32,000 bases of DNA from Alkanindiges sp. WGS2144 (GTDB taxonomy: Bacteria > Pseudomonadota > Gammaproteobacteria > Pseudomonadales > Moraxellaceae), in NCBI RefSeq assembly GCF_043950625.1, contig NZ_CP171007.1. One strand, 5' to 3'. The notes beneath the pieces were generated by a model that saw nothing but the letters and a program-made list of their open reading frames with translations, searched no databases and was not told the DNA's origin. This document shows positions 1 to 32,000 of this stretch, piece by piece. Made by a program: the position numbers and the translations under genes. How positions within the stretch are numbered: the first letter of the stretch is position 1; every line of letters starts with the position of its first letter.

Positions 1-1
1 T

Positions 2-685
2 TTTGAGTGGGCACGCTTAATTCCTAATCAGCACCAAAAGCTTTATGCGGCAGGGGTAGCTGTCATTTCAGCGCTAGCCTTTGCAGTGGCAGATGTGTGG
101 CCTTTTTTATGGATGCTGTCGTTATTAATCTGGTTGATTAGTCTGATCTGGGTTACTCAATATCCCCAGAAAACTGGCTGGTATCATCCTGCCTTAAATG
201 GCGTGGGAGTAGTTTTGCTGGTTGCTGCCGTGGTTGCCATTTTCAGTTTATGGCAGCAGTCGCCATGGTGGCTGATGTATGTGTTTACTCTGGTATGGGG
301 TGCAGATAGTGGTGCTTATTTTGCCGGACGAGCACTGGGTAAGCATAAGCTGGCACCGCATGTAAGCCCCAACAAATCGATTGAAGGTCTGATAGGCGGA
401 CTGGCCTTAACTGTAATGATCATTCTGGCGGTGGCGTTTACCCAGCTTGATTTAACACCTGTGGCGCTGACCAGTTTTATTGCCTTATCAATCTTTACTG
501 TTCTGGCTTCGGTACAAGGCGATTTGTTTGAGTCCATGGTCAAGCGCAAAGCGGGCATTAAGGATTCTGGAAAAATATTGCCGGGGCACGGTGGTGTGCT
601 GGATCGTATTGATTCCCTGCTGGCAGCAGCACCTGTTTTTGCACTGGGTTTATGGTTGCAGCAGCAGTTTCTGGGCGGATTTTAA
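2..685 (+). CDS. cdsA: Phosphatidate cytidylyltransferase (CDP-diglyceride synthase), 5'-truncated at window edge
   Basis: The frame is open from nt 2 (FEWARLIPNQ...), so the real start lies upstream of the window. C-terminal CdsA signature is present: SPNKSIEG ... GDLFESMVKRKAGIKDSGKILPGHGGVLDRIDS. The profile is hydrophobic and multi-TM. The TAA stop abuts the dxr ATG (TAAATG). Synteny cdsA-dxr-rseP-bamA is conserved. Confidence 0.9.
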   Translation, partial: FEWARLIPNQHQKLYAAGVAVISALAFAVADVWPFLWMLSLLIWLISLIWVTQYPQKTGWYHPALNGVGVVLLVAAVVAIFSLWQQSPWWLMYVFTLVWGADSGAYFAGRALGKHKLAPHVSPNKSIEGLIGGLALTVMIILAVAFTQLDLTPVALTSFIALSIFTVLASVQGDLFESMVKRKAGIKDSGKILPGHGGVLDRIDSLLAAAPVFALGLWLQQQFLGGF

Positions 686-1915
686 ATGTCAGTGCAACAG
701 GTAACTGTTCTAGGTGCAACAGGTTCCATTGGTCAGAGCACCTTAAAAGTATTAAGCCAGCATACTGAACGCTATCAGGTGTATGCACTGACCGGTTTTA
801 GCCGCCTAGAGCAACTGGCTCAACTCACCAGTCAGTATCTTCCCAAAGTGGTGGTGGTAGATACTGCAAAGAAAGATCAGTTTATTGAACAGTTAAAATT
901 ACATTGTAATGACAAGATTATAAATTCTATAGAAGTGCTGGAAGGAGAAGCCGGCTTATGTGAAGTGGCCGCAACAGATCGTGTTGATATTGTGATGGCA
1001 GCTATTGTAGGCAGTGCAGGCCTAAAGCCCACACTGGCTGCTGTTGATGCTGGCAAACGTGTATTGCTCGCCAATAAGGAGTCGCTGGTAATGGCCGGAG
1101 AGCTATTTATGCAGCGGGTCCGGCAGGCACAGGCAACCTTGTTACCGGTAGATTCCGAGCACAATGCGATTTTTCAATGCTTGCCGCCAGATTATTTTGA
1201 CACATTGACGCGCTTTAACGAACAGGGTAATCGTGCAGGGGTGTCGCAGGTGCTCCTGACTGCATCAGGTGGGCCTTTTAGAACATGGTCACTAGAGCAA
1301 ATGCAGCAAGTAACTCCAGCACAGGCCTGTCAGCATCCCAATTGGTCCATGGGACAAAAAATTTCAGTAGATTCCGCAACTTTAATGAATAAAGGGCTAG
1401 AGCTAATCGAAGCCTGTCATTTATTTGAACTCCCAGTTGAGCGGGTAACGGTAGTGATTCATCCTGAAAGTATTGTTCATTCACTGGTACAATATATTGA
1501 TGGCTCAACGCTGGCACAAATGGGGAATCCGGATATGTGTACGCCAATTGCACATGCCCTGGCCTGGCCACAGCGCATTACAGCACCAGTTCCAGCACTG
1601 GATCTATTCAAGGTTCAGCAACTGCACTTTGAAGCACCGGATAACACTCGCTTTCCTGCTTTAGGTCTGGCACAAGAAGCCATGCGGCAGGGCGGCTGTT
1701 TGCCTGCCATACTCAATGCCAGTAATGAAATTGCAGTGGCGGCATTTTTGTGTGGTAAGCTTGCATTTACACAGATTACACAGCTCATACACGCAGTGAT
1801 AACACAAATGAATGTGCTTCCTGCACACGATCTTGGCACAATTCTGGCTCAAGACCTTGAGGCGCGGGCGCTTGCAAGGCAATGGATAGCGGCGCATGCC
1901 AGTAGGGGTTCATGA
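686..1915 (+). CDS. dxr: 1-deoxy-D-xylulose 5-phosphate reductoisomerase
   Basis: 409 aa. N-terminal NADPH-binding motif VTVLGATGSIGQSTL. Conserved LANKESLV, DSEHNAIFQCL, NKGLELIEA and HPESIVHSLVQYIDGS blocks. ATG sits directly after the cdsA stop, and the 3' end overlaps the rseP start (ATGA). Confidence 0.96.
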   Translation: MSVQQVTVLGATGSIGQSTLKVLSQHTERYQVYALTGFSRLEQLAQLTSQYLPKVVVVDTAKKDQFIEQLKLHCNDKIINSIEVLEGEAGLCEVAATDRVDIVMAAIVGSAGLKPTLAAVDAGKRVLLANKESLVMAGELFMQRVRQAQATLLPVDSEHNAIFQCLPPDYFDTLTRFNEQGNRAGVSQVLLTASGGPFRTWSLEQMQQVTPAQACQHPNWSMGQKISVDSATLMNKGLELIEACHLFELPVERVTVVIHPESIVHSLVQYIDGSTLAQMGNPDMCTPIAHALAWPQRITAPVPALDLFKVQQLHFEAPDNTRFPALGLAQEAMRQGGCLPAILNASNEIAVAAFLCGKLAFTQITQLIHAVITQMNVLPAHDLGTILAQDLEARALARQWIAAHASRGS

Positions 1916-3267
1916 ATATACTATTTATTATTCTTGCAGCAATCGTATTGCTTGGCCCACTTATTGCCATTCATGAGTTTGGTCACTTCTGGGTGGCACG
2001 GCGCATGGGCGTTAAGGTGCTGGTCTATTCCATCGGCTTTGGCCCCACGCTGCTCAAGTGGCATGGTAAAGACGGCGTTTGCTACCAGATTGCGGCAATT
2101 CCACTGGGCGGCTATGTGCGCATGGCGGATGAGCGCGAAGGCGAGGTTGCTCCGGAAGATATTCCTTATGCCTTTAATCGCCAGTCAGCCTGGCGGCGTA
2201 TGGCTATTGTGGCGGCAGGTCCCGGTATTAACCTGCTGTTTGCCATTTTACTGTTCTGGATTTTATTTTTGCCTGCCAGTGAGCAGCTGAACACCCGTAT
2301 TGGACAGGTGCAGGCTAACTCACCGGCAGCACAGGCTGGCTTGCTGGTGGGTGACCGCATTACTGCAATAGATGGTCAGCAAGCGCAAACCTGGGAGAGC
2401 CTGAATTACGCACTGGTTGAGCGTATGGGTGAAACAGGTACCATTCAGGTGACTGCCGAGCGTAACCAGCAATTGCACCACTTTAATGTGCCCATTGAGC
2501 AGTTTATGCGTAATGGCAACCAGACGCCGCTGGAGCAATTGGGATTTTTTCCTTATCAACCGGAAATTGCACCTGTTATTGGTGACCTGAGTAGCAATGA
2601 ACCCGCAGAACAGCAAGGCTTAAAAGTGGGCGATCGCATTGTTCAGATTAACCAGCAGCCGGTTAAACAGTGGATGGAAGTTACTCGTATTGTACGTGCC
2701 AATCCTGAAAAGCCGCTAACGTTCAGCATCTTGCGTGACAGTAAACCGCTTGAACTTCAGCTCACTCCCAAGGCAAAACGCGATGCGGTCGGCAGTGAAT
2801 ATGGCTTTTTAGGAGCTGGCGCGAAAATCGAAAATTATAAAATTCCAACAGAATACACGCAAACAATTCAGTACAGTCCGCTCACTGCGCTCTTTAAGGC
2901 AGTCGATAAAACCTGGCAATTGTCAGTGATGACGGTCAAGGCGATGGGTAAAATGATCTCTGGCCTGATTGGTCTGGATAACCTGTCAGGGCCAATTACC
3001 ATTGCCAAGGTGGCAGGTCAAAGTGCTGAAATGGGCTGGCAAGCGTTTTTTTCCTTTATGGCATTGATGAGTGTTAGTCTGGGAATTTTGAACTTATTAC
3101 CGATTCCAGTACTTGATGGTGGACATTTAGTTTATTATTTTATTGAGGCACTACGTGGTAAGCCGGTATCTGAACAAATCCAAATGGTTGGCTTACGCAT
3201 TGGGATTGTATTGCTTGGGGCTTTAATGATCCTTGCATTATTTAATGATTTTGCACGGCTAATATAA
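1912..3267 (+). CDS. rseP: RIP zinc metalloprotease RseP (site-2 protease)
   Basis: 451 aa. HEFGHFWVARR (HExxH) lies in the first TM segment. Two PDZ-like segments (AAQAGLLVGDRITAIDG and AEQQGLKVGDRIVQING). C-terminal NLLPIPVLDGGH motif. Conserved position between dxr and bamA. Confidence 0.94.
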   Translation: MNILFIILAAIVLLGPLIAIHEFGHFWVARRMGVKVLVYSIGFGPTLLKWHGKDGVCYQIAAIPLGGYVRMADEREGEVAPEDIPYAFNRQSAWRRMAIVAAGPGINLLFAILLFWILFLPASEQLNTRIGQVQANSPAAQAGLLVGDRITAIDGQQAQTWESLNYALVERMGETGTIQVTAERNQQLHHFNVPIEQFMRNGNQTPLEQLGFFPYQPEIAPVIGDLSSNEPAEQQGLKVGDRIVQINQQPVKQWMEVTRIVRANPEKPLTFSILRDSKPLELQLTPKAKRDAVGSEYGFLGAGAKIENYKIPTEYTQTIQYSPLTALFKAVDKTWQLSVMTVKAMGKMISGLIGLDNLSGPITIAKVAGQSAEMGWQAFFSFMALMSVSLGILNLLPIPVLDGGHLVYYFIEALRGKPVSEQIQMVGLRIGIVLLGALMILALFNDFARLI

Positions 3268-3319
3268 ATTACTGTGTAAGTATGAATTTTACTATTTTTA
3301 ACTTCTGGAACCCTTAGGC

Positions 3320-5818
3320 ATGCGGCACTTACCTTTTACACTGCCTCTGACACTGATTAGCGCAATGGCAATTGTACAACAAGCCAGCGCTGAAGATTTT
3401 GTAGCACGTGATATTCGAATAGAAGGGCTGGTTCGCTTAACTCCGGCCAGTGTTTACGGTGTGCTGCCTGTTAATAGCGGTGATCAGGTTACTGATGCAA
3501 AAGTCGCTGATAGCATTCGCGCCCTGTACGCTACTGGTAATTTTGATGACATACAAAGTGTACGGGATGGCGATACTTTAATATTTAAGGTGGTTGAGCG
3601 TCCGGTGATCTCTACCATTACCTTTAAAGGCAATAAGCTGATTCCTACTGACACCTTAAAGCAGGGACTAAAATCCCTGAATGTGTCAGAGGGTCAGGTA
3701 TTAAAGCGTGCCACGTTGCAAACGGTTGAAAATGAGCTTGAACAGCAATATGCCCAGCAAGGTCGTTATGATGCAGATGTTACTGTGGAGACCACCCCAC
3801 GTGCCAATAACCGGGTGGAGCTAACCTTTAACTTTATTGAAGGGAATGCTGCCAAAGTATTTGATATTAACGTTATTGGTAATACCGTATTTAAAGATAG
3901 CGATATTTTGCAAGCATTTACGGTTAAAGAAAGCAGTTGGTCGTCAGTCTTAACACGTAATGACCGTTATGCTCGTGAACGTATGACTGCCAGTCTGGAA
4001 AACCTGCGGGCGCTTTATCTCAATAAAGGCTATATTAACTTTAATATCAATGATGCACAGCTCAACATCAGCGAAGACAAAAAACGCATCTTTATTGAAG
4101 TCAGTATCAGCGAAGGTGAGCAATACCAATTCGGACAGGTGAAGTTTCTGGGCGATACCCTGTTTCCACAAAATGAATTGCAAAGCCTGGCTGTATTTAA
4201 GGAGGGCGCTGTTTATTCGCAAGCTCAGGTCAACGGCGTTAAAGAGCTGCTTTCGCGTAAATATGGCAATGCCGGTTATTATTTTGCTGAAATCAATGCC
4301 GTTCCAGATATTGATGAAGACAATAAAACTGTCAGCATTAATTACTACATTAATCCGGGTAAACAGGTCACTGTACGCCGGATTAACTTTAATGGTAACA
4401 ACAAAACTGCCGATGAAGTCCTGCGCCGTGAAATGCGCCAGATGGAAGGCGCCCTGGCCAGCAATGAAAAAATTGACTTGTCTAAAGTACGGTTAGAGCG
4501 TACCGGTTATTTTAAAACCGTTGCTATTGAGCCTGTACGGGTACCCAACACTGCCGACCAGATTGATTTAAACGTTAAAGTGGAAGAACAAAGTTCAGGC
4601 ACCAGCACGGTTGCAGTAGGTTACTCGCAAGGCGGCGGCGTAACCTTCCAGCTTGGCTTGAGCCAGACCAACTTTTTAGGCACAGGCAATCAGTTTGCCA
4701 TTGACCTGTCACGCTCGGAAACACTGGATTATTATAACCTAAACGTGCTGGATCCTTACTTTACCATTGATGGCATTAGCCGTGGCTATAATGCCTATTA
4801 CCGTAAGACCAAACTTAACAGACTTAACGTAAGCACCTATGTGACAGACTCTATCGGTGGTAGCTTAACGTTTGGTTATCCGATTGATGAGAACCAGAGT
4901 GTTAGCACGTCGCTAAATATAGATGATACAGAAGTTAATACCGGGCAATTTGTTTCTGTTTCAATTCGGGATTATTTACTGGCTCATGGCGGCAAGGTAA
5001 CAGCCCAAACCATTCCTTATAAAAATGGTGAGCAACAAAAAGACGATAAAGGTAACCCAGTTTATTTAACAGATGAGCACGGCAAACAAATTCTAGATAA
5101 AGACCAGAAGCCGATTCCGGTTTATACACAAGTGCCTGACTATGACAACGCTTACGGCAGAGCATTTACGGGTGACTACTTAACTTATAATCTAAACCTG
5201 GCCTGGGCATATAACACCTTGAACCGCCCGGTATTTCCAACGCGAGGCCTTTACCACCGCCTATCGCTGGATATTGCCGTGCCTGGCAGTGACGTAGAGT
5301 ATCAAAAGCTAACCTATGACACCCAGGCATTTTTCCCTTTAGGTGACAAATTTGTATTTCGCACTTATGGTAGGTTAGGCTATGGTAATGACCTGCCATT
5401 TTACAAAAACTTCTTTGCTGGAGGCTATGGCTCGGTACGTGGCTATCGTGAAAGCACATTAGGTCCACGTAGTCCTGCAGTGATCTATCAGGAAACTGGT
5501 AGTATAGATCCCGACCCGGAAGCTATTGGTGGTAATGCACTGATTCAGGGTGGTGCAGAGTTGGTGTTACCTTTGCCGTTCAAGGGTGACTGGACACGTC
5601 AGCTCAGGCCGGTAATTTTTGTTGAAGGCGGCCAGGTTTATAATACAAAATCCAAGGATTTTGAGATTAATGCTGATAATCTGCGTTATAGTGCAGGAGC
5701 AGGCTTTACCTGGATTACCGTCATTGGCCCGCTATCATTAAGCTATGCCTATCCATTAAATAGCAAGGATGGTGATGAAACAAAACGCGTTCAGTTTGAA
5801 ATTGGCCGTACCTTTTAA
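3320..5818 (+). CDS. bamA: Outer membrane protein assembly factor BamA
   Basis: 832 aa. Signal peptide ends ...QQASA/ED. Repeated POTRA-type segments (IRIEGL..., ITFKGN..., INVIGN..., VKFLGD..., INFNGN...). C-terminal beta-barrel ends in an aromatic residue (..FEIGRTF). Conserved synteny. Confidence 0.96.
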   Translation: MRHLPFTLPLTLISAMAIVQQASAEDFVARDIRIEGLVRLTPASVYGVLPVNSGDQVTDAKVADSIRALYATGNFDDIQSVRDGDTLIFKVVERPVISTITFKGNKLIPTDTLKQGLKSLNVSEGQVLKRATLQTVENELEQQYAQQGRYDADVTVETTPRANNRVELTFNFIEGNAAKVFDINVIGNTVFKDSDILQAFTVKESSWSSVLTRNDRYARERMTASLENLRALYLNKGYINFNINDAQLNISEDKKRIFIEVSISEGEQYQFGQVKFLGDTLFPQNELQSLAVFKEGAVYSQAQVNGVKELLSRKYGNAGYYFAEINAVPDIDEDNKTVSINYYINPGKQVTVRRINFNGNNKTADEVLRREMRQMEGALASNEKIDLSKVRLERTGYFKTVAIEPVRVPNTADQIDLNVKVEEQSSGTSTVAVGYSQGGGVTFQLGLSQTNFLGTGNQFAIDLSRSETLDYYNLNVLDPYFTIDGISRGYNAYYRKTKLNRLNVSTYVTDSIGGSLTFGYPIDENQSVSTSLNIDDTEVNTGQFVSVSIRDYLLAHGGKVTAQTIPYKNGEQQKDDKGNPVYLTDEHGKQILDKDQKPIPVYTQVPDYDNAYGRAFTGDYLTYNLNLAWAYNTLNRPVFPTRGLYHRLSLDIAVPGSDVEYQKLTYDTQAFFPLGDKFVFRTYGRLGYGNDLPFYKNFFAGGYGSVRGYRESTLGPRSPAVIYQETGSIDPDPEAIGGNALIQGGAELVLPLPFKGDWTRQLRPVIFVEGGQVYNTKSKDFEINADNLRYSAGAGFTWITVIGPLSLSYAYPLNSKDGDETKRVQFEIGRTF

Positions 5819-5863
5819 GCAAGCGGATGCTTGAAGAACACACACTTACACAAGGAGTTAATT

Positions 5864-6367
5864 ATGCGTCATCTATTTGCAACAGCAGTGTTTTCCATTG
5901 CTGCACTCACAGCAGGGACTGCTAATGCTAATAATGTTGCAGTTGCAGACTCACAGGCGGCAATTTTTAATTCAAATTATGCCAAGCAGACGATTAATAG
6001 TTTGAATACCAGCTTAAAGCCGCAGCGTGACCGTATTGCTGCGCTGCAAAAAGAGTTGGCCGGTATTGAAAATCGCTTCAAGACTGATGCCAAAGTACTT
6101 AAGGAAGATCAGATTCGTTCGCTGCAAGCTCAGGCACAAAGCAAGATTAATGAGTACAACAGTACTGCTGAAGGTCTGCAAAAGCGGGTAGATGAAACCC
6201 AGGCTACCATGTATAAGACATTGCTGCCCAAACTTGAAAAAATCATTGAAGATTTACGCAAGGAAGGCAACTATGACATTATCATTGAAAAGAAAAATGC
6301 CATCTGGTCAAGCCCTGGCGTGGACTTAACTGACAAAATTACCCAGCGTCTTAATGCCAACCCTTAA
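5864..6367 (+). CDS. skp: Periplasmic chaperone Skp (OmpH family)
   Basis: The track ORF starts at TTG 5831. ATG 5864 is preferred because AAGGAG lies 7 nt upstream and it gives MRHLFATAVFSIAALTAGTANA, a signal peptide. The mature part is a K/Q/E-rich helical protein of ~145 aa, as expected for Skp between bamA and lpxD. Confidence 0.87.
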   Translation: MRHLFATAVFSIAALTAGTANANNVAVADSQAAIFNSNYAKQTINSLNTSLKPQRDRIAALQKELAGIENRFKTDAKVLKEDQIRSLQAQAQSKINEYNSTAEGLQKRVDETQATMYKTLLPKLEKIIEDLRKEGNYDIIIEKKNAIWSSPGVDLTDKITQRLNANP

Positions 6368-6387
6368 TACTGTAGTGTATTGATCGT

Positions 6388-7479
6388 ATGGCCGGGCATA
6401 TATTGACCCTGGGGCAATTAGCTGAACAGCTTAATGCTCAGCTCATTGGCGACCCTAAAATGGTAATTACCGGCCTGGCATCCTTACAACATGCCCGGTC
6501 GGAGCATTTGTCGTTTTTATCCAATAGTCGTTATACGTCACAGCTTGAGACTACACAGGCAGGTGCAGTACTGATTAAGCAGGAGCATCTGGCCGGTTAT
6601 GAAGGTGCTGCGCTGATAGTACCTAATCCCTATGCTGCTTTTGCGGTGCTTAGTCATCTGTTTGACCAAACACCTAAGCCTACCGCTGGTATCCATCCCA
6701 CAGCGGTCATTTCGTCATCCGCCAGTATTAGTGCTTCGGCTTCAATTGGGGCTTTTGTGGTCATAGAAGATGATGTGGTCATTGAAGATAACGTTATTCT
6801 TGAAAGCCATGCTTTTGTTGCTCGTGGCAGCAGAATTGGTAAAGACAGCTGGCTGGATAAGCGGGTAACCGTACAGCACCATTGTGTGCTGGGTGAGCGG
6901 GTAAGAGTACATGCTGGTACCGTAATTGGCGGAGATGGCTTTGGCTTTGCTCCCCATGAGGGTAAATGGTATCGGATTGCCCAGCTCGGCAGTGTCATTA
7001 TAGGTGATGATGTGCGCATTGGTGCCAATTGCACCATTGACCGTGGTGCGCTGGATCATACCAATATTGGTATGGGAGTAATTATTGATAATCTGGTACA
7101 GATTGCACATAACGTCCAGATTGGTGATTACACCGCTATAGCAGCCAATGTCGGAATTGCCGGCAGTGCAGTAATTGGCAGGCATTGTATTATTGGTGGT
7201 GCCAGTGGCATAGCCGGACATTTGAGCATCTGTGACCACGTTCAGCTTACTGGTATGTCCATGATTACCAAATCTATTACCCAGCCCGGTGTGTATTCAT
7301 CGGGTACTTCTTTTTTCGAAAATTCACAGTGGAAAAAAGCGGTGGTACGTTTAAGGCAACTGGCTGATGTACCGGTAAATCAGCTATTTAAACAAATTGA
7401 GCATTTGCAAGCGCGGATTGAACAGGTAGAATCGCGTGCAATGTTTAAACCGCCTTCCTCGCTATCCCAAGATGATTAA
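6388..7479 (+). CDS. lpxD: UDP-3-O-(3-hydroxyacyl)glucosamine N-acyltransferase
   Basis: 363 aa. N-terminal LpxD uridine-binding domain (LGQLAEQLNAQLIGD...). Long left-handed beta-helix hexapeptide repeats (IGAFVVIEDDVVIEDNVILE..., IGDDVRIGANCTIDRG...). C-terminal helical tail. Overlaps the preferred fabZ start by 8 nt. Confidence 0.94.
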   Translation: MAGHILTLGQLAEQLNAQLIGDPKMVITGLASLQHARSEHLSFLSNSRYTSQLETTQAGAVLIKQEHLAGYEGAALIVPNPYAAFAVLSHLFDQTPKPTAGIHPTAVISSSASISASASIGAFVVIEDDVVIEDNVILESHAFVARGSRIGKDSWLDKRVTVQHHCVLGERVRVHAGTVIGGDGFGFAPHEGKWYRIAQLGSVIIGDDVRIGANCTIDRGALDHTNIGMGVIIDNLVQIAHNVQIGDYTAIAANVGIAGSAVIGRHCIIGGASGIAGHLSICDHVQLTGMSMITKSITQPGVYSSGTSFFENSQWKKAVVRLRQLADVPVNQLFKQIEHLQARIEQVESRAMFKPPSSLSQDD

Positions 7480-7960
7480 AAATACCCCTACAGTTACTCT
7501 GGATTACCAGTTACCCATGCAGGCGGATACTATTCGTAGCTTTTTACCGCAACGTTATCCATTCTTGCTGGTGGATCGCATTACCGAAGTAGTGCCCAAT
7601 AAATATATAAAAGCCCTAAAAAACGTTTCAATTAATGAAGAGTACTTTCAGGGGCATTTTCCTGGTTTACCTATTATGCCGGGGGTTCTCATTCTTGAAT
7701 CCATGGCACAGATTGCAGGTATGCTAGGGTTTATCAGTGTGGGTAAGCGACCACGTGATGGCTATATGTTTTTATTTGCAGGTTCTGATAAAGTAAGGTT
7801 TAAACGGCAAGTAGTGCCGGGTGATACCCTGATTATTAGCGCTGAGCTGGTCATGCAGCGCGGGGGAATTTTAAAGTTTGCCTGTCAGGCACATGTAGAA
7901 GATAAACTGGCCGCAAGTGCCGAAGTTCTGGTCTCTGAACAGCAGATTACCCTGATATGA
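7472..7960 (+). CDS. fabZ: 3-hydroxyacyl-ACP dehydratase FabZ
   Basis: Hot-dog fold motifs are present: LPQRYPFLLVDRI and FFQGHFPGLPIMPGVLILESMAQ. The track ORF begins at 7436, inside lpxD. ATG 7472 (MIKNTPTV...) gives a typical ~162 aa FabZ. The stop overlaps the lpxA start (ATGA). Confidence 0.93.
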   Translation: MIKNTPTVTLDYQLPMQADTIRSFLPQRYPFLLVDRITEVVPNKYIKALKNVSINEEYFQGHFPGLPIMPGVLILESMAQIAGMLGFISVGKRPRDGYMFLFAGSDKVRFKRQVVPGDTLIISAELVMQRGGILKFACQAHVEDKLAASAEVLVSEQQITLI

Positions 7961-8760
7961 ACAATATTAATAGACACAATAATAGTAACATTCACTCAAC
8001 TGCCATTGTTGATCCAACAGCGCAAATTGCGGATACCGTAAAAATCGGCGCTTACAGCATTGTAGGGCCTCAGGTAAGTATTGATGAGTACACCGAGATA
8101 GGCTCTCATGTGGTGATTGCTGGTTTTACCCGCATTGGCAAGCGTAACCGTATTTTTCAGTTTGCCAGTATTGGTGAGATCAGTCAGGATCTAAAATTCA
8201 AGGGTGAGGAAACCTGGCTTGAGATCGGTGATGATAATATCATTCGTGAGAGCTGCACTTTGCATCGGGGTACGGTTCAGGACCAGGGTTTAACCCGGAT
8301 TGGTCATCATAATTTGCTGATGGTCAATACCCATATTGCACACGACTGCATCATAGGAAATGACAATATTTTTGCCAATAATGTGGGTATTGCTGGGCAT
8401 GTATTTGTAGGAAACCATATTATTGTTGGAGGTAACTCCGGCGTACACCAGTTTTGCCGCATTGATTCTTTTAGCATGATCGGCGGCGGCAGTACCATTT
8501 TAAAGGATGTACCAGCTTATACCATGGTATCTGGTAATCCTGCCCATGCGCATGGCATGAACTATGAAGGTATGCGGCGTAAAGGCTGGGATAGCAATAA
8601 AATCAACAATCTGCGTAAAGCATTTAAAATTGTATATCGTGAGAACTTAACGACTGTGCAGGCTATTGAGAAATTAAGAGAAGAACTACTGGAGCAAACT
8701 CCCGAGGTTCAATTATTGATTGATTCACTGGTTGGTTCCAAGCGCGGTATTGTGCGTTGA
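7957..8760 (+). CDS. lpxA: Acyl-ACP--UDP-N-acetylglucosamine O-acyltransferase
   Basis: 267 aa. IHSTAIVDPTAQIADTVKIGAYSIVGPQV hexapeptide repeats. Conserved HRGT and IAHDCIIGN blocks. C-terminal helical domain (LRKAFKIVYRENLT...). Follows fabZ as in the canonical lpx cluster. Confidence 0.94.
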   Translation: MNNINRHNNSNIHSTAIVDPTAQIADTVKIGAYSIVGPQVSIDEYTEIGSHVVIAGFTRIGKRNRIFQFASIGEISQDLKFKGEETWLEIGDDNIIRESCTLHRGTVQDQGLTRIGHHNLLMVNTHIAHDCIIGNDNIFANNVGIAGHVFVGNHIIVGGNSGVHQFCRIDSFSMIGGGSTILKDVPAYTMVSGNPAHAHGMNYEGMRRKGWDSNKINNLRKAFKIVYRENLTTVQAIEKLREELLEQTPEVQLLIDSLVGSKRGIVR

Positions 8761-8795
8761 TCGATCAATAATATTTTATTTGATCCCCTTTTCAT

Positions 8796-8836
8796 AAAGC
8801 CGCCGGGATCTATATGGATTTCGGCGGCTTTTGCTT
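8796..8836. terminator. Hairpin terminator between convergent lpxA and the SIMPL-family gene
   Basis: AAAGCCGCCG (8796-8805) pairs with CGGCGGCTTT (8822-8831), giving a 10-bp GC-rich stem and a 16-nt loop. The stem is followed by TGCTT on the + strand. It is placed 36 nt after the lpxA stop and 36 nt after the stop of the minus-strand gene. Confidence 0.65.
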
Positions 8837-8871
8837 GGGATATTCTTTTCCTAAGAGGTGGCGGGCCACGT

Positions 8872-9588
8872 TTAACGTAACTGGACACTGCCGGAAGCAT
8901 TCACCCGAATCTGGCTGTTACCGCCCTGAACATTCTGGCTTTCAATATTCATGCGTGCGTCACTTGCTTTCATGGCTGCATACATAATCGGTGGGCGTTC
9001 GTAGTTGCTGGTGTTTAAGTCAAGACTGACCAGCTCATAGCCACTGGCCTGCCATGATTGCTGTAGCAGTTGCGCCCGCTGCTGAAATGCCTGTGATGCT
9101 TCTACCATCAATTCATTTTCTACTTTTCTGCGCTCAGCATCAGATACACTAAAATCAATGGATTCAATCTGCATATTGCTTTGCAGTGCGGCAACCAAAT
9201 CACTGGCTGCTTTAAAATCTGTGCTTTTAAGCTCAACCTGGGCACGGGCACGCCAGCCTTTTAACTTGTTTTTGTCATCATAAACCGGATAAGTGTTTTG
9301 TCTGCCTGTACTGACTTTTACCTGCGGGTATCTGGTTGCCTGTCGCATGGCTTCATTTATCACCCGGTTAATATCCTGGGCAAGGCTGGCTGGATTATTA
9401 TTGTTGAGTTCAGTAAATAAAATAGCACGCATTTGATCATTGGCTACTTCGCGGCTGGCTTCTGCCTGAAGCTGGATGAGGCGGTATTGCGGTTTTTCCG
9501 GTTCAGCGTTTGCCATTTGTGCCACCCCAAAAAGTGTACTCATTACCAATACTGAATTACATACAGCCCGACTTAATAAGGTTTTCAT
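8872..9588 (-). CDS. SIMPL (DUF541) domain periplasmic protein
   Basis: Signal peptide MKTLLSRAVCNSVLVMSTLFGVAQMANA/EP. The overall pattern matches SIMPL/BP26/YggE-like proteins: about 235 aa, a Q-rich middle, GYELVSLDL, and a C-terminal G.S.IRVNASGSVQL. The track start is TTG 9591; the adjacent ATG 9588 is preferred, with AGGAA 10 nt upstream. Confidence 0.6.
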   Translation of the reverse strand: MKTLLSRAVCNSVLVMSTLFGVAQMANAEPEKPQYRLIQLQAEASREVANDQMRAILFTELNNNNPASLAQDINRVINEAMRQATRYPQVKVSTGRQNTYPVYDDKNKLKGWRARAQVELKSTDFKAASDLVAALQSNMQIESIDFSVSDAERRKVENELMVEASQAFQQRAQLLQQSWQASGYELVSLDLNTSNYERPPIMYAAMKASDARMNIESQNVQGGNSQIRVNASGSVQLR

Positions 9589-10000
9589 CAATTTATCATT
9601 CCTAAGTGAGGATTAGCATAGTGGTACTAATCCTAGTATCCAAATTGAATTAGAGTTTAATTAGGATATATTTAAGCTTTTTCATCAGGGAATCAATAGA
9701 TTAGTGTAAAATTTTCTTTGTTGTTTGGTGAGGGCGTGAAGTCATTGCGGATATTTCCATGAGTATTCGTGTTATTGCAAAAAATAATGGAAAATGATGC
9801 TCAATAGTATCTTAAAGATACAGTTTGCTAGATAAAGTTTCAGTCAAACCAAGAATATAATTACATTATATAGCGCCAGTAACGCACGTATAAGCGATCT
9901 TACGCTTTAAAACACACCTCCATACTTATCCATGTTAAGTGTTTAATTAAGCTCTGTTAGCGTTTCACAGACGTTAAACATCGATTACAGGAAAAATGCC

Positions 10001-10960
10001 GTGAACACAATAGGCTTTAGTGATTTTGAAAGTGCGGGGTGTGCCGTATTAAAGTATTTGCATGAGCGATTTGGATTCGATTTATGGATGATCACCCGGA
10101 CTGAAGGGGATGACTGGATTGTGCTACAGGCAGAAGACCATGGCTATGGGGTCAAGGCCGGACAGGTATTCCGCTGGGCAGATTCCTTTTGCTCAGAAAT
10201 GGTTAAGGGAAACGGGCCATGTATTGCACCAAATGCTCAGGAGGTGCCCCTGTATGCTGCAGCACCTATCCGGCAGCAGGTAGGCATTCAGGCTTATATT
10301 GGTCAGCCGCTTAAATATGCTGATGAAAAACTGTTTGGCACACTATGTGCGATTCATCCTGAGCCGCAACCCCCTGATATTGTCAATGATCAGCCTTTGC
10401 TGGAGTTGCTAGGGCGATTATTAAGTACTATTTTACAAAGCGAACTTGAGAAGAATGAACAGCAGCGACGTGTAGAGCGGCTCGAGGCAGAAAGTATGAC
10501 GGATGCTTTGACTCACTTGTATAACCGTCGTGGCTGGGATCGTTTGCTGGCAGCAGAGGAGGAGCGTTGTCGTCGGCATGGCCATCCTGCTGCTGTTCTT
10601 GTTATTGATTTAAATCATTTAAAACTGGTCAACGATAAGTACGGACATGCCGCAGGAAATGAGCTGATTCAGCGGGCAGCCAACGCGTTGCGGGAAGCCA
10701 CGCGTGTTAATGATATTGTTGCCCGCCTGGGTGGCGATGAGTTTGGTATTTTAAGCGCTGAATGCAATGAAGAAGGCGCCCAAAAGCTGCTCCAGCGCAT
10801 TGATGAAGCATTTCAGGCAGAAAATGTTCAAGGTTCTGTAGGTATGGCCATGCGGCACCCTTCTACAGGTTTGGTTGAGGCCTGGCTACAGGCAGACAAA
10901 CTCATGTATGCCCACAAAAAGGCACGCTATGATGGTAGCTTATCGCCGGAAAATAATTGA
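10001..10960 (+). CDS. GAF-like sensor domain diguanylate cyclase (GGDEF)
   Basis: 319 aa with a GTG start and AGGAA 8 nt upstream. The N-terminal ~150 aa is a small-ligand sensor (GAF-like: LWMITRTEGDDWIVLQAED...GTLCAI). A coiled linker follows. The GGDEF domain carries DALTHLYNRRGW, an intact active site RLGGDEFGIL, and an RxxD I-site (RVND) exactly 5 residues upstream of GGDEF. Confidence 0.88.
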   Translation: MNTIGFSDFESAGCAVLKYLHERFGFDLWMITRTEGDDWIVLQAEDHGYGVKAGQVFRWADSFCSEMVKGNGPCIAPNAQEVPLYAAAPIRQQVGIQAYIGQPLKYADEKLFGTLCAIHPEPQPPDIVNDQPLLELLGRLLSTILQSELEKNEQQRRVERLEAESMTDALTHLYNRRGWDRLLAAEEERCRRHGHPAAVLVIDLNHLKLVNDKYGHAAGNELIQRAANALREATRVNDIVARLGGDEFGILSAECNEEGAQKLLQRIDEAFQAENVQGSVGMAMRHPSTGLVEAWLQADKLMYAHKKARYDGSLSPENN

Positions 10961-11074
10961 TAGGTTAAAGGCTAACTATAGGTGGGAAGATTACTCAGCC
11001 TGAATACAACGTAGTTGAAATATCACCATCCAGATCAACACTTACCCAGAGAATGAGTAGGCCGGAGTATCATA

Positions 11075-11695
11075 ATGAATCTTGATCTTGCTGATATTAA
11101 TTCCAGATATGGAAGGGATGCCCAGCAGCTCATTAAATGGGCACTTAGCCTGGAAAAAACGGCTATTTGTACGACCAACTTTCGTCCTTACGAGGCAGTA
11201 CTCCTGCATATGTTGACGCAGTTCAGGCCCGATATCCCTGTAGTCTGGATGGACAACGGCTATAATACTGAAGCAACCTATCGCTTTGCGAATGAACTCA
11301 CCCTGTTGCTTAATTTAAATTTAACCATTTATCTGCCAAAGCGGTCGCGGGCACACCGGGAAGCACTTGAAGGGGGTGTACCTGAACTTGACGACCCGCG
11401 TCATGCTGCGTTTACTGAAGAAGTTAAACTGGAGCCTTTTGCCCGTGCCTTGCGTGAAATTTCACCACAGGTGTGGTTTACGGCGCTGCGTGCTACTGAT
11501 ACGGCAGAGCGAGCGCAAATGCAGCCAGTCAGCATTAATCAGGATGGTCTGATTAAAGTAGCGCCTTTATTGTACTGGTCATCCAAAGAGATGTATGACT
11601 ATATTAGCCAGCATCATCTACCAGATAATGCTGATTATTTTGACCCCACCAAAGGCGAAGAAAAGCGCGAGTGTGGTTTGCATTTGAGCCATTGA
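11075..11695 (+). CDS. Phosphoadenosine phosphosulfate reductase family protein (short, divergent CysH-like)
   Basis: 206 aa with GGAG 8 nt upstream of the ATG. It aligns by eye with E. coli CysH blocks: RPDIPVVWMDNGYNTEATYRFANELT..LNLNL, LEPFARALREISPQVWFTALR, and the C-terminal redox motif KRECGLH. It is shorter than canonical CysH at both ends. Confidence 0.75.
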   Translation: MNLDLADINSRYGRDAQQLIKWALSLEKTAICTTNFRPYEAVLLHMLTQFRPDIPVVWMDNGYNTEATYRFANELTLLLNLNLTIYLPKRSRAHREALEGGVPELDDPRHAAFTEEVKLEPFARALREISPQVWFTALRATDTAERAQMQPVSINQDGLIKVAPLLYWSSKEMYDYISQHHLPDNADYFDPTKGEEKRECGLHLSH

Positions 11696-11719
11696 TTGAA
11701 AATTACTCAAATAATTGTA

Positions 11720-12808
11720 TTAATCCAGAAGGCGCAGTTGCTGGGTGGTCTGATCTGGTCGGCTTAACTCAGCCACGCCGACACCAGCCAGCCGGAACAA
11801 AAGTGGCTGGTCAAAATCCAGCCGATTAATGATTGAATGTACGGCATGCTGGAATGCTGATAAGTCTGGCACATTAGAACTATAAGTAATGGAGCGGGTA
11901 ATAATTTTAAAGTCTGTGGTTTTTAGTTTAATGGTCACGCTTCTGGCACCTAGCTGCTTTTGAGCCATTTTTTGCCATACCTCTATAGCAAGCTGTGGCC
12001 ATATATCGTAAAGCTCAGGCAGCGCTTTATCCTGCATAAACGTGGTTTCAATTGATAGTTGCTGGCGTTGCTGATGGGCATTAACCGGACGATCATCAAT
12101 ACCTCGCGCCAGATCATACAGGCGATATCCATAGCGGCCAAAATGGTGGGCAAGTGCGGCCTGGCTGTGCTGGGCAAGCTCTCCTACAGTGCGAATGCCA
12201 AGACGCTGCATTTTTTGCAAGGTAACCCGGCCTACACCAGGAATTTTTCCTACAGGCAGGGCAGGTAAAAACTGCTCAATCTGATGTGGTTTAATGACAT
12301 ACAGGCCATTTGGCTTATTCCAGTCAGAGGCAATTTTGGCCAAAAATTTGTTAGGCGCTACACCTGCTGAGGCAGTAAGACCGGTTTGCTCAAAGATGTC
12401 CATCCGGATTGCCTGAGCTACTTCTGTAGCACTGGGCAGGTTTTTAAAATTGTGACTGACGTCCAGATAGGCTTCATCCAGTGACAATGGCTCAATCAGG
12501 TCAGTGTACTGTTGTAGTATGGCATGCACCTGCTGTGATACCGCACGGTATTTATTAAAATCAGGCGCAATATAAATAGCATGTGGACAAAGCTGCCGGG
12601 CTCTGGCAACTGACATGGCCGAGCGCAGGCCAAACTGCCGCGCTTCATATGAAGCCGCACAAATTACAGAGCGTGCTCCATCCCAGGCAACTACCACGGG
12701 TTTACCTTTAAGCTGAGGCTGATCACGAGTTTCTACGGAAGCATAAAAAGCATCCATATCAATATGTACAATTTTGCGCAAGGCGAACCCTAAAGCATGA
12801 TGAACCAA
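11720..12808 (-). CDS. dinB: DNA polymerase IV (Y-family translesion polymerase)
   Basis: Canonical N-terminus RKIVHIDMDAFYASVETRDQP. Also SLDEAYLDV, the GIRTVGELA helix-hairpin-helix, and a little-finger domain. The track start 12808 is TTG. An in-frame TTG at 12781 would give MRKIVHIDMD, matching the usual DinB N-terminus, so the true start may be 12781. Confidence 0.92.
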   Translation of the reverse strand: MVHHALGFALRKIVHIDMDAFYASVETRDQPQLKGKPVVVAWDGARSVICAASYEARQFGLRSAMSVARARQLCPHAIYIAPDFNKYRAVSQQVHAILQQYTDLIEPLSLDEAYLDVSHNFKNLPSATEVAQAIRMDIFEQTGLTASAGVAPNKFLAKIASDWNKPNGLYVIKPHQIEQFLPALPVGKIPGVGRVTLQKMQRLGIRTVGELAQHSQAALAHHFGRYGYRLYDLARGIDDRPVNAHQQRQQLSIETTFMQDKALPELYDIWPQLAIEVWQKMAQKQLGARSVTIKLKTTDFKIITRSITYSSNVPDLSAFQHAVHSIINRLDFDQPLLFRLAGVGVAELSRPDQTTQQLRLLD

Positions 12809-12938
12809 AAATCAGATAATTGTCCTGATTGTACGTCACCATAAGCTTTTTATGAGATAGTAGCCTACAAAATTTTGCTAATCGCTTCTAAACTATCCAG
12901 CCTTTAGATTGCCTAGCCCTGATACTGAGTTGCCTCCA

Positions 12939-13592
12939 ATGTCCAAGCCAATTAGCCTTGTAGTCGATTTTCAGTTATTGCCCAGATCGTGGCAGCGCAT
13001 CTGTCAGGCTTTTGGGCTTCAAGCTTTACAACGGCTGGAGCAACAAACGTACCAGCACTTATTACAACACTATTCCCAGCCTGGGCGAGCCTATCATAAC
13101 CTGCAACATTTAACCGAGTGCATCAGGCATTTTGAACAGGTACAGCATTTGTGTGTACAGCCCACAGAAGTGGAAATTGCCTTATGGTTTCACGATGCTG
13201 TGTATGATTCTCACGCCATCGACAATGAGCAAAAAAGTGCTGCGTGGGCGGTAGATTTTTTGCAGCAGGCACAAGCAGAAGCGAGTAAAATTCAGCGGGT
13301 ATGTGATCTAATTATGGCAACCCGTCAGCATCAGGGTGTAGATATTGACCAGCAGTTAATGGTGGATATAGACCTGTCTATTCTGGGCAGTTCACCCATG
13401 CGTTTTGATGAGTATATGCAACAAATCCGGAGGGAATACAGCTTTGTTGCAACAGAAGTTTTTAGGCAAAAGCGGATGGAGGTGTTGCAGCAGTTTTACC
13501 AGCGCCAGAGAATTTACAATACCGACTATTTTTATCAGCACTATGAGCAGGCTGCGCGGAATAATATTCAGCACGCCTTGAGCACAGTATAA
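12939..13592 (+). CDS. HD-superfamily metal-dependent phosphohydrolase (COG4339-like)
   Basis: It carries the YHNLQHLTECI ... ALWFHDAVYDS ... NEQKSAAW pattern, which is typical of the uncharacterised HD-superfamily family often mis-annotated as an NMDA receptor subunit. ATG 12939 (MSKPISL...) is preferred over the TTG 12909 track start. Confidence 0.6.
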   Translation: MSKPISLVVDFQLLPRSWQRICQAFGLQALQRLEQQTYQHLLQHYSQPGRAYHNLQHLTECIRHFEQVQHLCVQPTEVEIALWFHDAVYDSHAIDNEQKSAAWAVDFLQQAQAEASKIQRVCDLIMATRQHQGVDIDQQLMVDIDLSILGSSPMRFDEYMQQIRREYSFVATEVFRQKRMEVLQQFYQRQRIYNTDYFYQHYEQAARNNIQHALSTV

Positions 13593-13650
13593 GCAAATAT
13601 ACAATTTAAATATGGGTTTTATGCATAAGTTTTTTATAAATTCTGGATGT

Positions 13651-13696
13651 AAAAAAGCCCGACGTTATTCAATCCTGAATGGTCGGGCATTTTTTG
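13651..13696. terminator. Bidirectional rho-independent terminator
   Basis: GCCCGAC (13657-13663) pairs with GTCGGGC (13682-13688). An inner ATTC/GAAT pairing extends the stem. A6 (13651-13656) flanks it on one side and T6 (13690-13695) on the other. It can therefore terminate the + strand HD gene and a minus-strand transcript. Confidence 0.8.
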
Positions 13697-13785
13697 TGCT
13701 TCCTGGCTGTCGAATATCCATTCGAGTCCTGCGACTATCTCTTCCTTATGGCGGTATCCTTGCCATATCATCCTTGTCTCGCTAA
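13651..13785 (-). ncRNA. Candidate Csr/Rsm-family (RsmY/RsmZ/CsrB-like) CsrA-sequestering small RNA
   Basis: The minus strand has seven GGA motifs in ~105 nt, six of them AGGA. The plus-strand TCC positions are 13771, 13757, 13743, 13727, 13717, 13701 and 13673, spaced 10-16 nt apart for the first six. Three lie in hairpin loops: TATGGC/GCCATA stem at 13747-13767, TCGAAT/ATTCGA stem at 13710-13725, and the terminator apex. The region ends in a GC stem plus U6. A GacA-type box lies about 65 nt upstream of the likely start. No protein-coding potential. The 5' end is approximate; the candidate -10 is CATTAT at 13795-13790. Confidence 0.65.
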
Positions 13786-13838
13786 CTGAATAATGCAGCA
13801 AGTTCAAAAACCGGAATAGTGGTTAAAACGCCATAGTA

Positions 13839-13856
13839 TGTACGTTATGGCTTACA
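13839..13856 (-). promoter_or_regulatory. GacA/UvrY-type upstream activating palindrome
   Basis: The minus strand reads TGTAAG-CCATAA-CGTACA. The published consensus is TGTAAG-N6-CTTACA, so 11 of 12 specified positions match. The box is centred about 65 nt upstream of the inferred start of the GGA-rich RNA. Confidence 0.55.
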
Positions 13857-13984
13857 TTTAATAACATTCAGCAAGATATACAAACTTTCACTAACATAAA
13901 TTAAACCTTAAAGTTTACTGATCTCTTAAAGAAGCAATAAAATGTGAAGTTTTAAGTACTGAAAAAGGATACATTCGATAAAAA

Positions 13985-14800
13985 ATGAAAGTTCATCATT
14001 TAAATTGCGGGTCTTTTTGTCCTGCTTGTAAAAAACTTTTGCAGGGGAGTGGTGGATGGCTTGAGTCTGCCAGTATGTGCTGCCATTGCCTGCTGCTTGA
14101 AACCAATGATGGACTGGTTTTGGTGGATACAGGGTTTGGGGTGCAGGATGTAGTCAAGCCCACGCATTTAGGTCATGCATTTCGCACGCTCATGCAGCCG
14201 AAATTACTACTGGAAGAAACCGCACTGTTTCAGATTGATCAAATGGGTTACAACCGCCGTGAGGTCAAGCATATTATTTTAACCCATCTGGATCTTGACC
14301 ATGCTGGCGGGATTTCAGATTTTCCGGCAGCGCATATTCATGCTTGCAGCACTGAAATAGAGGCTGCTTTAAATCCATCCAACTGGATGGAGCGAGCCCG
14401 TTATCGTGCCCGTCAATTTAGTTATAATCCCAAATGGACAGCCACCATTCATACTGCTGAGCAGTGGTTTGGTTTTGAGAATGTGCAGCGCTTAAAAGGA
14501 GTCAGGGAAGAAATTTTACTGATACCACTGCCTGGGCATAGTCGTGGTCATTGTGGTGTGGCATTACGTCAGGCCAATGGCAAATGGCTGTTTCATGTGG
14601 GTGATTTATATATGGATCGGCGCAGCTTATATGGCAAGTCACCACATGTGTTGAGACAAAGTGAAAAGTTGCTGGCTGCCAACAACAAGCAGCGCATAGG
14701 TTATCTTAAAAAGGTAAAACATCTCATCGACCAGCATGCCAGCGAGGTAGAGGTATTTTGTGCTCATGATTTTAGTGAGTTAAATCGCTATTTAGCTTAA
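13985..14800 (+). CDS. MBL-fold metallo-hydrolase
   Basis: 271 aa. Beta-lactamase-fold metal motif ILTHLDLDHAGG (HxDxDH variant). Downstream LPGHSRGH and a late HD(F). The Cys-rich N-terminus HHLNCGSFCP...CCHCLLLETNDGLVLVDTGFG is typical of this family. Confidence 0.8.
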   Translation: MKVHHLNCGSFCPACKKLLQGSGGWLESASMCCHCLLLETNDGLVLVDTGFGVQDVVKPTHLGHAFRTLMQPKLLLEETALFQIDQMGYNRREVKHIILTHLDLDHAGGISDFPAAHIHACSTEIEAALNPSNWMERARYRARQFSYNPKWTATIHTAEQWFGFENVQRLKGVREEILLIPLPGHSRGHCGVALRQANGKWLFHVGDLYMDRRSLYGKSPHVLRQSEKLLAANNKQRIGYLKKVKHLIDQHASEVEVFCAHDFSELNRYLA

Positions 14801-14809
14801 GAACGGTAG

Positions 14810-14851
14810 TGCCTGATCAAGCCGGATTGTGCTTAATCAGGCATTTGGATT
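14810..14851 (+). terminator. Rho-independent terminator after the MBL-fold gene
   Basis: TGCCTGAT (14810-14817) pairs with ATCAGGCA (14836-14843), giving an 8-bp stem and an 18-nt loop, followed by TTTGGATT. It lies in the 51-nt gap between the convergent MBL and RND pump genes. Confidence 0.6.
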
Positions 14852-17800
14852 CTAGCTGGTTTTCCTGATTTTTCGTACTTGACGAACACTCCAGTTGGCC
14901 AGGTCATCCAGATAAGTATAGATGACTGGCACCACCACCAGGGTGAGCAGGGTGGAGGTAATGACTCCGCCAATGATGGCATGCGCCATCGGAGCACGTT
15001 GCTCAGCTCCCTCACCTAGGCCGAGCGCCAATGGCACCATCCCCATAATCATGGCGCTGGTGGTCATTAAAATAGGTCGTAAGCGGGTTTGGCCGGATTG
15101 TATAATGGCTTCGTTGCGCGGAACGCCTTTTTCTACCGCTTTTTTAATAAAATCAATCAACAAAATAGCGTTTTTGGTGACTAATCCCATCAGCATAATA
15201 ATGCCGATAATTGAGAAAATATTTAGCGTGCTATTAAACAGGAATAAGGCTAGGAAAACTCCAATTAAGGAAAGCGGCAATGAAGCCATAATGGTAACTG
15301 GATGCAAAAAACTATTAAATTGCGAACCTAGAACCATATAAATAAAGAGCACAGCCAGTATCAGGGCAGTTACTGCATAACCCACCGACTCTTCCATATC
15401 CTTGTTGGCACCTTCGGTCTGGAACTGATAGCCGGGCGGTAATTTCATGTCCTGCTGAATGCGCTTGATGTCCTCACCAATATCGCCTGCTGGTCGCCCT
15501 GAGGTATTTGCATCAATCAGCACCTCACGGAACAGGTTGCGGCGGTTGATTTGTGAAGCGCCCAGTGTTTGCTCAAAACTGGCGATTTGGGAGAGTGGGA
15601 TTAGATTAGCCTGTTGTCCATTACTTATGGCAGTGTTAGTGGAGCTGAAATACAGGTTCTGCAATTGCTCAATGCTTTGGCGCTGGGTTTCAGGCAAGCG
15701 AATGTTAACATCGTAATTTTCGCCATTTGGGTCTTGCCATGTGGTTATATTGTCGCCAGCCAATAAAGGGCGTAAGGCCTGACTGATCTGACCAACTGAC
15801 AGCCCAAGATCACTGGCCGCAGCACGATTTAAATGCACTGCCAGAGTTGGTTTTGGCTCTGCAAGGGAAGAGCGCAAGTCTACAATACCGGGGATATCCT
15901 GCATTTTTTGCATAAACTGGTCGGATAGTTTTTGTAGCTCATCCAGTTCAGGGCCGGTAATAGAAATCATGATAGGCTTAAGTCCGCCCGAAATGCTGTC
16001 ATCATCCGCAGAGACCGAGGTTAAGGTGATGCCCGCCACATCCTGTACCCGGTTGCGTATGGCATTGATGAGTTCATTCAGGCTACGCTCGCGTTCATGT
16101 TTGGGTTTTAGGCTGACACGAAGCACTGCACGGTTACGTCCTGCATTACCTACCGAGTTAATTGAGCCATAAGTGGTGATTACTTCGGGAAAATCTCTGA
16201 GTAGCTGATCAAGCTGTTTAACCTTGGCCTCGGTATATTGCAGGGTGGAATCAACCGGTGTTTCAAACTGAACTTTAAGCTCTCCCATATCAGGGGTGGG
16301 AACAAATTCTTTACCGATCATACCGGCCAGTCCAAATGCGGCAACCAGCGACAAAACGGCAATGCCTAATGTGAGTAGGCGAAAGTGCAAGCAAAACTTT
16401 AAAATAGTGGTATAAATTCCATTTAGCCGGTCAATGGCAGCGGCGCAATGGTCTAAAAAGCGCTGAAACCGGCTTTTTTTGGCTTCTGGAGTATGTTTTT
16501 CTGGCCAGATTGCTGAGAGCATGGGGTCAAGGGTTAGGCTGACAAACATGGAAATAAGTACTGCGGAGCTAACGGCAACCCCAAACTGGTAAAAAAAGCG
16601 TCCAATAATGCCGCCCATAAAAGCAACCGGCAGAAAAACAGCCACAATAGTGAGCGTGGTTGCCAGTACAGCCAGTCCAATCTCCTTGGTGCCATCGAGC
16701 GCTGCCTGCTTGTGATCCTTACCCATCGCTGCATGGCGCACAATGTTTTCACGTACTACAATGGCATCATCAATGAGCAGACCAATACATAACGACAAGG
16801 CCATCAAGGTCATCAGGTTAATACTAAAGCCAAACGCCCATAGCACCGTTAAGGTGCCTAAAAGGGAAATTGGTAGAGTCAGGCCAGTAATGATGGTAGA
16901 GCGCCACGAACCCAAAAATAGCAGAACAATAAGAATTGCCAGCACACCGCCTTCAATCAGGGTTTTGACCACATCAGTAATAGAGGCACGAATTGACTTG
17001 GCCCGGTCTGAACTTAAGGTAAAGGTTACATCTGGCGGTAACTGCTGGCGAATTTTTTCGAGCGTGGCTTTGGTTTGATCGACCACCTCAATCACGTTGG
17101 CTTCAGAAGTTTTTAAAACATCCAGGCTGACCGCACGGTTACCATTAAAAAATGCACCGGTTTCTGCTTCGGCCTGACTATCAGTAACTGTGGCAATCTG
17201 GGACAAATAGACAGGCATATTGCCTCGGCGTGCCACAATGAGCTGGTTAAAATCAATCGGATTAACCAGTCGCCCCTTAATTTCAACCACCAGTTCCTGA
17301 TTGCCATTTTTTAGGGTACCACTAGGCAACTGCATGTTTTCACTACGCAGCACACCGATCACCTGATCAACACTGATGCCGAGTGCCTGCATTTTTTCTG
17401 GCTGTACTTCAACCCGGATTTGCCGTTTAACGTCACCTAGCATGTTAACGTTGCCTACCCCGGAGATAGTGCGTAGCTGGGGAATGATGCGCTGATCCAG
17501 ATAATTGCTCAGGTCGCGCATCGACATGCGATCTGAACGGAAAATGGCTGAAATCACTGGCGCATCACTGGGATTGTAGCGCTGGATTAGCGGGTCTTCG
17601 ACTTCATCGCGCAACTCTGGCTGTACAATAGCCACTTTATCCCGTACATCCTGTGCGGCCAGGCTGGAAGGCACATCCAGATTAAACTCCACAATAACGG
17701 TGGATAAACCTTCACTGGAAGTTGAAATGACCTGCTTGACACCAGAAATGGTGTTAATGGAGTCTTCCAGCTTTTTGGTAACATCCGATTCCACCATCTC

Positions 17801-17968
17801 CGGCGAGGCACCAGGGTAGGTGGTATAGACCACCACAAAAGGAAAATCCACATCCGGAAATTCTTCTACTGTCATGCGCTGCCAGGATGCCAGTCCCATT
17901 ACCATCAATGCCAGCATCAGCATGGCAGTAAAAACAGGATTATTAACGCTAATTCGGGTAAGCCACAT
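14852..17968 (-). CDS. RND efflux transporter permease subunit (AcrB/HAE1-like)
   Basis: 1038 aa. N-terminus [20 protein letters not shown]. It has two large periplasmic loops and a 12-TM architecture. Conserved TM4 region is [17 protein letters not shown]. The C-terminal half includes [13 protein letters not shown]. Confidence 0.93.
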
Positions 17969-18018
17969 ATTTTTACCTTATTCTTTTACCTTGCGTGTCC
18001 ATCGGCTCTAGTGATTTA

Positions 18019-19140
18019 TTAAAGGGCTGTACCAGTAATTTTTACTGGCCTGCCATTGGAATTCTCAGGAATTTCCACCCGGCTGACCAAGTCAACAGGC
18101 TGTATGCCCGTAACCATTGCACTGTTAGTGGCAGCGTCCTGCGCCAGGATGTTAATACTAATTTTATGAATCTTGTTTTGCCGAATGACCCACACATAAG
18201 GCGACTGGGTACTAGCTTGCCAAATAGCATTCTGAGGAATAACCAGGCCACTTTGCCCTTGATCCAGCAGAATAGTTCCTTCTACATAATTGCCAATATT
18301 CAGGCTGGTGGCACTGTTGTTGACATCAGCATAGAACAGTAGAGCACGACTGGCTGGATTAGCAACCGGATTAATGCGTGAAATGCGGGTACTAAATACT
18401 GGCTTTTCTTGCCCGGCAAAATGAAATTGTACGCTTTGCCCCACTTTTAAGCTCACCTGATAGCTATCAGGTACTGAGCCTTGCAGCTCAATCATATTGG
18501 GGTTCACAATTTCAAATAAGGTTTGGCCGTTATTAACAGTTTGCCCAACATCAACCTGCCGGTCAGACACCACACCAGAAATAGGAGCATATACAGTGGC
18601 ATCATTGACGGCTTTTTGGGCAATATCAATCAATGCCTGCTGTGCAGTCTGGTTTTCCCGTTGTGCCCTGGCTTCGGCTTTGCTGCGCTCATATTCGATC
18701 TCAGCAATAAAACCCTGTTTAAACAAGCGCCGGTTGCGCTCAGCCAGATTCTGGCTCAGATCAGCCTGTGCTTTGGCAGCCGTATAGTTGGCACGTGCCT
18801 GTAATAATCTGGCTTGATCATCCTGATTATTAATTCTTAATAGAGTCTGGTTTTTATCAACGTGATCACCATTATTGACATGAATTTGCTGAACTGTACC
18901 GGTGGTTTGGGCCTGAACCGAGGTACGTTGCCTGGCCTCCAGCGTACCAGTGAAATTGATCTGGCTAGATAGGGTACGATATTCAGGCTTAACCAGATCG
19001 CTATAAATTAGTTCAAGAGCCTGTGTTTTTTGTGCTGCTGGTACAGCTGTTTCCTGTTTCTGGCAACCAGCCAGAAGCAGCCAGGAGAGGCAAACGATAT
19101 AAAAACTTTTTTGTATAACTTGCGTGTTATTCATAAACAT
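18019..19140 (-). CDS. RND efflux periplasmic adaptor (membrane fusion protein, HlyD/AcrA family)
   Basis: 373 aa. Lipobox LLAGC is present. It has lipoyl/barrel-sandwich blocks (TGTVQQIHVNNGDHVDKNQTLLRIN and APISGVVSDRQVDVGQTV) and a coiled-coil hairpin between them. It lies 50 nt upstream of the pump gene. The start could be the second ATG at 19134. Confidence 0.9.
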   Translation of the reverse strand: MFMNNTQVIQKSFYIVCLSWLLLAGCQKQETAVPAAQKTQALELIYSDLVKPEYRTLSSQINFTGTLEARQRTSVQAQTTGTVQQIHVNNGDHVDKNQTLLRINNQDDQARLLQARANYTAAKAQADLSQNLAERNRRLFKQGFIAEIEYERSKAEARAQRENQTAQQALIDIAQKAVNDATVYAPISGVVSDRQVDVGQTVNNGQTLFEIVNPNMIELQGSVPDSYQVSLKVGQSVQFHFAGQEKPVFSTRISRINPVANPASRALLFYADVNNSATSLNIGNYVEGTILLDQGQSGLVIPQNAIWQASTQSPYVWVIRQNKIHKISINILAQDAATNSAMVTGIQPVDLVSRVEIPENSNGRPVKITGTAL

Positions 19141-19358
19141 AATTCCATGTTTAGGCTGGCTGCCATTTTATTTAAGCATGTAGCAGCAGACCTTAAATAT
19201 AAACAGGGTGATTATTCACGAAAAACACAGTTTGGGGCAGAAAAAATCGTTAAAATTTTTGAGGACTTAGGGATTTTATGCTTTTTATAGGCTAAAACCA
19301 TACTTGATTAGGCATTTATAGACATCTTACCTATGGCTTAAATGGCTATCCTTTAGGT

Positions 19359-20075
19359 TTATAGCCGACTCAAACGCTGAATGATCTCGGCATATTGCTG
19401 GCGAACTTGTTGTTGGCGCTCACTAATAGCCTGAATGTTTTTTTCAGCATCCTGCACATTTTTTCTATTGTTTTCCAGGCTTTTTTGTAGTGCGGCAGGA
19501 ATGGGCTTGCCCTGTCTTTCATAGTTGGCGGCCTGGGCAATATCAGTGCCTAAGGCACGTTGCAAAGTGATAAGCTGTGCCTGCATATAGCTCTTGCGCG
19601 AGCTCATATCTGCCAGAATCTGGTCGCGCTTGGTGGTGGCCTGACTCACTGAGCCGTAAGTTTTTCTCAGGTTCAAATCAGATTGGCGCTGAGCTTCCTG
19701 AGCCTCACGCTTGGCTTTCTGCGCGGCATAATTTTCTGCTGAATACGGTGGTACACGCTTGATGACCTGCATGTTGCGGTCAAGGGCTTCATAACCATAG
19801 CGTAAATGCTGCTCGGTAATGGTACCGCTCAAATTTGGCTGACCGTTGCTATTATAGTAGCGATACCATCTGATTTTGGGCTGTACATTATTCACTGTGC
19901 TAGCACTGGCGTAGGCGGAGTAATCGTAGGCACTGGCAAGGGGCGACAGCATAAAAATCATGCTACCGGCCATCATGGTGCTGAGTACGGGTTTAATCAG
20001 GGAAAAAAACCTAACCAGAACTGGTTTATTCTGGGCATTTAAAGCAACGGTGTTTCTGGTGTAAAACTGGCTCAT
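19359..20075 (-). CDS. Hypothetical secreted or membrane-anchored coiled-coil protein (DUF4124-like N-terminal module)
   Basis: ATG 20075 (MSQFYTRN...) is preferred because AGGA lies upstream; the track start is 20126. A hydrophobic segment ends ...MLSPLASA/YDY. The segment IRWYRYYNSNGQPNLSG resembles the DUF4124 beta-hairpin. The C-terminal ~130 aa is Q/K/E/R-rich coiled coil. No enzymatic motif was recognised. Confidence 0.5.
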   Translation of the reverse strand: MSQFYTRNTVALNAQNKPVLVRFFSLIKPVLSTMMAGSMIFMLSPLASAYDYSAYASASTVNNVQPKIRWYRYYNSNGQPNLSGTITEQHLRYGYEALDRNMQVIKRVPPYSAENYAAQKAKREAQEAQRQSDLNLRKTYGSVSQATTKRDQILADMSSRKSYMQAQLITLQRALGTDIAQAANYERQGKPIPAALQKSLENNRKNVQDAEKNIQAISERQQQVRQQYAEIIQRLSRL

Positions 20076-20390
20076 GCTTTTATCCTGATGTGAGACAAGA
20101 TCAGTCCGGCTCGCTGGGCAGCACATTAAAATTATAATTCAAGATTAATGGCTGAGGCACAAAAATACAAATATAATCCTTAAGAATAGATGGGGTACAG
20201 ATAAATTATATCCAGTTTAGAATGCAAAAAATGAACTGACAGGTTCAACAGTGTATTTGTGCATTGGCAAACTTGTTGTAATTGTGCTAAAAAGTGAATG
20301 ATCAATGGGGGTAGTCACTGTAGATGATTAAATACTCATTGTCAGTCATTATGCAGTGGACGTTGAAGATAACATGGGAAGATGAAACCA

Positions 20391-20774
20391 ATGGAAGAAA
20401 ACTTTTCTGGCCTGAAGGTCATGGTAATTGATGACTCCAAAACCATCCGCAGAACTGCTGAAACATTGTTGCAGAAAGTAGGCTGCACTGTATTTACTGC
20501 AGTTGATGGTTTTGATGCACTGGCCAAGATTGCCGACTCAAATCCTGATATTATCTTTGTAGACATCATGATGCCGCGGCTAGATGGTTATCAAACCTGC
20601 GCACTGATCAAGAATAATCAGACTTTCCAGAAAACACCCGTTATCATGCTGTCCAGTAAGGATGGCCTGTTTGATAAAGCCAAGGGGCGTATTGTTGGTT
20701 CAGATGAGTATCTAACCAAGCCTTTTAGCAAAGAAGAATTATTTAGTGCCATTCGCCAGCACGTTACTGTTTAA
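20391..20774 (+). CDS. pilG: Twitching-motility CheY-like response regulator PilG
   Basis: It is near-identical in long blocks to P. aeruginosa PilG: GLKVMVIDDSKTIRRTAETLL.KVGC, DGFDALAKIAD, IIFVDIMMPRLDGYQTCALIKNN, TPVIMLSSKDGLFDKAKGRIVGSD.YLTKPFSKEEL. ATG 20391 has GGGAAG 9 nt upstream; ATG 20382 is also possible. Confidence 0.95.
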   Translation: MEENFSGLKVMVIDDSKTIRRTAETLLQKVGCTVFTAVDGFDALAKIADSNPDIIFVDIMMPRLDGYQTCALIKNNQTFQKTPVIMLSSKDGLFDKAKGRIVGSDEYLTKPFSKEELFSAIRQHVTV

Positions 20775-20790
20775 TTAAGGAGCAAGAAGG

Positions 20791-21159
20791 ATGGCACGCA
20801 TCCTAGTGATTGATGATTCTCCAACCGAAACTTACCGGTTTCGTGAAATCTTGCAGCGTAATGGGCACGAAGTTCTGGAAGCTTCCAATGGGGCTGATGG
20901 TATAAGTATGGCCCGTGCCGAAATACCTGATCTGATTCTTATGGATGTGGTCATGCCTGGTATTAATGGCTTCCAGGCCACACGCCAGCTTACCCGTGGT
21001 GCAGAAACCAAGCATATTCCTATCGTGATTGTCAGTACCAAGGATCAGGAAACTGACCGGGTATGGGGCAAGCGCCAGGGTGCACGCGACTATCTGACTA
21101 AACCCATCGAAGAAGAATCGTTAATGCGGGTTATTCAACAACTTCTACCGGCAGTTTAA
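20791..21159 (+). CDS. pilH: CheY-like response regulator PilH
   Basis: 122 aa single receiver domain. Motifs: [76 protein letters not shown] upstream. Position is as in pilGHIJ. Confidence 0.94.
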
Positions 21160-21161
21160 TC

Positions 21162-21689
21162 ATGGCAGCCCGGGGTTTTATCGAACTGCTTCGACTGGCT
21201 GATTACGGTAGGCAACGTCAGCAGGGTGGCCAGGAAAATGAAAATGTACGCTGGTCAGGTATTGCCTTTAGCTTTGCTGGTTATCAGTTTGTAGCTCCAT
21301 TGGGCGAAGTAGCAGAGGTGGTTCCTGTGCCTGCCAGTACCACTGTGCCCAGTGCCAAGCCGTGGATGCGGGGGTTGGCCAATGTGCGTGGAAGGTTACT
21401 GCCACTCACTGATCTGGCTATTTTTCTACAGCTACCGGAAACTGAGCTAAGCAGGCTTAGTAAGGTGATGATTATTGATCAGGCTGCGCACTATAGTGGC
21501 GTGATCGTTGATCAGGTCATGGGCATACAACATTTTAACAAGCAAAGCTATTTTGGTTCAAATCCACAGTTGCCAGAAGTATTGGCTCAGTATACGCATG
21601 GATATTTTGAGCGTCAGGGGCAGCAGTGGCATGTGTTTTTGCTAAGTAAACTGGTACAGGATCAGACTTATTTAAATGCATCTGCTTAA
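21162..21689 (+). CDS. pilI: CheW-like coupling protein PilI
   Basis: 175 aa CheW-like domain. Motifs: GIAFSFAGYQFVAPLGEVAEVV, PWMRGLANVRGRLLPLTDLA, GVIVDQVMGI. The start is 3 nt after the pilH stop. Confidence 0.9.
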   Translation: MAARGFIELLRLADYGRQRQQGGQENENVRWSGIAFSFAGYQFVAPLGEVAEVVPVPASTTVPSAKPWMRGLANVRGRLLPLTDLAIFLQLPETELSRLSKVMIIDQAAHYSGVIVDQVMGIQHFNKQSYFGSNPQLPEVLAQYTHGYFERQGQQWHVFLLSKLVQDQTYLNASA

Positions 21690-21737
21690 ACTGGGTAGAA
21701 AAGGGTCAAATTAATAAAGAATGAGGGAGTCTTGGGC

Positions 21738-23843
21738 ATGAATGTAAATACGGATAAGGACAAAAAGCCGTTTTTGATGCGGTGGCGGGGGGATAATGCC
21801 AATGCACCAAAATGGGTAAAAGCTACCCAGTCCTATTGGGAAGCAACAGCATCTATTTTCGGTGATCCCAGGCAGGCCAAACCCTTGTTGTTGACTGGCT
21901 TAGCCGGCCTGATCATCACCTTGATCGCCCTGGTTTACCTGTTTATCAATGTACCAAATGCCAATGCCCTGACTCGTGATGTGGGTGAACTAAGACTTTT
22001 ATCGCAGCAGGTTTCCCGCTACGCCACTGAAGCTTCTGTTTCTGGTGAGGCTGCAGCAGCACAGCACCTAAAAGTCGCTCAGGATCAGTTTAATGTCCGT
22101 CTGGAGGCAGTGCATGATATCTATGGAGATAGCTCTGAAGCCATTCAGCAGGTTGATGACCTGTGGGGGAATATTGACAATCGTGTCAGCCTGATTTTAT
22201 CCCAGCAAAAAACTGTAAATTCCCTGTACGACATTGGGGTAAGCATTGCAGAAGCTATTCCTGATGTGCAGGCTGAATATAATATTGTCGTAGATGGACT
22301 GGTACGTGCTGACGCACCAAATAGCCAGGTTGCTCTGGCCAAGAACCAGGTGTGGCTGGCTGAGCGTATTCTACGGTCGGTAAACTCGGTACTTACCGGG
22401 GATGAGGCCTCTGTAGCCTCTGCCGATGATTTTAGTACTGATGCTGAAGATTTTGGCCGTTATTTAAATGGTCAGCTTCGTGGAGATGCTGAGCTGGGTG
22501 TAGAGCGTATTAATGATGCCGGATTGCGTAGCTCCCTGCAGTCCATTCAGGAAACATACAACGATGTGATCAAGGTGGCTGCCAGTCGAGTACTGGTAAA
22601 CTCGCCACAGATTATTCAGGTGCGCGAAGCAGCGGGTAAGGTATTTAACGACTCTGACAGCATGCTGGGCAAGCTGGATAGTCTAAGTTCTAGTATTAAC
22701 TCCCGTTATAACATTGCTAACATTGGCGTTGCAGCGGTCTTTATTTTAGGCCTGGGGCTTATTGCTTACGCCCTGAACCGCCTGTTTAATTTACGTTCCA
22801 AACTGGATATTGATCGTGCACATCGAATTCAGGAAGAAAATGAGCAAAACCAGACAGCAATTTTACGTCTGCTGGATGAGCTAGGTGATTTGGCTGATGG
22901 TGACCTGACAACTAACGCAACAGTATCAGAAGATTTTACCGGGGCGATTGCCGACTCGATTAACTTTGCGATTGACCAGTTACGTGAGCTGGTATCCAGA
23001 ATTAACTCGACCTCTGCCCAGGTAGCTGATTACTCTCAGGAAACCCAGTCACTTGCCATGCAACTGGCGGATTCTTCTGAGCATCAGGCGCAGGAAATTG
23101 CCGGTGCATCAGCAGCAATTAATGAAATGGCCGTATCCATTGACCAGGTATCAGCAAATGCCATGGAATCTGCTGCAGTTGCAGAGCGTTCGGTAGATAT
23201 TGCCTATACGGGTGCAGATGTTGTACAGCGCACCATTGAAGGCATGGACATGATCCGTGAGCAGATCCAGGAAACTTCCAAACGTATTAAACGTCTGGGT
23301 GAATCTTCACAGGAAATTGGTGATATCGTATCGCTGATTAACGACATTGCTGACCAGACCAACATTTTGGCATTGAATGCGGCGATTCAGGCCTCTATGG
23401 CAGGTGAAGCAGGTCGCGGTTTTGCGGTGGTAGCCGATGAAGTACAGCGTCTTGCAGAGCGCTCTGCTGCTGCAACCAAGCAGATTGAAGGGCTGGTTAA
23501 AACCATTCAGAGTGATACCAACGAAGCCGTTATTTCCATGGAGCAAACGACCAGTGAAGTGGTGCGTGGTGCTCATTTGGCTAAAGATGCGGGCGTGGCT
23601 CTGGAAGAAGTACAAACTGTATCCAGAACACTGGCTGACCTGATTCAGAACATTTCTGATGCAGCACGTCAACAGGCCGCTTCTGCTGGTCATATTTCCA
23701 GTACCATGAATGTAATTCAGGATATTACTACCCAGACCACAGCAGGTACCATTAATACTGCCAAGTCGGTCGGTGATCTAGCCAATATGGCAGTGGAGTT
23801 ACGCGCTTCGGTATCTGACTTCAAACTGCCAGAAGACATGTAA
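21738..23843 (+). CDS. pilJ: Methyl-accepting chemotaxis protein PilJ
   Basis: About 701 aa. It has two TM segments flanking a ~280-aa periplasmic PilJ-type domain, then a linker, then a highly conserved MCP signalling hairpin (IVSLINDIADQTNILALNAAIQASMAGEAGRGFAVVADEVQRLAERS). ATG 21738 is preferred over TTG 21732; GAGGGAG lies upstream. Confidence 0.94.
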   Translation: MNVNTDKDKKPFLMRWRGDNANAPKWVKATQSYWEATASIFGDPRQAKPLLLTGLAGLIITLIALVYLFINVPNANALTRDVGELRLLSQQVSRYATEASVSGEAAAAQHLKVAQDQFNVRLEAVHDIYGDSSEAIQQVDDLWGNIDNRVSLILSQQKTVNSLYDIGVSIAEAIPDVQAEYNIVVDGLVRADAPNSQVALAKNQVWLAERILRSVNSVLTGDEASVASADDFSTDAEDFGRYLNGQLRGDAELGVERINDAGLRSSLQSIQETYNDVIKVAASRVLVNSPQIIQVREAAGKVFNDSDSMLGKLDSLSSSINSRYNIANIGVAAVFILGLGLIAYALNRLFNLRSKLDIDRAHRIQEENEQNQTAILRLLDELGDLADGDLTTNATVSEDFTGAIADSINFAIDQLRELVSRINSTSAQVADYSQETQSLAMQLADSSEHQAQEIAGASAAINEMAVSIDQVSANAMESAAVAERSVDIAYTGADVVQRTIEGMDMIREQIQETSKRIKRLGESSQEIGDIVSLINDIADQTNILALNAAIQASMAGEAGRGFAVVADEVQRLAERSAAATKQIEGLVKTIQSDTNEAVISMEQTTSEVVRGAHLAKDAGVALEEVQTVSRTLADLIQNISDAARQQAASAGHISSTMNVIQDITTQTTAGTINTAKSVGDLANMAVELRASVSDFKLPEDM

Positions 23844-23848
23844 GGATA

Positions 23849-24685
23849 ATGCCAATTGAGAGTGTCGTCATGGATGAATTGACACATAATGGTTTGCAAT
23901 CGTTGATCAGTGCTGAGATGGCCAGTCTGTGGCGTTCTCTGATTGAGTCACGTATGGGGATGGTATTGCCTGCGCGACAGCACCAGTTGTTTGAGCAGCG
24001 TATTGTGAAAAACATGTCACAGTACCAGCTTGATGCGGACAGTTATTATCAGTTGGTGTGTCAGGATAGATCAGAATGGCAGCGACTGGCAGAATCCCTG
24101 GTTGTGCATGAAACTTCATTTTTTCGCCATCCGCCGTCATTTAATCTGGTAGAGCAGTACCTGATGCAGGCGACACAGCCTGTTAAACTCTGGAGTGTGG
24201 GATGCTCAACCGGTGAGGAAGCGTGGTCACTGGCCATGCTGGCTGACCGGTTTGCCATGTATGGCTATGAGGTACTTGCAACAGATATTAGTCAGCAAGT
24301 GCTGGTCACCGCTAAAGAAGGGATTTATCTCACCCGCAAGACCGAGCAGATCCCTGCGCGTTTTAGGGGAGATAGTGGGCAGGCAGTAGGTCAGCATTAC
24401 TGGCAGATTGCGCCACATTTACGGCCGTATGTGTTTTTTAGGCAGTTTAACCTGATGAATGTGGTTACTTTGCCGTTTAGGCGGTTAAATATTATTTTTT
24501 GCCAAAACGTATTGATTTATTTTAAAAAATTTGATCGCCGTGATATTTTAAATGCTTTGGTAAAGTGTCTGGATGTTGGCGGAGTATTGGTATTGGGGCC
24601 GGGTGAAATACTTGAATGGCGCCATCACCAACTGAAAAAAATTGATTGGTCAGGGACGCTGGCATATGAAAAAATCTGCACCTAA
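23849..24685 (+). CDS. pilK: CheR-type chemoreceptor methyltransferase PilK
   Basis: 278 aa. HETSFFRHP motif. SAM-binding block KLWSVGCSTGEEAWSLAM. Also IIFCQNVLIYF and GGVLVLGPGE. AAGGA RBS upstream. Located between pilJ and chpA as in P. aeruginosa. Confidence 0.9.
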   Translation: MPIESVVMDELTHNGLQSLISAEMASLWRSLIESRMGMVLPARQHQLFEQRIVKNMSQYQLDADSYYQLVCQDRSEWQRLAESLVVHETSFFRHPPSFNLVEQYLMQATQPVKLWSVGCSTGEEAWSLAMLADRFAMYGYEVLATDISQQVLVTAKEGIYLTRKTEQIPARFRGDSGQAVGQHYWQIAPHLRPYVFFRQFNLMNVVTLPFRRLNIIFCQNVLIYFKKFDRRDILNALVKCLDVGGVLVLGPGEILEWRHHQLKKIDWSGTLAYEKICT

Positions 24686-24695
24686 ACAGGATAGT

Positions 24696-27600
24696 ATGAG
24701 CGTATCAAGGCAGGATAATACTCAGCAATCTGCCATGGCTTTGAGTTGGGTAATTGATTCCCTGGACGAAACCTTGCTTGATGCCCGTAAGCTTGTTCAG
24801 GCCGCTAAGCAGCCAGAGCAGCTCAAAGAGGCTAGCCAGTTGCTGCATCAGGTGAGCGGCACCCTAACCATGGCAGAGCTTCCTGATCCTTTAATTCTGT
24901 CGGAAAGCCTGGAGCAACTAGCGTTGGCCATGGCCGCAAGAAAAATAGCACTAAATCATAGTCAGGAACTGGTTAATGGCATAGATACCCTAAAGCATGA
25001 ATTGCATCGCCTGCATCAGGCCAAGCGTTTGCAGCCACTGACGATTTACCGTGCCGTCAGGCAAGTTAGGGCATTGCTGGAAGCCCAAAAACTGAGTACC
25101 AGCAAGACTTATCCAAAAATTGATTACAATTTGCTAATGGTGCCTAATCAGGTTCAAAGCCCTTTAAATGAAGAGAGCTGGCGTCAGGCGACCAGTGCCT
25201 ATCGTCATCTACTCAATGAGTTTTTTTTAAATCCAAAAGAACAGGCGACCTTAGAGGGGTTATATAAGGTTGCCGGGTATTTTGCCGCAGGCGCGGGTAC
25301 TGTACAGCAGGCAGGCTTATGGCGGGTTTTATGCAAATTGCACCAAGCTATGCTGGAACATAAGGTAGATGTCAGTACAGCTGCTCTAAAACAGAATCTT
25401 GTACGACTGGAGCGCATGTTGGCTCAAGAGCGCTTTGATGAAGGCGTGCTTTATGAATTGCTTGAACTGCTCGAGCAATTTGATCTGGATCATGAGTTTA
25501 GCCTGCATCAACAGGCAGTCAGTGCCGCACTTGGCGAGAACAGCATTACCTCTCCGCTGGTTCTGGATAAAATTTTGCTGCTGGTACAAGAAGCCAGAGC
25601 AAGTTTAAGTGAGCACACTGTTGATCAGTTTCAAATCAAGCGTTTGCTGTCTGAAGCGATCCATTTGCTTGAATTAACGGGCTGGCGTGGAACCAGTCAG
25701 CGCCTTGAGCAGGCAATAGGGTATATTAATCAGCCTGAGCAGAAAACAGCAGCAATTGATTCTTTAGAGAAAATTGAGATAGAGCTAAAACAGCTGGTAC
25801 TTGCGTTCAAAAGTCAGGCACATGCTGACAATGGGCTGGATGATCAGAGCTTTGTTGAAGATGCTCACAGCGCGGTGGTACGTGAATCCCGTGTGGCGCT
25901 TGAATCCATCAAGAGCATGTTCTTTGCCTATAGTTCTTCCAGGCAGGATAAAGCCCAGTTAGCAGACTTGCCAGCTCGTTTTGAATCGTTAAAAGGTATT
26001 TTTGTTTTTCTGGGGCTGGAGCGTGCAGCAGAGTTAACTGCCAGCTTGCTTAAAGTATTAAACCTGACACTGTTTAAAAAAGACTATATTCTCAGTCGTA
26101 CTCAGATTGACCTTATTGCCCAAAATATTGCTTCGCTTGAATACTATCTGGATCAATTGGCCGCGCATTTTCATGATGATCAGATTCTGGATAAGTTTGC
26201 GCAAAGCCTGGAAAAAATTACCCAGTCGACTGAAGATGAACCCATTGTATTAGTGGGTGGTCAAAAAATATTCCATGATAAAACTCCTGTAGAGTTATTG
26301 TCGTCTATTGAAGGACTCGCTATGGCGGAGCAGATGCCCACGAACAATCAGGTTGCCAGCCCAGGTCATCAGGCAATTTTAGAGATATCTTTGCCTGCCG
26401 ATGACTTTACGCAGGATGATGATATCCGTGAGATTTTTGTTGAAGAAGCAACAGAAGTACTGGAAAGCCTGCAGGAAAATGTTCCTCAATGGATAGCCCA
26501 GCTACAAAATCTTGAGATTTTAAAGGAAATACGCCGCTCTTTTCATACCTTAAAAGGCTCCGGGCGTATGGTGGGCGCATTTGTGTCTGGTGAGTTTGCC
26601 TGGTCAATTGAAAACATGCTCAATCGGGTACTGGATAATACTATTTCTGTACAGCCGGTAATGATTCAGCTTATTTCTGAGGCAATAGCCAACTATCCAC
26701 AACTGGTGGAAGATTTTTCCCGAAAACAAACCACTCATTTTGAAGTCCGTCCCTATATTTATATTGCCAATGCACTGAGCAAAGGTGAAGACATCGCTGT
26801 AGAGGATCTACCCTGGAATCAAACTCAAGAGTCTGAAGCTGCCCAGTTCGCCGATGACGATCAAAGTAGCGGTATTGAGCAATCTGTTGCCAGCCCAGCT
26901 CATCAGGAAAAAACAGAAGAACAGCATACTGCTGCAATTGATAACGACAGTGAGCAAGAAGACCAGGAAGGCCTGTCCATATTTGTGGAAGAAGCCGAAG
27001 AGCATATTGAAACTCTGCACGCATTTATTGAGGAGCAGGATGAGTATGACGAAGTACCGGATCAGGTAATTCGTGCCCTGCATACCTTGCGTGGTAGTGC
27101 TGCCATGTCTAACGTGGATGCTATTTGCCAGCTTGCTGCGGCTGTAGAAGATGAATTCAAGCGTCTTATTCGCTTGCATCAGCCGGTATCCAAAGATCAC
27201 ATCACTTTCCTTGAGCAACTTGTACAATGTGTAGGTTTTCATCTGGAAGCTCTTGAGCAAGGCAAACAGCTGCCACTTGAAGAACAGGATGTTGTACTAA
27301 TTGATCAGGTGGCACAGTTTACTGCCCAGGCGGCTGGTGACGGCATGCAGGATAGTAGCAAGCCTGCTGGTGTACAGCGCATGGGCCTTGTGACCCATTT
27401 GCTCGATCTATCCCTGGATGAGCTGCTTGATGCTGAATACGAGCTGGAAGACAAACTGGCCAGCGGTCAGGTGAGTGAATACTTTGAACTACTGGGTAAG
27501 CAGAGCCAGCAGTTGTATGAAGCCTCTATGGAAACCCCAGTGAGTGTCTTGCAGCAGCTTACCCAATATCTGTGTAATGTGTATCACAAGCTGAGTAGCG

Positions 27601-30600
27601 TGCCTGCGCAAGCGATTGATGCGACCTTTACTGAATATCTGCTTAATGCTCATTTTGCCCTGACAGGTATTTTTGATGCCTTGGCCGCCGGGCAAAAGCC
27701 AACCCTGGATATTAAAGTGCTTGAAGACTTAAGTGATATTCTGGCACATGAGTTTGATATACCTGTTGAGCAGCCTGCTGCTGTTGGTACTACTGTGGCT
27801 GCAACCCGGCCACAACGGACAGCAAGAACCATTGATGATCAGGCTGATGAAGAACTGCTTGAAATCTTTATGGAAGAAGCAGAAGAGCTGATTGGTGAAA
27901 TTGAGCATAGCTTTAGCGAGTGGCAGCATAACCCGACAGATATTGAGCCACTAAAAATATTACAGCGTCACTTGCACACCCTAAAAGGTGGTGCACGCAT
28001 GGCACAGGTTAGCAGCCTGGGTGATTTTGGCCATGAGCTGGAAACCGTGTATGAAAGACTGGTGAATGGCACATTAAGCTCAACACCGGCGCTGGTTCAG
28101 TTCATGCGTCATGCCCAGGATATTGTGGCTGAGCAGGTTGAGCAGTTAAGTACTGAGCAGACTTCTTTCTTTGCTGAAGATGAATTTCAGGTTTTACAGC
28201 GCTATCTGGCCACTGGAGACGATAGCGAACTTAGCCAGCCAGGTAGTCAGCAGGTTGGGGCTGAGCCTACAGCAGCATTAGTGGATACAGCTGCCCTTGT
28301 TGAGCCAGCAACCGAGCAATTTGAGCCTGAGCAACTGGAAAAATCTGTAGCAACAGCAGATCTTGCAAGAATGGCCGATGAAGGGGATATCAGCAAGCCA
28401 GCTACGCCTACTCAACCAGTAATAGCATCTGCACCAACCTTAGCCAGTGCGCGTTATCAGTATGCAACTTCCCGAGCATGGACAGATGAAAACCGTCCAG
28501 AACCTGAAATACTGAAGCTGTTTCTGGAAGAGGCTCAAGAGCAAGTGGGGCATAGCAGTCAGCTTTTGCAGCAATGGCTAAAAGATACCCGGGAAAAACG
28601 GCCTTTGCTGGAGTTACAGCGCAGCCTGCATACCCTAAAAGGCGGGGCACGTATGGCTGGAATCTCAGTGCTGGGTGATTTTTCCCATGAACTGGAATTT
28701 GTCTATGAAGAGCTGGCGACCTCCCAGAAGCCTGTACCTGCCCTGGCTGGCAAGTTACTACAGTTTTGCCACGACTGGCTAAGCGATGCCATTGAAGTGC
28801 TGGAAAGTCAGCAGGAACCGCTTGAGCCTGTCGCTTTGATCCAGAGCTTGCAACTGCTACGCAAAGACCCTGACAGCTTGACCAGCTTGCCGCGTTTTGA
28901 TGTGCAGCAACAGCAGTTCCAGCAGGAACCAAGTACGCAAACCCTGTTTGAGCAGGAAAGCCTGTTTGAGATACACGGTGATGGCTCAGAGCCGCCACCT
29001 ATGCTGGGGCTATTTGGTCAGCAACATGCAGAGCAGGTTGCCAGTGCCAATGAAATGATCCGTGTTTCTGCCAGCATGATGGAAAAAATGATTAACCTTG
29101 CTGGTGAAACTGCCATTAACCGTGGCCGTATTGAAATGGGGGTCAACAATATTGGCTTTGTGCTGGATGAGATGGGCTTGACCATTCAGCGTTTGGCGGA
29201 ACAGTTACGTCGTATGGAGGGTGAACTGGAATCCCAGATTCTGGCCCGCCATGAGCAGGAGCGTGGACAGTATCTGGATTTTGATCCGTTAGAAATGGAT
29301 CAATATTCTGCCCTGAACCAGCTGTCCAAATCGTTGGCGGAATCCGCTTCGGACTTGGTAGACTTTAAAAATACCTTAAAAGATAAATTGCGTGATACCG
29401 AAAACCTGTTATTGCAACAGTCCCGTACCCAATCGGAGCTTCAGGACGGATTAATGAATTCGCGTCTGGTTCCTTTCTCGCGATTATTGCCACGCTTGCA
29501 ACGCATTGTGCGCCAGACATCTACAGAGCTGGGTAAGCCAGCCGAATTAACGATTCAAAATGCTGAAGGTGAGCTGGATCGTACGATTCTTGACCGTATT
29601 GTTGCACCACTGGAACACATGCTGCGTAATGCGGTTGACCATGGTCTGGAAACTGCCGAACAGCGGCAGGCTGCCAATAAACCTGCAATTGGCCAGATTA
29701 GCCTGAATGTCGAACGGCAGGGTAATGAAATTATTATTACCCTTGACGATGATGGCCGGGGGATTAATGTTCAGGCAGTACGCAAAAAAGCCATTGAGCG
29801 TGGCCTGATTGCGGCAGATTCCAAGCTCAGTGACTACGATGTCATGCAGTTTATTTTTAATGCTGGTCTGACCACCGCGGAGAAAGTGACCCAGATTTCT
29901 GGCCGTGGCGTTGGCATGGATGTGGTACAAAGTGAAATTAAACTACTGGGTGGTACGGTAAGTGCAGATTCTACACCAGGGCAAGGTACCCGTTTTACCT
30001 TGCGCCTACCACTTACTGTAGCAGTAACAGATGCCTTGATGGTGCGTGTGGCAGAACGCCAGTTTGCTATTCCACTGGCTCATATTGAGCGTATTGTCCG
30101 GGTATCTCCGGTGGCGCTGGAGCAATATTACCATAGCAATAATGAGCAATTTGATATTGATGGCCAGTCCTATCGATTAAGGTATTTGGGCGAGTTTACA
30201 CAGGGTATCAAAGCGCCTCACCTACAGTCGCAAAGTATGTCTTTACCCGTACTGCTGGTGAAGAGCATGGGTAAGTTCACCGCAATTCAGGTTGACCAGC
30301 TGGTGGGTTCCCGCTCAGAAATTGTCGTTAAACCGGCAGGGCAGCAACTGACCTCTATCGATATGATCTCTGGTGCCACCATTCTTGGTGATGGCTCGGT
30401 CAGTATCATTCTGGATGCACAGGCTTTGGCGCGTCGCGCAGCGGCAACCGAGCGTATGCAGGTGATTCCAGCTCAGGAAACTGCGTCCGTAACTAGCCGT
30501 GCTGATCATAGAAAACAACTGGTCATGGTAGTTGATGATTCTGTAACGGTGCGTAAGGTAACCACACGCTTGCTGGAACGTCAGGGTTATGAAGTGGTCA

Positions 30601-30890
30601 CGGCCAAAGATGGTGTGGACGCCATAGAAAAACTGGAAGAAGTCACCCCGGATATCATGCTGCTGGATATTGAAATGCCGCGCATGGATGGTTTTGAGGT
30701 GGCAAATCTGGTACGACACAATGACCGTATTAGTGAGTTGCCTATTATCATGATTACTTCAAGAACCGGCGAGAAGCACCGTGAGCGTGCTTTCTTGACA
30801 GGAGTGAACTGCTACATGGGCAAACCTTTCCAGGAACTGGAATTATTGCAGAATATTGAAGAGCTGCTTGAAACTGCCAGTAATGGTTAG
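24696..30890 (+). CDS. chpA: Multi-Hpt CheA-type hybrid histidine kinase ChpA
   Basis: About 2060 aa. Four canonical Hpt motifs have their His codons at 26544 (SFHTLKGSGRMVG), 27081 (ALHTLRGSAAMSN), 27975 (HLHTLKGGARMAQ) and 28629 (SLHTLKGGARMAG). An N-terminal FimL/ChpA-like Hpt has its His at 24846 (LHQVSGTL). The CheA dimerisation and HATPase core is present (HMLRNAVDHG, DDGRGI, GRGVGMD). A CheW-like domain follows. The C-terminal receiver (VMVVDDS; DIMLLDIEMPRMDG) has its Asp codon at 30666. The start is ambiguous: ATG 24666, 24696 (AGGA upstream, no overlap with pilK) or 24738 (MALSWV...). The track start is TTG 24642. Confidence 0.93.
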   Translation: MSVSRQDNTQQSAMALSWVIDSLDETLLDARKLVQAAKQPEQLKEASQLLHQVSGTLTMAELPDPLILSESLEQLALAMAARKIALNHSQELVNGIDTLKHELHRLHQAKRLQPLTIYRAVRQVRALLEAQKLSTSKTYPKIDYNLLMVPNQVQSPLNEESWRQATSAYRHLLNEFFLNPKEQATLEGLYKVAGYFAAGAGTVQQAGLWRVLCKLHQAMLEHKVDVSTAALKQNLVRLERMLAQERFDEGVLYELLELLEQFDLDHEFSLHQQAVSAALGENSITSPLVLDKILLLVQEARASLSEHTVDQFQIKRLLSEAIHLLELTGWRGTSQRLEQAIGYINQPEQKTAAIDSLEKIEIELKQLVLAFKSQAHADNGLDDQSFVEDAHSAVVRESRVALESIKSMFFAYSSSRQDKAQLADLPARFESLKGIFVFLGLERAAELTASLLKVLNLTLFKKDYILSRTQIDLIAQNIASLEYYLDQLAAHFHDDQILDKFAQSLEKITQSTEDEPIVLVGGQKIFHDKTPVELLSSIEGLAMAEQMPTNNQVASPGHQAILEISLPADDFTQDDDIREIFVEEATEVLESLQENVPQWIAQLQNLEILKEIRRSFHTLKGSGRMVGAFVSGEFAWSIENMLNRVLDNTISVQPVMIQLISEAIANYPQLVEDFSRKQTTHFEVRPYIYIANALSKGEDIAVEDLPWNQTQESEAAQFADDDQSSGIEQSVASPAHQEKTEEQHTAAIDNDSEQEDQEGLSIFVEEAEEHIETLHAFIEEQDEYDEVPDQVIRALHTLRGSAAMSNVDAICQLAAAVEDEFKRLIRLHQPVSKDHITFLEQLVQCVGFHLEALEQGKQLPLEEQDVVLIDQVAQFTAQAAGDGMQDSSKPAGVQRMGLVTHLLDLSLDELLDAEYELEDKLASGQVSEYFELLGKQSQQLYEASMETPVSVLQQLTQYLCNVYHKLSSVPAQAIDATFTEYLLNAHFALTGIFDALAAGQKPTLDIKVLEDLSDILAHEFDIPVEQPAAVGTTVAATRPQRTARTIDDQADEELLEIFMEEAEELIGEIEHSFSEWQHNPTDIEPLKILQRHLHTLKGGARMAQVSSLGDFGHELETVYERLVNGTLSSTPALVQFMRHAQDIVAEQVEQLSTEQTSFFAEDEFQVLQRYLATGDDSELSQPGSQQVGAEPTAALVDTAALVEPATEQFEPEQLEKSVATADLARMADEGDISKPATPTQPVIASAPTLASARYQYATSRAWTDENRPEPEILKLFLEEAQEQVGHSSQLLQQWLKDTREKRPLLELQRSLHTLKGGARMAGISVLGDFSHELEFVYEELATSQKPVPALAGKLLQFCHDWLSDAIEVLESQQEPLEPVALIQSLQLLRKDPDSLTSLPRFDVQQQQFQQEPSTQTLFEQESLFEIHGDGSEPPPMLGLFGQQHAEQVASANEMIRVSASMMEKMINLAGETAINRGRIEMGVNNIGFVLDEMGLTIQRLAEQLRRMEGELESQILARHEQERGQYLDFDPLEMDQYSALNQLSKSLAESASDLVDFKNTLKDKLRDTENLLLQQSRTQSELQDGLMNSRLVPFSRLLPRLQRIVRQTSTELGKPAELTIQNAEGELDRTILDRIVAPLEHMLRNAVDHGLETAEQRQAANKPAIGQISLNVERQGNEIIITLDDDGRGINVQAVRKKAIERGLIAADSKLSDYDVMQFIFNAGLTTAEKVTQISGRGVGMDVVQSEIKLLGGTVSADSTPGQGTRFTLRLPLTVAVTDALMVRVAERQFAIPLAHIERIVRVSPVALEQYYHSNNEQFDIDGQSYRLRYLGEFTQGIKAPHLQSQSMSLPVLLVKSMGKFTAIQVDQLVGSRSEIVVKPAGQQLTSIDMISGATILGDGSVSIILDAQALARRAAATERMQVIPAQETASVTSRADHRKQLVMVVDDSVTVRKVTTRLLERQGYEVVTAKDGVDAIEKLEEVTPDIMLLDIEMPRMDGFEVANLVRHNDRISELPIIMITSRTGEKHRERAFLTGVNCYMGKPFQELELLQNIEELLETASNG

Positions 30891-30932
30891 GTTTGGGTTT
30901 AAAACTGCGATACGGTCTGTTGTAGTAAACTG

Positions 30933-31910
30933 ATGACTCCAAAGTTAATCATCATTGCTGATGATGCACGACAACGCCATGCGCTGACTGATGTCAGCCA
31001 GTCTTGTGGTTTTGAAGTACTGCATTGCCTGGCGTCGCGGCAACTCAGTGCAGAACAGCTGAATCACCAGCCAGATTTATGGATCATCGACGTTGAAAAA
31101 GAAGATGATTTACTGGAAGTCATTGGCTTTGATCAGCCTTTTTTAGTCGGGCTTACTACCGCACCATCGTTTACCGAGCAGGTGATGTATAAGCGCTGGA
31201 AGCAGGCAGTGAGCCGCAAGCTGCTTAAGTTGTTGAGTAATGATGTTCCTATTCTAACCAACCGGGTAGTATCAGGTCTTACTCATGGCCGGGTAACGCC
31301 AAGTAAGGTTTTACCTGATGCCTGGCGGGTAGTATTGCTGGCGGCCTCAATGGGTGGCTTAGAAGCGGTTAAAGCGTTTCTGGATCAGTTGCCTACTGAT
31401 TTACCTGTGGTTTTTTTACTGGTACAGCATATTGATCCTTATATGCAGGTACAGCTTCCCCGGATTTTAAGTCGGCATAATCAATGGCCTATTGTCATAC
31501 TGGACGAACCGATAGAACAGCTAGAATGTAGCAAGGTATATATTGTGCCAGCGCTTCATCAGATCAGTTTTACGCAGCATGGTGGCGTGCAGCTATTGTC
31601 GGAAAACTGGCCCGGTGCTTACCAGCCGTCTATTACCGAAATGATGCATCGTGCCAGTAATCTATTCAGGCAACAATTGCTGACTGTTGTTTTTAGTGGG
31701 ATGGGTGATGATGGCAGCCATTCAGCAGCGCACCAGATTGCCTGTGGTGGTATGATTTGGGCACAGATTGCTGATAGTTGTGCCTGTCCAAGCCAGCCAG
31801 ACCAGATGCGTGCCACAGGGCAGGTTAGTTTTAACGCTACACCGGAAGGGCTGGCAGAGCAACTTATGAATGAATATCAACAAAGCAGGGAGAAAAGCTG
31901 TGAAGGCTAA
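30933..31910 (+). CDS. chpB: CheB-type chemoreceptor methylesterase ChpB
   Basis: 325 aa. The N-terminal receiver-like domain has IIIADDA and DLWIIDVE. The C-terminal CheB catalytic domain has its triad context (LLAASMGGLEAV, LLVQHI, SGMGDDGS). It follows chpA as in P. aeruginosa. Confidence 0.85.
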   Translation: MTPKLIIIADDARQRHALTDVSQSCGFEVLHCLASRQLSAEQLNHQPDLWIIDVEKEDDLLEVIGFDQPFLVGLTTAPSFTEQVMYKRWKQAVSRKLLKLLSNDVPILTNRVVSGLTHGRVTPSKVLPDAWRVVLLAASMGGLEAVKAFLDQLPTDLPVVFLLVQHIDPYMQVQLPRILSRHNQWPIVILDEPIEQLECSKVYIVPALHQISFTQHGGVQLLSENWPGAYQPSITEMMHRASNLFRQQLLTVVFSGMGDDGSHSAAHQIACGGMIWAQIADSCACPSQPDQMRATGQVSFNATPEGLAEQLMNEYQQSREKSCEG

Positions 31911-32000
31911 TGCAAATTATCAGGATGCTAGTCATACCATGAGCTTGCTCACGACAACCACAGGCTTTGTCGATGTGTACATGATCGAGGCGCATGATCA
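31900..32000 (+). CDS. Possible 5' end of the next chp gene (a CheW-like ChpC is expected by synteny), truncated by window edge
   Basis: The frame is open from GTG 31900, which overlaps the chpB stop, or from ATG 31939 (MSLLTTTTGFVDVYMIEAHD...), through the end of the window. Only about 20-33 codons are visible, so the identity rests on synteny alone. Confidence 0.3.
   Translation, partial: MKANANYQDASHTMSLLTTTTGFVDVYMIEAHD

Follow-up and report, generated by a model that had tools for sequence, protein, structure and literature searches.

The 32-kb stretch of DNA analysed here (32,000 nt; hereafter, the window) derives from Alkanindiges sp. WGS2144, whose genus belongs to the Moraxellaceae, the same bacterial family as Acinetobacter. 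Within it, an HD gene and a gene for a metallo-beta-lactamase-fold (MBL) protein follow one another on the plus strand, separated by 392 nt: the HD gene stops at 13592, and the MBL gene begins at 13985. The remainder of the 32 kb comprises cdsA-dxr-rseP-bamA-skp-lpxD-fabZ-lpxA, genes for a GGDEF protein, dinB and an RND efflux pump, and the chemosensory cluster pilG-pilH-pilI-pilJ-cheR-chpA-cheB. The HD protein is 100% identical to one of Alkanindiges sp. WGS2144, to which the MBL protein points as well; for the HD protein, the closest other named match comes from Alkanindiges illinoisensis (51%). A first-pass annotation of this DNA had remarked that the 392-bp gap is not explained by any ORF and had proposed a regulatory RNA on its minus strand; the length of the gap was confirmed, and it contains no conserved frame. 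The minus-strand letters from 13651 to 13785 are likewise identical to those transcribed in that annotation. In its predicted orientation, the sRNA converges with the HD gene and diverges from the MBL gene. The relevant features are as follows:

ends at 13592, plus strand: HD gene, a 227-codon ORF (ORF list)
starts at 13985, plus strand: MBL gene (ORF list)
13839 to 13856, minus strand: palindrome TGTAAGccataaCGTACA, resembling a UvrY/GacA box; predicted upstream activating sequence
13790 to 13795, minus strand: -10-like hexamer CATTAT, 44–50 nt after the box
13651 to 13785, minus strand: predicted sRNA of ~130–135 nt, from a conserved UUAGCG to a U6 tract
13731 to 13782, minus strand: 5′ domain closed by helix P1, in which GCGA (13779–13782) pairs with UCGC (13731–13734) in the RNAalifold consensus
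13747 to 13767, minus strand: stem-loop 1, (U)AUGGC/GCCAU(A), with A-A-GGA in the loop
13710 to 13725, minus strand: stem-loop 3, UCGAAU/AUUCGA, with U-GGA-U in the loop
13651 to 13694, minus strand: intrinsic terminator, consisting of an A-tract, the stem GCCCGAC...GUCGGGC (13657–13688) and U6 (13651–13656)
13771 to 13773, minus strand: GGA 1, inside ACAAGGAUGA; unpaired in the minimum-free-energy and consensus folds; kept in six of six lineages
13757 to 13759, minus strand: GGA 2, in the loop of stem-loop 1; found in all lineages
13743 to 13745, minus strand: GGA 3, single-stranded, directly 3′ of stem-loop 1 (AUAAGGA); GGA kept in all lineages
13727 to 13729, minus strand: GGA 4, directly 3′ of P1 (GCAGGA); present in four lineages, AAGGC in L081 and L208
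13717 to 13719, minus strand: GGA 5, in the loop of stem-loop 3; found in all lineages
13701 to 13703, minus strand: GGA 6, single-stranded, before the terminator (CCAGGAAG); GGA here in all lineages
13673 to 13675, minus strand: GGA 7, in the apical loop of the inner hairpin of the terminator; present in five lineages, AUGA in L083/L085

The minus strand of 13651–13785 carries seven GGA motifs within ~110 nt, starting at 13773, 13759, 13745, 13729, 13719, 13703 and 13675 (plus-strand coordinates), of which six read AGGA; the first six follow one another at distances of 14, 14, 16, 10 and 16 nt. When a 110-nt segment was slid along the 32 kb on either strand, six AGGA, the highest count, were reached at this position only; elsewhere the count peaked at three, a value that the entire plus strand never exceeded. 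With an AGGA background of 0.0023–0.0028 per nt, ~0.3 would be expected per 110 nt. Recomputation thus returned both the motif numbers and 10–16-nt spacings of the first-pass annotation and the excess over chance that it had pointed out. GGA 1 is embedded in a match to CANGGAYG—the sole one on the minus strand of the window—and to the core of the SELEX consensus RUACARGGAUGU, both of which are quoted as RsmA/CsrA consensus sequences in PMC13643297.

How would such an RNA fold? With RNAfold, the minimum free energy was -41.5 kcal/mol (z = -2.7 against dinucleotide shuffles), and GGA motifs were placed in the loops of UAUGGC/GCCAUA and UCGAAU/AUUCGA and at the terminator apex—the three hairpin loops named in the earlier annotation—with the other four mostly unpaired. 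The RNAalifold consensus leaves all seven unpaired, in loops or in linkers (four in linkers), and in the single-sequence ensemble five or six GGA have an unpaired probability above 0.85. The terminator stem encloses an inner hairpin with the loop CAGGAU. A GC-rich stem followed by U5–6 is conserved among the copies described below, and the GC stem and U6 tract previously read at this end of the element were found as described. On the plus strand, the same terminator also reads as a terminator of the HD gene.

To place the element in a comparative frame, we drew on contigs that encode homologues of the two flanking proteins, HD and MBL. The element is also present in five further lineages, of which one is A. 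illinoisensis and four are metagenomic relatives. A. illinoisensis (L081) and the metagenomic loci L083/L084/L085/L211 and L208/L209 share the order DinB - HD - gap - MBL - AcrB, and in each of these the gap holds the element in an unchanged orientation. From the closer copies we built a covariance model, which then served to find distant ones; it scores 135 bits in the window and 36–176 bits in the five further lineages. Unrelated DNA (634 kb), much of it chosen for carrying the sequence pattern of stem-loop 1, reached 20 bits at most. The two distant copies reside in altered surroundings: that of L214 (52 bits) lies between an AraC-type gene and MBL, without an adjoining HD gene, and that of L215 (36 bits) is flanked by an alpha/beta-hydrolase gene and by a cupin gene that adjoins MBL. 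Relative to the window, PilG is 93% and MBL 62–65% identical in L214 and L215, which suggests that both come from related organisms. The related loci L212 (DinB-gap-MBL) and L213 (cupin-MBL) lack the element in the corresponding gap, and it is therefore dispensable at this position. HD homologues from outside the Alkanindiges group (L087, L210) sit in a different context without the element.

Several further searches delimit this distribution. Neither the window nor the compared loci contain a second copy, their plus-strand matches corresponding to the palindromic terminator only, and plasmids searched by blastn with the element and its promoter gave no match. Per genome, Csr/Rsm RNAs usually number two or three. 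A scan of a genome collection with the MBL protein returned only relatives of at most 50% identity (Aquabacterium, Amycolatopsis) and no syntenic Alkanindiges loci. Similarly, in a metagenome scan with the pattern ATGGCANGGAN{2,7}GCCATAAGGA, no homologue was among the matches listed; at least 83 of these listed matches were contigs of human-gut bacteria with one coding 26-mer, and the others listed were chance coding matches.

Within the compared gaps, conservation is graded. In a whole-gap alignment, identity to the window amounts to 78–83% for the 18-nt palindrome, 63–71% for the RNA (indels counted as mismatches), 43–47% for the rest of the MBL-side gap and the promoter spacer, and 9–29% downstream of the terminator.

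The helices of the RNA are retained through sequence change. In P1, which is paired in all seven alignment rows (100%), the L083/L085 lineage has G-C in place of A-U as the innermost pair. The stem of stem-loop 1 is invariant in the five Alkanindiges-type copies and shortened to GGC/GCC in L214. For stem-loop 3, four of seven pairs are changed on both sides across lineages (e.g. C-G to A-U, or A-U to U-A), and the terminator stem, again 100% paired in the seven aligned rows, has three such pairs (G-C/A-U swaps in L214 and L215). Overall, standard pairs occupy 96.4% of cells in an alignment of seven rows that represents six independent lineages and was itself fitted to the model, and nine pairs with changes on both sides are found in P1, in stem-loop 3 and in both the stem and the inner hairpin of the terminator. 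Upon column shuffling, none of 500 permutations reached the observed value for four of five measures, while 101 of 500 did so for the remaining one, further pair types; sliding the partners by 1–3 columns brought pairing down to 32–49%. When the five closer copies were simply aligned with MAFFT, RNAalifold recovered the same helices, with four compensatory pairs.

In each of the six lineages, the RNA strand carries 7–8 GGA as compared to 0–1 on the opposite strand, and five of the seven GGA positions of the window are filled in every lineage. Where GGA 4 is lost (L081/L208), one or two other GGA are gained downstream, in or next to a 10-nt insertion. Single sites hence turn over across lineages while the total stays at 7–8, and because the number is maintained despite this turnover, selection appears to act on the presence of many exposed GGA sites. 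Judged from these alignments, the pattern fits a multivalent protein-binding RNA. The joint conservation of GGA motifs and compensatory stems, which the first-pass annotation had put forward as a check, was borne out over six lineages and nine pairs, with the qualification that the terminator-loop GGA, which reads AUGA in one lineage, is not universal.

Upstream of the RNA, the palindrome reads TGTAAG-N6-CGTACA and thereby deviates by one mismatch from the UvrY/GacA box consensus TGTAAGN6CTTACA (PMC3171408). It is the sole match to this consensus in the window at up to one mismatch, with 0.087 expected per 32 kb (300 shuffles), and it is found in six of six lineages as TGTAmG-N6-CkTACr. In all six, exactly 53 nt separate the end of the box from the conserved 5′ end of the RNA, a fixed length that is kept even though the spacer sequence itself is among the poorly conserved parts of the gap (the 43–47% identity given above). 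At the spacer position of the -10-like hexamer, orthologues have GATGAT, GATGAT, GACAAT and GATTAT. A generic sigma-70 scan of the minus strand detected neither a -35 element nor a full promoter; the absence of a -35 element is expected, because the promoter would be activator-dependent. Transcription probably starts at ~13780–13785, which would place the centre of the box near -65. With respect to the MBL gene, the palindrome is located 128 nt ahead of the start.

The gap thus holds a conserved, structured, non-coding unit equipped with its own predicted activator site, -10 element and terminator. To which class of RNA does it belong? Following the criteria of Kulkarni et al. 2006 (PMC1488887) for Csr/Rsm RNAs, we find an intergenic non-coding unit, a high density of GGA/AGGA/ARGGA, exposed motifs, a Rho-independent terminator, an upstream UvrY/GacA box, and conservation of both motifs and structure. 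The Csr/Rsm-type architecture and the RsmY/RsmZ-like size of ~130 nt that had been read from the sequence beforehand stand, in that every sequence-level feature of the class that was tested is present. We consider this stand-alone gene to encode a Csr/Rsm-class non-coding RNA of ~130–135 nt and a predicted CsrA sponge of Alkanindiges sp. WGS2144, a reading to which, from sequence comparison, we assign a probability of roughly 0.8.

To curated family models, the resemblance is weak. Searched against Rfam 15 at gathering thresholds, the window gave no match; run in this way, standard RNA annotation misses the element entirely. Below threshold, two of the Csr/Rsm models proposed for the check responded weakly. 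The window aligns full-length, if very weakly, to PrrB_RsmZ (13.7 bits versus a gathering threshold of 44; E = 0.89 in 551 nt), and the L214 copy to RsmY over its 3′ two-thirds (24.5 bits versus 57; E 5.8e-4, sub-threshold). Of the copies searched singly (window, L081, L083, L214, L215), those of L081, L083 and L215 had no Csr/Rsm match at E <= 10, and CsrB and CsrC matched none of the five at this cutoff. Membership in the families of clan CL00106 (CsrB RF00018, CsrC RF00084, PrrB_RsmZ RF00166, RsmY RF00195, RsmX) was rejected, all scores being below gathering.

Among named systems, RsmY and RsmZ (PrrB) of Pseudomonas (RF00195 and RF00166 in CL00106) resemble the Alkanindiges RNA in size class (~110–135 nt), in having several GGA in hairpin loops and linkers and an intrinsic terminator at the end, and in a GacA box of the TGTAAG-N6-CTTACA type in the promoter. 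Unlike in these, the right half-site is usually CGTACA and not CTTACA, the 5′ domain is closed by a 4-bp long-range helix, and there are only two internal GGA hairpins, with most sites in linkers. CsrB/CsrC of Enterobacteria and CsrB1/CsrB2 of Vibrio and Shewanella have the same type of activator, UvrY/BarA (GacA/GacS), and box (PMC3171408), and act by the GGA-repeat sponge mechanism that is proposed here for the Alkanindiges RNA, but measure 250–370 nt with 9–22 GGA as compared to ~135 nt with seven GGA.

Comparable cases exist within the family. Kulkarni et al. 2006 (PMC1488887) predicted rsmX/rsmY/rsmZ genes in Acinetobacter sp. ADP1 as well as in Psychrobacter arcticus. For A. baumannii, three CsrA sponges, CsrB/CsrC/CsrD, are credited to Singh et al. 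2025 in PMC13516227 and PMC13643297. Set beside the Alkanindiges RNA by description only, the Acinetobacter and Psychrobacter RNAs share the family Moraxellaceae, the same proposed titration of CsrA and the same recognition criteria (intergenic location, AGGA/ARGGA density, terminator, upstream UvrY/GacA-type site). The flanking genes of the ADP1 rsm genes, as listed, show no obvious correspondence to the DinB/HD/MBL context. In view of the 2006 predictions of such sponges for Acinetobacter and Psychrobacter and of their reported experimental identification in A. baumannii, the element described here is an uncatalogued RNA of a known Csr/Rsm kind, one that was already predicted and partly validated in Moraxellaceae.

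Regarding the presumed partners, Acinetobacter, Moraxella and Psychrobacter have annotated CsrA proteins, and gacA, gacS and csrA have been described as genetically interacting in A. baylyi (PMC12455638). The 32-kb window contains neither csrA nor gacA/gacS, and with an Acinetobacter-type CsrA as query, no Alkanindiges-named protein was among the 120 best matches or among 20 clusters.

Could the element be an RNA gene of another kind, or none at all? A conserved sRNA might act mainly by pairing with mRNAs, whether or not Hfq assists, or through a different protein, its GGA motifs then being incidental or serving another ligand. Conservation, structure and promoter show an RNA gene and are silent on what the RNA binds; moreover, no curated Csr/Rsm model accepts the element, and the CsrA search just described brought up no protein under the Alkanindiges name. 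We nonetheless regard an sRNA of this type as unlikely, since the feature that is conserved is the repeated GGA in loops and linkers, at a count of 7–8, while the intervening sequences turn over—behaviour that fits a multivalent protein-binding RNA, not an sRNA pairing through a seed. In addition, the first motif matches the CsrA/RsmA consensus (as quoted in PMC13643297) exactly, and the promoters of Csr/Rsm RNAs are characteristically marked by a GacA box (PMC3171408, PMC1488887).

Alternatively, the gap might contain DNA-level signals and no RNA gene, i.e. a bidirectional terminator of the HD gene together with a divergent promoter/operator of the MBL gene. In line with such an arrangement, the terminator is also readable on the plus strand just past the HD stop, and the palindrome, from its position ahead of MBL, could in principle regulate that gene. 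However, the ~100 nt between promoter and terminator are conserved too, and compensatory changes occur there in helices without any function at the level of DNA; the unequal GGA content of the two strands (7–8 versus 0–1) is itself conserved; the distance from box to RNA is fixed at 53 nt whereas that to the MBL start varies; and in L215 a cupin gene splits the element from MBL, just as L214 has no adjoining HD gene. All of this makes a purely DNA-level function very improbable. Least credible, to a degree that we consider close to negligible, is a small protein. Two 57-codon ORFs that overlap the element do appear in the mechanical ORF list, at 13634–13807 on the minus and 13612–13785 on the plus strand, but neither frame is open in the orthologues, where the longest frames differ. 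Indels of 19 and 10 nt, which are not multiples of three, along with single-base gaps and stop patterns that differ in every genome, account for the lack of a conserved reading frame, and the small-ORF reading was rejected for this reason.

If the reading as a Csr/Rsm-class CsrA sponge is correct, the following chain of events may be envisaged. A phosphorylated response regulator of the GacA/UvrY type would bind the palindrome at 13839–13856, ~65 bp upstream of the start, and activate a promoter that has a -10 but no -35 element. The resulting minus-strand transcript would end at the terminator (13651–13694), whose sequence and structure are evident and at which termination is presumed. As folding and covariation show, the RNA would adopt a 5′ domain closed by the 4-bp helix, two hairpins with GGA loops and a terminator with a GGA loop, with four GGA in linkers. 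Its seven GGA sites, one of them a near-perfect high-affinity motif (ACAAGGAUG), might bind ~3 dimers of CsrA/RsmA and titrate the protein away from the ribosome-binding sites of target mRNAs. As a net outcome, Gac signalling would relieve CsrA-mediated translational control. The link between the sRNA and the c-di-GMP and pilus genes of the window is only positional.

A more far-reaching version of the sponge hypothesis is that the element represents a distinct Csr/Rsm family, belonging to the Alkanindiges branch of Moraxellaceae and invisible to Rfam, and at the same time a locally exchanged cassette in a recombination-prone spot, by whose gain or loss (L212 and L213 lack it) CsrA control might be re-tuned between close relatives. 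We find this version improbable. The spot in question is linked to the MBL gene and to the pilG-chpA twitching-motility cluster, and type IV pili could possibly be affected.

We know of no sRNA described in Alkanindiges before. The value of the present finding lies in annotation and comparison, not in mechanism: it confirms a known regulatory design and will not surprise the specialist. The alignment of six lineages, the consensus structure and the 53-nt promoter geometry do, however, suffice as the starting point for a new Moraxellaceae covariance model, and with the element charted here, a predicted regulatory RNA of the Gac/Csr type is added to the hydrocarbon-degrading, environmental genus Alkanindiges.

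The stretch from 11720 to 20126, which encloses the predicted CsrA-sponge RNA (13651-13785, minus strand), is, as judged from sequence comparison, a variable spot among relatives. Depending on the relative, the RNA neighbours DinB and HD genes, an AraC-type gene, or hydrolase/cupin genes, and among the related loci compared it is absent from L212 and L213. The features in question are:

12909-13592, plus strand: HD-domain gene, adjoining the RNA
13985-14800, plus strand: metallo-beta-lactamase-fold (MBL) gene, an ORF of 271 aa when read from 13985
14852-19140: RND pump, between MBL and the pilG cluster, in Alkanindiges-type loci only
19359-20126, minus strand: 255-codon ORF, divergent and upstream of pilG
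24642-30890, plus strand: ChpA-type hybrid kinase, 2082 residues

The HD protein shares only 49-53% identity with its syntenic counterparts in A. illinoisensis (L081) and three metagenomic loci (L083, L085 and L208), as compared to 71-86% for DinB, MBL and AcrB in the same loci. Between L083 and L085, the RNA is near-identical, but the sequences part directly past its terminator and the HD alleles differ, which suggests a recombination breakpoint at the terminator. In plus-strand orientation this bidirectional terminator (13651-13694) shows GTCGGGC and then ATTTTTTGT, 60-100 nt past the HD stop codon, and it probably also ends transcription of the HD gene.

On the other side of the RNA, the MBL protein is deposited in the database with 241 aa rather than the 271 aa of the ORF from 13985. 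The first 30 residues of the longer form are matched in relatives from residue 1 onward, so the start given in the annotation probably lies too far downstream.

In a metagenome scan for further copies of the RNA, the 26-mer ATGGCAGGGATCGGAAGCCATAAGGA occurred in at least 83 human-gut contigs among the matches listed (L088-L207). It lies there within an apparent coding region, and we rejected these contigs as homologues, considering them chance pattern matches.

Toward pilG, the 255-codon ORF has no Pfam match; it occupies the same place in L213, L214 and L215, with 53-63% identity. The hybrid kinase contains at least four Hpt domains, one CheW domain and one receiver, an architecture typical of Pil-Chp systems. 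Outside Alkanindiges-type loci, only a hypothetical gene lies between MBL and pilG, and thus, across the relatives carrying the RNA, no more than 2-7 kb separate it from the Pil-Chp cluster.
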